A stretch of 64,000 nt of DNA. Origin: an uncultured Chloroflexia bacterium (GTDB taxonomy: Bacteria; Chloroflexota; Limnocylindria; Limnocylindrales; CSP1-4). Both the position numbers and the translations under genes were made by a program. The stretch's first letter is position 1. Every line of letters starts with the position of its first letter. Location of the stretch: NCBI GenBank assembly GCA_963750125.1, contig CAVVPT010000026.1, positions 88,993 to 152,992 of the forward strand. The letters run 5' to 3'. Positions 1 through 64,000 of this stretch are shown in pieces. The notes under the pieces are model-generated. The model was not told the DNA's origin and ran no database searches. It was given only the letters and a program-made list of their open reading frames with translations.

Positions 1-4
1 ATCC

Positions 5-985
5 ATGCCCGCGACCCCCCAGCGCCCCGCCCGTCGCCGTTCCAGTGCCCGCAGCCGGCTGATCGTTGCGGCCGTTGTCGCGAGCCTGCTGGCGGCGTTC
101 GCGGTGTCGGCGCCCGCGAGCGCGCTCCCGTCCTGCCGTATCGGCGACACGCTCACGAAGCATCGCAAGTACCCCGATTGGCACCGGTCGCTGCTCGACA
201 CGTACTACAAGCTCCCGAGCACCTATGCGCCCTCCGGGCGGACGAACACGAGCTATGCCGGCCTGACCAGCGGCTTCTATGTCCGCACGATCATCAGCGC
301 GGACCTCAAGGCGATGGCATCCGCGGCCCGCGGAGCCGGCGCGCGCCTCGCCGTGCAGTCGGCGTACCGGAGCTACGCGAACCAGAAGGCGACATTCGAC
401 TACTGGGTTCGCGTCGACGGTTACGCAACCGCGATCAAGGAGAGCGCGCGCGCCGGGCATAGCGAGCACCAGCTCGGGACCACGCTCGACTTCCGGAGCT
501 ACGGCGGGTCGGCACCATGGAACTACACGGACTGGGCGACGAGCAAGGCCGGCGCCTGGATGAAGGCCAACGCCTGGAAATACGGCTTCATCATGTCGTA
601 CCCGAAGGGCAAATCCGCCGTGACGTGCTACGCCTACGAGCCGTGGCACTACCGCTACGTGGGTCGCGACATGGCCGCGAAGGTCCGTGCGAGCGGGCTC
701 ACGCTGCGCGAGTACCTGTGGAAGCAGCAGACCGCCCCGCCACCAACGCCGACCCCCACGCCTACGCCGACCCCCACGCCCACGCCGAACCCGTCGCCGA
801 CGCCGACTCCCGAGCCGACGCCGACTCCCGAGCCGACGCCGACTCCCGAGCCCACGCCCACGCCTGATCCAGCGCCGACGCCGACCCCTGAGGACGCCCC
901 GGCCGATGAGCAAGCCCCGGATGCGCCACCGGATGCGCCGCCGGATGCGCCACCGTCCGAGGCCCCCGACGTCGAGGGCAGCTAG
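5..985 (+). CDS. Secreted M15B/VanY-family D-Ala-D-Ala carboxypeptidase with Pro/Thr-rich C-terminal tail
   Basis: ATG at 5. Signal-peptide-like N-terminus ([23 protein letters not shown]). M15 zinc-peptidase motifs [17 protein letters not shown] and EPWHYRYVG. The last ~85 aa are P/T/E/D/A low complexity. Confidence 0.85.
797..955 (+). repeat. In-frame coding tandem repeats in the peptidase tail: 18-nt unit x3 and 12-nt unit x3
   Basis: ccgacgccgactcccgag is repeated three times at 797-850 (EPTPTP-type units). gatgcgcc(a/g)ccg is repeated three times at 920-955 (DAPP units). Confidence 0.85.
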
Positions 986-1014
986 GCCCGACTGAGTTAC
1001 ACGCCGCCGTCGGT

Positions 1015-1183
1015 GTCGACGTAGCCGACATTCCGTGACGGCTCGGCGCTGCAACGGTCCGAACGGTCGACCCACGCGACAGTCACGTCGACTCGGGACC
1101 CGCAGCGGTCGAGACCGTCGATGTGATCGACGCTCTTGGACCGGTTTGGTAGGTTTCGGTCGGCGTCTGTCGATAGGGTCGAC
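1015..1183. repeat. Cluster of seven GTCGA(C/T/G) boxes in the intergenic region upstream of the oxidoreductase gene
   Basis: gtcgac at 1015, 1066, 1087 and 1178; gtcgag at 1108. Inverted pair gtcgat-gtg-atcgac at 1117-1131. gtcgat at 1169 lies 9 nt before gtcgac at 1178. Confidence 0.6.
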
Positions 1184-1246
1184 ATCCCGGACCGTCGTGC
1201 AGGCCGCCGTGGGTGCGACCGCCCGCGGGGTGCGTAGGATGGCCGT

Positions 1247-2243
1247 ATGACCGCCATCCCGGACACGTTCCATGCCTACGTCGCCGAACGCCTCGACGAC
1301 CGTGTCGAGCGCGGTGTCCGCCAGTTCCGCGAGCCTGACCTGCCGCCGGGCGAGGTCGAGATTCGGATCGAATGGTCGAGCATCAACTTCAAGGACGGCC
1401 TCGCGACGAGGTTCGACGGCAAGGTCGCCCGACTCAGCCCGCTCATCCCGGGCATCGATCTCGCGGGGGAGGTCGTCGCAAGCGATGACGCGTCCATCCC
1501 CGTCGGTGCACACGTGCTTGCGCACGGGTACGACCTGGGTGTCGTCACGGCACGGCGGCTTCGCCGAGTACCAGCGCGTGCCGGCCGGCTGGGTCGTGCC
1601 GCTCAACGGGCTGACGGCCAGGCAGGCTATGGCAATCGGCACTGCCGGCTTCACGGCCGCCATGTCGGTTGTCGCACTCGAGGAACGCGGCCTGACGCCC
1701 GGGGATGGGCCCGTGCTCGTGACCGGCGCCTCGGGTGGTGTCGGCGGAATGGCCGTGGCGATCCTCGGGCAGCGCGGCTACGAGGTCTGGGCGGCGACCG
1801 GCAAGGACGACGAGATCCCGCGCCTCCGCGATCTCGGCGCGGCCGGCTTCCTGACTCGGGACGAGGTGATGGCCGGAGGCAAAGCGCTCGAATCGGGGCG
1901 CTGGGCCGGTGCGGTCGATGCCGTCGGCGCGGCCACGCTCCCGTACGTGCTGCGCACGCTCCGGCCGGGCGCCACCGTCACTGCAAGCGGCAACGCCAGC
2001 GGACCGAAGCTCGAAGCCACGGTCCTGCCGTTCATCCTGCGCGGCGTCGCGATGCTCGGCATGGATTCCGTGCTGGTGCCGATCGATCGCCGCCGCCGGA
2101 TCTGGGATCGCCTGGCAACCGACCTGAGGCCGCGCTCGCTCGGCGTTAATGTCACCGAACTGACGCTCGAAACGATCGAAGAGGGACTCGATGCGATTGT
2201 CGCCGGCGCCGCACGCGGGCGCTGGGTGGTCCGGATCGCCTAA
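1247..2243 (+). pseudogene. YhdH/AcuI-type NADPH-dependent quinone/acrylyl-CoA reductase (MDR superfamily), reading frame broken once near 1545
   Basis: ORF 1247..2149 supplies the N-terminal part (EIRIEWSSINFKDGLA, IPGIDLAGEVV). ORF 1272..2243 supplies the rest (RHGGFAEYQRVPAGWVVPLNGLTARQAMAIGTAGFTAA, VTGASGGVGG). The join at ggtgtcgtcacggcacggc is consistent with one extra base. Confidence 0.8.
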
Positions 2244-2260
2244 GACCGTTCGGGCCGCGC

Positions 2261-3083
2261 TCAGCTCGCCCCGCGCCTGGGCCGCGGCCCGCCGAAGCGG
2301 ACGCCGGACGTCCTCGGCAGGAAAGGCCGGGTACGGGTTCGACGCGAGCGCTTCCTCGATGGTCGAGCTCACCCGCGGCGATGCGTCGCCCGAGATCCGC
2401 GACGACGTGCAGGGCCGCGGCCTGTTCGGCAACCCAGTCCGGGCCGCCGGCGTCGCCGTGACCCGGGACCGCGATGCGCTCCACCAGCAGCGACAGCCGA
2501 TCGACGGTGGCCGGCCACTCGAGCGGGTACGAGTCGCCGAACGACGGGACGGCGCCGCCTTCGAGCAGGTCCCCGGCGAACATGACGGCCGTTCCCGGGA
2601 CAAGCACGATCGCGTCGTGGTCGGTGTGGCCGCGGCCCAGGTAGCGCAGCTCGATCTGACGATCGCCCACGTCCACGACGGCCTGCTCCTCGAACGTCCG
2701 GTCGGGCGGGTCGACGACGACCTCGCGCAGCTCGGCGGCGAGCTCGGGCAGCTGGCGCGACCAGTTGCGGCCGGCGCGCGTCGCCGGTCCGTGCCATGAA
2801 CGGCCCGCAGCCGACGTGGCCCCAGATCGTGGCGGGGCGGAACACCGCGTTCCCGAAGGCATGGTCGTAGTGGCCGTGCGTGTCGACGACGACCTCGACG
2901 GGTGCGGACGTCAGCTGGCGCAGGTCGTCGAGGATCTCGCGCGCCTGTGGGTACGTCGTACGGGTATCGATGACCAGGACCGCGTCGCGCGCCGAGAACG
3001 ACGCCGATGTTCTGGTCGTAGAACGCATAGCGCCGGACGAAGATCCGGTCACCGATCTCCGTCCAGCGCGACGGTGCAGCCAC
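2261..3083 (-). pseudogene. MBL-fold metallo-hydrolase, at least three frame changes; both ends approximate
   Basis: Pieces lie in three minus-strand frames: RWTEIGDRIFVRRYAFYDQNIGVVLGA, then DAVLVIDTRTTYPQAREILDDL..VVVDTHGHYDHAFGN (HxHxDH motif), then IELRYLGRGHTDHDAIVLVPGTAVMFAGDLL..VPGHGD, then TIEEALASNPYPAFP. Apparent +1 insertions near 2988, ~2795 and 2368. No in-frame stop follows the last piece, so a fourth error or a lost stop is likely. Confidence 0.7.
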
Positions 3084-3133
3084 GGTGAAGGGTATCGCCC
3101 GGAGCCGTGGCAATGTCCCCGGGCGATCACCCG

Positions 3134-4079
3134 TCAGGCGCCGATCGGCGCGGGAGCGCTCTTCGGCGCCGCGGTCTGGCCGGCCCCGTTCCACGGAGCG
3201 TGCGCCATGCCCAGGAGCAGGATCGCCCCGAGACCGAGGATGCTCGCGACGGCCGTTGCCATGCCACCCACGACCGGCACGAGACCGATGACCTGCAGGA
3301 GGACGAGCCCCAGCAGCGCACCCCGGTACGGGCGGGCAACGGCCGGTTCCTTGCGCGTTCCGAGCAGCTCCTCGCCAAGGAAGATCCCTCCAACGAGGAA
3401 GCCGACGAAGGCGAGCAACGGCAACGCACCGAGCAGGATCCCGAGCCCGAGCGGGGCGCCGACGATCGTCACGATGGCTGCGATTGCCAGGATCGGAATC
3501 AGAATGGCGGCAAACAGGCCGGTCCCGAACGCCTTCAGGGGTTCGGCGGCAATCACCGATTCGGCCGCCCGCACCTGGCGGGTGCCCACCGCGGCGAGGA
3601 GCAACCCGGCGACAAGCGATGCGAGCAGCATCCCGATCGCGAACAGGAGGATTGCGGGTCCGAGGAACGCGCCCAGCGCGATCAGCTCGGCGTCGATGCC
3701 CTTGATGTCCCCGCCGATGTCCACGCCTGCGGCCTGGGTAACGGTCGACTCGATTGAGCGGACGTTGCCGAGGACCGTGGTTCCTTCCTCGAGCGCGAGC
3801 GTCCCACTCGACGATCATGATGGTCTCGACGGTCGCACCATGGAGCGTCGCGTTCCCGTCGATCACCGTCAGCGTCTTGACGGTTCCGGCGATGTCAGCG
3901 TCGCCGTTGGCTACGAAGACGACATCGGCTTGCTCGCCGACAGGCACCGCGATGTCGCCGCCGAACGCCATCAGGACTCGTCCGGTGTTTGGGAAGATCT
4001 TCGTTCGCCGCCAGACGACGGGGGCGGCGAACGCCGCGACGACGAGGACGGCCGCGAAGAGGCCAGCCAGGCGCTTCAT
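3134..4079 (-). pseudogene. Membrane protein: N-terminal anchor, beta-helix-like repeat region (bactofilin/DUF583-like), C-terminal multi-TM domain; one frame change near 3810
   Basis: The N-terminal part comes from the 844-aa ORF (MKRLAGLFAAVLVVAAFAAP..GDIAVPVGEQADVVFVANGDADIAGTVKTLTVIDGNATLHGATVETIMIVE). It continues in the frame of ORF 3134..3724 (TLALEEGTTVLGNVRSIESTVTQAAGVDIGGDIKGID, then 4-5 hydrophobic helices). Confidence 0.6.
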
Positions 4080-4374
4080 GCTGGATGCCTCCTCCGGCTT
4101 TGGTGGATCGGCAGCGGCTCGCGATGTCGAACACGGCGCGGCGTGCCTCCGGTCGGACGAGCACAGTCATGACCGCGGTGATGGTCAGGGACACGAACAG
4201 GGAGAGCGCAAACAGCGCCAACGCGCGAGGCATTCAACCTCCTTCGGGACGCTGATGGGAGCGCACATGGAGCGTGCGCCGCGAAGCGCACCGTGTCACC
4301 GGCCGGTTGGCCCCTTCGGGACGGTCCGAGCGACCCGGACGCGAGGTGGTGCTACCATCGGCCGACAACCGAAT

Positions 4375-4470
4375 ACGCCTCCGGGGAGCGCCATCGAGCG
4401 CTGAGAGTGTGGCGACCGCCACAGACCCGCGGAACCTGATCTGGTTCGTACCAGCGAAGGAAGCAGGCCA
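4375..4470 (+). promoter_or_regulatory. TPP (THI-box) riboswitch
   Basis: ccggggagcgcc..gcgCTGAGAgtgtgg..cacagACCCgcgGAACCTGATCTGGTTCGTACCAGCGAAGGAAgc matches the conserved THI-box core (CUGAGA, ACCC, GAACCUGAUC.GG.U.AUACC.GCG.AGGGA). It lies ~75 nt upstream of a thiamine-precursor ECF S-component gene. Confidence 0.85.
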
Positions 4471-4542
4471 TCCGACTCGACGCCGTCCGCCGTTCCCCGG
4501 TCGGCGATTGATTTCCTGCCCACAGTCGGAGGTTCGGGAGCG

Positions 4543-5136
4543 ATGGTCAGCACGGGACAGGCACCGGCATACGGCGCGGCGGCTCCGGACACGTGGCGCA
4601 CGCGGGACATCGTCGTCACCGCGGTGATCGGCGTGGCGTTCGGCGTCGTCTTCTGGTTCTGGAACACGATCTGGGCGCCCCTCGACGTCGTATTCGCGCT
4701 GGCACCGTGGGCGAAGGACCTGCTCTATGCCGTCTGGCTCATCCCTGCGGTCCTCGCGCCGCTGATCGTGCGCAAGCGTGGCGCGGCGATCTTCGCGGAG
4801 ATGACCGCAGCCGGCGTGTCGGCGCTGCTGGGCAGCCAATGGGGGCCCGACGTCCTCCTCTCGGGGTTCGTGCAGGGGGCAGCTGCGGAGCTCGTGTTCG
4901 CGATGACGTTCTATCGCTCGTACGCGTTCCCGACGCTGGTCGCCGCGGCCGTGGCAAGCGCGGCCGCCGCGTGGATCCACGACTGGGCGCTGTACTACGC
5001 AGCGGTCGACCCCCTCGTCCAGTTCGTCCGTGGGGCGATGATGGCGATCTCGGCCGCGATCATCGTGGCCGGCGGGTCGGTCCTGATCGAGCGCTCGCTG
5101 CGCCAGTCCGGCGTGCTCCAGGGCTTCCCGGATTGA
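4543..5136 (+). CDS. ykoE: ECF transporter substrate-specific (S) component, YkoE-type (HMP/thiamine precursor)
   Basis: 197-aa polytopic membrane protein with a ggagg SD upstream. It is preceded by the TPP riboswitch and followed by a duplicated ECF ATPase and a T component. Confidence 0.8.
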   Translation: MVSTGQAPAYGAAAPDTWRTRDIVVTAVIGVAFGVVFWFWNTIWAPLDVVFALAPWAKDLLYAVWLIPAVLAPLIVRKRGAAIFAEMTAAGVSALLGSQWGPDVLLSGFVQGAAAELVFAMTFYRSYAFPTLVAAAVASAAAAWIHDWALYYAAVDPLVQFVRGAMMAISAAIIVAGGSVLIERSLRQSGVLQGFPD

Positions 5137-5143
5137 CGGTCGC

Positions 5144-6616
5144 GTGAACGACGGACCCGGGTCGATCCGCGCACGCGACCTCGGGTTCCGCCATGCCGGT
5201 GCGACCCGCTCGGCGCTGTCGGACGTCTCGTTCGACGTCGAGGCAGGGCAGACGCTGCTGATCGTCGGCCCGTCCGGATCCGGCAAGAGCACGCTCGGGC
5301 TCGCCATCGCCGGCCTCGTGCCGCGCGACGTCGACGGCGCATTCGAGGGCTCGCTCGAGGTCGACGGGATCGAAACCCGCACATGGGAGCCCGCCGCGCT
5401 GTCGGCGCGCGTCGGGATCGTGTTCCAGGACCCGGAGAGCCAGCTCGTCATGGAGTACGTCGAGGACGACATCGCGTTCGGACTCGAGAACCGGGGGTGG
5501 CTCCGGGGCCGGATGCTCGCCAGAGTGCCTGAGGCACTCCGCGAGGTCCGCCTCGAAGGCTTCGAGCGCCGGCGGACCTCCCGCCTGTCGGGCGGCGAGC
5601 AGCAGCGAGTCGCGCTCGGCGGTGTCCTTGCGGCGCTGCCCGGCATCCTCGTCCTCGACGAGCCAACCGCGAACCTGGATCCGCGCGGGACCGCCGACTT
5701 CTTTGCCCGGCTCGCCGCGATCAAGTCGCAGGGCGACACGTCGATCGTCCTCGTCGAGCACCGCGTCGACCTGGCGTGGCCGCTGGCTGACCTCGTCCTG
5801 GCCCTCGACCGCGATGGCCGGCCGATCGACCTCGGGCGTCCCGACGAGGTGCTCGTGCGCTCCGGCGTACGCATGCGTCGCGAAGGAATCTGGCTTCCCG
5901 AACGGTCCCCGTGGCCCGGCCCGGTCGGCGTGCCGGCCAGCCCGACCGGCCCGAGCCTCATCGAGGCGCGCGGCGTGCGCTTCGGCTACGACCACACGAA
6001 CCCGATCCTGCGCGACATCGATCTGGTCGCGGGGCGAGCCGAGCGGATCGCGCTCGTCGGACCGAACGGCAGCGGCAAATCGACGCTCGGGCGCCTGCTC
6101 GTCGGCCTCCTGCGACCCGACCACGGGACGATGCTGCTCGGCGCCGATGAGCCGTCGCGGCTGCCACCCGCTGAGCTCGCACGCAGGGCGGGGTACGTTT
6201 TCCAGGACCCGGAGACCCAGTTCCTCACGAACACCGTCGAAGACGAGGTCATGCTCGGCCTCCGGCCGGATGAGCGGGCCGCGTCCGGCGAGCTCATGGA
6301 CCGCCTCGGGCTGCCGCTCGCCGAGTTCGGCGCCCGCAGCCCGTACCTGCTGTCGGGCGGCGAGGCGCGCAGGTTGTCCCTGGCATGCGTGCTTGTCCGC
6401 TGGCCGCAGGTGCTGGTCCTCGACGAGCCGACGTTCGGCCAGGACCGCCACGGGCACGAGGCCCTGGTCGAGATCATCCACGAGCGGCTCGAGACGGGGA
6501 TCTGCCTGTTCACCGCAACGCACGATCGGCGCTTCGTCGAGCAGGTGGCGGACCGGATCATCGAGCTCGGGGCAGGCTGGATCGTCGACGACCGAGCAAT
6601 CACGCGGGCCGCCTGA
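5144..6616 (+). CDS. ykoD: ECF transporter duplicated ATPase (two ABC domains), YkoD-type
   Basis: Two Walker A motifs (GPSGSGKST, GPNGSGKST), two LSGGE signatures (LSGGEQQRVAL, LSGGEARRLSL) and two Walker B motifs (LVLDEPT). Confidence 0.9.
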   Translation: MNDGPGSIRARDLGFRHAGATRSALSDVSFDVEAGQTLLIVGPSGSGKSTLGLAIAGLVPRDVDGAFEGSLEVDGIETRTWEPAALSARVGIVFQDPESQLVMEYVEDDIAFGLENRGWLRGRMLARVPEALREVRLEGFERRRTSRLSGGEQQRVALGGVLAALPGILVLDEPTANLDPRGTADFFARLAAIKSQGDTSIVLVEHRVDLAWPLADLVLALDRDGRPIDLGRPDEVLVRSGVRMRREGIWLPERSPWPGPVGVPASPTGPSLIEARGVRFGYDHTNPILRDIDLVAGRAERIALVGPNGSGKSTLGRLLVGLLRPDHGTMLLGADEPSRLPPAELARRAGYVFQDPETQFLTNTVEDEVMLGLRPDERAASGELMDRLGLPLAEFGARSPYLLSGGEARRLSLACVLVRWPQVLVLDEPTFGQDRHGHEALVEIIHERLETGICLFTATHDRRFVEQVADRIIELGAGWIVDDRAITRAA

Positions 6617-7377
6617 TGATCAGCGCCCCGGACCTGTCACAGACCCAGCTCGACAGTCCACTGGGGCGCACGAGCCCGGTCGTCAAGCTCGCGGTCGCGA
6701 TCGGCTGGCTGGTCGCGCTCGCGTTCACGCTCGAGCCGCTGCCCCCGGTCGCAGTCGCCGTCCTTGCACTCGGTGCCGGGCTGTGGCTCGGCGAGATTCC
6801 GATGGGTCATCTGGCGCGGGCACTCGCCCCGCTGTGGCTGGCGGCCCTCGGGATCGGCCTGTTCAACACTCTCTTCTCACCGGCGAATCTCGACCCCTCG
6901 GCGGCCGAGCTGGTCACGATCGGGCCGTTCCGGATCACGGCGCCGGCGCTGATGAGCGGCGTCAGCCTCGCCCTGCGGGTGCTCGCGATCGCCACGGTCG
7001 GAGCGGTGTTCGCGCTCACGACGGACTCGACGAAGCTTGTCGACAGCCTCGTCCAGCAGGCGCGGGTCCCTGAGCGCTTCGCCTACGGCACGCTGGCCGC
7101 GTACCAGGCAATCCCGCGCTTCGCCGAGGACCTCGCGACGCTGCGCCAGGCGCGACGAATCCGCGGCCTGAGTGGTGGCTGGCACCCGCGGCTGCTCGTG
7201 AGCCTCCTCGTCCTCGCGATCCGCCACGGGGACCGCAAGGCACTCGCGATGGATGCGCGCGCCTTCGGGTCGGTGCCGCGCTCGGCGTACCGGGTCGTCG
7301 TCTGGGGACCGTACGACGTCTGGATCGCGCTCGCCGGTCTGTTCGTCGCCTGGGCGGTGCTGGTGATCGGTCGGTGA
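6616..7377 (+). CDS. ykoC: ECF transporter transmembrane (T) component, YkoC/CbiQ family
   Basis: The ATG overlaps the ykoD stop (tgATGa). Hydrophobic protein with a CbiQ-type ARRIRG loop (LRQARRIRGL). Confidence 0.8.
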   Translation: MISAPDLSQTQLDSPLGRTSPVVKLAVAIGWLVALAFTLEPLPPVAVAVLALGAGLWLGEIPMGHLARALAPLWLAALGIGLFNTLFSPANLDPSAAELVTIGPFRITAPALMSGVSLALRVLAIATVGAVFALTTDSTKLVDSLVQQARVPERFAYGTLAAYQAIPRFAEDLATLRQARRIRGLSGGWHPRLLVSLLVLAIRHGDRKALAMDARAFGSVPRSAYRVVVWGPYDVWIALAGLFVAWAVLVIGR

Positions 7378-7452
7378 GACGGTGCATCGCCGGCCGTCCT
7401 CCGATGCGATGATCCCGGCCAAGCCGATTCGAGGGACGTTGCGGAGGGTCAC

Positions 7453-8751
7453 GTGGGCGACGCGCGAACGATCGTCTTCTTCCCCGAGGGTGCCTACGGG
7501 CCCACGAACAACTGCGTCGGGATCGGGCAGGTGCTGCGCGGCCGCGGCCACCGGGTCGTGTTCATCGTGGAGGAGTCGTTCGCCGGCACGCTCGAGGCCA
7601 AGGGATTCGAAGAGCGACTGATGCGTCTCGGGCCGCCGCCGGAGGAACCCGAGGTCCCCGGCCAGTTCTGGATCGACTTCATCCGCGACACGGCGCCCGT
7701 CTTCCGCAAGAGCACGCTCGAGCAGATCGGCGAGTTCATCGCCCCGACGTGGCAGGCGCTCATCGACGGGGCGAAGCACGTCAATCCGCGACTCGAGGAG
7801 ATCATCGGCGAGCTCGAGCCGGACGCGATCGTCGAGGACAACGTCGTGTCGTTCCCGGCCGTCATGGCGGCGGGGCGGCCGTGGGTCCGGATCGTGTCGT
7901 GCAACCCGGCCGAACTCAAGGACCCGTTGGTCGCCCCGTTCTCGTCGGGCTACCCGGCCGCGGACCGTGCGGCATGGCCGTCGTTCATCGCCGAGTACCG
8001 CCGCGCGCATGCCGACATGTGGGCCGACTTCGACGCGTTCTGTCGCGAGCACGGGGCGGGTGGCCTAGCCGACGGGGAGCTCGGCCCCGAGTTCATGCAT
8101 GAGTCCCCGTACCTCAACCTGTACGCGTACCCGGCCGAGGCCGACTACGAACGGGCGAATCCGCTCGGTCCCACGTGGCATCGCCTCGACTCGACCGTCA
8201 GGGCGCCCGAGATGACGTGGGACCTTCCCGCCCACCTCTCGGAACGCCCCGGTGCGCTGATCTACCTGTCGCTGGGCAGTCTCGGCTCAGCGGACGTCGG
8301 GCTGATGCAGCGCCTGGTCGACCTGCTGGGGCGAACCGAACACCGGGTGATCGTGTCGAAGGGGCCGCTGGCCGACCAGATCACGCTTCACGACAACATG
8401 ACCGGCGAGGGCTTCCTTCCGCAGCCGGCGATCCTGCCAATCGTCGATCTCGTGATCACCCATGGCGGCAACAACACGGTCACCGAGGGGTTCCACCACG
8501 GCAAACCGATGATCGTGCTGCCGCTGTTCTGGGACCAGGTCGACAACGCCCAGCGCGTCGACGAGACCTTGTTTGGTCGTCGCTTTCCAGCGTACGATTT
8601 TGCGGACGCGGACTTCCTCCGCGCGATCGACGACCTCCTCGCGGACCGGGCGCTGCACGAGCGGATGGCGGCAATGAGCACCCGGATCAAGGGCACCTCG
8701 GGGACCGTCCGGGCCGCCGAACTGATCGAGGGCGTCGCGCGAGGAGGCTGA
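7453..8751 (+). CDS. GT1-family (UDP-glycosyltransferase/MGT-like) glycosyltransferase
   Basis: 432 aa. N-terminal GxxGPxNxxxGI acceptor-domain start. C-terminal donor motif ITHGGNNTVTEGFHHGKPMIVLPLFWDQ. Confidence 0.8.
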   Translation: MGDARTIVFFPEGAYGPTNNCVGIGQVLRGRGHRVVFIVEESFAGTLEAKGFEERLMRLGPPPEEPEVPGQFWIDFIRDTAPVFRKSTLEQIGEFIAPTWQALIDGAKHVNPRLEEIIGELEPDAIVEDNVVSFPAVMAAGRPWVRIVSCNPAELKDPLVAPFSSGYPAADRAAWPSFIAEYRRAHADMWADFDAFCREHGAGGLADGELGPEFMHESPYLNLYAYPAEADYERANPLGPTWHRLDSTVRAPEMTWDLPAHLSERPGALIYLSLGSLGSADVGLMQRLVDLLGRTEHRVIVSKGPLADQITLHDNMTGEGFLPQPAILPIVDLVITHGGNNTVTEGFHHGKPMIVLPLFWDQVDNAQRVDETLFGRRFPAYDFADADFLRAIDDLLADRALHERMAAMSTRIKGTSGTVRAAELIEGVARGG

Positions 8752-8847
8752 CCGCCGTCGCGTGGGACGCGTCGCGGTGGAGGTTCGGCGCCGCCGGGTG
8801 CACAATCGTCCACACGATTGCGACAGCCGCCGCGCCGACCGCGCGCC

Positions 8848-10308
8848 ATGGAGGGCCCCGTGACCGAGACGCTTCCCGCAGTTTCGACCTACCAGCAGTT
8901 CATCGGCGGCTCCTTCGTCGATGCCGCCTCGGGCGAGACCATCGACGTCGAGAACCCGGCCACCGGCGAGGTCATTGCCAAGGTCCCGGGGAGCGCCGCG
9001 GAGGACGTCGACCGGGCCGTCAACGCCGCCGAGCAGGCGTACGCGACCTGGAAGAATACGACGCCGCAGGACCGCAGCCTGCTCCTGCTCAAGATCGCCA
9101 ATTCGCTCGAGGCCGCTTCGAACGAGATTGGCCGTCTCGAGAGCCAGAACGCGGGCAAGCCAGTGGGCGCCGCGATCGACGAGATCCTGACCTGCGCCGA
9201 CCTGTTCCGGTTCTTCGCAGGCGCCGCGCGCGTGCCCGAGGGTCTCGCGGCGACGGAGTACCTGGCCGGCCACACCTCGTTCATCCGCCGCGACCCGGTT
9301 GGCGTGGTGGCCAGTATCGCGCCGTGGAACTACCCGCTGTACATGGCCAGCTGGAAGCTCGGCCCGGCGCTCGCGACCGGCAACACGGTCGTTCTCAAGC
9401 CGTCGATTCGGACGCCGCTCAGCGCGCTTCGCTTCGCCCAGATCCTCGCCGAACATCTGCCGCCGGGCGTGGTCAACGTGCTGTCGGGCGCGGGTTCGGC
9501 TATCGGCGATGAACTGGTGAGCCACCCGAAGGTACGGATGGTCTCCATCACCGGCGACACGGCGACGGGAAAGCGCATCGCGCAGCTCGCGGCGGGCACC
9601 GTCAAGCGGCTCCACCTCGAGCTTGGCGGAAAGGCGCCGGTGATCATCTTCGACGACGCTGACCTCGACCTCGCGGCCGAGACGCTGAAGGCGGCCGGCT
9701 ACTGGAACGCGGGCCAGGATTGCACCGCGGCGACGCGGGTCATCGCCGGCCCGGCGGTCTACGACGAGTTCGTCGGCAAGCTCAGCGACCAGGTCCGGTC
9801 GATCAAGTGGGGCGATCCGGCCGATGCCGACGACATCGACATGGGCTCGCTGATTGCGAAGGCGCATGTCGAGAAGGTGGCAGGCATGGTCGACCGCGCG
9901 CGCGATGGCGCCGAGGTCGTCGTTGGCGGCAGCTCGCCGGACCGAAAGGGCTACTACTACGAGCCCACGGTCATCGCCGGTCCCAACCAGAAGAGCGAGA
10001 TCATCCAGGACGAGATCTTCGGCCCGGTCGTGACCGTCCAGCGCTTCAGCGACGAGGAGCAGGCGATCACCTGGGCGAACGACACGCCGTACGGCCTCGC
10101 GTCATCGGTCTTCACGGGCGACATCGGGCGCGCGATGCGCGTGGCCAAGGCGCTCGAGTTCGGGCACGTCTGGATCAACGAGCACTTCACGCTGACCTCG
10201 GAGACGCCGCACGGAGGCATGAAGCAGTCCGGGTGGGGCAAGGACGGGTCGAAGTACGCGCTTGAGGACTACACCGTCATCAAGCACGTGATGATCAACA
10301 TCGGCTGA
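8848..10308 (+). CDS. NAD-dependent aldehyde dehydrogenase (aminobutyraldehyde/betaine-aldehyde dehydrogenase-like)
   Basis: ALDH motifs are present: PWNYPL, VVLKPS, ELGGKAP, and the catalytic-Cys region [11 protein letters not shown]. Start taken at the ATG at 8848 (MEGPVTE). Confidence 0.9.
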
Positions 10309-10455
10309 CGGCTGGCGCCCGATTTCCGTCCCAGGCTTCGTTGACCCGCTGCGCGCCTCGCTCACGCACATCCGAGTGCGCTCGCTCCGGTGCTCGGGGT
10401 CGCCTTGCTCGGAACGGTCTCGAGCGCGCGAACACAGTGGCTCCGTAAGTGAGCG

Positions 10456-11148
10456 TTGAGGCGCTGCGCCGGGGTGCTGTTGATCGTGGTTCCGATCGTC
10501 TTCAACGGGGCATTCTTCGCGCTCGCTCGGGCCTTCGACTACCCGGACATCCTGCGCAGGGAGCCGGACGAGATCCTGCGGCGCTTCGCCGCGGGTGGTC
10601 CCGGCCTCCTCCTCCGTTGGGAGCTCCTGCTCCTCAGCGCGCTGGCGATGTTGCCGCTGGCGGCCGTCCTGGCCGTGGCCCTGGCCGCGCCGCCAACGCT
10701 GAGCGCGCTCGCGGTCGTGCTCGGCGTGTCGGCCGCCCTCGTGCAGGCGCTCGGCCTCGTGCGCTGGCCGTACGGCGTGGCCGAGCTGGCGCGACGTTAC
10801 GTCGCCGCGCCGGCAGGTCCTTCGGGCGACTCGACCCGCGAGGCGCTCGTCGTCACGTTCGCCACGCTCCACCGGCTCCTGGGCGTCGGAGTGGGGGAGC
10901 ATCTCGGCTACCTGCTGACCGGGCTCTGGACGCTGGCGGTGGCGGCTTCGATCGTCGCCACGCCGGTCATTCCCGCCTGGATGGGATTCATCGGGATCCC
11001 GATCGGCGGCGCGATCCTTGTGGGCGTCCTCGAGTTTGCCGGTCCCAACGAACCGGACGGTTGGGCGTTCGCCGGGGCCGTCGTGCCCATCGCGTACGTC
11101 GCGTGGTCCGTGTGGCTGATCGCGCTCGGGATCCTGGTGCTGATCTGA
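10456..11148 (+). CDS. DUF4386-like integral membrane protein
   Basis: Six hydrophobic segments and the FDYPDILRREPDEILRRFAAGG motif typical of DUF4386. The start (TTG at 10456) is uncertain. Confidence 0.6.
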   Translation: MRRCAGVLLIVVPIVFNGAFFALARAFDYPDILRREPDEILRRFAAGGPGLLLRWELLLLSALAMLPLAAVLAVALAAPPTLSALAVVLGVSAALVQALGLVRWPYGVAELARRYVAAPAGPSGDSTREALVVTFATLHRLLGVGVGEHLGYLLTGLWTLAVAASIVATPVIPAWMGFIGIPIGGAILVGVLEFAGPNEPDGWAFAGAVVPIAYVAWSVWLIALGILVLI

Positions 11149-11150
11149 CG

Positions 11151-12611
11151 GTGGACGTCACGAAACCGGCAGTCGAGGACGCGATCCGAGCGATCGATCC
11201 CGCTGGCGTCGCCTCGGCACGCTGGTTTGGAGGCAAGGGCCGCGCGATCCGTTCGATCGAGCTGGCGGAGGCGTTCGTGCTGCCCGGCGACGGCAGGCAG
11301 GTCCTGGCGGTCGCGGACGTCGTCTACGAGCGCGGACCAGCCGAGGCGTACCTGTTCCCGCTCGTGGCCGAAGCAGGTGCGCTGCGGCTGGCGGCGGACG
11401 GCGACGGCACGTTCCAGGCATTGGCCGGCGCGATCGCCGAGGGGCGGACGATCGCGGCCCTCCCTTCCGTCCCGGACGGATCCGCGGAACCAGATCAGGC
11501 TGGCGCGGTCACGGCGGCGCTCGTGTGCCGTCCGGCCTCGGGCCTTCGCGACGCGGAGCCCGGCGGTGCTCCTGCGGTGGGTCGGCTCGCCGAGCGGCCG
11601 CTCGGCATGGACCAGTCGAACACCAGCGTGGTGCTCGGGGAGCGGCTTCTGCTCAAGGCCTACCGCTGGCTCCAGCCGGGCCTGAACCCCGACCTCGAGC
11701 TCGTCGCCTACCTGACCGAGGAAGCCGGCTTCAGCGCCGTCCCGCCGCTCGCGGGCTACGCCGAGGTCGTATCGCGTTCGAGCGAGCCGGCAACCGTGGC
11801 ACTGCTCCAGGCGTTCGTGGCCGACGCCGCGGACGCATACGAGTCGCTCGCCGAGACGCTGACCGAGTGGTTGCTCGCGCCGGGCAGCGTCAGCGTCGAG
11901 TTCGCGACCGAGATCGCCGCCGACATCGGCGCGCTCAGCGCGGGTCTCCACGGGGCGCTGGCTTCGGCCCACGGCGTTCCCGGCTTCGAGCCGCGGCCGG
12001 CGACCCGCGACGAGCTCCGCAGCTGGCACGAGCACGCGCGCACGCAGCTGGACCGGGCGCTCGACGTTACATCGGGCGAGCCGGGGCGTGTCCTACGCGA
12101 GCTCTCGCCACGGATCGCCGAGGAACTGACGATCTTCGAAGCGCTTCCGACCGAGCCGCTCGTGACACGCGTCCACGGCGACTACCACCTGGGCCAGGTG
12201 ATCGCAGCTCCGGACGGCTTCCGGATCGTGGACTTCGAGGGGGAACCGACCCGCGGCCTCGAGGAGCGGCGCGCGCACCGGTCGCCACTCCGGGATGTCG
12301 CCTCGATGCTGCGCTCATTCGATCACGTGGGGCGCAGCGCCGGACGTCGCGCCGAGGCACGGAACGGCGGCCCCGTCGCGAGTCCCGGTCTCGAGCTGGA
12401 CGCGTGGCTACGCCGCTCGCGCGAGCGGTTCCTCGAGGCGTATCGCGTGGGGCTCCGACAGGCCGGCGCGCCGATCGAGATCGACCCGGCGCTGGTCAAG
12501 GCCTTCGAGATCGAGAAGGAGTGCTACGAGTTCGTGTACGCGGCCACGTACCTGCCGGAGTGGTTGTGGGCGCCGACCGAGGGGATGCGTGCCCTGATGG
12601 CGACCTCGTGA
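11151..12611 (+). CDS. mak: Maltokinase (maltose 1-phosphate-forming, Pep2/Mak family, APH kinase fold)
   Basis: ARWFGGKGR N-terminal cap; MDQSNTSVVLGERLLLKAYRWLQPGLNPDLEL; catalytic HGDYHLGQV..DFEGEP. GTG start 2 nt after the previous stop. Confidence 0.8.
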   Translation: MDVTKPAVEDAIRAIDPAGVASARWFGGKGRAIRSIELAEAFVLPGDGRQVLAVADVVYERGPAEAYLFPLVAEAGALRLAADGDGTFQALAGAIAEGRTIAALPSVPDGSAEPDQAGAVTAALVCRPASGLRDAEPGGAPAVGRLAERPLGMDQSNTSVVLGERLLLKAYRWLQPGLNPDLELVAYLTEEAGFSAVPPLAGYAEVVSRSSEPATVALLQAFVADAADAYESLAETLTEWLLAPGSVSVEFATEIAADIGALSAGLHGALASAHGVPGFEPRPATRDELRSWHEHARTQLDRALDVTSGEPGRVLRELSPRIAEELTIFEALPTEPLVTRVHGDYHLGQVIAAPDGFRIVDFEGEPTRGLEERRAHRSPLRDVASMLRSFDHVGRSAGRRAEARNGGPVASPGLELDAWLRRSRERFLEAYRVGLRQAGAPIEIDPALVKAFEIEKECYEFVYAATYLPEWLWAPTEGMRALMATS

Positions 12612-13600
12612 TGATCGACAGGCCGGCGGCGCTGCTCGAGGAGGTGCTCGGCGAGCCGACGATGCTGGAAGGTCTCCTCGACGCGTACGGCGCCACGGGC
12701 GGCCCGCTGAGCGAGCTCCCCGGGGTGGGAGGCCCGATCCGGATCGTCTTCGCGGGGCTCGGCAGCTCTCGATACGCCGCGCTCGATGCCGCCGTGCCGC
12801 TTCAGGCGGCGGGCCAGGCGGCGTGGGTGGAATTCGCCTCGGCGGATGCCGCGACGCCGCCGTCCCGGGACGTGATCCTCGTGGCGATCTCGGCGTCGGG
12901 CCGCACAGCCGAAACCGTCGCAGTGGCCGAGCGGCATCGCGGGACAGGCCTCGTGGTCGCGGTCACGAATCAGCCGGCGTCGCCGCTCGCCGTGGCGGCC
13001 GACGTCGTGCTGCCGCTCGTCGCCGGAGTCGAAGTGTCCGGCGTGTCGTCGCGGACATTCCTCGCCACGACCATCGTGCTGAGCCTGCTTGGCGATCGTC
13101 TGTGTGGGCGCGCACCCGATATCGCGGCGCTTCGGCCGGCTGTCGAGGGCCTCGACGCCGTGATCGAGGGTCGACGGGCGTGGCTCGCGAAGACGGCCGA
13201 GGTCTTCGACGGCGCAGAGGCAGTCGGCGTCATCGGACCGGCGAGCAGCCAGGGCCTGGCCGAGCAGGCCGCGCTGATGCTCCGGGAAGGGCCACGCCTG
13301 CGTGCCTCGGCGCACGAGGCGGTGGACTGGCTCCATACCGCGATCTACACCGCGCTCCCGGGCTATCGAGCCCTGCTCCTGCCGGTCACTCTCGACGCAG
13401 GGCGGCTGGCCGCCGTTGTCGCCGGCCGGGGTGGGGAGACCGTCGCGTTTGCGTCCGCCGACGACGGGCCGGCTGACATCCCATCGGGACGCGTGGCCTT
13501 GCCAGCCGGTGCGCCTGCACGGCTCCTCACCCCTGCCGTGGTGGACATCCTGGCGGCGGAACTCTGGTCCCGAGCCTCCGCTCGAGGGACAGCGCCGTGA
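12608..13600 (+). CDS. Double SIS-domain sugar-phosphate isomerase/deglycase-like protein (GlmS C-terminal/FrlB/AgaS-like)
   Basis: GLGSSRYAA and ISASGRTAET SIS motifs. The start overlaps the mak stop (GTGATGA). Confidence 0.7.
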   Translation: MMIDRPAALLEEVLGEPTMLEGLLDAYGATGGPLSELPGVGGPIRIVFAGLGSSRYAALDAAVPLQAAGQAAWVEFASADAATPPSRDVILVAISASGRTAETVAVAERHRGTGLVVAVTNQPASPLAVAADVVLPLVAGVEVSGVSSRTFLATTIVLSLLGDRLCGRAPDIAALRPAVEGLDAVIEGRRAWLAKTAEVFDGAEAVGVIGPASSQGLAEQAALMLREGPRLRASAHEAVDWLHTAIYTALPGYRALLLPVTLDAGRLAAVVAGRGGETVAFASADDGPADIPSGRVALPAGAPARLLTPAVVDILAAELWSRASARGTAP

Positions 13601-14487
13601 GTACACGAACGCGACCGCCGACGCGCACCAGGTTCAACCGCGCAATCAGCGCATGGCACGTCAGGTCGCACCGCGACCTGCCGGTCCGCCGCGCCACCGA
13701 GCCGTGGCCCATCCTCGTCGCCGAGGTCATGTCCCAGCAGACTCAGATCGAGCGGATCGGGGGTGCGTGGGAGCGGTTCGTCGGGACATGGCCCGAACCG
13801 CGCGGGCTGGCCGCTGCCGAAACGCGCGACCTGCTCCGCGCGTGGGCCGGGCTCGGGTACAACCGGCGGGCACTGGCGCTGCGCGAAGCGGCGCGGATGA
13901 TCGTGCGCGAGCACCACGGACGGGTTCCTGCCACCATCGCGGAGCTCGAGCGGCTGCCCGGCGTCGGGCCGTACACGGCCCGCGCCGTCGCGGCAGCGGC
14001 GTTCGGTGCGCCGGTCGCGCCCTTGGACGTCAACGTTCGGCGCGTCGTCGGGCGCGTCGTCGGCGGGACGCTATCGCCGGGCCGACTCCAGGACGACGCC
14101 GACGGGCTGGTGTCGCGCGACGATCCGCGGGCGTGGGTGGACGCCGTCATGGACCTGGCGGCCACGATCTGCACCGCTCGCGCTCCGCGCTGCAAGGCGT
14201 GCCCGTTGGCGGGGATCTGCCGCTCCGCAGGAACGTTCGGGGAGGCGGCCCGCACCGCGCCGAACGTGTCGACCCCGGCCACACCGTTCCCGCAGACCAA
14301 TCGCTGGCTGCGCGGCCGCCTGCTCGCGGCGATCCGGGACGCGCCGGCAGGCAGCTGGATCGATGCCCCCGACGAGTTGGGCGATCACGACCGCAAGGCG
14401 GTCTCCGCCGCTCTCCGCGGACTCGAACGCGATGGGTTCGTAGAATTCCGCGACGGGCGCGCTCGCCTCGCGTCCGACCGGCCGTGA
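13597..14487 (+). CDS. HhH-GPD family DNA glycosylase, MutY-like (no NUDIX domain visible)
   Basis: EVMSQQTQ, LGYNRRA, HhH element LPGVGPYTA, and 4Fe-4S loop CTARAPRCKACPLAGIC. GTGA overlap with the previous gene. Confidence 0.75.
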   Translation: MSTRTRPPTRTRFNRAISAWHVRSHRDLPVRRATEPWPILVAEVMSQQTQIERIGGAWERFVGTWPEPRGLAAAETRDLLRAWAGLGYNRRALALREAARMIVREHHGRVPATIAELERLPGVGPYTARAVAAAAFGAPVAPLDVNVRRVVGRVVGGTLSPGRLQDDADGLVSRDDPRAWVDAVMDLAATICTARAPRCKACPLAGICRSAGTFGEAARTAPNVSTPATPFPQTNRWLRGRLLAAIRDAPAGSWIDAPDELGDHDRKAVSAALRGLERDGFVEFRDGRARLASDRP

Positions 14488-14521
14488 GGCTCTCGAACCG
14501 GGCGCGCTAGGCTTCGCGCTG

Positions 14522-15325
14522 ATGACAGCCTCCCCGGAGACGACGAACACGCGGACGCCGTTGCCCGCGGACGACCCCGAGCTGTTCGAGCTCGATCTGC
14601 GCGGGCTCCGCCGGCGATGGGCGGACCGCGCCGCGCTACCGCCGATAAGCGCGGAGACGATGACCGGCGCTGACCGCCGAGCACAGGCGCTGGGCGTTCC
14701 GGAGGAGCGGCTCATGGAGCACGCCGGGACCGCCGTCGCGGCGGCGGTTCGCGCGCTTGCCGTCGATCTCGATCGGTGGGGCAGCGGCCCGATCGTGATC
14801 TTCGCCGGACCGGGCAACAACGGTGGCGACGGGTTCGTGGCGGCGCGTCGCCTGGCCCTTGCGGGGGCCGAGGTCGTGGTCGTCCTCGTCGCATCGGAGA
14901 TCCGGCCAAGGGGCGCCACCTCGGCACGCAACTGGGACCGGATCGCGCGCGATGCCGGGATCCGGATCGTCCACACGCCGGTAGCGCGCGACGTGGCGAT
15001 GCTCGGACAGGGCATCGACAGGGCCGCAGTCGTCGTCGATGCGCTCCTCGGGACCGGCGTGCGTGGCGTCCTGCGCGAACCCGTGCGCAGCACGGTCGAG
15101 CTCATCGGGCGTGCATCGGCGGACGGTATGCCAGTGGTTGCCGTCGACACCCCGACCGCGGTGGACCTGTCGAGCGGGGAGCCGTCCGACCCTGCCGTGC
15201 GGGCCGACCTGACCGTCACGTTTCACCGCCCCAAGACCGGGCTGCTGACCAGGCGCGGATCGGCACACGCCGGAAAGGTCCTGGTGGCCCCGATCGGCAT
15301 CCCGCCGGGCGCCGACCGTGGCTGA
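14522..15325 (+). CDS. nnrE: NAD(P)H-hydrate epimerase (YjeF N-terminal domain)
   Basis: FAGPGNNGGDGFVAARRL and VDALLGTG motifs. Confidence 0.8.
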   Translation: MTASPETTNTRTPLPADDPELFELDLRGLRRRWADRAALPPISAETMTGADRRAQALGVPEERLMEHAGTAVAAAVRALAVDLDRWGSGPIVIFAGPGNNGGDGFVAARRLALAGAEVVVVLVASEIRPRGATSARNWDRIARDAGIRIVHTPVARDVAMLGQGIDRAAVVVDALLGTGVRGVLREPVRSTVELIGRASADGMPVVAVDTPTAVDLSSGEPSDPAVRADLTVTFHRPKTGLLTRRGSAHAGKVLVAPIGIPPGADRG

Positions 15326-15524
15326 CCGCCGCGAGGTCGGACCGCTCCAGGTGGTGCTCGTCGCGGCCGCCTGCGTCGCGGTCGTGGCAGCCGCTGTCGT
15401 CGTGACGATCCTGCTCCCGGACGATCTCGAGGCGGTCGTCTACCGGACGCCGCTGGCCATCGGCGTGCTGATCGGTGTGACGGCCGTCGTGCTCTGGCGG
15501 ATCGCCCGCCAGCAGCGTTCCTGA
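15318..15524 (+). CDS. Small hypothetical membrane protein (two hydrophobic helices)
   Basis: 68-aa ORF overlapping the nnrE stop by 8 nt. Hydrophobic (VVLVAAACVAVVAAAVVVTILL, LAIGVLIGVTAVVLW). No homology is recognisable. Confidence 0.35.
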   Translation: MADRREVGPLQVVLVAAACVAVVAAAVVVTILLPDDLEAVVYRTPLAIGVLIGVTAVVLWRIARQQRS

Positions 15525-15650
15525 GCCTGCGGTGCGCCGACGCCTTCAGACGAAAGTCGGGGCTGTACAGGACCGGTGCGACCGCGTAGATTCCGCCGGT
15601 AAAACGCTCCGGCAGCGTCCGGAGCCAGAACAGTAGCTCGACGCACTCGG

Positions 15651-15709
15651 ACTCCTCTCACGGCTGACGCGAGAAACCCGATGGGATCGCGCCGGCTACC
15701 GAGAGGAGT
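15651..15709 (+). promoter_or_regulatory. Possible SD-sequestering helix in the 5' leader of the zinc-ribbon gene
   Basis: actcctctc (15651-15659) is perfectly complementary to gagaggagt (15701-15709). The latter contains the only Shine-Dalgarno-like element, 10 nt before the GTG at 15719. Confidence 0.3.
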
Positions 15710-15718
15710 TTCGTTTTC

Positions 15719-16087
15719 GTGTACACCAACAAGACCCTGACCTGCGCGGACTGTGGACAGGAGTTCGTTTTCACCGCATCCGAGCAGGACTTCTACGCGC
15801 AGCGTGGCTTCACCGAGCCGCGCCGCTGCGCCTCGTGTCGGGCGAGCCGCAAGGCCGCCCGCAACGAAGCCTCCGGCGGCGACGAGTCGTTCGGCAGCTA
15901 CGGCGCCGGCGGCGGCTATTCGGCCGGCGGCTACGGCGGTGGTGGCGGTGGCTACCGCGACCGCCCGCGTGAGATGTTCAGCGCGACATGTTCGAACTGC
16001 GGCAAGGAAGCCCAGGTCCCGTTCCGCCCGACCAGCGGCAAGCCCGTCTACTGCAGCGACTGCTTCCGGAGCATGCGCGGCAACTGA
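15719..16087 (+). CDS. Double zinc-ribbon protein (two CxxC..CxxC modules joined by a Gly-rich linker)
   Basis: CADCGQEFVFTASEQDFYAQRGFTEPRRCASC and CSNCGKEAQVPFRPTSGKPVYCSDC are separated by GGYSAGGYGGGGGGY. A strong SD (gagaggag) lies upstream. Confidence 0.75.
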   Translation: MYTNKTLTCADCGQEFVFTASEQDFYAQRGFTEPRRCASCRASRKAARNEASGGDESFGSYGAGGGYSAGGYGGGGGGYRDRPREMFSATCSNCGKEAQVPFRPTSGKPVYCSDCFRSMRGN

Positions 16088-16103
16088 TCCTCATCCTCTC
16101 GGC

Positions 16104-16124
16104 GCGGGCCGACCAACGGCCCGC
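16104..16124 (+). terminator. GC-rich hairpin downstream of the zinc-ribbon gene (no U tract)
   Basis: gcgggccg-accaa-cggcccgc forms an 8-bp perfect stem starting 17 nt after the stop codon. Confidence 0.35.
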
Positions 16125-16313
16125 CGAACCAGCGTGATCCACGACCCGGGTTGTCAGCCGACCCGGGTCGTATCGTGTCGGGCACCTCCGCGCTCGGTTG
16201 CGGGAGTCGCAACCCCGCGCGTACCATCGAAGCGATGACCCACCTGCCCACCCGGCACCTCGTCCCTTCTGTTCGGGGTGCCGGCGTCGAGGCGCTTCGA
16301 GGCACCTGATCCA

Positions 16314-17756
16314 ATGGCCGTCGGCTCCTCCAACGATTTCGATCTCGTCGTGCTCGGTGCGGGCACCGGCGGGTACACCGCCGCCTTCCGTGCAGCGCAA
16401 CTCGGCCTCAAGGTCGCGCTCGTCGACGAGGACAAGATCGGGGGGACGTGCCTCCACCGTGGCTGCATCCCGACCAAGGCGCTGTTGGAGTCGGCCGCCT
16501 TCGCAGACCGCGTTCGCCACGCCAAGGACCTCGGCCTCGTGCTTCCCGGCGAGCCGGAGATCGACTACGCGGTGATGGCAGCGAGGCGCGACGCCGTCGT
16601 CAAGCGGATGTGGACCGGTGTGAAGTCGCTCATCACGAAGAACAAGGTCACCTGGATCCAGGGGCGAGGCCGGCTCGACGGGCCGCGCAAGGTGCGTGTC
16701 GATCAGGCCGGCGAGGACGGCACGCCCGGTGCCGGCGGCGAGCGGGTGCTCAACGCGAACGACGTGATCCTCGCGACCGGCTCGCGGGTGAAGTCGCTGC
16801 CCGGCCTCGAGATCGACGGCAAGCGGATCGTGACCAGCGACGAGGTCCTCACGCTAGAGACCCTGCCCAAGGACATCGTGATCGTCGGCGCCGGGGCGGT
16901 CGGGGTGGAGTTCGCCTCGATGTTCCACGACCTCGGCGTGAAGGTCACACTGCTCGAGTACCTGCCGAACATCGTGCCCCTCGAGGATCCCGAGGTAAGC
17001 CGCGTCGTCGAGCGCAGCTTCCAGAAGCGCGGCATCACGGTGATGACAAGCGCCCGCTTCGACGCGAAGTCGGTGACGACGGACGACAAGGGCGTGTGCG
17101 TCGATGTCGGGCCTGAGGGCAAGGACACGGCCGAGCTGCGAGCCGAGATGATGCTGGTCGCGACCGGCCGGGCGGCGAACATCGAGAACATCGGTCTCGA
17201 GACGACGAAGGTCGAGACCGACCGGGGGATCATCAAGGTCGACGGACACATGCGGACGCGCGAGCCGCACGTCTACGCGATCGGGGACATCGTCGGCGGG
17301 TTGTGGCTCGCCCACACTGCGGGCCACGAGGGCATCACGGCGGCCCACGTCATCGCCGGCGAGGCCGACGTCCACGCGATCGACTACAACGCCCAGCCGC
17401 GCGCCACGTACTGCCGACCGGAGGTGGCGTCGATCGGTCTGACCGAGCCACAGGCCAAGGAGCAGGGCTACGACATCAAGGTCGGCAAGGTCCCGTTCCA
17501 GGCGATCGCCAAGGCGCTCATCGTCGGCGAGTACGAAGGATTCGCCAAGATCATCGGGGACAAGAAGACCAACGACACGCTCGGTGTCCACATCGTCGGC
17601 CCGCACGCGACCGACCTGATCGCCGAGGCCTCGCTCGCGTTCCAGCTCGATGCCACGCCGTGGGAGATCGGCGGCGCGACCCACGCGCACCCGACGCTGG
17701 CCGAAGTGGTCGGGGAGGCCGCCATGGCAGTCGACGGCCAGAGCATCAACTTCTAG
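16314..17756 (+). CDS. lpdA: Dihydrolipoyl dehydrogenase (E3)
   Basis: FAD motif GAGTGGY, redox-active disulfide GGTCLHRGCIPTK, NAD motif GAGAVGVE, and C-terminal HAHPTLAE. Confidence 0.92.
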   Translation: MAVGSSNDFDLVVLGAGTGGYTAAFRAAQLGLKVALVDEDKIGGTCLHRGCIPTKALLESAAFADRVRHAKDLGLVLPGEPEIDYAVMAARRDAVVKRMWTGVKSLITKNKVTWIQGRGRLDGPRKVRVDQAGEDGTPGAGGERVLNANDVILATGSRVKSLPGLEIDGKRIVTSDEVLTLETLPKDIVIVGAGAVGVEFASMFHDLGVKVTLLEYLPNIVPLEDPEVSRVVERSFQKRGITVMTSARFDAKSVTTDDKGVCVDVGPEGKDTAELRAEMMLVATGRAANIENIGLETTKVETDRGIIKVDGHMRTREPHVYAIGDIVGGLWLAHTAGHEGITAAHVIAGEADVHAIDYNAQPRATYCRPEVASIGLTEPQAKEQGYDIKVGKVPFQAIAKALIVGEYEGFAKIIGDKKTNDTLGVHIVGPHATDLIAEASLAFQLDATPWEIGGATHAHPTLAEVVGEAAMAVDGQSINF

Positions 17757-17791
17757 CGGTCTTCCGCAGCCCAGGAGGTCGACCCGGATCG

Positions 17792-18877
17792 ATGGCGAGC
17801 ACCAAAGACCGCGTCGAGCATCTCGGGGCGTCGGTCGGGTTGACCGACGACGAGCTGATCGAGATGTACCGGCTCGTCGCATTGGCCCGGGCCGTCGACG
17901 AGCGCATGTGGATCCTCAACCGCGCCGGCCGAATCCCGTTCGTGATCAGCGGCCAGGGGCACGAGGGGGCCCAGGTGGCGATCGCCTGGCCGATGCGCAA
18001 GCATCACGACTGGATCGCGCCGTTCTACCGCTCGATCGCGACGTGTCTCACGTTCGGGATGAGCGCGCGGGACATCATGACCGCGCAGTACGCCACCGCC
18101 TCGGATCCCTCGTCGGGCGGGCGCCAGATGCCCGGCCACTACGGCTCGCACGAGCACAACCTGGTGTCGGTCTCGTCACCAGTCGCGACGCAGCTCCTGC
18201 ATGCGGTCGGCATCGCGCTGGCCGCCAAGATCCGCCGGACGGACCAGGTCGCCATGACGATCATGGGCGAGGGGTCCTCGAACCAGGGCGACGTGCACGA
18301 GGGCCTGAACTTCGCCGCGATCCACAAGCTCCCGTTCGTGTTCGTCGTCGAGAACAACGGCTATGCGATCAGCGTGCCCATGGCGCGGCAGGTCGCCGGG
18401 TCCAGCGTCTGGGAGCGCGCCGCCGGATACGGCATCCCCGGCGTCGTCGTCGACGGTGCTGACGTATTAGCGTGCTACCACGCTGCCAAGGTAGCGGTGG
18501 ATCGCGCGCGAGCGGGGGACGGCCCGACATTGATCGAAGCCAAGGTCACGCGCCTGACCGCGCACTCGTCCGACGATCAGCAGACGAAGTACCGGTCCGA
18601 GGAGGAGCTGGCCGCCGAGAAGGAGCGCGATCCGCTGCCGCGCTTCCGCGACCAGCTGCGCAGTGCGGGGATTCTGACTGACGAGGTCGAGGTCCGCCTG
18701 TCGCTCGAGCTCCAGGCCGCCGTGGACGACGCGACCGCGTACGCCGAAGCGCAACCCGATCCGGACCCGACGACCGCGATGGACTGGGTCTTCGCCGAGC
18801 GCTGGCCGTCGGAGGAGCTCCCGCCGTGGGGTTTCGGGACCGAGGGCGGCCACGCCGCCGAGCACGAGGCGGGCTGA
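17792..18877 (+). CDS. 2-oxoacid (branched-chain type) dehydrogenase E1 alpha subunit, TPP-dependent
   Basis: GQGHEGAQVA, GGRQMPGHYGS and GEGSSNQGDVHEGLNFA motifs. Located between lpd and E1 beta. Confidence 0.88.
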   Translation: MASTKDRVEHLGASVGLTDDELIEMYRLVALARAVDERMWILNRAGRIPFVISGQGHEGAQVAIAWPMRKHHDWIAPFYRSIATCLTFGMSARDIMTAQYATASDPSSGGRQMPGHYGSHEHNLVSVSSPVATQLLHAVGIALAAKIRRTDQVAMTIMGEGSSNQGDVHEGLNFAAIHKLPFVFVVENNGYAISVPMARQVAGSSVWERAAGYGIPGVVVDGADVLACYHAAKVAVDRARAGDGPTLIEAKVTRLTAHSSDDQQTKYRSEEELAAEKERDPLPRFRDQLRSAGILTDEVEVRLSLELQAAVDDATAYAEAQPDPDPTTAMDWVFAERWPSEELPPWGFGTEGGHAAEHEAG

Positions 18878-18880
18878 GGG

Positions 18881-19864
18881 ATGCCCCCGAGGACCTTCAT
18901 CGAGGCGATCCGCGACACCCTCGCCGACGAGATGCGTCGCGACGAGAACGTGATCGTGCTCGGTGAGGACGTCGGCAAGAAGGGTGGCGTCTTCCTGGCG
19001 ACCGACGGCCTGTGGGCCGAGTTCGGCGACGAACGAGTGATCGACACGCCGCTGACCGAGTCGATGATCATCGGCACCTCGATCGGCGCCGCCGTCAACG
19101 GCCTGCGGCCCGTCGCGGAGATCCAGTTCGCCGACTTCATCCACCCCGCCTTCAACCAGCTTGTGTCCGAGGCGGCCCGGATGCGCTATCGCTCGAACAA
19201 CGGCTACTCGGTGCCGATGACGGTCCGCGCCCCGTACGGCGGCGGCGTCCACGGCGCGCTGTATCACTCACAGTCGATCGAGGCGTTCTACACGCACGTG
19301 CCGGGCATCAAGGTGGTGATCCCCTCGACGCCCTACGACGCGCGCGGCCTGCTCCGTTCGTCGATCCGTGATGACGACCCGGTGCTCTTCCTCGAGCACA
19401 AGAAGATGTACCGCTCAGTGCGCGGCGACGTCCCCGAGAGTGACTACACGGTCCCGCTTGGGAAGGCGCGGATCAGCCACCCCGGAACGCAGATGACCGT
19501 GGTGGCGTACGGGCTGATGGCCCACTACGCGCTCGAGGCGGCCGACGCGGTCGAAGAGGAGGGGATCAGCGTCGAGGTCGTCGATCTGCGCACGCTGCGT
19601 CCGCTCGACAAGGAAACGCTGCTCGACTCGGTCCGCAAGACCGGCAAGTGCCTGATCGTGTACGAGGACAACCGCTTCGGCGGTTACGGGGCCGAAATCG
19701 CCGCGATCGTGGCCGAGGAGGCCTTCGACTACCTCGACGGCCCGGTGACCCGAATCGCCGGTCCGGACGTGCCCGGCGTCCCGTATAACCACGTCCTCGA
19801 GGACTGGTTCATGGTCAACCCCGAAAAGATCGCGGACGCGGTCCGCAAGCTCGCCGCGTATTAG
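18881..19864 (+). CDS. 2-oxoacid dehydrogenase E1 beta subunit
   Basis: VIVLGEDVGKKGGVF, DTPLTESMIIG and the transketolase C-terminal-like half. Starts 3 nt after the E1 alpha stop. Confidence 0.9.
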   Translation: MPPRTFIEAIRDTLADEMRRDENVIVLGEDVGKKGGVFLATDGLWAEFGDERVIDTPLTESMIIGTSIGAAVNGLRPVAEIQFADFIHPAFNQLVSEAARMRYRSNNGYSVPMTVRAPYGGGVHGALYHSQSIEAFYTHVPGIKVVIPSTPYDARGLLRSSIRDDDPVLFLEHKKMYRSVRGDVPESDYTVPLGKARISHPGTQMTVVAYGLMAHYALEAADAVEEEGISVEVVDLRTLRPLDKETLLDSVRKTGKCLIVYEDNRFGGYGAEIAAIVAEEAFDYLDGPVTRIAGPDVPGVPYNHVLEDWFMVNPEKIADAVRKLAAY

Positions 19865-19877
19865 GGAGGCTGGCGAC

Positions 19878-20324
19878 GTGGTTGCGTCCGAGCGCGATTT
19901 CCATGCGGTCTTCGGCCGCCTGAAGGCGATCCTCGAGCCGTACGCGCGCGAGATGTACGTCTCGGCCGACGACTCGAAGATGTACTCCGTCGACATGGCA
20001 CCCGAGTCCGAGCGCAACCCGACGACCTGGTTCGGCGCCGTTCGCCTGGGCAAGCGCTACGTGAGCATCTATCTGATGCCGGTGTACGTGGGCCCGGGAC
20101 TGCTGGACGCTGCCTCGCCCGAGCTGCGCAAGCGGATGCAGGGCAAGTCGTGCTTCAACTTCACCAAGGTGGACGAGCCGCTGATCGGCGAGCTCGAAGC
20201 GCTCGTCCGGACCGGCTACGAACGGACGGCCGGGGATCCGTCATGGGGCGCAGCCCAGCGCGTGGAGCGCGGCATGGCCCAGCGCAAGGCCGGCGCCAGC
20301 TTCGAGTCCTCCGCCGGCCGTTAA
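19878..20324 (+). CDS. Hypothetical protein, DUF1801/YdhG-like by pattern
   Basis: 148-aa ORF with normal composition (FGRLKAILEPYA, GKRYVSIYLMPVY, GKSCFNFTKVDEPL). It lies between E1 beta and E2. Confidence 0.55.
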   Translation: MVASERDFHAVFGRLKAILEPYAREMYVSADDSKMYSVDMAPESERNPTTWFGAVRLGKRYVSIYLMPVYVGPGLLDAASPELRKRMQGKSCFNFTKVDEPLIGELEALVRTGYERTAGDPSWGAAQRVERGMAQRKAGASFESSAGR

Positions 20325-20358
20325 GTGCGGGTAGAGCGGCCTCCACCAGACTCTCCTG

Positions 20359-21159
20359 GTGGATGACCTGCGGACCGGCCGCAAGTTTCGAGCGATCCGT
20401 CACCGCAGACGATGGCGACAGCAAGACCTCGCGAGCCCTGCGGGTACGAGTCAGGACGTGGTTTCCCGCCTGGAACGGGGCCGGATCGCTCAGATGCCGA
20501 TCGGGAGGATCCGCGCGGTCGCGCAGGCTCTCGATGCCGATGTGGTTCTCGTCGTGCGCTGGCGCGGAGGGGAACTCGATCGCTTGCTCGACGAAGGTCA
20601 CGCGTTTCTGCTCGGTCGAACGGCGGAGCTCCTGCAGTCGCTCGGCTGGCAGACTCGCTCGGAGGTTTCCTTTTCGGTTTATGGGGAGCGAGGCTCGATC
20701 GACATCCTTGCCTGGCACGCTCCGACGCGCACGTTGCTCGTCGTCGAAGTCAAATCGGAGCTCGCCTCGGTCGAGGAGACGCTCCGCGTGCACGATGCGA
20801 AGCTGCGGCTTGCGCCGCGGATCGCCGCCGAACGGTTCGGCTGGCACGCCGCCGCTACGGCTCGCCTTCTGGTGCTCCCGGATCTCTCGACCGCGCGACG
20901 ACGCGTAGCGCGCCACGGTGCCGTGCTCGAAGGTGCCTACCCTCTTCGGGGGCACACAATTCGCGCCTGGCTCATCGCGCCAACGCCGTTGCCAAGGTCC
21001 GCCGCTGCCGGTGGCCTCCTGTTCCTGTCATCTACGCAGAGGGCGCGTCGTAGGAAACGGTCCTGTCACTCGAAAGCGGGTCCGAAGGCCGATATTGCCT
21101 ACAGCCTGAGCACGGATGCGAGCCGTTGCCGGGTCCCGGCCGACGCAAATCGCACCTAA
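20359..21159 (+). CDS. XRE-type HTH fused to a PD-(D/E)xK nuclease-like domain; C-terminal ~45 aa look non-native
   Basis: HTH: RAIRHRRRWRQQDLASPAGTSQDVVSRLERGR. Nuclease-like core: YGERGSIDILAWH..LLVVEVKSEL (E, D, ExK). The tail after GGLLFLSS is Arg-rich (TQRARRRKRSCHSKAG) and may be read-through. Confidence 0.6.
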   Translation: MDDLRTGRKFRAIRHRRRWRQQDLASPAGTSQDVVSRLERGRIAQMPIGRIRAVAQALDADVVLVVRWRGGELDRLLDEGHAFLLGRTAELLQSLGWQTRSEVSFSVYGERGSIDILAWHAPTRTLLVVEVKSELASVEETLRVHDAKLRLAPRIAAERFGWHAAATARLLVLPDLSTARRRVARHGAVLEGAYPLRGHTIRAWLIAPTPLPRSAAAGGLLFLSSTQRARRRKRSCHSKAGPKADIAYSLSTDASRCRVPADANRT

Positions 21160-21379
21160 CACGCGCTGGTTGCGTACCCGACGCCCGAATCGGGGATTTC
21201 GGCTCGGATCACGCATGTGGTGCGTAGGCGACTGCACGGGACCCAGAAGTCGGCCTGCAGCGGAGTGCGCTCGACCGGGAGGCGCTGGATCGGCGACACT
21301 AGGCGCCAACCGAGATGCCAACCGAGATGCGATCCCGGCCGATGCCCGCCGGGCGGCGACCCTCGAAGGAGGAGCACAC

Positions 21380-22843
21380 GTGGCCAAGGTGACGATGCCC
21401 CAGCTCGGCGAAAGCGTGGCCGAGGGGACGATCGGCAAGTGGCTGAAGCAGCCCGGCGACACGGTTGAGAAGTACGAGCCGCTCGTCGAGGTCATCACGG
21501 ACAAGGTCAACGCCGAGGTGCCGTCGCCGTTCGCGGGCGTGCTCAAGGAGATCCTCGCCGAGGAGGGCGCCACGGTCCCGAACAACGCCGAGATCGCGGT
21601 GATCGAGACCGTCGAGGAGGCCGGCGGCGCGGCCCCCGAACCCGTCGCGGCCGAGAAGGCGGCTGCCCCGTCCGAGGTCGACAATGGCGGCCCGAAGGTC
21701 GAGACACCGGCCGAGACCGCGGCCACGGGAGTCGGCTCCAACGGGACGTCCGCTCCTGCTCCCGCACAGGCGCCGCAGGCCGAACGACCGGAACGCGCTG
21801 CAGCGGCGGCCGCACCCGCCGCTCCGACCGCAACGGCCCCGCCCGCCACCGGCGATGCGGACGCTCGCATGAGTCCTGCCGTCCGCCGCCTGCTCCGAGA
21901 ACACGAGCTGACCGCGGCCCAGATCGTCGGGACCGGCCAGGGCGGCCGGATCACCCGTGACGACGTGCTGGCGGTGGTCGAGCGGATGCGCACCGGCGAG
22001 CCGCCACCTGCTCCCGCCGCGGCCCCGGCCAGTGGCGCCCCGGCCACTGCGCCCCAGCCCGCGGCGCCGCCGGCTGCGCCGAGCGCCGGCCGTGCGGGCA
22101 CCCCGGGCGTCCAGCACATCGAGTTCCCGGCCGGAGCCGATGAAGTCCTCGTCCCGATGACCCAGATGCGCAAGGGGATCGCTGCGCAGATGACCCGGGC
22201 GCTCCAGGCACCCCATGCCTACGTCCAGATGGAGATCGACGCGACCCGGCTCGTCGCCTTCCGCGAGCGCAACAAGAAGGCGTACCAGGCGAAGGAGGGC
22301 ATGTCGCTGAGCTACGTGCCGTTCGTCGTCAAGGCATCGGCCGAGGCCCTCAAGCGCAACCCGTCCTTCAACGCCCACTGGACCGATGGCGGACTGCTCG
22401 CGAAGCGCCGGATCAACATCGGCGTTGCGGTGGCCGTCGACGAAGGCCTGATCGTGCCGGTCATCCGTGACGCGGACACGCTGTCGATCCACGGCCTCAA
22501 CCTGGCGATCACCGACGTCGCGAACCGGGCCCGCGCCAACAAGCTCCGCGTGGACGACTTCGGCGGCGGAACGTTCACCGTCGACAACACGGGCTACCTC
22601 GGGACGAATCTCGTCATGCCGATCCTCAACGTGCCCGAGGTCGGGATCGTCACGATGGAGGCGATCACGAAGCGGCCCGTCGTGGTGTCCACGCCCGACG
22701 GCGACGTCATCGCGATCCGCCCCGTGATGAACATGGTGCTCGCGGTCGATCACCGCGCAAACGACGGCGCCGGCGGCGCTGCCCTGCTGCGCGACATCAA
22801 GACATGGCTCGAGGGCGTCGGGACCGAATCGTCGATCTACTGA
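21380..22843 (+). CDS. Dihydrolipoamide acyltransferase (E2) of the 2-oxoacid dehydrogenase complex
   Basis: SD gaaggagg 7 nt before the GTG at 21380. Lipoyl domain (EVITDKVNAEVPSP), E3/E1-binding domain (SPAVRRLLREHELTAAQIVGTGQGGRITRDDV), and catalytic DHRANDGA. Confidence 0.9.
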   Translation: MAKVTMPQLGESVAEGTIGKWLKQPGDTVEKYEPLVEVITDKVNAEVPSPFAGVLKEILAEEGATVPNNAEIAVIETVEEAGGAAPEPVAAEKAAAPSEVDNGGPKVETPAETAATGVGSNGTSAPAPAQAPQAERPERAAAAAAPAAPTATAPPATGDADARMSPAVRRLLREHELTAAQIVGTGQGGRITRDDVLAVVERMRTGEPPPAPAAAPASGAPATAPQPAAPPAAPSAGRAGTPGVQHIEFPAGADEVLVPMTQMRKGIAAQMTRALQAPHAYVQMEIDATRLVAFRERNKKAYQAKEGMSLSYVPFVVKASAEALKRNPSFNAHWTDGGLLAKRRINIGVAVAVDEGLIVPVIRDADTLSIHGLNLAITDVANRARANKLRVDDFGGGTFTVDNTGYLGTNLVMPILNVPEVGIVTMEAITKRPVVVSTPDGDVIAIRPVMNMVLAVDHRANDGAGGAALLRDIKTWLEGVGTESSIY

Positions 22844-22877
22844 ACCGACCGACGCCCCGATTCATCCAGGAGGCTCC

Positions 22878-23870
22878 GTGCGCGTCTTCGTGACCGGCGG
22901 CGCCGGCTTCATTGGCCACCCCGTCTGCCGTCAGCTTCGAGCCCGAGGCGACGAAGTCGTCGCCGTGGTGCGCGATCCGGGGCGCGCAACCGACCTGGAA
23001 GCGCTGGGCTGCGAGGTCCGTGCGGGCGACCTCGCCTCGCCCGAGGCGTTGATCGGCGGCATGCGCAGTTGCGACGCCGTCATCCACCTTGCGGGAAGCT
23101 ACCGCGTCGGCATCCCGGCCCGCGAGCGGCCCCAAATGTACGAGGCGAATGTCGGCGCGACCCACCGCGTGCTCGAGGCTGCGATCGCGACCGGCGTGCC
23201 GCGCATCGTCCACGTGTCGAGCGTCAACGCCTTCGGCAACACGCACGAGAAGATCGTCGACGAGACGTATCGTCGGGACATCAGCCAGGGGTTCCTCAGC
23301 TACTACGACGAAACCAAGCACCTGTCTCATGTCGCGGCTCGCGAGTTGATCAGCAGCGGCGCCCCGGTCCTGATCGCGATGCCGGGTACGACCTATGGAC
23401 CCGGCGATCATTCCGCCATCGGCAGCCAGCTGCAGCTGGCGTACGAGGGCCGCCTTCGGGTCACGGGCCTGACTGATGTCGGCATCTCGCCGACGCACGT
23501 CGACGACGTCGCGGGCGGCATCATCGCCATGTTGACGCAGGGCCGGATTGGCGAGTTGTACATCCTGGCCGGACGCAACATGCTCTTGCGAGAAGCGCTG
23601 GAGGCCGCTGCCCGGGTCGGCGGCCATCCGCCGCCGCGCATCACCGTGCCGATCGGTCTGCTCCGAGCGATCGCCCGCCTCGGGCCCATCGGATCGAAGC
23701 TCTTCGGCCAACCCCCGAACTTCTCCGAAGTGATCAGGGCAGCGGACCACGTGACGTACTGGGCCTCCTCGGCCAAGGCCAGCCTCAAGCTCGGCTATAC
23801 GCCCCGGGACCTCGAATTGGGGATCCGAGACGCCTTCGGCGGCCAGCGCTACGGCGCCGCCACCCACTAG
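22878..23870 (+). CDS. NAD-dependent epimerase/dehydratase-family SDR
   Basis: VFVTGGAGFIGHPV Rossmann motif and the YDETK catalytic Y-x3-K. Confidence 0.8.
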   Translation: MRVFVTGGAGFIGHPVCRQLRARGDEVVAVVRDPGRATDLEALGCEVRAGDLASPEALIGGMRSCDAVIHLAGSYRVGIPARERPQMYEANVGATHRVLEAAIATGVPRIVHVSSVNAFGNTHEKIVDETYRRDISQGFLSYYDETKHLSHVAARELISSGAPVLIAMPGTTYGPGDHSAIGSQLQLAYEGRLRVTGLTDVGISPTHVDDVAGGIIAMLTQGRIGELYILAGRNMLLREALEAAARVGGHPPPRITVPIGLLRAIARLGPIGSKLFGQPPNFSEVIRAADHVTYWASSAKASLKLGYTPRDLELGIRDAFGGQRYGAATH

Positions 23871-23896
23871 TCCGCAACGGACGTACACTCGAACCG

Positions 23897-24937
23897 ATGG
23901 CCCGCGAGCTCCCGATGTTCGAACCTCCCTCGAGCGGACACCACGGTTCCGTCACGCCCGAGACGATTGCGATGGGTGGGCTCGCCCCAACCGCACCGGC
24001 GGCGCTCCGCCGGCACCCTGACTGGATCAAGTCGCGCCTGCCGTCCGGCGACAACTACCACGACCTGAAGGCGTTACTGCGGGGCCTCAACCTGAATACG
24101 GTCTGCGAGGAGGCGCACTGCCCGAACATCGGGGAGTGCTGGGACCAGCGCACCGCGACGATCATGATCCTCGGCGACACCTGCACCCGCGCCTGTGGGT
24201 TCTGTGCAGTCAAGACCGGGCGGCCCACCTGGTTCGACGACGATGAACCGCGACGGGTCGCCGAGGCGGTTGCCGCGATGCGGCTCGAGCATGTGGTGGT
24301 CACCTCGGTCGCCCGCGACGACCTGGCAGACGGCGGCGCGTCGATCTTCGCCGAGACGATCTTCCAGATGCGCGAGCGCAGTCCGGGGATGGGGGTAGAG
24401 GTGCTCATCCCCGACTTCGACGGCTCCGACGACCGGTTGCAGATCGTCATGGAGGCCCGGCCCGACATCCTCAACCACAACCTTGAGACGGTGAAGCGAC
24501 TCCAGAAACCCGTGCGCAAGCGCGCTCGATGGGACCGCTCCCTGTATGTGCTCCGGCGGGCGAAGGAGATGGCGGTCGACATTGGCTACTCCGTCCACAC
24601 GAAGAGCTCGCTGATGGTCGGGCTCGGCGAGACGCGCGACGAGCTGGCCGAGGCGTTTGAAGCGTTGCGCGCGGTGGACGTCGACATACTCACGGTGGGC
24701 CAGTACCTGCGGCCCTCGGACAAGCACCTGCCGCTCGAGCGCTACTACCACCCCGACGAGTTCGCCGAGATCAAAGTCGAAGCTCTTGCCCTGGGGTTCA
24801 AGCACGTCGAGTCGGCGCCGCTCGTGCGCTCGAGCTACCACGCGCGCGACCAGGTACCGGGCGCGGAGCTCAAGGCCATGCGCCGCCGCCAGGCGACCCT
24901 CGACCCGGAGGGCCGCGTCGTCCCGCTGGCGGGGTAG
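23897..24937 (+). CDS. lipA: Lipoyl synthase (radical SAM)
   Basis: CEEAHCPNIGEC and CTRACGFC cluster motifs, and the C-terminal SSYHA. Confidence 0.92.
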   Translation: MARELPMFEPPSSGHHGSVTPETIAMGGLAPTAPAALRRHPDWIKSRLPSGDNYHDLKALLRGLNLNTVCEEAHCPNIGECWDQRTATIMILGDTCTRACGFCAVKTGRPTWFDDDEPRRVAEAVAAMRLEHVVVTSVARDDLADGGASIFAETIFQMRERSPGMGVEVLIPDFDGSDDRLQIVMEARPDILNHNLETVKRLQKPVRKRARWDRSLYVLRRAKEMAVDIGYSVHTKSSLMVGLGETRDELAEAFEALRAVDVDILTVGQYLRPSDKHLPLERYYHPDEFAEIKVEALALGFKHVESAPLVRSSYHARDQVPGAELKAMRRRQATLDPEGRVVPLAG

Positions 24938-24970
24938 GGGACGGTCCCTGCAAGTCTCCTGGCGCGTGTT

Positions 24971-25087
24971 GCACCCCGTGCACGTAACGGCCGCCGTTTC
25001 GGTCGCCAGCGGCAGATCCTTGCGGCACACGCACGAAGCGGCCACCAAATCCGCCTCAGCGCTTCAGTTCGTGCATCCCGTGCACGT
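24971..25087 (+). repeat. Two copies of a 15-nt box GCA(C/T)CCCGTGCACGT, 102 nt apart, in the lipA-lipoprotein spacer
   Basis: gcaccccgtgcacgt at 24971-24985 and gcatcccgtgcacgt at 25073-25087 (14/15 identical). Each contains the palindrome GTGCAC, and a third GTGCAC lies at ~25122. Confidence 0.6.
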
Positions 25088-25186
25088 CCAGCCCACCGAA
25101 CCGGTCGCCAACCGCCTTCATGTGCACTCCATGCAAGCGGCTCGGTTGCGGCGGAACTTCCCCGGCCGGATTCACGTCCGGCGCGC

Positions 25187-25835
25187 ATGACACGCGCGCT
25201 CGTCGTCTCATTGATCGCGCTGCTCGCCGTTGCGGGCTGCTCCCTGTTCGCCGGGTCCTTGCCCGCGCCCGCCGAATCACCCGAGCCAGCCGTTCCGATC
25301 GCCTGCTTCGGACTCGAAGAGCCCGATTGCACCAGCGGCCCTTGAGGCGGCCGCGACCCAGGTGAAGCCCGGTGACGTCGTCGTCTACGCCGAGGTGGGG
25401 CCGTTCGGTTGCGCCGTCGGAGACGGCTGCGCCAACACGCTGGCCGCCAGGCCACAGGGCGTGGCCGTGCTCGAACTCGCGAACGGCGAGCCGCTCAACA
25501 TGGGGATGAACGTCGCTCCCGACGGCACGATCAGCGTCGTTCCCGATTCGTTCTCATACGTCTCGGTCCCGCCTTCCTCGGTCGCGGGTCGGCTCGCAAT
25601 CGGACCGGTCCCATACACCCTCGGCCACTGCGGCCTGTCCAACGGCATCGACATCGATGGCAGCTGGTGGGACCCGGTAGGGTTCGTCGACATCGACGGC
25701 AACGACGTCGTCAATGCGTCGGAAGGCATCTTCACCGCGACCGACCAGAACCACGCGACGTTCTCGACCGCCGGCGGGCTCAACATGAATCTCGTTCGCC
25801 GCGTCGGCGAGAAGCACCTGCCGATGTGCATGTAG
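25187..25835 (+). pseudogene. Hypothetical lipoprotein, one frame change near 25325
   Basis: ATG at 25187 gives MTRALVVSLIALLAVAGCS (lipobox LAVAGC) and then hits a stop at 25343. The body continues in the frame of ORF 25230..25835 (AALEAAATQVKPGDVVVYAEVGPFGCAVGDGC...). Confidence 0.6.
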
Positions 25836-25879
25836 CCGCGGTCGTCACGGGGCGCCCCGGCGGCGGCTAGACTCGGCTC

Positions 25880-26935
25880 ATGCCGCGCCAGCTCTCCCGG
25901 AAGGTGCCCCTCGCCGAGCTCCACTGCCATCTCGGCGGCGCGGTCACCCCGGCGATCATGTGGGGCATCGCTCACGCGCAGGGCATCAAGCTCCCGACGA
26001 AGGACTACTGGGAGTTCCGCGACATGATTACCGTGTCGCCGCGGCGGAACCGCTCTTTCGACGGCTACCTGCAACTGTTCCACTGGACCGAGCTGATCCA
26101 GAGCTCGCCCATCGCGGTCGAACGCGCCGTCTACGAGGTCGTCGGCGGCGCCTACCGCAAGAACAACATCACGACGATGGAGCTCCGCTTCAACCCGATG
26201 AAGCGGAACCGCGGCGGCGAGCAGGACCTCGACCACATCATCGCGGCGGCGCTGCGCGGGATGGACAAGGCGACGCTCGAGTATCCGATCAAGCCGGGGC
26301 TGATCTTCTGCCTCGACCGCGCGTTCCCGTTCGAGCTCAACGAGATCATTGCCGAGAAGGCGATCCAGTGGCGCGACCGCGGCGTGATCGGCGTCGACAT
26401 CGCGGGGCCGGAGTCCGCGACATTCCGGGTGGCCGACTACCGCCGGCTCTTCCGTCGGACTCGGCAGTACGGCCTGGGGCTCACGGTGCATACCGGGGAG
26501 TCGGGTCCGGTCGACGAGGTGGCCCGGGTCGTCGAGCTGCTCGAGCCCGACCGCATCGGCCACGGCGTCAAGGCGGCCTACGACCCGCGCGCGATGGCGA
26601 TGATCCGCGAGCGCGGCATCGTCCTCGAGATCTGCCCGACCTCGAACCTCAATACCCGGGTCGTGTCCGGCTGGGACGAGTTCCGCTGGATCTTCGACAC
26701 GTTCCGGCGCAACGACGTGCGGTTCACGATCAACACCGACGGCCCCGAGATGCTCAAGACGTACATCCGCGACGAGCTCGCCCAGCTCGGCCGCCTCGGG
26801 ATCCTGTCGCTCGAGGACCAGGAGCGGGCCGCCGAGACGTCACTGGCTGCGTCGTTCGTGCCGAACGTCACCGACGTTCCTGCGCCGCGCCTCGAACCCG
26901 CGCATCGCCTGGCCGTGGAGCGCGAAGAGGCGTAG
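25880..26935 (+). CDS. add: Adenosine deaminase
   Basis: ELHCHLGG metal motif, TVHTGE, HGV, and the INTDGP (NTDD-type) region. 351 aa. Confidence 0.88.
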   Translation: MPRQLSRKVPLAELHCHLGGAVTPAIMWGIAHAQGIKLPTKDYWEFRDMITVSPRRNRSFDGYLQLFHWTELIQSSPIAVERAVYEVVGGAYRKNNITTMELRFNPMKRNRGGEQDLDHIIAAALRGMDKATLEYPIKPGLIFCLDRAFPFELNEIIAEKAIQWRDRGVIGVDIAGPESATFRVADYRRLFRRTRQYGLGLTVHTGESGPVDEVARVVELLEPDRIGHGVKAAYDPRAMAMIRERGIVLEICPTSNLNTRVVSGWDEFRWIFDTFRRNDVRFTINTDGPEMLKTYIRDELAQLGRLGILSLEDQERAAETSLAASFVPNVTDVPAPRLEPAHRLAVEREEA

Positions 26936-27034
26936 GCCGGCTGTCGCCGATGTGCTTCGCATCCGCGCCATAATCGCGGGAACCAGGTGAGCACCGGAGC
27001 ATGACCGGCCCCTGGTTGACGTCGAGGGGAAGCC

Positions 27035-28097
27035 ATGACGCGCAGAACCGCTGTCGCGGGAATCTCGTTGCTCGCTGTCGTGCTCATCGGCGCCGGCTGT
27101 TCGCAGGCGGCGCTTTCGCCCGAGGCGGCTGCAGCTCGCGGTTTCACCTCCCGCGGTTTCACCTCCCGCGGTTTCACCGGACGTATCCGAGGCGCCATCG
27201 CCCGGCACATCGCCGGACGAGGCGTCCGAGGGACCTTCCAGTGGCGTAGCGATCACGTTCGACAAGGTGAAACCGAAGCGATGGGGCGCAAAGCCGTTCG
27301 AGGTCAAGGCGGTGGCGAGCACCGGTGCCAAGATCAAGTACTCGGCCAAGGGCGCCTGCACGGTTACGCCGCGCGCTGGTCGCGTAGAGATCGAGAAGGT
27401 GGGCAACTGTGTCATCACGGCGAAAACGACGAGCGGCGAGCCAGCGTCCGAGTCAATGACCATCAAGGTCCGGCCCGCAAAACCGAAGATTGCGTTCGCG
27501 GATGATTCTGTCCGCTGGAAGCCCGGCAATTCGTACACCTTGGAGGCCAAGGTGTCGCCGAACGTCCCGCTCAGTTACGCGGTCGTAAAGGCTGGCTCTG
27601 ACGAGAATTGCAAGATCCGCAAAGGAGCGCTGACGCTCATCGAGGACACGCCCCAGCTCCCGCTCGTGTGCAAGGTCAAGGTCGCGGCCGCGGCGACGTC
27701 ACCGAACTACCAGACACCAGAGCCCGTGGTAGCGAAGATCACGGTCCGCTATCCCGCCTGGGATGTCGAAGCGATCAGCCCCGACGTGGTGTTCTGGTCT
27801 AAAACGAACGGCGAGGTTCGCGTGAAGGTCCGCGAGCATTCCGGCACCGCCCTCGGGATGACGGCGAATGGAGCTGAGCTACGAGACCAGGACCTCTGCG
27901 CCGCCGTCGGATCCTCGCCCAGCCCGGCCCCCTTGGGAACGAAGAGCTATGTCGTTGTCCTGCACGTCAGTCAGCCGAGCGCGGAAAACGGGACGGCGGA
28001 CGGGTACGAGTGCAAGATGGTTGCCGTTGCGGGACCGGAGAATTACGCAGGCCCGAGCGGGTCGACTGACCCATTCACGGTGACGGTCCGCCCGTAA
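27035..28097 (+). pseudogene. Lys-rich Ig-like-repeat lipoprotein, lower GC, one frame change near 27125
   Basis: The signal and lipobox (AGISLLAVVLIGAGCS) are in one frame. The linker and body (AVSPPAVSPPAVSPVDVSEAPSPG..ITFDKVKPKRWGAKPFEVKAVASTGAKIKYSAKGACTVT..) are in the frame of ORF 27267..28097. Hand count of 27421-27660 gives 145/240 G+C (60%), against 87/120 (72%) for 26401-26520. Confidence 0.65.
27137..27178 (+). repeat. 15-nt tandem repeat cgcggtttcacctcc x2.8 (encodes AVSPP units)
   Basis: Perfect copies at 27137-27151 and 27152-27166, plus a partial copy at 27167-27178. Confidence 0.9.
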
Positions 28098-28115
28098 CGG
28101 CGGCCCGACGGTGAC

Positions 28116-31100
28116 GTGACCTCGATCTTCATCAGCTACTCCTCGACCGACGTCGAGGCAGGCGCGCGGCTGCGCGATCTCCTCGCTGCGCGCGGCTACG
28201 CAGCCGTCTTCCGCGACAAAGACCCGGAGCACGGGATCGCCGCCGGAACGCGCTGGGCGGCGGAGCTCTTCTCAAACCTTGAGCGCGCCGACGTGATCGT
28301 ATTCCTCGCCAGCGAGGCATCGCTCAGATCACCCTGGTGTCACACGGAGCTTGCCGTCGGCGTCGCTCGTGGCAAGCACATCGTCCAGGTCTCGCAGCAG
28401 AAGACCGATGTCCACCGCGTGCTGGCCGACCGTCAGGCGATGGCGCCGGAACCGGACATCGACGGCCTCGTCGAGGCGCTGATCGCCAACCTGTCGGCAG
28501 TCGGCTTCGGCCCAGGCGACGAGTTCAGCTGGGACGTCGATCGCTCGCCATATCCCGGCCTCGGCCGTCTCGATCAGGATCATGCTGCGGTTCTGTTCGG
28601 GCGCGATGCCGAGGTCGGCGCATGCCTCCAGCGATTGGCCATTCCACGACCGCTGCCACTCCTCGTGTCCGGACCATCGGGGAGCGGCAAGTCGTCGATG
28701 GTGCGGGCCGGCGTCCTGCCGAGACTCGCCCGCCAGGAGGGAACGCGGGTCCTGCGGGTCGTCGAGCCCGGTGACAGCCCACTGCAGCGCGTCGCGCTGG
28801 CGTTCGCGACGGACCAGGGCGAGGCTGACGCAGCGGCGTTGATCGCCGATCCCAAGGGGTTTTCCTTCGCCGTCGACAAGGCCGTCGCAGGCGGCGCGAG
28901 CCGCGTCGTGTTGTTCCTCGATCAGGCCGAGGACCTGATCGCACGAGCCGACCGGGCGCAGGTCACCGACCTGATGACGCGCCTTCAAGCGGTGGATCCG
29001 GATCGGCTGGTGGTGATCGCCGCCGTTCGGAGTATGTCCCTCGACGCCTGGCTCCAGGAGCCGTCTCTGTCGTGGCTTGGGCAGGCCGATCCGGTCTGGG
29101 TCCGCCCGCTTGGGCGCGAGGCGTTGCGCGAGGTGGTCGTCGGACCGGCGCATGTCGCCGGGATCCGGTTCGAGCCCGAGACGCTGGTCGATCGGATCGT
29201 CGAGGACACCGCGCAGGGGAACGCTTTACCGCTGCTGGCGGCACTTCTCGAGGAGCTGGCCGAGGGGCACTCGAGGCTGACCCCGGCCGTGATCACCGCG
29301 AAGCGCTATGAGGAAATCGGGCCGGTCGGGCGGGTGATCGAGCGGAGGGCACTGGAAGCGACGAACGACATTCGTGCTCGGCGCGGCCTGGGCGAGTCAA
29401 TCGTGATCAACGCGTTCCTCCGCTTGGTCGAAGTCGATGACGATGGCACGGTGACCGGCGCCGACGTCGTCCTCGACGACGTGCCGGCCGAGGTCCGCGA
29501 CATCTTCGAGGACTTGGAACGCTTCCGGCTGGTCACCCGCGACCAGCGGATCGTCGCAGCGTCGGCGGCACCGGCAGCCGGGGAAGCGGGCGGGCGATCG
29601 GCGGAGGTGGCTCGGGCGGTGCACGAGGAGGTCTTCCGCGCGTGGCCCGCCGTCGCGGCGGCCATCAAGACCCGCCGAACGGACCTCGAGACGCGTACGT
29701 GGCTTCGCCACGACGCACAGTCGTGGGACAACGCAGGTCGTAGGGAAACCGCGTTGACCGGTGGTCGTTTGGCCGTCGCGCGCGCGTGGCACGAGCGGAA
29801 CCCGGCGGAGGTCACTCCAATCGTCGACGCTTACATCCGTTCATCACGCCGGCAGGTCCGTCGCCGCCAGGCGCTCACGTTTGCGGTACCGATGCTCGCC
29901 GTCGTCGCGCTGGCGGTCGGCGTGCTCGCGTTCCAGGCCTTCAGCGAAGCGCAGCGCGCCAACGCGGCACGTGATGAAGCGGACGCCCTTCGGATTGCCG
30001 GGGATGCGAGGGCGAGCCTGGACTCGCGCCCGGATCTCGCGCTTCTGCTCGCGATGGAGGCAGCGGTCCGGAGCGACGCGCCACAGGTGCAGGGGATGCC
30101 GCTGGCAGCCCTGACCCACGGCCCGGGTCCGCGGCGGTTCCAGGACGTCGGTGAACCCATCGACGCGGCGGCAATCGATCGCGCAGGGTCACATGCGGTC
30201 ATGCGCGTCTCGGACCGGACGCTGCTGTGGAACATAAAGGATGGCGCTGCCACGGCGACGCTGCCGACGTCCAGCGATGTCGTCGCGATCTCTGGTGACG
30301 GAACAAGGGTTGGACTCGGGACACCCGACGGCATCGCGCTTTATCCATGGGACTCATCCGAGGTCACGGTCCGGTGCCCAATAACCAACGGGGCGGTCAC
30401 GGAGCTTGCGCTGTCAGATGACGGGACCCTGGTGGCCGTCGTCACCGAGGATCCGGCAACCTCGGAATCCGCGGTCACGTTGCTCGACGCCTCGAGTTGC
30501 AAGCCCACAGCCGAGCTGTCTGATGTGTCTGGTGAGGTGCGTGCCGTCGCGTTTGACCCGAGCGCCGAATACCTGGCCCTGGGAGCGGAGGAGAACGGCG
30601 CCGGAGTGTGGGACGTCAAGTCCGGCGCACACCTGGGGGAGATGGGGAACGGGACCGAGACGGTGCGCACTCTCGCTTTCGGCGATGACGACGACCTTGC
30701 TTGGGCTACGACCGATGGGGAAGTGCTGCTGTCTGACATCTTCGATCCCGAATCGAACACCCAGCAATTCCGGATCGACGGTGGCGACATCGTCGCGCTC
30801 GCATACTCGGCCCCGGACGACTCGTTCCTCATCGGCACCGGCACGGGCGAGGTTCGGCGCGTCAACTCCTCGAGCGATCCGCAGGTCGGCCCGCCGCTCC
30901 GGGCGCTGCCGCCACTCGAGTACGCGGGCGTATCAGTCGAGCCCATGGCCATGGCGGCAGACGGCGGTCGAGGCGTCTCGATCGATCCCGCCGGCCGCGT
31001 CGTCGTCTGGGACCTGGACGGGCGGCCGCCCCTCGGCCCCGACCTGTCCCGCGGTCGGACGGTTGAGCTGGTTGCGTCCGACCTAGATAGATCCGTGATC

Positions 31101-31985
31101 GCATCCGACGGCGATGAGATCTGGCGCGTCGACAGTGCCACAGGGGAGACGGGTCAGCTGGCCCAGCGGAGTGATGTGAACGTCCTAACAGCGGGCGAGG
31201 ACGGGTGGGCGGCCGGCACCGCCGGTGGAGAGATCCTGACTGGTGGCGCCACTCCCGAGAGCGTACGGACAATCGAGACTTTCCCCGGACGGAAGGTGGT
31301 TGGGTTGACCTCCGTACCTGGCGGAGGATGGGCCGCTACCTTGAATGGCGGCGGTGGATCGGTGGCCGTCATCCCACCGGAGGGCCGGACGCGGGAGGCG
31401 GCCATGACCGCGACGCCGGCGTCGCTCGCCGTCAGCGACTCGCACGTCTACGTCGGCGACATGAACGGCACGATCCATGTCTTCGGGCTCGACGATCTCC
31501 AGCCCGCGGTGCAGGTCCAGGCGCATAACTCCGACATCGCGTCGATGGCGCTGAGCCCGGACGGCTCCCTCCTCGCGACCGGCAGCGACGACCGGACGAT
31601 CGGCCTGTGGGACGTCGCAGACGATGGCGCGCTTACACCACACAGCCGTCTGCGCGGGCACGAAGAGCGGGTCCGTTCGCTCACCTTCAGCCCAGACGGG
31701 CACTGGCTTGCGTCGGCGGCCGACGAACCGGCAGTGCGCTTCTGGGATCTCGCGACGGAGCATGCCGTCGGAGACCGGATTTCGGTCGGTAGCCGCCCGG
31801 TGGTTGCGTTCAGCCGCACAGACGACCGGGAGCTGCTGGTCGCCGACGGCGGACTCGCGGCGTGGGACATGCGTGCCGAGCAGTGGCCCACGATCGCATG
31901 CCGCATCGTTGGCACCAGGCGCTTGGATGACACCGAACGCAAGCAGTACATGGGTGGCGAAACCGAGCGGGCCGCCTGCCCCTGA
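28116..31985 (+). CDS. TIR domain - STAND P-loop NTPase - single TM helix - WD40/beta-propeller protein (1289 aa)
   Basis: TIR: IFISYSSTD..ADVIVFLASEASLRSPWCHTELAVG. STAND: PYPGLGRLDQDHAAVLFGRDAEV, Walker A GPSGSGKSS, Walker B VVLFLDQAED. Hydrophobic helix ALTFAVPMLAVVALAVGVLAF after RRQVRRRQ. Canonical WD40 units appear only near the end (SPDGSLLATGSDDRTIGLWDV, GHEERVRSLTFSPDGHWLASAADEPAVRFWDL). Family-typical C-terminus QWPTIACRIVG..CP. Confidence 0.88.
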   Translation: MTSIFISYSSTDVEAGARLRDLLAARGYAAVFRDKDPEHGIAAGTRWAAELFSNLERADVIVFLASEASLRSPWCHTELAVGVARGKHIVQVSQQKTDVHRVLADRQAMAPEPDIDGLVEALIANLSAVGFGPGDEFSWDVDRSPYPGLGRLDQDHAAVLFGRDAEVGACLQRLAIPRPLPLLVSGPSGSGKSSMVRAGVLPRLARQEGTRVLRVVEPGDSPLQRVALAFATDQGEADAAALIADPKGFSFAVDKAVAGGASRVVLFLDQAEDLIARADRAQVTDLMTRLQAVDPDRLVVIAAVRSMSLDAWLQEPSLSWLGQADPVWVRPLGREALREVVVGPAHVAGIRFEPETLVDRIVEDTAQGNALPLLAALLEELAEGHSRLTPAVITAKRYEEIGPVGRVIERRALEATNDIRARRGLGESIVINAFLRLVEVDDDGTVTGADVVLDDVPAEVRDIFEDLERFRLVTRDQRIVAASAAPAAGEAGGRSAEVARAVHEEVFRAWPAVAAAIKTRRTDLETRTWLRHDAQSWDNAGRRETALTGGRLAVARAWHERNPAEVTPIVDAYIRSSRRQVRRRQALTFAVPMLAVVALAVGVLAFQAFSEAQRANAARDEADALRIAGDARASLDSRPDLALLLAMEAAVRSDAPQVQGMPLAALTHGPGPRRFQDVGEPIDAAAIDRAGSHAVMRVSDRTLLWNIKDGAATATLPTSSDVVAISGDGTRVGLGTPDGIALYPWDSSEVTVRCPITNGAVTELALSDDGTLVAVVTEDPATSESAVTLLDASSCKPTAELSDVSGEVRAVAFDPSAEYLALGAEENGAGVWDVKSGAHLGEMGNGTETVRTLAFGDDDDLAWATTDGEVLLSDIFDPESNTQQFRIDGGDIVALAYSAPDDSFLIGTGTGEVRRVNSSSDPQVGPPLRALPPLEYAGVSVEPMAMAADGGRGVSIDPAGRVVVWDLDGRPPLGPDLSRGRTVELVASDLDRSVIASDGDEIWRVDSATGETGQLAQRSDVNVLTAGEDGWAAGTAGGEILTGGATPESVRTIETFPGRKVVGLTSVPGGGWAATLNGGGGSVAVIPPEGRTREAAMTATPASLAVSDSHVYVGDMNGTIHVFGLDDLQPAVQVQAHNSDIASMALSPDGSLLATGSDDRTIGLWDVADDGALTPHSRLRGHEERVRSLTFSPDGHWLASAADEPAVRFWDLATEHAVGDRISVGSRPVVAFSRTDDRELLVADGGLAAWDMRAEQWPTIACRIVGTRRLDDTERKQYMGGETERAACP

Positions 31986-31998
31986 GCGCCGCGCCCCG

Positions 31999-32718
31999 TC
32001 AGTCCGAAGGGCCGCCCACCCGGTAGGTGCAGCAGCGATCGCCGCTGACGATGTGCGTCTCGCGCTCGACGTCGGGCCCGAGGACCTCGCGGAACAGCTC
32101 GAGCTCGGCGCGACAGGCGGCCTCGGCCCCAGTTGCGACGTGGTGGATCGCGCAGTTGTGCTCGATGATGCGGATCACGCCGTCCGGTCCGAGCACGGCC
32201 TCGGCGAGATAGCCCTGCTCGTCCTGGATCACCGCGAGCTCACGGGCCCGGTCGACCACCGACGCACCCGCAGGCAGCCGTTCAGCGATCTGCTCCCGGA
32301 CGCGTTCCGTGACCATCCGCCGGCGCGCTTCGAACACCTCCTCGACAAGCCCCTCGCCGCCGACCGACCGGATCGCTCCAAGCAGGCCGGTGGCCAGCCC
32401 GTCGTAGGCGGCGGGGAACAGGTCCTGGGCGTTCTCCGTAACGTCGTACACATGGCGCGGCCGGCCGACGCCGTGACGGACCGTCTCGCGGCGAACGAGG
32501 TTCGCGGCTTCGAGAGCGCGCAACTGCTGGAGCACGCCAGTCCGGCTCGCGCCCATGGAAGTGGCGAGGTGGTCGGGCGAGCTGGGACCATCGCGGCGGA
32601 GGCGAACCAGTAGTTCGCGGCGAAGCGTTGAGGCGCCCTGAACGGTGGCCGCACCGGCGCTCGAGGCGAGTCCCGCTGGCGTGACGGCTGGGGAAGCCGA
32701 GTTCTGCAGCTCGGGCAT
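31999..32718 (-). CDS. ArsR/COG2345-type (SufR-like) winged-helix regulator with Cys-containing C-terminal domain
   Basis: HTH: LATSMGASRTGVLQQLRALEAANLV. GRPRHVYDVT wing. C-terminal EHNCAIHHV..AACRAE..SGDRCCTYRV. Confidence 0.7.
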   Translation of the reverse strand: MPELQNSASPAVTPAGLASSAGAATVQGASTLRRELLVRLRRDGPSSPDHLATSMGASRTGVLQQLRALEAANLVRRETVRHGVGRPRHVYDVTENAQDLFPAAYDGLATGLLGAIRSVGGEGLVEEVFEARRRMVTERVREQIAERLPAGASVVDRARELAVIQDEQGYLAEAVLGPDGVIRIIEHNCAIHHVATGAEAACRAELELFREVLGPDVERETHIVSGDRCCTYRVGGPSD

Positions 32719-32778
32719 TCGGGAAGGCTAGCGCATCGCCGCCCGTCGCGCGTCCCGGGCGATGGTAGGCTCGGGCCG

Positions 32779-33945
32779 ATGGACTACGACCTCGGGCCCG
32801 AGCATTCCCTGCTGCGCGACACGGTCCGGGAGTTCATGACGACCGAGGTCGCACCGCTCATCGACGAGCACGAGCGCGAGCGCCGCTTCCCGAGCGAGAT
32901 CGTCCGGCGCATCGGCGAGCTCGGCTGGCTCGGGATCCCGATCCCCGAGGACGAGGGCGGCGCCGGTCTCGACACGCTGGCGTACGCGATCGCGATCGAG
33001 GAGATCGGCCGCGTGTGGGGTTCGCTCGGGCTCATCGTCGCTGCTCACACGAGCCTCGGCTGCGGGCCGCTGCACCTCGCCGGTAGCGACGCGCAGAAGC
33101 AGCGTTGGCTCGTGCCGATGGCCCGCGGCGACGTCATCGGCGCATACGGCCTCACCGAGCCGGGGGCAGGCAGTGATTCGGGCGGCACGCGGACGACCGC
33201 CCGGTTCGAGGACGGATCCGACGGCGGCTCATGGGTGCTCGACGGCGCGAAGCGCTTCATCACGAACGCCGGCCAGGCGGGCACGTACGTCGTGACCGCG
33301 CGGACCGGCCAGGATCCCGAGGGCCGCCCGGAGATCAGCGCGTTCATCGTTCCGGCCGACGCCCCGGGCTTCAGCGTGGGCCGACTCGAAGACAAGCTCG
33401 GGCTGCACGCGTCGGCAACGGGCGAGCTGCGTTTCGAGGGCGCGCGCGTGCCCGCGGCCAACCTGCTCGGCGAGCAGGGGAGCGGCTTCAAGATGTTCCT
33501 CAGGATCCTCGACGGCGGCCGGATCTCGATCGGCGCGCTCGCCGTCGGGCTCGCCCAGGCCGCGCTCGATGCGTCGATACCGTATGCCCAGACGCGCGAA
33601 CAGTTCGGCCGGCCGATCGGCACCTTCCAGGGGGTCGCCTTCATGGTCGCCGACATGGCGACGGAGATCGAGGCGGCTCGCCAGCTCGTGTGGCGTTCTG
33701 CCTGGCTCAAGGACCAGGGCCGGGACTACGGGCTCGCGGCCGCGCAGGCCAAGCTGTTCGCGTCGGAGGTGTCGAGCCGCGCGACCAACGCCGGGATCCA
33801 GATCCACGGCGGCTACGGCTACGTGACCGACTACCCTGTCGAGCGCTTCATGCGCGACGCGAAGCTGACCGAGATCGGCGAGGGGACGAGCCAGGTCCAG
33901 CGGCTCGTGATCGCGCGGCGGATCCTCGGCCTGCGGGTGGTCTGA
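32779..33945 (+). CDS. Acyl-CoA dehydrogenase (short/branched-chain type)
   Basis: 388 aa. GAYGLTEPGAGSD, FITNAG, QIHGGYGY, and the catalytic-Glu region LTEIGEGTSQVQR. Confidence 0.9.
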   Translation: MDYDLGPEHSLLRDTVREFMTTEVAPLIDEHERERRFPSEIVRRIGELGWLGIPIPEDEGGAGLDTLAYAIAIEEIGRVWGSLGLIVAAHTSLGCGPLHLAGSDAQKQRWLVPMARGDVIGAYGLTEPGAGSDSGGTRTTARFEDGSDGGSWVLDGAKRFITNAGQAGTYVVTARTGQDPEGRPEISAFIVPADAPGFSVGRLEDKLGLHASATGELRFEGARVPAANLLGEQGSGFKMFLRILDGGRISIGALAVGLAQAALDASIPYAQTREQFGRPIGTFQGVAFMVADMATEIEAARQLVWRSAWLKDQGRDYGLAAAQAKLFASEVSSRATNAGIQIHGGYGYVTDYPVERFMRDAKLTEIGEGTSQVQRLVIARRILGLRVV

Positions 33946-34015
33946 CGACTACGCTCGCGGTGCGTACCACGCGACCGGGTGCGTATCTGGCAGGAAACTC
34001 GGTTCGAGCGACAGC

Positions 34016-34810
34016 CTAGACCTGGACGAAGCGGACGATCAGGCGGTACTGGCTCCTCGCGCCGACGCACGTCTGGAGCGTGAGGCTCGGGCGCGACTGG
34101 GCCGCGAAGGCGAAGCCTCCCTTGGTCGGCGTCGTGACCTTCCACCAGATGAGCTTGTACGTGCGGACCTTGCCCTTGCTGTCGGCGTACGAGACCTTCA
34201 TGCCCTTGCGGAGACGGCCGTTGACGTACGCGTCGTGGAGCGGCTTGAAGGCGGCGTGCGCGTGGGCGAACAGGTATACGTTGTTGCTGCCGGCGCAGCC
34301 CCAGCGATAGACGACGTTGCCGGGGTACGCCTTGCTCGAGCACGGGAAGAAGTAGGCGGAGCGGCTGATGCCGAGCGCCGGGAACCACATCCGGTTCCTG
34401 CCGCCGTAGCTCCCGGAGCTTGAGCCGCCACCGGACCCACTCGACCCGCCCGACGGCGTGGCCTTCGATACGCTCTCGACCTTGTTGATCGACTCGGTCT
34501 TGGGGCGAACCGGAACGTGGATCGGCTCGGCGGGCTCGGCGATGGGGACGAGCCACGGGTTGAGCGCGTCCGCCATCGCTGCCTCGCCGCCGCTGCGGAC
34601 GCCCGGCCTCGTCGCCTGGGCGGAGAACGGGGTCGATCCCTGCGCTGCAGCATCCGTCGCATCGGACCGCGCGAAGACACTCGACGCCACCGCGATCGAT
34701 TCGGCGGCGAGGATCAGGGCGAGGACGACGGGGAGGAGAACCCGGCGGTAGGGCACGCGGGGTCGGTTCATGCGCCGACCATCGCGAACCCGGTGCGCGG
34801 GGACCGTCAC
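34016..34810 (-). CDS. Sortase-fold transpeptidase (class F-like) with N-terminal membrane anchor
   Basis: His (VYLFAHAH), TLQTC catalytic Cys motif, and Arg (YRLIVRF) in sortase order and spacing. Anchor RRVLLPVVLALILAA. The alternative start ATG at 34771 is more likely. Confidence 0.6.
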   Translation of the reverse strand: MTVPAHRVRDGRRMNRPRVPYRRVLLPVVLALILAAESIAVASSVFARSDATDAAAQGSTPFSAQATRPGVRSGGEAAMADALNPWLVPIAEPAEPIHVPVRPKTESINKVESVSKATPSGGSSGSGGGSSSGSYGGRNRMWFPALGISRSAYFFPCSSKAYPGNVVYRWGCAGSNNVYLFAHAHAAFKPLHDAYVNGRLRKGMKVSYADSKGKVRTYKLIWWKVTTPTKGGFAFAAQSRPSLTLQTCVGARSQYRLIVRFVQV

Positions 34811-34917
34811 CCGGTCGTCCCAGGGCGCATGAGAAGGTCGGGTGGTCCCGGTCCGGAACCGGGACGATGGTCACCGTGCGGACCGGTGGAGTCCGCTGGG
34901 CAGCGGTTGGGAGCGGG

Positions 34918-35400
34918 TCAGTCGCCGGTCCCCGAGGCCACCGTCAGGGCCTCGCGGAGGGTAGCCTTGAATTCGGGCGCCCACGGGCCCTGACCGGCCA
35001 GGACGAACGGGGACGATTCGATGGATTCGAAGGTCTCCGGGTCTGTGACAAAGCTCCGGGCGCACTCGTCGATCGCCGTGCGCAGACGCTCATACGCTTC
35101 GCGGTCCCGGAAAATGTACAGGTACAGGCGAACGGGCTCGACCTCGTCCTTGCCGCTGGCATCGAGTCCGATCGCGGTGGGAATCAGGACCTTGTCGTCG
35201 CAGCCGGCATCGCCCGACACGAGGTTGTCGATCGCGATCCCGCGCTTGACGATCTCTGATGCGATGCCCTGGAAGTCGGCCGGCGTCGGTGCCGGGGCCG
35301 GTTCCGTGAGCGCACCGCAGGCGGCGGCTACGACGGCGAGCCCGAGTGCGACGAGCACGACCGTCAGCCGACCGCCCAGGGCCGGGCGGGAGGGGGACAT
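34918..35400 (-). CDS. Hypothetical lipoprotein
   Basis: Signal plus lipobox-like VVAAACG. 160 aa of normal composition. No family recognised. Confidence 0.5.
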   Translation of the reverse strand: MSPSRPALGGRLTVVLVALGLAVVAAACGALTEPAPAPTPADFQGIASEIVKRGIAIDNLVSGDAGCDDKVLIPTAIGLDASGKDEVEPVRLYLYIFRDREAYERLRTAIDECARSFVTDPETFESIESSPFVLAGQGPWAPEFKATLREALTVASGTGD

Positions 35401-35456
35401 GCGCCGAGGCTAGCACGGGCGGCCCGGCCGGACAGGTGGGGCGTCGGCGCCTGGGC

Positions 35457-38391
35457 TCAGCGCTCGCGGGCACGACGCTTTGCGTCCCGCAGCCGGGACA
35501 TGGTGTCTGTCGCGTCGGGGACCACCGGCTCGGCCGGCGAGCTCGGCAAGGGCAGTGGCGTCGCGGCGCTGGGCGCTGCCGTTGGCGGAGCTGGGGGGGC
35601 CGACGGACCGGCCGGAGTCGCGATTGCGGCCGTCGAAGTGCCCGAGTCCGGTTCGGCCCGGAGCGCGCTGCGCGCACTCGTCGACGACGCCCGGTCGCGA
35701 GCGGCGAGAAGCCCCTCGGCAACCGCGGGGCGGGGCGCAACGCTCTTCCGCCGACGCCCTGCGCCTGTCACCCAGCCACGGGCGGCAACGAGCTCCCGCC
35801 GCCCGATCGAGACGCGCCGGAGGGCGATGTCGAGTGGCCAGAGCAGCAGGGCGACCACAAGCAGCAGCGGCCACAGGTCGGTGAACCGGCTCGTCGAGGT
35901 GAGGTTGTGCGTCCAGACCTGGGCGACGTCATCGATCGCCTCCCCGCCGGTTGCCGCGCGCAGCGCGGCGAGGAACGGCTCGTTGGCGCCGAGGATCCGG
36001 TATTCGGCGGCCGTCGGCGCGACGAGGCCGAGCGTCCTCCCGAGCGCCGCAGCTCCAGGACGCGTCTGCGTGACTCGCACGGAGTAGGCGCCCGGCTCGA
36101 TCTCGCCGAGATCCTGCTCATACACGCCCGGTGCGACCTGGACGAGGTCGACGGTATCGGTCTCGAGGGTCGGGCTGACGACGGCGGCCGAGGTCGAGAA
36201 GAAGTCGCGCGGCGAGCCGTCGCTCTCGACACTTTCGACCCGCAGCTTCGTCGCGTTGCCCTCGGTCACGAAGCTCGCCTCGATCCCGCCCAATTCCTCG
36301 CCCGGGAACGTCCAGCTCACGAGCTGACTGAAGAACCGGTTGAAGCCGTTCCAGCCGACCCAGTCCGCTGCCCAGCGGCCGGTCGAGTCGGAGGTCCACG
36401 CCACGGAGCGGCCGAGTCCGTACTGCCACTGGGCGAGGAGCGGGTCGTCTCGCGCGCTCACGAGCACGGTCTGTGCCGCGGGCTTGGCGGTCGTCCCGTT
36501 GTAGCCACGGAGCTGGGGAAAGCCCTGGTCGAGGCCGCGCAGGATCGGCGACGAGGAGGTCACGATCGGGAAGAACGTCTCCTCGACGATCTGCTGGCCG
36601 GAGACCTGCTGGGTCTCCTTGAGGAAGATGTCGGGGATGCTGGCCGGGTTCGCGGCCTCGTAGTAGCGCCCGCCGCCCTGCTCGGCCAGGCCCGACAGGA
36701 ACTGGTTCTGCGAGCCGCCGCCCGCCCCGACCGTCGATAGCGTGATGCCCGCCGCCGCCATGCGCTCCAGCAGATCCGCGTACTGCCCGCTCGACGACCA
36801 GCCGTCGGTCAGCAGGATGATGTGGCGCCTCGTCGCGGTCGCCTTCTCGAGCTCGTCGACCGCGGCCTCGAGCCCGCCGAAGATGTTCGTCTGGCCATCG
36901 GGCCGGATGCCTGCGATGGCGCCCTGCAGGTCGCCGACCTGGCCGAGTGGCTGGGTGTGGACGACCCAGTGCGCCGACTCGTTGAACGCGACGATGCCGA
37001 GCTCGTCGCGGTCGGTGAGGGCGGCGGCGGCCCGCAGGATGGCCTCCTTGCCGATGTCGGTCTTGCGGACGCCGCCGATGCCGTTGCCGTTGGCCTGTCC
37101 GCCGGCCGTGTTGCAATGGCAAGCGTCCATCGAGCCGGACTTGTCGATGACGACGACCAGTGCGACGTCAGGCTGCTTCTGCCGGTCGCGGACGCCCATG
37201 TCGACGGGGAGCGCCTCCTCGAGCTGCGTGTCCTGGTATCCGCCCGCACCGTAGCTGCGGGGCCCGCCGACCATCACCAGGCCCCGGCCGAGGTCGCGGA
37301 CGTAGGCCTGGAGCGAGCCCAGTTGCCGATCGTTCAACCGGATCCGCGGCACATCGACGAGCACCACGCTGTCGTAGTCGAGCAGCTGATCCAGCTCGGG
37401 CAGCGTCTCGGGCACGATCGTGTCGACCTTGTGGCGCTGGCTCTCGAGGGCCGCAACGAGGTCGTCGGCGACTACCTCGTCACCGGCCAGCACCAGCGTC
37501 CGCGGTTCGCCCTGGACGATCGTGTTCGAAATCTGCGCGGTTGTTCTGGCTGAAGGTGTCGCGACCGGCCTCGACGACGACGCGGAAACGGTGGAAGCCG
37601 GCATCGACGGGGGCGTACGTGAAGCGGACGGTGTTCGCCCCCTCCTCGAGGTCGACCCGTTGAGGCTCACCGGCCTGGATCCCGTTGACGAACAGGCGGA
37701 TCGTCGCCGGCTGTGCGACCGACGAACGGACCTCGGAGATGATCTCGATGTCCTCACCGAGACGGGTCGTCGACGGGCTTGACGCGCGCTCGACGAGAAC
37801 CTCGTCGCTCGCCCCGAGCCCGATCTGCCGGGTCTCGATGCGGACCCCGCGCGCCGCCGAGAGGGCGGCCTCGGCCTGGCCCGTCCCCGTCGTGTCATTC
37901 CCGTCGGAGAGCAGGACGATCCGTTTCTGTGCGTCGTCGGGGAAGAGGGCGGTCGCGAGCCGCAGCGCGCCACCGATATCGCTGGCCGATCGGACTGGCG
38001 CCGAGGCGATCCGGTCGATCTCGGCGAGATCGCTCGGCAGGCGTTCGACCAGCGCCTCCTTGCCAAACGCGACGATGCCGGCGACGTCGCCGTCGGGCAT
38101 CTCCTCGAGCGCGCCACGCACGAACGCAAGCCCATCCTCGCGCCCGGCGCTCCCGATCGAGTCGGACAGGTCGAGCACGAAGACCGTCGCCAGGCGGTTC
38201 ACCGGGAGCACGACCTGCAGCCCGGCCAGGCCCAGGACGAGCGCCGCGAGCAGCAACGAGCGGAGGACGAGTGCGAGGCGCCGCCTCCCTGCGCCGACCC
38301 GCCGCCGCGCCGCGACGTGGAGGATCACGGTCAGCAGGAACGCCGGGATGAACAGCAGGAGCGCGAGGGGCGCGTCGAAGGCGATGCCCAT
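35457..38391 (-). pseudogene. Large membrane VWA protein (double-TM N-terminus, VWA, GATase1-like/DUF1355-like, second VWA, C-terminal TM and Pro/Ala tail); one frame change near 37530
   Basis: ORF 37480..38391 (FVLDLSDSIG VWA MIDAS) joins ORF 35457..38135 at ..FSQNNRAD|SNTIVQGEPRTLV, where a T run (gatttcg) carries an extra base. Second VWA: VVIDKSGSMD. GATase1-like: GLVMVGGPRSYGAGGY. Confidence 0.75.
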
Positions 38392-40521
38392 CTATGGGCT
38401 CCCTGTGGGCGCACGCCCGAATCGCGCCGCGAACCCGCGCCGGATGCGGGCCAGCGCGTCGCGGTGATAGACGGCCCACTCGACGCACAGCGCGATGAGC
38501 ACGAGCATCACGATGGGGATCCACAGCTCGTCGCGCGTGGTCGGTCGGGGCCCGGCCACCGCCGGACCGCCGGCCGTGCCCGGGGAGGCACCGGGCTCAC
38601 CGCCCGACGCGGCACCGAGCTGCACCAGCCCGCGGCCGTCGCCCGGCGTGATCGTGAATTCGTGGACGTCGAACAGCGCCACGACGAACGAGTTCATGGC
38701 CGGATCGTCGTCACCGGCCGCAGCCGCAGCCGGAGCGCCCAAAGCCGGAGCGCCCGAAGCGGACGGCGAGCCCTCGGGTCGCACGGTCGGTCGCGGCGTG
38801 GAGCCGGATGGCACCGGTGACGCATCCGGATCGAGGATCGGGGTGACCGTGTACACGCCTGGCAACGCGGTACGGCTGTAGGTGACCGACGAACTGCCGT
38901 CAGTGCCCGGGACCAGCTCCTGGACGTCTCCGTCGGGTGCGGTGACGCGCAGGGCCACTGTTCCTGGCCGGATGGTCAGCTCCACCGGGTCGCCGGGACG
39001 GATCGGGTCGACCGGCGTCGACGATCCGCCAAGCAGCTCTCCGGTCAGGTTCGCCAGCAGGATCGGGAACGCGACCTGCAGCGGCAGGTCCGACTCGCGG
39101 GGATCGAAGGCGAGGACGGCGGTCGGCAGGCCCTCCCGCTGGCCGGCATACAGGAGCGGGGCACCGCGCGGTCCCGGAATGACGGCCCTGGCCCAGGCGG
39201 GGAGCGTCATCCGCGCCGCCTCGGCCACGTGGAGGGTCGACAGGTCGACGAAGCCGAGGATGGGCTCGTCCGGGTTGAGGGAGCCGATGCCCGGGTTCGT
39301 CAATGTCCCGTTGACCGCGCCGAGCGGGCTCGAGCGGTCCGGCGCGATCGCGAGGATCGGGACGTCGGGCAGCTCCGACGGCACGTCCCCCTCGAAGATC
39401 ACGAGGTCCCAGGGCTTGCCCTCGGGGTTGTCCGGGTTCCGTGCATAGTCGGCCGGCGTCCCCAACCACAGGTCGACATTGGGCAACTTCGAGAGCGCGG
39501 TTTCGAGATAGGGGTCGCCCTCGCCCACCACGAGGATCACCCGTTCGCGCGTCGGTGGCACGATAGCCCACGCCCGGTCGTCGAGCGCAAGCTGGTCGGG
39601 ATCGCCGGTCGCGCTGGGGTCGGCGGACGTGAGCCGGACCTCGAGGACATTGATCGTCCGCTCCCGGCCATTCGTGATGTCGTCGATCACGATGTCCTGG
39701 CGCGTCTGCGGATCGAGCTTCAGGTCCTGGGCCTCGATGAGTACGCCGTCGCCGTAGACCTCGAGCCGGCGTGCGGCTGAGTCGAGATCGAGGTTCGCGA
39801 CCCCGATGAACGCCGACTGGGTCAGCGCCGAGGGATCGGTCCGCACGGCGAGCGCGACGATCGCCTGGTTGTTGCGGTCGCGGCCGACGGGCAGGACGTG
39901 GATCGGGGCATCGACCTCGGTCGTGGGCGTCGCCGCGAGGGCGCCGTCGGTGGCGACGAGGATCTCTGCGTCGCCGGACCGCCGGGCGAGCTTCGAGGCG
40001 AGCTCCAGGGCATCACCGAGGTCGCCCGTCGTGCTGGTCGGCCGCAGGTCGTTGATTGCCTGGCGCACGCGGCCGAGGTCGCTCGTCTCGTTGGCCACGA
40101 TCCGCGCGGTCCGTTCGGCGGCGATCACGCTGACGACGCCGCCCGTTGGCAATTCCTTGAGCGCCTCGATCGCCGCCGACTTGGCCCCCTCGAGGCGGTC
40201 CGGCAGGACGTCGGTCGCGCCCATGCTGGCGGACGTGTCGACGACGAGGATGATGTCGCGCGCGAGGCCGGCCGGCCGCTCGAGGAACGGCCGGGCGGCG
40301 AGCAGCACGAGGATCAGGACGAGCAGGAGTTGGAGCAGCAGCAGGAGGCTCCGGCGCAACCGCTGCCACGGCGCGTTCGCCTCGACGTCCGTGAGCAGGC
40401 GCGACCAGAGCAGGGTGGACGGCACGACTGCCTCGTCACGCCGCAGCTTGAGCATGTACATCGCGATGACCGCGGGAATGAACAGCAGTCCGAGCAGCGC
40501 GAGGGGGTTGAGGAGCGGCAT
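38392..40521 (-). CDS. BatA-like protein: N-terminal double-TM aerotolerance-regulator-type domain plus VWA domain and a long extracytoplasmic region
   Basis: MPLLNPLALLGLLFIPAVIAMYMLKLRR (BatA_N type), VWA MIDAS VVDTSASMG, and a C-terminal TM. The stop directly abuts the next start. Confidence 0.8.
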   Translation of the reverse strand: MPLLNPLALLGLLFIPAVIAMYMLKLRRDEAVVPSTLLWSRLLTDVEANAPWQRLRRSLLLLLQLLLVLILVLLAARPFLERPAGLARDIILVVDTSASMGATDVLPDRLEGAKSAAIEALKELPTGGVVSVIAAERTARIVANETSDLGRVRQAINDLRPTSTTGDLGDALELASKLARRSGDAEILVATDGALAATPTTEVDAPIHVLPVGRDRNNQAIVALAVRTDPSALTQSAFIGVANLDLDSAARRLEVYGDGVLIEAQDLKLDPQTRQDIVIDDITNGRERTINVLEVRLTSADPSATGDPDQLALDDRAWAIVPPTRERVILVVGEGDPYLETALSKLPNVDLWLGTPADYARNPDNPEGKPWDLVIFEGDVPSELPDVPILAIAPDRSSPLGAVNGTLTNPGIGSLNPDEPILGFVDLSTLHVAEAARMTLPAWARAVIPGPRGAPLLYAGQREGLPTAVLAFDPRESDLPLQVAFPILLANLTGELLGGSSTPVDPIRPGDPVELTIRPGTVALRVTAPDGDVQELVPGTDGSSSVTYSRTALPGVYTVTPILDPDASPVPSGSTPRPTVRPEGSPSASGAPALGAPAAAAAGDDDPAMNSFVVALFDVHEFTITPGDGRGLVQLGAASGGEPGASPGTAGGPAVAGPRPTTRDELWIPIVMLVLIALCVEWAVYHRDALARIRRGFAARFGRAPTGSP

Positions 40522-40526
40522 GCCTG

Positions 40527-41468
40527 CTACCCGAGGACCCGGCGGCGGCGGAGCTCGGCGAACATCAGCTCAGCGAGGTTCGTGTCGGACGACAGGTCGA
40601 CGTAGCTGGCCCGGCGGCGCGCGGCAAGGTCCGCGAAGCCCTGCTTCCAGGCCGCGAGCCGCGCTTTGTACGCGTCGAGCGTGCCGAGGTCGGCGGTGAC
40701 GTCGACCTGGTCACCGGTCTCCGAGTCGACGAGCCGAAGGTCGCCCTCGAGCACAGGATCGAGCTCGTCGGGCGACAGCACATGAATGATGACCAGCTCC
40801 GAACCGGTCGCGGCCAGCTCGCGGATCACGCGGTCGGCGGCCGGGTCGAGCAGGTCGGACAGCAGGACCACGACGCCCCGTCCGGTGAGCTGGGCGGCCG
40901 CATGCCGGGCCGCGACGACCAGATCCGAGGGGCCTGCGGCGGGTTCGACGGCCGACAGGTCGGACAGGAGCCGGAAGACGCGCCCCGATCCGCGCAGGGC
41001 GGTCCGTCGGCGTGACGCGCGGCCGGCCATGACGCTGACCGTGACCCGGTCCTCGCTTGCGAGCGCGATGTACCCGAGCGCGGCCGCCGCGCGCTTCGCG
41101 AAGAGGAGCTTCTCGGGCTGGCCACTCGCCATCGATGCCGAGGCGTCGAGGAGCAGCGTGACCGTGACGTCCTCCTCCTCGATGAACAGCTTGACGAACA
41201 GCCGCTCGAGCCGCGCGTAGACGTTCCAGTCCAGCTGGCGGAGGTCGTCGCCCAGCGCGTACTCGCGGTAGTCCGCGAACTCCACGGACTGGCCGCGCTT
41301 GACGCTCCGCCGTCCGCCCTTGAGCCCACCGCGGACCGGCGATCGCATGAGCAGGAGCAGGCGCTCGAGCTGGCGCAGGAACGCCTCGTCGAAGACCGTC
41401 GTGTCGAGGTCGTTCGGCAGGAACGCCGGCCGCGTGCCGGGTTCGGGCGCGGGTGTCGAGCTCGTCAT
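40527..41468 (-). CDS. DUF58 protein (MoxR-associated)
   Basis: GGRRSVKRGQSVEFADYREYALGDDLRQLDWNVYARL signature, followed by the VWA-like LLLDASASM. Confidence 0.85.
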   Translation of the reverse strand: MTSSTPAPEPGTRPAFLPNDLDTTVFDEAFLRQLERLLLLMRSPVRGGLKGGRRSVKRGQSVEFADYREYALGDDLRQLDWNVYARLERLFVKLFIEEEDVTVTLLLDASASMASGQPEKLLFAKRAAAALGYIALASEDRVTVSVMAGRASRRRTALRGSGRVFRLLSDLSAVEPAAGPSDLVVAARHAAAQLTGRGVVVLLSDLLDPAADRVIRELAATGSELVIIHVLSPDELDPVLEGDLRLVDSETGDQVDVTADLGTLDAYKARLAAWKQGFADLAARRRASYVDLSSDTNLAELMFAELRRRRVLG

Positions 41469-41492
41469 CGGCCGGGGTGCCGCGCCCGAGCG

Positions 41493-42558
41493 CTATTCAA
41501 CCGAGGGCGCGGCGACGGAATTGAGGATGGACCGGATGACGGCCTCGCTCGTAATGCCCTCGGCCTCGCCTTCGAAGTTGAGGATGATCCGGTGGCGGAG
41601 GGAGGGCATGGCCACCGCCCGGATATCGTCGATCGAGACGTTGAAGCGCCCGTCGAGGAGCGCGTAGATCTTGCCGGCCGTGACGAGGGCCTGGGCGCCT
41701 CGCGGCGAGCCGCCGTAGCGGACGTATTCCCTGGCGAGCTCGGGCGCCCGAGGCTGATCGGGATGGGTCGCCGACAGCACGCTGACGGCGTAGGCCGTGA
41801 CATGCGGCGCGATCGGTACCGCGCGGGCGAGCCGCTGCATCTCGACGATCTCGGCGGCATTGCACACCTTGCTCGCCGTGATCGTCTCGGCGCCGGTGGT
41901 GCGGTCCATGATCGCGATGAGGTCCTCCTCGGACGGGAACGGGACCATGACCTTGAACAGGAAGCGATCGAGCTGCGCCTCGGGCAGCGGGTAGGTGCCT
42001 TCCATCTCGAGCGGGTTCTGGGTCGCGAGCACGAAGAACGGCGGGTCGAGCGGGTAGCGCTGCCGGCCGACGGTGACGCTGGTGCTCCTGCATGGCCTCG
42101 AGGAGGCTCGACTGCGTCTTCGGTGTGGCGCGGTTGATCTCGTCGGCGAGCACGAGGTTCGCGAAGATCGGGCCCGGCTGGAAGCGGAAGACCCGCGTGG
42201 CCGTCTTCCTCGATGAGGATGTTCGTGCCGGTGATGTCCGCCGGCATCAGGTCGGGGGTGAACTGGATCGCGATTGAACGTCGTGTCGATGACGTCGGCG
42301 ATGCGTCCGCACGAGCATCGTCTTGCCGAGCCCCGGGACACCTTCGAGGAGCACGTGGCCGTTCGCGAGCAGCCCGGTAAGCGTCTGGCGCACGAGCTCG
42401 CGCTGGCCCACGATGACGCGGCCGACCTCCTGTTCGATCGCCTGGGCGCGCTCGGCGAACGCCTCCGGCGCCAGGCGCTGGGTCGCGGAATCGAGGGTGG
42501 TCGGCGAGTCCATGGTTGCCTCCGGTTCGGTGCGGGTGTCGCCGCGTGCCGAGCTCAC
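41493..42558 (-). pseudogene. MoxR-family AAA+ ATPase with four apparent +1 insertions within ~230 nt
   Basis: Pieces lie in three frames: ..[16 protein letters not shown] | [11 protein letters not shown] | [26 protein letters not shown] | [37 protein letters not shown] | [39 protein letters not shown]... Breaks near 42302, 42270, 42190 and 42078. GTG at 42558 overlaps the upstream stop (GTGA). Confidence 0.8.
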
Positions 42559-44487
42559 TGCGAGGACGACGGGTTGAGCGAGCTGAAGTAGTCACGCACG
42601 TAGTCCTTCACCGACAGCGGGACGTACCCACGGTCGAGCGAGGTCTGCGCGTAGTTCTCGAAGTCCGAGAAGACGTCCTGGTAGGGGACGAACGAGCCGT
42701 TGTTCTGGCCCTGACCCTGCGAGCTGCCCTGCTGCGTCTGGCCGTCGCCGCCCGAGCCGGCGACGTACGAGGGATCGCCGGGCTTGCCGAGGCGCTCGTC
42801 GGGTGCGAACACCTTGGACAGGTCCTCGCCGAGCTCGGCTGCCCGATTGGCACCGGTTGGGAACGGCGGATTGCCGGTGTTGCCCTGGCCCTGGCCAAGC
42901 GAGCGGGCGCTCGAGCCACCACCGCCGATGGCGCCCTGACCCTGGCCCTGCCCCTGGCCTTGGCCCTGGCCCTGCCCCTGGCCCTGGCCTTGCCCCTGGC
43001 CCTGGCCCTGCCCCTGGCCCTGACCCTGGCCCTGGCCTTGCCCCTGACCCTGACCTTGCCTGACCCTGACCTTGCTGACCCTGACCCTGCTGACCCTGAC
43101 CCTGCTGACCCTGACCTTGCTGACCCTGACCTTGCTGACCCTGACCTTGCTGACCCTGACCTTGCTGACCCTGACCTTGCTGACCCTGGCCGGCGTTCGC
43201 GAGCTGCCGCTCCACGTCCTGGAGTCGCGCCGCCGCGCCCGCCAGATCACGATTCGTCGCAACGCGCTGTCCCGAGCCTTCGAGTGCCTCACCAAGCCGG
43301 CCGAGGGCGTCCCGCGCGCCGGCCGTGTCGCCCTGTGCCAGGCTCTGGGCGGCGTTGCCAAGGGCCGTTGCCGCGGCGCCGTCGGCCTGCGAAGCCGTCG
43401 CGCCGAGCTCCGCCAGCTGCCGCGCGAGGTCGCGCCGTTCCTGGTCCGTCATCTCGTCGAGTTGGTCGGCGAGCTCATCGACGTCCTGGCGCGTCTCCTC
43501 CGGATCGCCGTTCGGGTTCGCATCGGATTGCCCGGTGGCCGTCCGCGACAACGCTCGGCTGAGCGAGGTCAACGCCGACGCTCGCTGCTCGTTCGCGGGA
43601 TCGAGCTGGCTGCGGACACGACTTTCGGTCGCCGCGACCTGAGCGAGATTGTCGTTGAGGTCGCCAGGCTGATCGCGGAGCTGGCGGGCCAGCTCGCGGA
43701 GTTCCTCCGCCAGCTGGTCTCGCGGGTCGTCGGTCCGGTCGCCCTTCGCCTCGAGATCGCGTGCGATCTCCTCGATCCGCTCGGCCTGCCGGTTGGCCTC
43801 CTCGCGGACGCGCTGGTTCGTGGCGATGACGTCGGTCTGCGGGTTCGCGATGAGCAGCACCGGCGCAAGCGCGAGCGCGGCCACGAGCGCGATGGCGGCC
43901 GGCTTGCGCGAGAATCGAGGCTGGAACAGGCTTGGCCGGACCACGCGCAGCGCCGCAAGCGCATCGCGGCGCTGGCGCCGGACGAATTGCTCGGCGTCGC
44001 CCGGCTCGTCAGCCTGCGTGCCGGCCGGGTCGTCCACTTCGACGATGACGCCGGGGGCGGCGTAGGCCGGGAACGCGACCGCCAGTTCGAGCGCGCTGGA
44101 GACACGGTCGCCGAGCCGTCCTTCGGCATCCACGGCCAGCGCGGCCTCGCCGATCGACGGTCGAGCGTGGATGACTGCAGCAATGAGCGCGATCAGGCCC
44201 ACGACGGGGATGGCGACGCCGATGACCGGGGCGAACTCGAGCGCGACGAAACGTGCCACGGTCCACAGGACGAGCTCTGCGACGACGATCGCCGCGAGCG
44301 CGATCCACGTCCGGCGGACGATCCGCCGAAGCCACAGCCGCCGTCGGTGCGGGACCAACCCCGACCGGACTGCGATGAGCGTCGGGTCGAGCGGGCCGGA
44401 GATGGCACTCCGCGGGTCCGGCGGTACGACAGGGGCGGGCTCACCCGTGGGGCGGACCGAAGCCCGCAACGGCCCTCGGGCGCGCAT
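42555..44487 (-). pseudogene. Membrane-anchored coiled-coil protein with long Gly/Gln repeat tract and conserved C-terminal domain; one frame change inside the repeat (~43060)
   Basis: ATG at 44487 overlaps the permease stop. Contains TM helices (WIALAAIVVAELVLW, VIGVAIPVVGLIALIAAVI), a charged helical region, (QGQGQQ)n, then after the shift (GQ)n and ..GSFVPYQDVFSDFENYAQTSLDRGYVPLSVKDYVRDYFSSLNP. Confidence 0.65.
42935..43192 (-). repeat. Coding micro/minisatellite: ~21 x 6-nt (Gly-Gln) followed upstream by ~8 x 18-nt (QGQGQQ) units
   Basis: Plus-strand ctggcc/ctgacc/ctgccc/ttggcc units run from 42935 to ~43060. ctgaccctgaccttgctg-type units run from ~43061 to 43192. Confidence 0.9.
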
Positions 44488-45740
44488 CAGGCAGTTCTCC
44501 GCGGACGGCGCAACCGCATCCGCCAGCGGCGGGTCGGCGAGACGAGCTGGACGGACAGGGTGATCAGGATCGCGGACAGCACGAGCCACGCGATGACGCT
44601 GCGGGGCCAGAACGCGTTACGGGCGATGCCGAACTGCTGCACGGCGATCACGTCCGACGGGACGGCCAGTGCGCCGCGGCCGACGTCCGGTGCCGGCGCG
44701 CCGGCGAAGTCCACCGCCGGCATGGGCACAGGCTCGCCGGGGGGCACGTCGGAGAACACGACGACGCCTTCGGTGCCGGTGAGCAGCCCGGCCAGGGCGG
44801 CGCAGTACGAGCCGTACGTCGTCTGGGTGGTGCAGACAACGTCGGCCATGGCAAGGAACGGGTTGAGATAGGCGATCGCCTCGGGCGGTCGTCCCTTGAT
44901 CGGCCCGAAGCCGCCGGACGGCTCGCCGAAGCGCGGCTGGGTCATCGCACCCCAGAACACGAGGACGAAGATCGAGCCGAGCGTGATCGCCATGACCCCG
45001 AACGTCGTGATGACCGTGGCCGCCTGCGTTCGCTTGACGAGAGACGAGCAGAACAATCCGAACGCACCGAGCCCGAACGCGGTCGCGAACAGGACGATGT
45101 AGCCGCGGATGACATCGTCGGGGCCGACGCCGCCGAACACGAAGACGACGGCCGTCATCGGCACGGACGCGGCGATCAGGATGAACACGTAGGTGAGGGC
45201 GCTGAGCAGCTTGCCGACGACGATCGACACGGAGGAGATCGGCGTGGAGACGAGCAGGTCGAGCGTTTGCTTCTCGCGCTCGAGGCTGATCGCGCCGGCC
45301 GTGAACGCGGGTGCCAGCAGCACGACGAGGAGCGTGACGACGATCATCAGGCCGGCGAACAACTCCTGGCCGATTGCCGCGGACGCATAGGCGGCGGTCC
45401 CACCGCTCGATGCGCTGTAGCGCTGCTCGAGGATCAGCTCGTACATCCAGGCGAAGACGCCGAGGAGCATCAGGTACAGGGTCAGGACGACGAACGCGCG
45501 CCGACCGCGCATCCGGCCGCGGAGCTCCTTGACACCAACCGCCGACAGCCCGCCGGCGAGGCGGCGGAGCGCGCGGATCGGGTGCGGGCGACGCACGGCG
45601 GGTGCAGGTGTGCGACCCGTTGCCGCGGAGGCAGCAACGCTCTCTGCCCGGGCGCCATCGGCCGGCAGATCCTCCAGGGTCGGCGCGGGGACGTCCGGGG
45701 CGGGCCCGTCCATGACGTCGTCCATCGGACGCTCGGTCAT
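44487..45740 (-). CDS. ABC-2 type transporter permease with Pro/Ala-rich cytoplasmic N-terminal extension
   Basis: Six hydrophobic helices after a ~85-aa extension. ATGA overlap with the ATPase gene. Confidence 0.75.
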   Translation of the reverse strand: MTERPMDDVMDGPAPDVPAPTLEDLPADGARAESVAASAATGRTPAPAVRRPHPIRALRRLAGGLSAVGVKELRGRMRGRRAFVVLTLYLMLLGVFAWMYELILEQRYSASSGGTAAYASAAIGQELFAGLMIVVTLLVVLLAPAFTAGAISLEREKQTLDLLVSTPISSVSIVVGKLLSALTYVFILIAASVPMTAVVFVFGGVGPDDVIRGYIVLFATAFGLGAFGLFCSSLVKRTQAATVITTFGVMAITLGSIFVLVFWGAMTQPRFGEPSGGFGPIKGRPPEAIAYLNPFLAMADVVCTTQTTYGSYCAALAGLLTGTEGVVVFSDVPPGEPVPMPAVDFAGAPAPDVGRGALAVPSDVIAVQQFGIARNAFWPRSVIAWLVLSAILITLSVQLVSPTRRWRMRLRRPRRTA

Positions 45741-46699
45741 GCCGCGGCCTCCGGTTCGCGGTCCGTCGAGGTGACCTGGAGGAACAGCTCCTCGAGGTCG
45801 CTCGCCGCTCGCGAGAACGTGACGATCTGGATGCCCGCGCCAACGGCGCTCGCAAGCAACCGCGCGGAGGCCGCGTCGTCACCGCGGAACCCGAGCTCGA
45901 TCGTGCCGTCCTCGAGGATCGATGCGCTGGCGACCTCGGGATCGGCGGCGAAATGATCGCGCGCGGCTGCGAGCGCCTCGCCCTCGGCGATGACGTGGAC
46001 CCGCAGCACGGCGCCGAAGCGCAGGCGCCGCTCGATGTCGGCGACCCGGCCCTGGGCGAGCACCGAGCCGTGATCGACGATCGCGACGCTCGTGCAGAGC
46101 TCCTCGAGCTCGGGAAGGATGTGGCTGCTGATGATGATGGTCTTGCCCAGCGCACGGAGCTCGCGGAGCAGCTCACGCAGCTCGACGCGGGCCCGCGGAT
46201 CGAGGCCGGACGCCGGCTCGTCAAGCAGGAGCACCTGCGGGTCGTGGACCAGCGCGTGGGCGAGGCACAGGCGCTGCTGCATGCCCCGCGACAGCGCCTG
46301 GACGTACGTGTCGCGCTTGTTCGCCAGGTCGACCAGGTCCAGCAGGTCCCCGATCATTCGCCGCCGGCTGGCGGCGGGGATCCCGTAGCAGCGGCCGAAG
46401 AAGTCCAGGTATTCCCAGACCTTCATGTCGTCGTAGACGCCGAATGAATCAGGCATGAATCCGAGGACGCGGCGCACTTCGTCGGGGTTCCGGATGACGG
46501 AATAGCCGCAGATCTCGGCTTCGCCCGCGCTCGGTTGGAGCAGCGTGGCGAGGATGCGCAGGGTGGTCGTCTTGCCGGCGCCGTTCGGCCCGACCAGACC
46601 GAAGATCTCGCCCGGTTCGACCGCGAGATCGACGCCAGCGACCGCGACCGTCCTGTCGTAGCGCTTGACCAGCCCGTCGGCCCGCACGATGGCGCTCAC
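45737..46699 (-). CDS. ABC transporter ATP-binding protein
   Basis: GPNGAGKTT, LSRGMQQRLCLA, and LLLDEPASGLD. GTG at 46699 overlaps the upstream stop (GTGA). Confidence 0.88.
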   Translation of the reverse strand: MSAIVRADGLVKRYDRTVAVAGVDLAVEPGEIFGLVGPNGAGKTTTLRILATLLQPSAGEAEICGYSVIRNPDEVRRVLGFMPDSFGVYDDMKVWEYLDFFGRCYGIPAASRRRMIGDLLDLVDLANKRDTYVQALSRGMQQRLCLAHALVHDPQVLLLDEPASGLDPRARVELRELLRELRALGKTIIISSHILPELEELCTSVAIVDHGSVLAQGRVADIERRLRFGAVLRVHVIAEGEALAAARDHFAADPEVASASILEDGTIELGFRGDDAASARLLASAVGAGIQIVTFSRAASDLEELFLQVTSTDREPEAAA

Positions 46700-49188
46700 C
46701 CGACGACCCCTGAGAGCTCGACACCGAGGTTGAAGCTGACGCTGTCGGAGTTCTCGTTGACGAAGCGCACGAGCAGGGTGCCCGTCGTCGGCTCGACGTA
46801 GGACGCCGGTGAGGCGAGGCTGTAGCGCTGGCCCTGGGTGAGGTGCGGCAGGCGGCGCCATTCGCTCGACGCGACGTCGAAGACCTCGATCTCGGGCATG
46901 CCGTCGAAGTTCACGTTGCCATTGGGCGCGATCTCACCTGGGCAGTCCTCGAGCTGCGCGTTGCACGCCGGCGGGATCTCATCGAGTGGCTCGACTGGCT
47001 TGGGCTTGGGCCCGCCTCCGACCCCGATGTCGCCCCCGAAGCCCATGTTGAGCACGACGTCGGTGGTGCGGAACGAGCCCTCGAATGGGATCGGGCGGTA
47101 CGCCGTCGTCGCTGAACCGCGGCCCATGTCGATCGACCACGGCGACTTGTTGAAGAAGCCGGAATCGGTGCTGATCACGCTCGAGCGGAGCAGGTCCGAG
47201 GTGAACGCCGTCTGCCCATGGATCGCGAGCGGCGCGTTGAGGTAGTACAGGACGTTCCCCGTGCGCCGCGGCACCTGCCCCTGGATCTCGATGTCGAGCA
47301 CGTCATTGGAGCCCCAGGCCAGGATCACCGGGCCTTCGGACGGCAGCTGGTTCGAGGTTCCGAACATGGGATCGTAGGTCAGCTGGTCGACCATCGTGTG
47401 GCGGACGTACTGGCGGATGACCGCTTCCGTGGCACGTGATGCGTCCGGGAAGAACACCGAGCCAACGACCTTGTCGGACAGCGGCTGGCCGAAGAAGGTC
47501 GGCGAGATGCGGGTGTTGATCTCGGCGCGCTCGCCGGGATCGAGGTCTTTCAGGACCTGGACCGTCGAGCCGAGCACGACCGCGGGCTTCTCCAGCCGTT
47601 CGGTCGACGCGTTGCGCACCGATCCCTTGAGGAAGCCGTCGACGAGCTGAAGATCGGCCTCGATGAGCGGGACGCTCGCCGGCGTCTCGGCACGCACGGC
47701 GCGCAGCGAGGCGACGCCGACCGCGAGGTCGCGGACGCGCGACGGGTTCCCCTGCAGGATGTCGAGCCCGCCAGCCGTCGCATCGCCGCCGAAGAACTCG
47801 CCGCTGACCGGCGGGGACAGCAGGGCGCCGCCGGGCACCGCGAGCTGGTACGTCTCGCGCGTGGGCGAGAAGACCCCGAGATAGACCTGGGCCGTGCCGT
47901 CGGTAGCGCCCGGGGCGCCTCGCACGATGGCGATCTCATTCACGATCACGCTGCTGCCCCGCAGTGCAGCCCCGAACCCGTACGCCCCCACGGCGAAAAC
48001 CACGATCAGGATCGGCATGGTGACCCACGCCCACTCGCGCCGGTCGAGGCGGCGCAGGACGAGATAGTTGACCGGTCCGATCAGCAGGATGTACGCCCCG
48101 AGGAGCAGGAGCAGCCCGCCGATCGGCGGCAGGGCGAGGGCCGGCAACTGCGAGACCGCGCTGATCATCTGGTTGTCGTCGGTGAGGACCTGGCCGGTCG
48201 TGGTCCGCTCTGGCAGCAGCCGCCGCCAGAGGCTTTCGGCCGCGGTCGTCTCGGCGATCCACGGCGTGGCGGGATCGAAGCCGACGATCGTCACGAGCCC
48301 GCTGCCGTAGGGCCGCTCGGCGGCGACGACCCGGTCGCCGACCGAGGCGAGCGCACGCCCGCCGATGAGGTCGCCCGACAGGGCCACGACGTCGGCCGCG
48401 TTCTCGGGCACCTCACCGAGGAGGCCGGCGAGCGACTGGGGCGCGGCATCGACGGTCGCCAGCGGGCGATAGGGGAGGATCGTGTCGGGGAACGCCGAGA
48501 GCGTTGCGGGACCGGCGGTCCCGCCTGCGATCACCAGCCGACCACCACTCGCCAGCCAGCCCTGGAGCGCGGCAAGCTGCTCAGGCTCGAGGAGGTTCGA
48601 GTCGACGTCCTGCCAGATCAGCCGGTCGATGGCGCTCCACGCCTCGACACGCGACGGCAGGTCGGCCGGCGTAAGCGCGAGCGTGACCGCGGCCTGCTGC
48701 TGCTGGTTCGGGAGCAGGCTCAGCCCGCTGACGATGTCCTGTGGCCGTTCGGCCACGATACCCACGACCAGCTGGGCCGCGTCGCGGACCGAGTACTCGG
48801 CACGGGCCGACGCAATCTCGTTGTCGCCCTCGACAAGGTCGACCTTGATCTCGCGCCCGAAGCCCGGAGGTTGGGCGTACAGCAGGTAGATCTTGTCCGA
48901 ACCGGTAGGCAGGTCGACGGGAGTCCCGTACTGCGTCGGGCTCCCCGCGCCGCCGTCGAGCCGGAGTTCGCCGGTGACCGACGGCCCGTCATTGCGGAGG
49001 TGGACCTCGACGGCCATCCAGGAGCCGGCCCGGGCGTGACCAGCAAGCATGACTCGCGCCTCCATCGTCGGCGCGTCGCTGTCGGCCGCTGCCACCGGGG
49101 CCGCCAGGGAGACGAGCCCGATGAGGACCAGAACCGGAATAGGGAGCAGGCGGGCGACGATGCTCTTGCTCTGGGATGGACGGCGCAC
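46696..49188 (-). CDS. Large conserved-hypothetical envelope protein (signal peptide, extracytoplasmic N-domain, central TM bundle, beta-rich C-domain)
   Basis: GTG at 49188 with ggag 5 nt upstream. Signal LLPIPVLVLIGLVSLAAPVAAA. Central helices (LLLLLGAYILLIGPVNYLVL, WVTMPILIVVFAVGAYGFGAAL). 830 aa. First gene of the ABC/MoxR/VWA operon. Confidence 0.65.
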   Translation of the reverse strand: MRRPSQSKSIVARLLPIPVLVLIGLVSLAAPVAAADSDAPTMEARVMLAGHARAGSWMAVEVHLRNDGPSVTGELRLDGGAGSPTQYGTPVDLPTGSDKIYLLYAQPPGFGREIKVDLVEGDNEIASARAEYSVRDAAQLVVGIVAERPQDIVSGLSLLPNQQQQAAVTLALTPADLPSRVEAWSAIDRLIWQDVDSNLLEPEQLAALQGWLASGGRLVIAGGTAGPATLSAFPDTILPYRPLATVDAAPQSLAGLLGEVPENAADVVALSGDLIGGRALASVGDRVVAAERPYGSGLVTIVGFDPATPWIAETTAAESLWRRLLPERTTTGQVLTDDNQMISAVSQLPALALPPIGGLLLLLGAYILLIGPVNYLVLRRLDRREWAWVTMPILIVVFAVGAYGFGAALRGSSVIVNEIAIVRGAPGATDGTAQVYLGVFSPTRETYQLAVPGGALLSPPVSGEFFGGDATAGGLDILQGNPSRVRDLAVGVASLRAVRAETPASVPLIEADLQLVDGFLKGSVRNASTERLEKPAVVLGSTVQVLKDLDPGERAEINTRISPTFFGQPLSDKVVGSVFFPDASRATEAVIRQYVRHTMVDQLTYDPMFGTSNQLPSEGPVILAWGSNDVLDIEIQGQVPRRTGNVLYYLNAPLAIHGQTAFTSDLLRSSVISTDSGFFNKSPWSIDMGRGSATTAYRPIPFEGSFRTTDVVLNMGFGGDIGVGGGPKPKPVEPLDEIPPACNAQLEDCPGEIAPNGNVNFDGMPEIEVFDVASSEWRRLPHLTQGQRYSLASPASYVEPTTGTLLVRFVNENSDSVSFNLGVELSGVVG

Positions 49189-49369
49189 GCTTACTCCGCT
49201 GACGGTGGTTGGTCGGTGACGGAGCAAGGACGTCTCGGCCCCCCAGAAAGTTGCGCCGCCGACCGGCCGGCTCGTGCGCCCGGGGACGGTCCGGGCGTCG
49301 TGGCCGCGGCTATCGTACGATGCTTTCCTTCCACCATCGCCCGCGACGCAGGTCGCCGACGAGGACACC

Positions 49370-50698
49370 GTGCCCCAGATCCGCCCCTTCCGAGCGCTTC
49401 GCTTCGACCCGTCCGTCGTCGGAGACCTCACCAACGTTGTCGCACCGCCCTACGACGTGATCGACCAGGAGCGCCGCTCCGCCCTCGTTGCCCGGCACCC
49501 AGCCAACGTCGTCCGGCTCGACCTGCCGGCCGAGGAGGCCGGAGACGAGCCCGACCAGCGGTATCGCCGCGCCGCCCGGACGCTGGCCGCGTGGCGGTCC
49601 GACGGCACGTTCCGCAAGGATCCGCACCCGTCCATTTACGTGTATGAGCAGACGTTCTGCGTTCCCGGGTCTACGAAGGAGTCCACCCAGCGCGGTTTCT
49701 TCGCGCGGCTGCGGCTCGAGTCGTTCGAGCCCGGCTCGACAGTGCTGCCGCACGAGCGGACGCTCACCGGGCCGAAGGAGGACCGCTACAAGCTCCTCCG
49801 CGCGACCGGTGTCAACACGAGTCCCGTCGTGGCGCTCTATCGCGACGTCGGCGGGCGCTCGGCCCAGCTCCTGGAGGAACTGACGAGCGGCACACCCGCG
49901 GTCGACGTGACCGACGACGAGGGCACACGCCACCGGATGTGGCCGGTGCCGGCCGACGGAGCGGATCCGAACGTCGCCGTGGCCGCCCTGCTGGGCGCTG
50001 CGTCCCGCGGTCCGATCACGATCGCCGACGGCCATCACCGCTACGAGACCGCGCTGCGCTATCGGGATGAGCGGCGGATGACCCGCTCGTGCGACGAGGA
50101 TCCCGCCTTCGACTACCTGCTTGTTCTGCTGCTGGAGGCCGGCGAGCCCCTCACCGTGCTGCCGACCCACCGCCTCGTGCGCACGGGGGCAGGCACGGCA
50201 TCGCGCGCTGATCTGCTGGAGCGGGCTCGCGACCTGTTCGAGGTCGTCGAAGACGTGGACCGTGATGGTCTGCTCGCGGCGTTCGAGTCACCGGGCGAGG
50301 GCGGTCGGGGGAGGTTCGGGATCTGGATCGGGGAGTCCGACGGAGGCCGCGGGGCGATCCTGACGGCGCGCCGGAACCAGTTCCGCCCGCACCTGCCGCC
50401 AGGAGGCGAGGCGGTCCACGGGCTCGACGTGGCCTTGCTCGGCGTTGCCCTCGAGCAGCTCGTCGGCGTGGATGCGGCGGCGGTCTCGAGCGGCGCGATC
50501 GGCTACACCAAGTCCGCTCGCGATGCCCTCGACGCCGTCGACCGCGGCGACCAGTTCGATCTAGCGTTCCTGCTCGATCCGACACCGGTGGCCGACATCC
50601 TGGCCGTGGCAGCCGATGGCGACGTAATGCCCCAGAAATCGACCTACTTCTATCCGAAGGCCCTGACCGGCCTCGTGATCAATCCCCACGAATGGTGA
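49370..50698 (+). CDS. DUF1015 family protein
   Basis: VPQIRPFRALRFDP..VVAPPYDVI N-terminal signature. GTG at 49370. Confidence 0.8.
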   Translation: MPQIRPFRALRFDPSVVGDLTNVVAPPYDVIDQERRSALVARHPANVVRLDLPAEEAGDEPDQRYRRAARTLAAWRSDGTFRKDPHPSIYVYEQTFCVPGSTKESTQRGFFARLRLESFEPGSTVLPHERTLTGPKEDRYKLLRATGVNTSPVVALYRDVGGRSAQLLEELTSGTPAVDVTDDEGTRHRMWPVPADGADPNVAVAALLGAASRGPITIADGHHRYETALRYRDERRMTRSCDEDPAFDYLLVLLLEAGEPLTVLPTHRLVRTGAGTASRADLLERARDLFEVVEDVDRDGLLAAFESPGEGGRGRFGIWIGESDGGRGAILTARRNQFRPHLPPGGEAVHGLDVALLGVALEQLVGVDAAAVSSGAIGYTKSARDALDAVDRGDQFDLAFLLDPTPVADILAVAADGDVMPQKSTYFYPKALTGLVINPHEW

Positions 50699-50702
50699 CC
50701 GC

Positions 50703-51584
50703 ATGACCGATACCCGTCCGCCCGAGCCGATCCTCTCCCGCACCAACAGCCCGACCGCGAACGGCCGTCCGGTGCGTAAGGACGAGATCGAGCTCCACGA
50801 TCGCGGGCTGTACATCGAGTCGTGGCTGCCGGAGCGTCGCTCACGGCGAAAGCCGTTGCTGCTGGTCCACGGCGAGCTCGGCGGTTCGTGGGTCTGGGAG
50901 CGCTACCTCGGCTACTTCGCGGGCCGCGGCTGGGAGGGCCACGCGCTCAACCTGCGCAACCACCACTGGTCGTTGACCGCGGATCCGACGGAGCTCTCGT
51001 TCGAGACCTACACGGAGGACGTCGTCGCGGCGATGGACCGCCTCGGGCCGAACACCGTGGCGATCGGCCACGGCCTGGGCGGCCTGCTCGTGCTCAAGGC
51101 TGCCGAACGCATGCCGATCGCCGCCCTCATCCTGATCAGCCCCGAGCCGCCGCGCGACCTGCGCGAGGCAGTGCGCCCTCACGAGCTGCGCGAGATCCCC
51201 GACGTGTACGGCCGCTCACTCGTGGGCTGGGAGACGCTCCCGGAGCGACTGCAGCGCGACGCCCGCGACCTGACGATCGAGGACGTGCTGCGCATCCAGC
51301 ACCTGATGGGTCAAAAGCCGCACGAGTCGGGCCAGACCCGGCGCCAGATGCTGGCAGGGGTCCCGGTCGACACACGGGCGATCATGGCCGTCCCGCGGCT
51401 GGTCATCGGCGGCGGGCTGGATCGGACGGTTCCCCTTGGCGATTCCGAACGCGTGGCCGAGTGGATCGACGCCCAGTTCGAGCCGTTCGGGGCGCATTCG
51501 CACTATGGGCTGGTCCTCGGCGAGCAGAGTTTCCAGCAGGTGGCGGAGGCGATCCGCGGGTTCCTGGAGTTGAATCGGCTCTAG
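50703..51584 (+). CDS. Alpha/beta-fold hydrolase-like protein with Gly in place of the nucleophile Ser
   Basis: LLLVHGELGG oxyanion region. The nucleophile elbow reads IGHGLGGLL (codons cac ggc ctg ggc ggc at 51067-51081). A late Asp (GGGLDRTV) and His (FGAHSHYG) are present. Confidence 0.7.
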   Translation: MTDTRPPEPILSRTNSPTANGRPVRKDEIELHDRGLYIESWLPERRSRRKPLLLVHGELGGSWVWERYLGYFAGRGWEGHALNLRNHHWSLTADPTELSFETYTEDVVAAMDRLGPNTVAIGHGLGGLLVLKAAERMPIAALILISPEPPRDLREAVRPHELREIPDVYGRSLVGWETLPERLQRDARDLTIEDVLRIQHLMGQKPHESGQTRRQMLAGVPVDTRAIMAVPRLVIGGGLDRTVPLGDSERVAEWIDAQFEPFGAHSHYGLVLGEQSFQQVAEAIRGFLELNRL

Positions 51585-51993
51585 AAGGCACCGGCCGCCG
51601 AAGCTCCCGGAGGCGTCCGGCCGCCGACCTGGCGGCCAAATACCAGCCCCGGTGATTGAAGGGCAGAAGTCTGGGCCAATTCGGTCGGTTGTGGACCCGA
51701 CTTTGTGGCCATTTCCGCTCCGCCGCGACTACTGGCCACCAAACTGGCCCCTGTCGGGGCGCTGGTCCTGACTTTCAATCCTGGGACGAATATTTGGCCA
51801 ACTTCCGGGCCCAGCGAGTGGTCCTGCGGTCGCCCTCAGTCGCGCTCATGCTCCAGCAACCAGGCGTAGACATCGTGGCCGGCCGACAGGTCGCACGTGC
51901 GGCTCGACGCGTCGCGGTCGGCGTCGGGTAGGTCGTCAGCTCTAGCTCGTCTGGCTGCGGAATCGGGATACGGGCAGACGCGCCGGCGCAGAC

Positions 51994-53351
51994 TCATGGC
52001 ACTGGTTGCCAATATGCGTCGCCGTGTCCGGATTCCAAGTCCATGACCCCCGCGGCTGACGGCGCGTAGGGGCAGATGGTGCATCCGGCAGCGGTCAGAT
52101 CGGCAAGGTTGTCGTCATCGATCTGCACGTCGCCGGTGCCGTCCGTGTTGATCAACAGGACTTCGTCGAAGACTCCACCGCCGAGGGAATGGCGGAACAC
52201 TATCTGTCCAGCATTGGTCCACTCCCCCCACCCCGCGCCGCCGTCGGTCGTCAGGCGTCGCATGTCGGTGCCGTCTGGCCGAATCGTGTAGAGGTCGGTC
52301 GCCCAGAGGCGGGTCGACGGTTTCCTCTCGTCACCCCAGAAGGCGATCCTCGTGCCATCTGGCGACCAGCTCGGATCGAACGCAACCATCTCGGCCGAGG
52401 TGAGTTGCAACAACTCGCTGCCGTCGGCGTTCACCACAAAGACTGTTCGCCGCCCGGCAGGTGCCAGCGTGCAGTGTCTTGCCGGTGCCATCCCTGTCGA
52501 ATACCAGAAGTGTTCCATCAGGCGACCAGCTGGGCCGACTGTTCCTGAACCGTAGGCCATCACTGGCCGCCGAATCGCACTGTCTCACGTCCGGAGTGCG
52601 GGTCGAATCGAACTTGGTGACCTGTCTCGTCGAGAGATCCATGATCGCGACCGTCGATCGCTCGGTGCCTCCTCCTTCGGAGATGACGTATGCGATGCGA
52701 CCGCCGTCTGGCGAGAAAGGACTTCACCGTCGCCGCCGCTCAACGCGCACGAACCATCTTCTGCGGCACAGATCAACTCGGGCTCGGAGCCGTCAGCGTC
52801 GGTGGCAAACACGGGCCCTGAACCGTCGCCGCGCGGCTCCCGATAGAGGAGGCGCGAGCCGTCGGGTGACCACCCGAGAATCTCCTGGGTGCCGGGAACT
52901 TGAGCCAGGAGCTCGCGTGCGCCGGATCCGTCGGCGTTCACGATCCAAATCCGCAGCACGCAGGGAGCCGGCGGGGTCTTAGCGCAGTCACCCTGCCGCA
53001 CCGTGTAGGCGACGACCCCGACCTGAGGCGGGTGCGACGGATCGAGAGGGGAGCGCCGTCGCCGACGGCCAGGCGACGGACCGGTACGACCGTCGGCCGC
53101 TCGACCAGCCGCAGCCCGACGGCGACGGCGCCCGCGACGAGCGCAACGAGCAGGGCGGCCGGGGCAACAAGGACGATCAGCGAGCGCCGGCTCGAGCGCC
53201 GCGACCGGATCGAAACCGGGGCGAGGAGCCGGGGTGACGCGCTGGACAGGCTCGTAGGCGACGGCCCGCTGCTCGTATCGGTCCACAGGTCAGGCGCGCG
53301 CACCTGGTCAAGACTGGCGAAGCGGCGTCGAAGGTCATCCATCGCGGTCAC
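51994..53351 (-). pseudogene. Anti-sigma-like membrane protein with PD40/TolB-type beta-propeller repeats, at least three frame changes
   Basis: N-terminus MDDLRRRFASLDQVRAPDLW, TM LIVLVAPAALLVALVAGAVAV, then PD40 units in other frames (WSPDGSRLLY, FSPDGGRIAYV, WSPDGTLLVF, WSPDGTRIAF). Breaks near 53045, 52715 and 52478. The start overlaps the sigma-factor stop. Confidence 0.65.
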
Positions 53352-53829
53352 CCAGGATGTCTCGGAGGCGGCGTCGGCCGCGGCTCAGGTTGGCCCGCAC
53401 CGCCAGGCTGTTGGTGCCCAGGCGGTCGGCGATCTGGCGGATCGGGAGATCGGCGTAGTAGAAGAGGATCACGGCGGCTCGCTGGCCGTCAGGCAGCTGG
53501 CGAACGGCGGTCAGCAGGTCGTGATCGGCATAGACGTCCGCATGCTCGCCGCCGCTCTCGGCCGGTGAAGCGTGGTCGGACCCGCGGGCCTTCAGGGCAC
53601 CCCGGCTGATCCGGAAGGCCGCGCGCCACACCCAGGCCGCTGGGTCGCGGACGGCCGGGCCACGGCGCAGCAGCTGGGCGTACGCCTCGGCGACGGCATC
53701 GCTCGCGATCTCCGTGTCGCCGGCGAAGGCGTAGACCGCGCGCCACAGCCGGTCGGCATCGGCCCGGTACAGGGCTTCGATGTCGTTCTGCGTGTCGAGC
53801 ACGGCCAGGGCGCTGTCCATCACCTGCAC
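53335..53829 (-). CDS. ECF-type RNA polymerase sigma factor (sigma-70 regions 2 and 4)
   Basis: Region 2-like DAVAEAYAQLLR. Region 4: LPDGQRAAVILFYYADLPIRQIADRLGTNSLAVRANLSRGRRRL. Confidence 0.8.
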   Translation of the reverse strand: MQVMDSALAVLDTQNDIEALYRADADRLWRAVYAFAGDTEIASDAVAEAYAQLLRRGPAVRDPAAWVWRAAFRISRGALKARGSDHASPAESGGEHADVYADHDLLTAVRQLPDGQRAAVILFYYADLPIRQIADRLGTNSLAVRANLSRGRRRLRDILGDRDG

Positions 53830-53919
53830 AGGGCTTGATTGGGGCCAAAAGGTGACATGCCACTGCCGTTGATCACGCGGTCCATCACCTGCTTAGGGCG
53901 CGAACACCGCGATCTCGAC

Positions 53920-55338
53920 TCAATCTTCGATCTGGGCGCAAACCTCCGGGTCGCCGCAGGAGGCGGGGACTCCACCGACGATGGTCGCGACGACCGACAT
54001 GGCCCGGATCTCGTCCGGGGTGGCGCCGCCGGTGACGTCGCCGCTCAGGATCGTGACGTCACCCAGGGTTCCCGGCGCCAGGTGCCCGCGCCGCGCGTCG
54101 TCGCCCAGGGCCCAGGCTGCGTCGAGCGTCACCGCACGCAAACCCTGCTCGGCGGTCAACGTCTGGTCGAGCAGCCACGACGGCATCTCAGGATTCATGC
54201 GCTGCTTCCCGTCCATTCCGGCGGCGATCTGGTCGACGGGGCGGCCCATGTCATCGGTCAGCTCGACCAACCGATCGCCTTGCTCGAAGTCCGGAAACGT
54301 CCACGGCGCGTCCGTTGCAAAAGCGACATGCAGCCCGGCGTCCACGAAGTCGCGCCAGCGGCCGACCTGCTCCTCGATGTCTGCCGGTGGGTCGTCGCGG
54401 TCGAAGTCGGCCAGGAAGCCGTCATACATGATCCAGTCAGGTTCGCCATCCGGGTGGATCACGGTGGCAAGGTCCAACGCGACCATACGGGCCAGCTCCT
54501 CGTCGGTCACCTGGACGACATGCTCGATCCGGTGGTGGAGTGGATTGGGCCCGGTCGGGCCAAGTGCCGCCTCGAATGCATCGAGAACGAGTTCCTGCGC
54601 CTCGGAGCTCATGCTGTGGACCGAGACCTGCCAGCCGGCCTCGTTCGCCCGGCCGATCGTGGCGGTGAGCTCCGCCGGCTCCCAGTTCACGATCGTGCCC
54701 GAGCCATTGTCCAGGTGGATCTTCAAACCCTGGACGCGGAGGCGGTCATCGACGATGCCCGGCTTCCGATCGGCGTACCAGTCTCCGAGGAACTCCTTGT
54801 CGAAGTTGAGAGCGAGGTAGGCGTCGACGCGGAGCTGAAGGGCGGCGTCAGCAGCGAGGGCCTCGAGCTCGTCGATGCGCTCCTGGTTGACCCACTGCTC
54901 GCTGATCGAGGTCCACCCGCGCGTCACGGCCAGGTCCATGGCTTCGGCCGGCGACCCCACGCCGTAGTACTCGCGGTCACCGATCCAGTGAGCGTGAGCA
55001 TCGATGAATCCGGGGTAGGCGACGTTCTTCCCGATGTCGACGACGGGAACGTCCCCGCCGGCGCTGGCCAGCACCTCCTCGCGGGTGCCGACCGCGGCCA
55101 CCGTGCCGTCCTCGATGAGGAGTGCCTCCGCGACGGGCGGCTCGTCCATGGTCACGATCCGGCCAACGATGACAAGGCTCCCGGTCCCCGGAGCGTGGAG
55201 ACTGGGAGCCGACGCTGTTGCCGGGGAGCCGCTCGCCGATGAGGACGGCGACCCCGGGGAGCTCGTGCTACTCGGGGCGCAGCCCGTGACGAAGGCGAGC
55301 ACGACCATGGCCGCCGCTAACCACAGTTGCTTGGTCAT
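53920..55338 (-). CDS. Amidohydrolase-family (amidohydrolase 3-like) lipoprotein
   Basis: Lipobox LAFVTGC. Metal motif GFIDAHAHW. 472 aa. Confidence 0.8.
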   Translation of the reverse strand: MTKQLWLAAAMVVLAFVTGCAPSSTSSPGSPSSSASGSPATASAPSLHAPGTGSLVIVGRIVTMDEPPVAEALLIEDGTVAAVGTREEVLASAGGDVPVVDIGKNVAYPGFIDAHAHWIGDREYYGVGSPAEAMDLAVTRGWTSISEQWVNQERIDELEALAADAALQLRVDAYLALNFDKEFLGDWYADRKPGIVDDRLRVQGLKIHLDNGSGTIVNWEPAELTATIGRANEAGWQVSVHSMSSEAQELVLDAFEAALGPTGPNPLHHRIEHVVQVTDEELARMVALDLATVIHPDGEPDWIMYDGFLADFDRDDPPADIEEQVGRWRDFVDAGLHVAFATDAPWTFPDFEQGDRLVELTDDMGRPVDQIAAGMDGKQRMNPEMPSWLLDQTLTAEQGLRAVTLDAAWALGDDARRGHLAPGTLGDVTILSGDVTGGATPDEIRAMSVVATIVGGVPASCGDPEVCAQIED

Positions 55339-55380
55339 GGCACGGCTCCTTGGGACGGGGAGGCGAGGTCTCGACTGTTA

Positions 55381-55412
55381 GGAGCCATTGGGGAAGCCGA
55401 AGTGTTCAAATT
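55381..55412 (-). promoter_or_regulatory. ECF-type promoter motif copy A (TTGAAC..GGCTTCCC..GCTCC) upstream of the amidohydrolase
   Basis: Minus strand reads aatTTGAACacTtcGGCTtcCCcaatgGCTCc, about 43 nt upstream of the ATG at 55338. It aligns with copies B and C. Confidence 0.55.
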
Positions 55413-55490
55413 CGCAACGGGTTGAGTGCCACTGAACCGCGTTGCGGTTGGGGGAGCGCGGGAGCCCGGTCAGGGCCCCCGCGTATCCGT

Positions 55491-56399
55491 CTACTCGAAA
55501 GTGGCCGATGCGAGGATGGCGCGCAGCTCGTCGACGGCGTTCTGCGGCGAGTCCGCGTAGTGCCCACCAATGAGGACCACGACCCGGCCGTCCACGTCCA
55601 CGGCCCACACCTCCTCGACCGCGCCCGGGGGGCTGTACCGACCCCGGTCTTCGTCTCGTGACCCGAACATGGTGAGGCTGTCGCCGCCTCCGTCGCAGGA
55701 GGTAATGTCAACGTCATCCGCCTGTTGGAGGATGATCTTCTTGCCGTCGTGACCATCCACCGTGATGTCCTCGGGCGCCGATGCCTCCCGCGACCCCTGG
55801 TTCGCAAGGGCGTCGACGAACTCGTCGACAGTCGTGGCCGGGGTAGCGGGCTTGGTGGTCATGTAGTGGCAGGCATCCCCGAACACGTAGTACTCGGGAC
55901 CTGTGAAGGCGATCAACCCCACGGCGCAGTCAGGGGCGCCATCCCAGCACAGGTAGCCTCCGTTCGGATCCCCGCCCCAAAGAGGCGCGGCGATGTTGAC
56001 GGTGATCGGCACGCCGCCGTCGGTCCCCTCCACGAGGAGGTAGGGGCCTTCCGGCAGGCCGGCGGCAACCGAGGGGGATGGCTCCGCCGTGGCCGTCGGC
56101 GCGGCCGTGGCAGTCGGCTCGGCCGTGGCAGTCGGCTCGACGGCAGGTCCGCCGACATTCGAGCTCGGCGAACCGATGAACCGGGTACCAAGGAGAAGTG
56201 CGACGACCAGGGCGGCGGCGCCGAGGCCGACGGGAATGAGCTTGTTCAAGGTAGGAACCCTCCACGGGCCAAGAACGACCCGTTGTCGTGTCTGCTCAGT
56301 GCGATCGCGGACCGCGTCGAACGACGAGTCGGGCAACGAGGTCGGGCCATCGAGAAGGAAGGCGTTGAGCTGGCGGTCGAGGTCGTGATGTGCGGTCAT
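55491..56399 (-). CDS. Anti-sigma-factor-like single-pass membrane protein (paralog 1)
   Basis: The N-terminal ~95 aa are shared with 57143..57967 (QRVVLGPWRVPTLNKLIPVGLGAAALVV..RFIGSPSSNVGGPA). EPTATA repeats follow, then a divergent extracytoplasmic domain. ATGA overlap with its sigma gene. Confidence 0.7.
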   Translation of the reverse strand: MTAHHDLDRQLNAFLLDGPTSLPDSSFDAVRDRTEQTRQRVVLGPWRVPTLNKLIPVGLGAAALVVALLLGTRFIGSPSSNVGGPAVEPTATAEPTATAAPTATAEPSPSVAAGLPEGPYLLVEGTDGGVPITVNIAAPLWGGDPNGGYLCWDGAPDCAVGLIAFTGPEYYVFGDACHYMTTKPATPATTVDEFVDALANQGSREASAPEDITVDGHDGKKIILQQADDVDITSCDGGGDSLTMFGSRDEDRGRYSPPGAVEEVWAVDVDGRVVVLIGGHYADSPQNAVDELRAILASATFE

Positions 56400-56950
56400 G
56401 CCGTTCGCTCCCCCGATGCCGTGGATGCCCGAGCGTCTGCCTCGAGGATGGCCCGGAGCGCCTGTTTGGCGTGATGCATGCGGGACTTGACCGTCCCGAC
56501 GGGAATGCCGATGCGAGCCGCGACCTCCGGCAATGGGAGGCCGAGGTAGTGGTGGAAGACCAGGACCGCACGCTGCTCGACGGTGAGCCGTCGAAAAGCG
56601 CGCTCGAACTGATCTCGGTTATCGACTGCCTGATACTCATCGGGCCCGTGCACAGGCTCGACCGGCATGAGTCGGATCCCCTCCGACCAGCGCGTGCGAC
56701 GCCTGGCCTCCGAGTAGCACGCGTTTGTCAGGATCCGGTGCAGCCAGGGCTCGAAGAGCGCGGGGTCGCGCAGCGTACGGATTTCTCGCCACGCAGTCAG
56801 CAGCGCCGACTGGACGGCGTCGTCAGCAAGGTCGTAGTCGCGAAGGATCCTGAACGCGATCGCCATGCATCGGTCACCGGTCAGGCGAGCAAGCGAATCG
56901 AAGGCCTCATGATCGCCTCGCTTCGCCTGGGCCACCAGTTCTGCGTGCAC
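56396..56950 (-). CDS. ECF sigma factor (paralog 1)
   Basis: DAVQSALLTAW (region 2) and LTVEQRAVLVFHHYLGLPLPEVAARIGIPVGTVKSRMHHA (region 4). GTG at 56950. Confidence 0.85.
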   Translation of the reverse strand: MHAELVAQAKRGDHEAFDSLARLTGDRCMAIAFRILRDYDLADDAVQSALLTAWREIRTLRDPALFEPWLHRILTNACYSEARRRTRWSEGIRLMPVEPVHGPDEYQAVDNRDQFERAFRRLTVEQRAVLVFHHYLGLPLPEVAARIGIPVGTVKSRMHHAKQALRAILEADARASTASGERTA

Positions 56951-57004
56951 CCATCCCTCCGGGCCTCGGTCGTGGTCGCGTCCGATGTGGCCGCGATCGG
57001 ACTA

Positions 57005-57036
57005 GAGAGTCCCCGGGCCAGCCTAGCGGTTCAATC
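57005..57036 (-). promoter_or_regulatory. ECF-type promoter motif copy B upstream of sigma paralog 1
   Basis: Minus strand reads gaTTGAACcgcTaGGCTggCCcggggaCTCTC, about 55 nt upstream of the GTG at 56950. Confidence 0.55.
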
Positions 57037-57039
57037 TGC

Positions 57040-57077
57040 GCGCAAACGAAGAAGCGGGCGGCCCGAGGGCCGCCCGC
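57040..57077 (-). terminator. Intrinsic terminator-like hairpin after anti-sigma paralog 2
   Basis: Perfect 10-bp stem gcgggcggcc-cgag-ggccgcccgc (57054-57077). On the minus strand it is followed by TTCTTCGTTTG. Confidence 0.6.
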
Positions 57078-57142
57078 GCTTCGATCAGGATCGTGGGCTG
57101 TATTGAGCGATCAGGCGTTCGCGATCGCGGACTGGCGATCGA

Positions 57143-57967
57143 TCAGGGCGACGCGGACGGCGCCACATCGATGGCGTCCTCGGGATGGAGTTGCACCGTG
57201 GCAAGGACCTCCTCGAACCACGCCCGATCGTAGGACGCGACGGCGGCTGGATCGTCCTGGGACCTGCGGAGCGAGATCCAGTAGCCGCGGCCATCGGTTG
57301 TGACGACCGCGAGGTCACAGCCCTCGACGGTGATGAGTCCCGTGGCGCCGTCGACGGCGATCGGCTCGGTTGCCGCGCATTCCTCCATGTCCGCCCATTC
57401 CGCCATCTGCTCCGTGATCCAATCCTCGGGCGTGGAGTCGCCGATCGGCTGCGAGGCGATGACCAGGAACAGATGGTCGGTCAGGGTCGGGTGGTACAGG
57501 CGGTCGTCATAGGCGTTATCAATGGAATGGGTGGACGGGCCATCCGTCCAGGGCTCGGTCCCCGCTCGAGCGGTCCATCCCTCGGGGTACGACAGCGAAA
57601 TCCCGTGCAGTGGCGAGGTGAAGGTCTCGGTCAGCGGCGGAGCGGCTATGGGCGACGGCGCCGCCGATGCCGGCGCCTCGGAGGGCGCGGTAGACGCCGG
57701 CGGCTGGCTGGCCGGTCCGCCCACGTTCGAGCTGGGCGAACCGATGAATCGGGAACCAATGAAGAGGACGGCGATCACGGCGGCGGCGCCGAGACCGATC
57801 GGCAAGAACTTGCTCATGGTGGGAACCCTCCACGGGCCGATGACGACCCGTTGTCGTTTCTGTTCGATCTCGGCACGGACGGCGTCGTAGACCTGGTCGT
57901 CCAGCTGCCCTGCGTCTTCGCGAAGGAAGGCGTGGATCATGCGGTCGGGATCTCGGGACGCGGTCAT
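57143..57967 (-). CDS. Anti-sigma-factor-like single-pass membrane protein (paralog 2)
   Basis: Shares the N-terminal module (QRVVIGPWRVPTMSKFLPIGLGAAAVIAV..RFIGSPSSNVGGPA) with paralog 1. The C-terminal domain is unrelated to that of paralog 1. Confidence 0.7.
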   Translation of the reverse strand: MTASRDPDRMIHAFLREDAGQLDDQVYDAVRAEIEQKRQRVVIGPWRVPTMSKFLPIGLGAAAVIAVLFIGSRFIGSPSSNVGGPASQPPASTAPSEAPASAAPSPIAAPPLTETFTSPLHGISLSYPEGWTARAGTEPWTDGPSTHSIDNAYDDRLYHPTLTDHLFLVIASQPIGDSTPEDWITEQMAEWADMEECAATEPIAVDGATGLITVEGCDLAVVTTDGRGYWISLRRSQDDPAAVASYDRAWFEEVLATVQLHPEDAIDVAPSASP

Positions 57968-58518
57968 GCCAGTCGCTCCTGGGAAGGCGGGGTGGCCCGG
58001 GCGTCAGCTTCGATGCTGGCCTTGAGCGCCCGCGTGGCGTGGTGCAGCCGGGACTTTGCAGTCCCGACGGGAAGTCCGGTTCGTGCCGCCACCTCGGAGA
58101 TCGAGAGCCCGAGGTAGTGGTGGAAGACCAGGACGACGCGCTGTTGGACGGTGAGCCTCCGGAAGGCCCGCTCCAGCAGGTCGCGGTCGTCCACGGTCAG
58201 GTAGTCGTCAGGGCCGTACGTGCCCGCGACCGGGATGATCCTGAGGCCCTCGGACCACCGCGTGCGACGCCTGGCCTCGGCGTAGCACGCATTGGTGAGG
58301 ATGCGGTGGAGCCACGGCTCGAAGCGGGACGGGTCGCGGAGCGTGCGGAGCTCGATCCAGGCCGTGATCAATGCGGCCTGGACGGCGTCCTCGGCCAGAT
58401 TGCGGTCGCGGAGGATCTTCACCGCGATCGCCTGGCAACGGTCGCCCACCGTGCGCGCCAGGGCGTCGAACGCTTCCGCGTCGCCCTGCTGCGCCTGGCG
58501 GACCAGCTCCTCGTGCAC
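57964..58518 (-). CDS. ECF sigma factor (paralog 2); start set to the GTG at 58518 rather than the ORF-track ATG at 58566
   Basis: High identity by eye to 56396..56950. The promoter motif abuts the ATG at 58566. The GTG at 58518 (VHEELV) is the positional equivalent of the paralog 1 start (VHAELV). Confidence 0.8.
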   Translation of the reverse strand: MHEELVRQAQQGDAEAFDALARTVGDRCQAIAVKILRDRNLAEDAVQAALITAWIELRTLRDPSRFEPWLHRILTNACYAEARRRTRWSEGLRIIPVAGTYGPDDYLTVDDRDLLERAFRRLTVQQRVVLVFHHYLGLSISEVAARTGLPVGTAKSRLHHATRALKASIEADARATPPSQERLA

Positions 58519-58570
58519 CCATCCCTCCACTCGGTGGCGATCGACCCATCTGGGACCGATCACCATGGAA

Positions 58571-58600
58571 GAGCGTTTCGGGAAGCCTAGGTGTTCAATC
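58571..58600 (-). promoter_or_regulatory. ECF-type promoter motif copy C upstream of sigma paralog 2
   Basis: Minus strand reads gaTTGAACacCTaGGCTtcCCgaaacGCTC, about 53 nt upstream of the GTG at 58518. Confidence 0.55.
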
Positions 58601-58621
58601 CCGGACGGCTAGGATCGTTCC

Positions 58622-59917
58622 GTGATCGAGGACGAGCTAGGAACCCTGCTCGCGGCACACGCCGACCGGCATTCGGTTCCCGGGGCCGCGATCGGGATCC
58701 TCCGCGGGGGAGTGGTCACGACCGCGACCTACGGAACCGCCAATATCGGGACCGGCCAGGCGGTCACCGCCGAAACGCGCTTCAGCGCCGGATCGTTGAC
58801 CAAGTCGATGGTCGCCACCGTCATCGCCGCGTTGGCCGACGCCGGTCGCCTGTCACTGAACGATCCGGTCTCGGTGCATGTGCCTGAACTGCGTGCCGGG
58901 GGATGGGCCGACCGTGCGACGGTGCTCGACCTGCTGGCAAACCGCTCCGGGCTTCCGCTGAGCGCGGCAGTCGAATTCGGCTTCTCGTCGCACCGCGACA
59001 CGGACGATCGCGCGCTCGCGCGGCTCGTGGCTGAAATCGGCGCCGACCGGCCCGCGAGCGCAATCTGGTCGTACACGAACGTCGGCTGGTGCGTGCTGGG
59101 CCGGGTCATCGAGACCGTCACGGGCGACACCTGGGAGGTCGCCATGCGGCACCACCTGTTCGACAGGGCGGGCATGACCAGCACGACATTCGCGACCGGA
59201 TCGGAGCCAGTCCGGCGAATAGTGGGGTACGACGTCACGCGCAGTGGCGCGGTTGCTGTCGAGCCGTTGGTGTCTCGCGCGTACGGCCCAGCCGGTGCGA
59301 GTGTCGTTTCGACTGTCACGGACCTGCTCCGCTTCGCTCGCCTCCACCTCGAGGACCCGTCGCTTGCTGCGCTTCGCGTCGCCGGGGCCGATGTGTCGAT
59401 CCGTGGCTGGTTCGACGCGTGGTGTCTTGGATGGGCCAGGTTCGAGTGGGAGGGCGGCAGGGTCTGGGGGTGGGACGGTCTCATTAACGGCGAGCGATCG
59501 ACGCTGCGGATCCTCCCGGGGCACGACGCCGCCTTTGTGCTGCTGACGAACAGCAGTTCGGGCCGTGCTCTCTATCGCACGCTCTTCAGTGAGCTCATGC
59601 CCACGCTCTTCGGGATCACCGTCCCGTCGCTCCGCCTCGATCCATCGCCCGGCAGCGCGGGCGATCTGACCCGCTTCGCAGGCGTCTACGGCTGGCCGGA
59701 CCGCGAGATTGAGGTCACGGCCACCGCGCGCAGTCTCCGCATCCGGACGGAGCAGGGCGAAACCGAGGCGCTCCCGATCGATGACCGGGTCTTCCTCGTC
59801 GACGCCCTGGATCCGGACAACTCCACAGTGACGTTCGGGGCGTTCGATGCCGCCGGACGGCCGAAAGTGCTCTACGACATGCTCTGGGGACTGCCTCGTT
59901 TGCATGGCAGCCCCTGA
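58622..59917 (+). CDS. Serine hydrolase of the beta-lactamase/class C (AmpC/esterase) fold
   Basis: S-x-x-K (SGSLTKSM) and Y-x-N (YTNVGW) motifs. 431 aa. GTG start. Confidence 0.8.
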   Translation: MIEDELGTLLAAHADRHSVPGAAIGILRGGVVTTATYGTANIGTGQAVTAETRFSAGSLTKSMVATVIAALADAGRLSLNDPVSVHVPELRAGGWADRATVLDLLANRSGLPLSAAVEFGFSSHRDTDDRALARLVAEIGADRPASAIWSYTNVGWCVLGRVIETVTGDTWEVAMRHHLFDRAGMTSTTFATGSEPVRRIVGYDVTRSGAVAVEPLVSRAYGPAGASVVSTVTDLLRFARLHLEDPSLAALRVAGADVSIRGWFDAWCLGWARFEWEGGRVWGWDGLINGERSTLRILPGHDAAFVLLTNSSSGRALYRTLFSELMPTLFGITVPSLRLDPSPGSAGDLTRFAGVYGWPDREIEVTATARSLRIRTEQGETEALPIDDRVFLVDALDPDNSTVTFGAFDAAGRPKVLYDMLWGLPRLHGSP

Positions 59918-59928
59918 GCCACGGTGTG

Positions 59929-60792
59929 CTATCCCGTCAGGCGGATTGCCGGGCCGACTCTCGCCGGACCGACTCGAAGAAGCGGATCAGCTCCTTGGCC
60001 AATAGGCTCGGGTGCGAGCACCGGGGCGAAATGGCCGACGCCCGGCAGCTCGCGGACGTGCGGGTCGGAGACGTGCTGGGCGATGTGCCGTGCCGCGTCG
60101 GCGAACCAGGTGCCGAGCAGGGTCTGCCGGCCACGCAGGAGCAGGACCGGCGCGGTAACCGTCCCGAGCACTTCGGGGTCGGTCGACCGGGGCCCGTGAT
60201 AGGACGCGTCCTGCTGGACGAAGCGGAGCATCGCCGGGACGCAGCCTGCCCATCGCTCGTAGAAGTCCGTCTCCTCCAGGGCGGCAATCTCGGTGTCGGT
60301 GCAGATCCACGGGGCGAACGCGCGAACCGCATCCACAAGCCGGCCGTCGGCAGCCGCCATACCCACCTGCTCCATGGTGGCGAACGTACGGGCGAGGTCG
60401 TCGTCGCGCATCAGCGACACCACACCGGGCTCGTACGCGGCCACGGCGGCCACGGACCCGCTGCGCGCGGCCGCGCCGAGCACCCACGCCCCGCTGCCCG
60501 ACCAGCCGACCAGGTAGACCGGCTCGCCGATGCTGTCCACGAACGCGGTGACGTCCTCCTCCAGGCGCACGGGCGAGTGGTCCGGGTTGTCGCTCGACAG
60601 CCCTCGGCCGCGGGTGCTCGGCAGGTAGCAGGTGAACCGGTCGGTGAGGTGGGGGAGCAGAGCCTCCCAGGCGATGTCGCCGTCCCCGATCCCGCCGTGG
60701 ACCAGGACCAGCGCCGGCCCCCGTCCCCGTACTCGTCCGGCGATCTCGGTGCCGTCGGCGGAGACGGCTCGGTGGATCCGCTCGTCAGTCAT
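59929..60792 (-). CDS. Alpha/beta hydrolase
   Basis: LVLVHGG oxyanion region and nucleophile elbow VGWSGSG. 287 aa. Confidence 0.75.
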   Translation of the reverse strand: MTDERIHRAVSADGTEIAGRVRGRGPALVLVHGGIGDGDIAWEALLPHLTDRFTCYLPSTRGRGLSSDNPDHSPVRLEEDVTAFVDSIGEPVYLVGWSGSGAWVLGAAARSGSVAAVAAYEPGVVSLMRDDDLARTFATMEQVGMAAADGRLVDAVRAFAPWICTDTEIAALEETDFYERWAGCVPAMLRFVQQDASYHGPRSTDPEVLGTVTAPVLLLRGRQTLLGTWFADAARHIAQHVSDPHVRELPGVGHFAPVLAPEPIGQGADPLLRVGPARVGPAIRLTG

Positions 60793-60932
60793 GCTGGTTC
60801 CTCGGGAACGATCGCTGCGCCGGTGTTCGGCGCGTCTACCGGGACGCTAGGCCGCGCGGCGGCCCTCCGGCATCGGCGCGATTGACCAATCTGCGGCGGC
60901 CGATCTACGCGGTTGTGCGTAGCGCGTCGCCC

Positions 60933-62570
60933 TCACCGAGTGCCGGTCATCCCGTGGTCGATGGCGTAGCGCGCGGCCTGGGTCCGGGAGGTGACACCGA
61001 TCTTGGTGAAGATGTTTGTCAGGTGCCGGGCGACCGTGCGGTCGCTGATGTAGAGCGCCTCGCCGATCTGCCGGTTGGAGCGTCCGTCGGCCACAAGTGT
61101 CAGCACCTCGCACTCGCGCCGCGTCAGCCCGTCGGGCAATTCCCGCGCCGGCCGGTACGCTCCCAGCCGCTCGTACGTCGCCTCCGCCCGCGCGACCTCC
61201 GCGGCGGCGGACGCCTCGTCGCCGAGCGCCCGGTAGGCCTCGGCGAGCCGGACACAGGTTCCGGCGGCGTCGTACGCCGCGCCGAGCTCGTGCCAGCGCC
61301 GACAGGCGTCGCGGAGCACCGGGAGCGCCTCCTCGGCGCGGCCCTCGGCCAGCAGCACCGCGCCGCGTGCGGTGGCCGCCATCGCCTCCAGCCCCGAGGT
61401 GGCGTACGTCGACGCCGTCTCCGCGAGCTCGGAGGCTGCGGCTGCCGCGTCATCCAGCCGTCCCGCGGCGACCGCGATCTCGACCGCCGCAGCACACAGC
61501 GGGGCCCGGCGCAACGGGTCGGGGCCGACCGCCGCGACGGCCGCGCGCACCGACGTCGCGGCACCCGCGGGGTCGCCCTCCTGGAGCCGCAGCAGCGCAC
61601 GTCCCGGCTGCGGGTCACGCCCGCGGGCGTGTGCCTCGTCGTACGCATCGGCGGCGCTCGGGTCGCCGCGCAACCGGCGCGCCTCGGCCACGACGTACCA
61701 GGCCTCCGCGGCGTAGTCGATCCGGTTGGCGTCGAGGTCCGCCCCGACCTGCAGCGCGTTCCGCTCGGCCTCGTCCCACTCGCCGCGGAGCAACTGGAGC
61801 TGAGCCCGGTGCACCCGGCACATGCTCCCGAACGCCACCGCCGCGGGGAAGGTGGCCAGCCACTGCTCGGTCAGGTCGATCCAGCGGCTCATTCGGCGGA
61901 TGTCGGCGACCTCGTGACAGGTCGCGATGGTGTGGCAGTAGAGGGTGCCCGACGCGAACGGGGCGAGCCGGCCGTCCAGGACGGTGACCATCGCCTCGTC
62001 GAGCAGCTTCAGCCCGTCGACCACGTGTCCGGACCTGATCAGGGCGCGGCCTTCGCCGTTCAGGCCCAAAGCCACCAGGTCGGGCTGGTCGAGCCGGCGG
62101 CCGAGGTCCTGTATCCGGCGGGCTGCGTCCACCGCCGCCGCCGGCCGCCCGGCCAGGAGACTCGCCTCCACCTCGGTGACGTGCAGCAGGTACCCGTGCA
62201 CCGGGCACTCCGGGATCCCCTCCAGCAGACGTCCGGCGCGGCCGATCCAGCCCATACCCTGCGGCTCGTCGCCCCGCGCCAGATGGAAGATTCCGAGCAC
62301 CATGGCGGCCCACGCGGCCTCGACCGGTCGGGAGTCGGCCAGGAAGGCGTCGCACGCAGCGGCGTTCAGCCGCAGGTTGTCCTCGATACGGCCGAGCCAC
62401 CACACGGCATCGGCGTACGCGGCGAGGTCGTCCGCGGTGAGCCGGTCGGCCGCAACCGCGTCGAAGTGCGACGCGGCGGTGGCCCAGTCCTGTGCCGCGT
62501 AGGCCCGCCGCGCCTGGGTCAGGTTGTCGGTGTGCTCGTCCACCCACTGTCCTCCGCCGACGGACAGCAT
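60933..62570 (-). CDS. LuxR-family transcriptional regulator with long TPR/helical-repeat N-terminal region (no ATPase domain)
   Basis: C-terminal LTRRECEVLTLVADGRSNRQIGEALYISDRTVARHLTNIFTKIGV. About 470 aa of Ala/Leu-rich helical repeats upstream. Confidence 0.8.
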   Translation of the reverse strand: MLSVGGGQWVDEHTDNLTQARRAYAAQDWATAASHFDAVAADRLTADDLAAYADAVWWLGRIEDNLRLNAAACDAFLADSRPVEAAWAAMVLGIFHLARGDEPQGMGWIGRAGRLLEGIPECPVHGYLLHVTEVEASLLAGRPAAAVDAARRIQDLGRRLDQPDLVALGLNGEGRALIRSGHVVDGLKLLDEAMVTVLDGRLAPFASGTLYCHTIATCHEVADIRRMSRWIDLTEQWLATFPAAVAFGSMCRVHRAQLQLLRGEWDEAERNALQVGADLDANRIDYAAEAWYVVAEARRLRGDPSAADAYDEAHARGRDPQPGRALLRLQEGDPAGAATSVRAAVAAVGPDPLRRAPLCAAAVEIAVAAGRLDDAAAAASELAETASTYATSGLEAMAATARGAVLLAEGRAEEALPVLRDACRRWHELGAAYDAAGTCVRLAEAYRALGDEASAAAEVARAEATYERLGAYRPARELPDGLTRRECEVLTLVADGRSNRQIGEALYISDRTVARHLTNIFTKIGVTSRTQAARYAIDHGMTGTR

Positions 62571-62589
62571 GCTACCGGCCCTCGGGACG

Positions 62590-63462
62590 TCACATCACGA
62601 GCAGGAACACCTCGATCGGGCGCTCCAGGCCTTTGACTTGGTGACGCCCGCGTTCCTCGAAGCGGAGGTCGGTGCCTTCCAACAGGCCGCGCGTGACCGA
62701 CGACACGATGATTTCGGATCCCTCCCCCAGCGCCATGATCCGCGACGCCGCATGGACGGCGACTCCTCCGATGTCGTTCGGCAGCACATCCACTTCGCCG
62801 GTGTGAACACCGATGCGAAGCTCGATCCCCAGGCCCCGTACCGCGTCCCGGATCGCGACGGCCGATCGGACGGCCCCGGCGGCACTTCCAAAGGTCGCCA
62901 GGAATCCATCCCCGGTGGTCTTTACCTCCCTGCCTCGGAAGCGATCGATCTGCGCGCGGATGAGGCGGTTGTGTTCGGCCAGCACCTGCTTCCAGGCAGC
63001 GTCCCCGAGCCTCGTCGCGGTGAGGGTCAATTCGACGATGTCGGACATGAGGAGGGTCGTCACGAGGCGCTCGTGCTCGCCCGGCACCCCGAGCGCGCTG
63101 ATGTTGCCCAACACATCGACGACGACCACCGGCTCATCCCCAACGACCCAGACGTCATGCCCGGGCGGAACATTCATGACGTCGCCGGGCCCGAACTCGG
63201 CGCTCTCGCCGTCATCCATCTCGACATGGAAGCGACCCTGCACCATCAACTGGAGATGGTGGATCTGGCACGATGGCGTGCCCTGGATCGGCTTCAAGGA
63301 CGTCGACCAGCGAAAGCCCGGCTCGAGGATGCCGCGACCCATCGTCACGGAGCCGATGTGCACCAGGTTGACGGTCCCCTTGGGAAATCGGCGCACGTCG
63401 TCCGGTGCGTCGAAGCTCTTCTGCTGGATGGCAGCGCCGGAACGTCCCTCGCGCTCGAGCAT
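62590..63462 (-). CDS. Cupin domain fused to class III adenylate/guanylate cyclase domain
   Basis: Start taken at the ATG at 63462 (MLEREG). Cupin: GDVMNVPPGHDVWVVGDEP. Cyclase: LLMSDIVELT, KTTGDGFLATF, RIGVHTGEV. Confidence 0.75.
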   Translation of the reverse strand: MLEREGRSGAAIQQKSFDAPDDVRRFPKGTVNLVHIGSVTMGRGILEPGFRWSTSLKPIQGTPSCQIHHLQLMVQGRFHVEMDDGESAEFGPGDVMNVPPGHDVWVVGDEPVVVVDVLGNISALGVPGEHERLVTTLLMSDIVELTLTATRLGDAAWKQVLAEHNRLIRAQIDRFRGREVKTTGDGFLATFGSAAGAVRSAVAIRDAVRGLGIELRIGVHTGEVDVLPNDIGGVAVHAASRIMALGEGSEIIVSSVTRGLLEGTDLRFEERGRHQVKGLERPIEVFLLVM

Positions 63463-63476
63463 GCCGTGGCCGTCCT

Positions 63477-64000
63477 TCAACCGGCGGCTTCGATGGCAAG
63501 CTCCGGCTCGGGGAGCGACAGATGGGACCGCGCGTCCTCGTTTCGCGCGACCGGCAGGAACCATCCAGGCAAAGCGGCGACGAGGTCAGGCTTGCCGTAG
63601 ATACGAACCGACCCGTCCGCCAATGCGTCCACCCATGAGCGAGAGCCGTGAGCGATGGGGGAGAGAGCGCCCGCATCGGCCTCGACGAAGACGTATCGCT
63701 CCTCGCCGATCATCGGATCCTCCTGGCAGAGCTCCGGCTCGACACCGGCGGCAAGCAGGAGCCACTGGCGATCCGATCCGTCGAGCGGCAGCGCGAACTC
63801 GATGGCGACCTGCCGCTCGGGAAGGGCTCGAGCCTCGGTCCGATGTCGAAGCCACCATAAGATGAGCGTGGGATCGCGCTGCGCGGAGGCAGGATCTTCC
63901 GGGACCCAGTGCTCCGCCCACGCCCAGAGCGACTTGAGCGTTGGCGTGAGCTGCTCACCGGCCGGCGTCAGACAGTACGGCGCCGATCGAGAGGCCACCG
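63477..64000 (-). CDS. HxlR-type winged-helix regulator with C-terminal extension (5' end outside the window)
   Basis: YCLTPAGEQLTPTLKSLWAWAEHW is the HxlR wing/helix region. The frame is open to the window edge. Confidence 0.6.
   Translation of the reverse strand, partial: VASRSAPYCLTPAGEQLTPTLKSLWAWAEHWVPEDPASAQRDPTLILWWLRHRTEARALPERQVAIEFALPLDGSDRQWLLLAAGVEPELCQEDPMIGEERYVFVEADAGALSPIAHGSRSWVDALADGSVRIYGKPDLVAALPGWFLPVARNEDARSHLSLPEPELAIEAAG

Follow-up and report, generated by a model that had tools for sequence, protein, structure and literature searches.

The M. tuberculosis receptor Ser/Thr kinase PknD carries an extracytoplasmic propeller. Predicted periplasmic WD40 arrays on planctomycete kinases, wherein a cytoplasmic kinase, a single TM and periplasmic WD40 repeats were ordered by TM prediction only (PMC11032199), are already known, as is the nSTAND1 family (Pfam), and the proposed ligands of nSTAND1 sensors are invader molecules, with the compartment left unspecified in the available part of that description (PMC8195603). 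Additionally, TIR and SLATT form a described signalling pair, in which TIR makes cADPR and SLATT kills, and this study of type VII Thoeris left out the TIRs of Avs-type proteins (preprint 10.64898/2025.12.03.692087). TIR-nSTAND1-WD40 proteins are annotated in NCBI/UniProt/JGI, and the earlier note on this DNA had rightly stated that TIR/caspase-nSTAND-WD40 proteins were catalogued computationally. Here, we report that the window (the whole stretch of 64,000 nucleotides analysed) carries the gene of such a protein, a putative receptor, next to a lipoprotein gene, a pairing suggesting that outside-in cues may feed alarm or death signalling of the NLR type in bacteria.

The receptor gene is a forward-strand ORF (28116-31985) with a GTG start, and its codon-position GC of 0.73/0.52/0.81 is typical of a real gene in a genome of roughly 70% GC. 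By computation, the 1289-aa product consists, in order, of a TIR domain, an nSTAND1 NTPase, one membrane helix, a tandem 7+7-bladed propeller and a short tail with a putative Cys staple (Table 1). The earlier note had given exactly these gene coordinates and had described TIR hallmarks with a catalytic-position Glu, a STAND-type NTPase with its Walker A and B motifs, one strongly hydrophobic helix preceded by RRQVRRRQ, and a propeller-like C-terminal half with only the last blades canonical WD40; this observation was confirmed as a whole, with agreement in each checkable detail.

Table 1. Coordinates of the receptor features and of the partner gene in the window
Feature	Residues	Position (nt)	Strand	Basis
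Partner lipoprotein gene		27035..28097	+	Reading frames, repeat, homologues upstream of orthologues
TIR domain	1 to ~128	28116..28499	+	Pfam TIR_2, invariant motif, AF2 fold
nSTAND1 STAND-type NTPase	145-544	28548..29747	+	Pfam PF20703 full length, AF2, Foldseek
One continuous helix	568-634	29817..30017	+	Hydrophobicity, flank charges, both AF2 models
Predicted transmembrane segment	586-606	29871-29933	+	Hydrophobicity
First seven-bladed beta-propeller	~671-917	30126..30866	+	AF2, Foldseek, Cys invariance
Second seven-bladed beta-propeller	~945-1251	30948..31868	+	AF2, Foldseek, Pfam
C-terminal two-helix tail, C1262 + C1288, then stop codon		31881..31985	+	Invariant columns

At the N-terminus, Pfam TIR_2 gave a significant match to residues 4-95 (E 1.1e-13, 52.2 bits against a bit cutoff of 28), with FISYSS as beta-A and the motif S72-x-W74-C75-x-x-E78, wherein E78 occupies the catalytic-Glu position. 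The TIR profile matched the solved TIRs of TLR1/2/15, Cat1, TIR-STING, SpbK, RUN1 and SARM1, in which WC..EL lined up with the motif, and its best sequence matches were TLR TIR domains. The conserved Glu marks the domain as putatively of the NAD-cleaving type; since a Glu at this motif also occurs in the non-enzymatic TLR TIR domains, it does not by itself identify an NADase. The NTPase matched PF20703 over model positions 1-378 of 379 (E 2.1e-68) and contains the lead-in PYPGL...FGRD, the Walker A motif G186-PSGSGKSS-194 with K192 (nt 28671-28697), the Walker B motif VVLFLDQAED (residues 264-273, with D269-Q270-x-E272), R305, and a winged-helix region with an invariant H503-E504. Among 55 homologues, W74, E78, the entire Walker A, Q270, E272, R305 and H503 are invariant, W74 and E78 likewise in a TIR-only alignment. 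The AF2 model of the N-terminal half (pLDDT 86.8) shows the beta-alpha TIR fold, and its best Foldseek matches were the plant TIR-NLR RPP1 (7dfv, 3.7e-8), Orc1/Cdc6 AAA+ proteins with a winged helix, and the SIR2-STAND protein Avs5 (9jap).

For residues 575-1289, AF2 (pLDDT 93.7, pTM 0.88) predicted about 57 strands forming 14 blades, for which Foldseek retrieved the tandem 7-bladed propellers 2ymu (E 7e-30), Aip1 (1nr0) and Apaf-1 (3sfz), while Pfam WD40-type models match only about residues 1100-1257, the last blades of the second propeller. The identity of homologues to the window protein is 87 vs 67% (P0002), 66 vs 46% (P0005) and 60 vs 36% (P0010) for the N-terminal and C-terminal halves; the ectodomain diverges about twice as rapidly as the cytoplasmic half, as a sensor might.

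The topology was drawn from hydrophobicity, flank charge, Cys pattern and AF2, and is a prediction throughout. The helix between the two halves, long, single and exposed in both AF2 models, comprises a basic RSSRRQVRRRQ segment, the 21-residue hydrophobic stretch ALTFAVPMLAVVALAVGVLAF (Kyte-Doolittle 2.48 over 19 aa) and a 28-residue stalk, predicted to be cytoplasmic, transmembrane and extracytoplasmic, respectively. Three independent computational lines of evidence support membrane passage. First, the position of the hydrophobic segment but not its sequence is kept across about 100 divergent relatives, as a single uncharged stretch with KD 2.0-2.9 and a mean length of 21.3 aa in ~95 of 120 homologues. 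Second, the mean K+R count is 5.65 in the N-flank vs 2.67 in the C-flank, and the N side is higher in 92 of 93 homologues. Third, the post-TM cysteines are absent from TM-less relatives. C1262 and C1288, within the tail motif W..ACR..G.R.L...E...Y......AACP, are the only invariant post-TM columns of 51 diverse TM-bearing homologues, and the pair occurs in 76/82 proteins with a central TM vs 5/27 without (Fisher p 3.5e-13), or in 67/87 vs 1/19 by a motif-anchored definition (Fisher p 5e-9). The TM-less relatives keep a homologous R.LT..ER tail with both Cys missing; on the NTPase tree, TM-less proteins occupy 6 separate clades, of which five lack the staple. One TM-less protein, L067, retains the pair. 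C754 and C795, on equivalent short strands of the adjacent blades 3 and 4 of the first propeller, are clade-invariant, and all four post-TM Cys are invariant in 20/20 orthologues; C754-C795 and C1262-C1288 are the putative disulfides.

Therefore, the helix is probably oriented N-in/C-out, with the TIR and ATPase in the cytoplasm, which fits their need for NAD+ and ATP, and the 680-aa propeller outside on a helical stalk of ~28 residues, the positive-inside topology that had been anticipated from the sequence. The accompanying claim that an outside-in layout is unusual for NLR-like defence proteins stands against the characterised cytosolic Avs/bNACHT systems and fails within the nSTAND1 family, where a TM is the majority state, not an oddity (61/72 genome loci; 61/92 non-redundant representatives). 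The alignment with TM-less relatives continues on either side of the helix, which makes the TM segment a separate module or insertion of ~50 residues.

The neighbouring gene encodes a signal peptide with a lipobox (MTRRTAVAGISLLAVVLIGAGC), a Ser/Pro-rich linker that a 15-nt x2.8 repeat partly encodes, and a domain of roughly 280 aa with six conserved Cys. Even at E<=10 it matched none of the Pfam families. Its homologue lies 6-20 nt upstream of the receptor in 6/6 clade loci (the window, L001, L002, L003, L084 and L085; HMM E 1e-38 to 1e-157 in the latter five), and the wider neighbourhoods of these loci are all different and otherwise unrelated. Computation thus establishes this exported lipoprotein as a conserved, tightly linked partner of the receptor in a two-gene module, to which the earlier note had thought it might belong. 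At the P0014 locus an unannotated gene of similar size precedes the receptor, and in Streptomyces (L086) a different exported-looking Cys-rich protein does.

Based on these findings, we propose, with somewhat better than even confidence, that the module is a single-pass, outside-in NLR-like receptor, in which a ligand drives nSTAND1 oligomerisation, TIR clustering, and NAD+ cleavage or signalling. The propeller, alone or with the lipoprotein serving as its co-receptor or as a guarded bait, would bind an extracytoplasmic ligand, which could be a phage particle, another foreign protein or an envelope-derived cue. Canonical STAND regulation works by direct sensor-NOD contact, which the membrane bars here, so that activation would have to proceed by ligand-driven clustering of ectodomains and stalks, a step that is speculative. 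Clustering could then permit ATP-dependent nSTAND1 oligomerisation beneath the membrane, and the oligomers would juxtapose TIR domains for NAD+ cleavage. In L003, L085 and L086 the 3′-end of the receptor gene is directly adjoined by an LSDAT+SLATT_1 or SLATT_1 gene, and in L084 and at the P0014 locus LSDAT genes occur close to the receptor. In relatives, an LSDAT(SLOG)-SLATT membrane effector from the gene just downstream would probably read the TIR product, in the manner of type VII Thoeris. A search of the window gave no LSDAT/SLATT homologue, so the receptor here would either deplete NAD+, arresting growth or killing the cell, or send its signal to an effector that is not linked to it.

The role in defence or cell death is one that we infer, and the same protein and topology could instead serve a non-antiviral purpose, as a general transmembrane receptor for envelope state, cell-cell/kin recognition or, in a multicellular or filamentous bacterium, developmentally programmed death, TIR being one of several interchangeable outputs; we regard this as unlikely, though as the strongest of the alternatives. 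The nSTAND1-TM-WD40 chassis elsewhere bears Ser/Thr kinase, SARP transcription activator, adenylate cyclase or trypsin N-termini, and may thus be a general receptor rather than a specifically immune one. The genes around the module in the window are housekeeping ones (sucB, lipA, adenosine deaminase, acyl-CoA dehydrogenase), not a defence island; PADLOC, to which the earlier note had looked for the defence assignment, gave no Avs/NLR model or system call and only weak ThsB-like TIR matches. Family members come mainly from Actinomycetota, Chloroflexota, Cyanobacteria and Myxococcota, and in Planctomycetota kinase-TM-periplasmic WD40 receptors have been described as proteins of signal transduction (PMC11032199). 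However, the TIR, caspase-like and trypsin N-termini together with the adjacent LSDAT/SLATT, extra TIR and CHAT genes of relatives are characteristic of systems for conflict or death. No two genomes carry the two-gene cassette at the same place, which is how mobile defence genes behave, and the sensor half evolves fast.

It is rather improbable that the module is decaying or inactive in this genome. Relative to the intact and otherwise ~100% identical P0121 (349 aa), the lipoprotein gene has ~13 extra nt within 27122-27137, a frameshift that leaves the signal peptide in the frame of 27035 and the mature part in that of 27267, and the mature frame offers no alternative start codon before 27267; nevertheless, the receptor ORF is unbroken with all invariant residues present, and the indel could be an assembly error of the metagenome contig. 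Such decay is compatible with the proposed receptor mechanism, which concerns the family. Least probable is that the segment is a buried or oligomerisation helix or peripheral anchor of a wholly cytoplasmic NLR-like sensor resembling Avs or Apaf-1, since, although relatives that share the NTPase and propeller but have no TM must function in the cytoplasm and every characterised bacterial STAND sensor is cytosolic (PMC13581612), an uncharged stretch of 21 aa on average, reaching KD 2.9, whose sequence is not conserved does not look like a packing helix, the positive-inside bias (92/93) and the co-varying Cys staple point to a spanning segment, the conserved partner is an exported lipoprotein, and both AF2 models predict an exposed continuous helix instead of the buried one that the earlier note had named as counter-evidence.

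Compared with known systems, the outside-in receptor proposed here shares with the nSTAND1 conflict-system NTPases (PF20703; Kaur, Iyer, Burroughs, Aravind 2021, eLife, PMC8195603) the order of variable N-terminal effector, NTPase and C-terminal repeat/lectin sensor, whereas the available portion of that description does not mention an NTPase-sensor membrane helix, a Cys-stapled tail or a lipoprotein partner. Avs/AVAST and bNACHT proteins have the same tripartite effector-STAND-sensor logic, TIR is a known Avs effector, and Avs5 is among the structural matches of the N-terminal half; however, they are soluble, act in the cytosol and recognise phage proteins that are produced in the cell (2026 survey, PMC13581612), while the window protein has a TM between NOD and sensor and left the PADLOC Avs models unmatched. 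Apaf-1 likewise uses a tandem beta-propeller sensor (3sfz), but with CARD instead of TIR, with 7+8 blades touching the NOD, and entirely in the cytosol. The plant TIR-NLRs RPP1/ROQ1 are also entirely cytosolic and sense through LRRs, although the TIR and NOD half has its closest structural match in the RPP1 resistosome protomer (7dfv).

In type VII Thoeris the TIR proteins are small and cytosolic, whereas here TIR heads a 1289-aa transmembrane STAND receptor in a window without SLATT/LSDAT; the likeness lies in the relatives L003, L085 and L086, where the gene right after that of the TIR protein encodes SLATT or LSDAT-SLATT. Receptor Ser/Thr kinases with propellers provide the same layout of cytoplasmic enzyme, single TM and extracytoplasmic propeller or WD40 array, and kinase-nSTAND1-TM-WD40 relatives occur in Sorangium; the planctomycete STK-TM-WD40 proteins (PMC11032199) differ in having a kinase output instead of TIR and a STAND switch, and a Cys staple and partner lipoprotein were not reported there. 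Finally, animal Toll-like receptors are single-pass proteins with a repeat ectodomain outside, TIR inside and ligand-induced oligomerisation, whereas the window protein has its TIR at the N-terminus in reversed polarity, WD40 instead of LRR, and a STAND ATPase between TIR and membrane. The resemblance to Toll-like receptors is one of analogy, not of whole-protein homology.

The receptor examined here combines an NLR-like switch with a sensor half that is predicted to lie outside the cytoplasm, and its parts were recovered essentially as the earlier note had read them from a single ORF (see the table). This ORF opens with GTG and has a codon-position GC of 0.73/0.52/0.81, the pattern of a genuine gene in a sequence of ~70% GC, and a scan for sigma-70 promoters and terminators gave nothing above chance. 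The Walker A and Walker B motifs and the hydrophobic segment behind its basic stretch are where they had been claimed, the TIR_2 and nSTAND1 matches bear out the proposed TIR domain and STAND NTPase, and the positions W74, E78, the entire Walker A motif, Q270, E272, R305, H503 and E504 are invariant in 55 TIR-bearing homologues.

Coordinates of the features in the receptor, the window and the related loci
Feature	Location	Detail
Receptor ORF	window 28116..31985 (+)	GTG start, 1289 aa
TIR_2	residues 4-95	Pfam, 52.2 bits vs cutoff 28, E 1.1e-13, above gathering score
nSTAND1 (PF20703)	residues 145-544	Pfam, E 2.1e-68, model positions 1-378 of 379
Walker A	residues G186-S194	GxxxxGK[ST]; invariant (homologue alignment)
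Walker B	residues 264-273	VVLFLDQAED, hhhhD + acidic residue; D269 nearly invariant, Q270 and E272 invariant
Hydrophobic segment	residues 586-606	ALTFAVPMLAVVALAVGVLAF, preceded by RRQVRRRQ
WD40-type models	residues ~1100-1257 only	Pfam
15-nt tandem repeat	window 27137-27178	CGCGGTTTCACCTCC, x2.8, perfect
lipA	window 23897-24937	lipoyl synthase
201-aa ORF	window 25230-25835	between lipA and adenosine deaminase gene
HTH/PadR-like gene	window 31999-32718 (-)	convergent, ends 13 nt past receptor stop
Sortase-domain gene	window 34016-34810 (-)	~2 kb beyond HTH gene
LSDAT(SLOG)+SLATT_1 fusion	L003 11887-13701; L085 8870-10687	directly downstream of receptor: 8-nt gap or 4-nt overlap
SLATT_1 gene	Streptomyces L086 8998-9891	2 nt downstream of receptor
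Cys-rich protein gene	Streptomyces coacervatus L086 4499-4999	1 nt upstream of receptor homologue
Conflict-type genes	L084 6015-10832	Intrasporangium sp. GCA_040414665.1

The TIR domain was further placed by a profile rebuilt from the TIR region alone, the full-length homologue profile being swamped by WD40 repeats. It matches solved TIRs with E 1e-7 to 1e-3 (TLR1/2/15, Cat1, TIR-STING, SpbK, RUN1/L6 and SARM1), and the S-x-W-C-x-x-E motif of the receptor aligns on the WC..EL of solved TIRs, including those of Cat1, the TLRs and TIR-STING; a single-sequence phmmer search of residues 1-586 against the PDB gave no match. The Glu of this motif, E78, stands at the catalytic position and is unchanged in 55/55 and 15/15 sequences. 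Cat1 is a CRISPR-associated NADase, and the TIRs of TLRs carry the same Glu, yet are not NADases. For the latter reason the motif is no proof of NADase activity; the Glu would be necessary rather than sufficient, and its conservation is consistent with an enzymatic TIR. In the AlphaFold2 model of the N-terminal half (residues 1-640; pLDDT 86.8), the TIR fold is followed by an AAA+-type NTPase core and a winged-helix region, which consists of helices and a beta-hairpin wing at 473-501, with H503-E504 invariant. The best Foldseek matches of this half were the plant TIR-NLR RPP1 (7dfv, 3.7e-8), Orc1/Cdc6-type AAA+ proteins with a winged helix, and the SIR2-STAND Avs5, and those to Orc1/Cdc6 and RPP1 span the NBD and WHD together.

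The single membrane helix with a positive-inside flank, which the earlier note had predicted for one protein, turned out to be common in the family. Relatives were taken from three samples, namely 120 proteins from a word-indexed search, 80 reference-genome loci, and 137 non-redundant representatives from an exhaustive HMMER search. A single strongly hydrophobic segment, with a KD of 2.0-2.9 and a mean uncharged length of 21.3 aa, is found 40-60 residues past nSTAND1 in the majority of the sampled members (~95/120, 61/72 at the genome loci, and 61/92 of the non-redundant representatives), with its position and hydrophobicity conserved and its sequence not. The 15 residues before the segment contain a mean of 5.65 K+R, against 2.67 after it, and because this excess falls on the N-terminal side in 92/93 proteins, the receptor is predicted to be oriented N-in/C-out, which is the sole orientation that gives the ATPase and the TIR access to their substrates. 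Relatives without the segment align cleanly on either side of the helix, with the insertion following the last nSTAND1 helices and preceding the DPxLALLLA helix in front of the propeller; therefore, the basic stretch, the TM helix and a short stalk constitute a discrete module of ~50 residues. A single helix runs through the segment in both AlphaFold2 models, from 568 to 634 in that of the N-terminal half and, uninterrupted, from 576 to 634 in that of residues 575-1289. The basic N-flank was also weighed as a possible Tat-type twin-arginine export signal, but the motif varies between homologues and no such role is claimed.

Beyond this helix, the model of residues 575-1289, built with 51 homologues (pLDDT 93.7, pTM 0.88), continues with three short helices, ~57 strands that make up 14 blades, and a two-helix tail. 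Foldseek searches of the C-terminal half against the PDB returned the tandem seven-bladed propellers of 2ymu (7e-30), Aip1, UTP/PWP2 and Apaf-1 (3sfz), and the description of this half as propeller-like, with only the last blades canonical WD40, agrees with both the blade count and the restricted reach of the Pfam WD40 models. That the propeller would be extracytoplasmic is suggested by a cysteine staple in its tail that co-varies with the TM helix, and by a partner that is an exported lipoprotein.

As to the cysteines, 20 orthologues (39-100% identity) have five to eight in total per protein, and the four behind the helix, C754, C795, C1262 and C1288, are invariant among them. C1262 and C1288, which flank the tail motif AC..x..R.LT..E...Y....C, are the only invariant columns of the post-TM half in 51 diverse TM-bearing members, and TM-less relatives keep the homologous R.LT..ER.. 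tail with both cysteines absent. When scored by a spacing criterion in the first sample, the pair was present in 76/82 proteins with a central TM and in 5/27 without (Fisher p 3.5e-13). A motif-anchored definition, limited to proteins bearing the homologous tail motif, gave 67/87 and 1/19 in the pooled data (Fisher p 5e-9), and a crude definition 38/61 and 6/31 in the non-redundant representatives (Fisher p 1e-4). Applied without this restriction to the 80 genome loci, the comparison of TM and tail cysteines did not reach significance (p 0.31); it is uninformative, as many proteins at these loci have a different C-terminal domain, such as FGE-sulfatase. A neighbour-joining tree of the NTPase domains places the TM-less state in six separate clades, five of them without the staple, with the relative at L067 as a genuine exception. 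Behind the TM, most proteins have 2 or 4 cysteines, against 0 to 10 in the equivalent regions of TM-less relatives. In the AlphaFold2 model, C754 and C795 occupy corresponding short strands of neighbouring blades, and C1262 and C1288 the two tail elements, a placement that would be compatible with pairing, and the simplest reading is that the cysteines are putative disulfide staples of an exported domain. A Cys4 zinc site formed by the four was rejected as a general explanation, only the tail pair being family-wide.

Two variants of this pattern were observed. In three TM-bearing relatives (P0092, L018 and L075) the flanking tail cysteines are absent and a CxxC (WSCQVCGP, WECSVCGP and RACEVCGP) lies just upstream of the R.LT..ER tail. 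In a nSTAND1-WD40 subgroup of ~1180 aa from Streptomyces and relatives (P0072, P0078, P0081, P0083-86, P0096, P0100, P0109, P0110, P0114 and P0116-118), two N-terminal hydrophobic helices replace the enzymatic effector, and both the central TM and the tail cysteines are missing; these proteins, which count among the TM-less relatives with a homologous tail, are presumably anchored in the membrane with their sensor in the cytoplasm, and their 2-TM head could act as effector in its own right.

The exported partner is encoded directly upstream, by a gene ending 18 nt ahead of the receptor start codon. Its product comprises a lipobox signal peptide, a Ser/Pro linker and a ~280-aa domain with six conserved cysteines, for which Pfam has no family up to E<=10, and only 14 homologues were found among 5.8 billion proteins. 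The suggestion that it belongs to the same module as the receptor is supported, as a homologue lies 6-20 nt upstream of the orthologous receptor at five relatives' loci (L001, L002, L003, L084 from Intrasporangium, and L085), and an unannotated gene of equal size precedes the receptor at the P0014 locus. The genes around the pair differ completely by locus (a shikimate operon, GGDEF/ParA, comEC/holA, or a conflict island); therefore, the lipoprotein and the receptor form a mobile two-gene cassette. Since the lipoprotein HMM found no partner among the neighbours of 80 distant loci, the partnership is limited to the window's clade rather than shared by the whole family. At Streptomyces coacervatus L086, a 166-aa Cys-rich protein with a signal-peptide-like N-terminus, different from the lipoprotein of the window's clade, is encoded immediately upstream of a distant TIR-nSTAND1-TM-WD40 gene, and there are hints that exported partners may be a recurrent theme beyond this clade. 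The window's own lipoprotein gene is split over two frames, its signal peptide being read in the frame of 27035 and its mature domain in that of 27267; it has ~13 extra nt within 27122-27137 compared with the intact, otherwise ~100% identical P0121 (349 aa, from another assembly), and the perfect tandem repeat that codes for the AVSPP repeats of the linker adjoins this indel. The frameshift is either pseudogenisation or an assembly error.

In the window, the neighbours of the cassette are housekeeping genes, encoding an E2 acyltransferase (sucB), an epimerase, lipoyl synthase, adenosine deaminase and acyl-CoA dehydrogenase, and some relatives lie beside TIR_2, LSDAT, CHAT, SLATT or transposase genes. 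The convergent gene past the receptor encodes a weak HTH/PadR-like regulator and is followed by a sortase-domain gene, and no link of either to the receptor was seen at other loci. The 201-aa ORF behind lipA has good coding statistics (GC3 0.84), a Pro/Ser-rich N-terminal part and no Pfam match. LipA itself suggests that the host is probably no actinobacterium: among its close homologues, the only named ones (80-82% identity) come from MAGs of Chloroflexota and Candidatus Limnocylindrales, and the best matches (85-92%) are soil-type metagenome proteins. A ligand-sensing or SLATT effector gene adjoins the receptor at L003, L085 and L086 and is absent from the window, where phmmer found no LSDAT/SLATT homologue in the 64 kb. 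LSDAT genes also occur nearby at L084 and the P0014 locus, and the genes beside the cassette at L084, for a 464-aa TIR_2 protein, a stand-alone LSDAT_prok and a large CHAT protease, are a small conflict-system island. The downstream LSDAT-SLATT genes of the three relatives suggest that a TIR-product-to-pore effector pairing is set here on a STAND receptor. In a 2025 preprint (10.64898/2025.12.03.692087), operons that pair TIR and SLATT genes are reported as type VII Thoeris, with cADPR made by the TIR and the SLATT protein serving as effector; by this resemblance, the SLATT/LSDAT genes adjoining the relatives hint indirectly at an enzymatic, signal-producing or NAD-consuming TIR in the receptor family.

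Based on these findings, the observation made in the earlier note is confirmed and its interpretation supported, and we tentatively propose, holding it possible rather than probable, that a large branch of bacterial NLR-like STANDs act at the cell surface instead of in the cytosol. The receptor, aided by its lipoprotein as co-receptor or bait, would then sense threats from beyond the cytoplasmic membrane and, through an ATP-gated oligomeric switch, elicit TIR nucleotide signals or NAD+ collapse. Candidate threats would be phage particles before genome entry, competitor proteins and non-kin cells. The architecture, the orientation and the partner were computed, and we infer all steps of the mechanism. 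First, the ectodomain, alone or with the lipoprotein, would bind an extracytoplasmic ligand, and clustering of ectodomain and stalk would license ATP-dependent oligomerisation of nSTAND1. The TIR domains brought together could then cleave NAD+, and the outcome would be NAD+ depletion or, where SLATT-type effectors are present, their activation by the product. Between homologues, the identities of the cytoplasmic half and the ectodomain are 87 vs 67%, 66 vs 46% and 60 vs 36%, the ectodomain diverging about twice as fast, as might be expected of a sensor under diversifying pressure. A defence function is plausible but unproven, and a non-immune receptor role is conceivable as well, because the nSTAND1-TM-WD40 chassis is found in other proteins with a kinase, SARP, cyclase or trypsin head. 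Should the surface-receptor reading be true, the protein would be the functional counterpart of Toll-like receptors in bacteria, with an NLR engine at its core, and SLATT pores would serve some lineages as downstream executioners. A truly extracytoplasmic propeller would mean that bacteria may have a TLR-like surveillance of their surface that is linked to death or signalling through TIR domains, and would make TM-bearing and TM-less paralogues natural paired experiments, which share the NTPase and sensor type and differ in the diagnostic Cys staple. For hypotheses on a ligand or a guard, the conserved lipoprotein offers a direct starting point.

The domain architecture of the receptor is not new, because it belongs to a catalogued family: residues 145-640 retrieve 11,892 clusters at 50% identity (E<=1e-10), about a dozen of them from the window's own clade, and annotations as TIR / nSTAND1 / WD40 already exist for such proteins at JGI, NCBI and UniProt. 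To our knowledge, every bacterial STAND or NLR-like immune sensor characterised so far detects intracellular molecules. A 2026 Nature survey of 360,000 prokaryotic STANDs (PMC13581612), whose phylogeny includes an nSTAND clade and Apaf-1-like WD40 sensors, likewise frames STANDs as sensors of intracellular molecules, and in Kaur et al. 2021 (PMC8195603) nSTAND1 is named in the context of STAND-FGS conflict systems. Some STAND-lectin targets were predicted to be periplasmic in a DGR study, and periplasmic WD40/TPR arrays behind a single TM were predicted for planctomycete kinases (PMC11032199). The literature searched, which is of incomplete coverage, gives no description of a membrane-split TIR-nSTAND1-WD40 topology, a TM-linked Cys staple or the lipoprotein partner. 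What is new amounts to the proposed use of an NLR-like TIR switch in a surface receptor, the evidence for an outside sensor, and a dedicated lipoprotein partner.

Compared with known systems, the receptor matches no Avs/AVAST or NLR model of PADLOC, and only weak ThsB-like TIR matches were found (best E 5.5e-6). In contrast to type VII Thoeris, the window receptor has no adjacent SLATT/LSDAT gene, and its TIR falls outside the ThsB family, nothing in NCBIfam exceeding its cut-offs (ThcB4 at 36.6 bits vs cutoff 220). Autoinhibition of the Apaf-1/NLRC4 type relies on a repeat sensor that touches the NOD in the same compartment, whereas the predicted N-in/C-out helix divides the two halves here; if the propeller is truly extracytoplasmic, an NLR-type switch would operate across a membrane with no contact between sensor and NOD, a mechanistic novelty for STANDs. 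The receptor resembles the PknD-like or STK-TM-WD40 receptors in having one TM helix, flanked on the inside by positive charge and followed C-terminally by a beta-propeller. Unlike them, it bears a TIR rather than a Ser/Thr kinase at the N-terminus, and kinase-bearing relatives occur in Sorangium.
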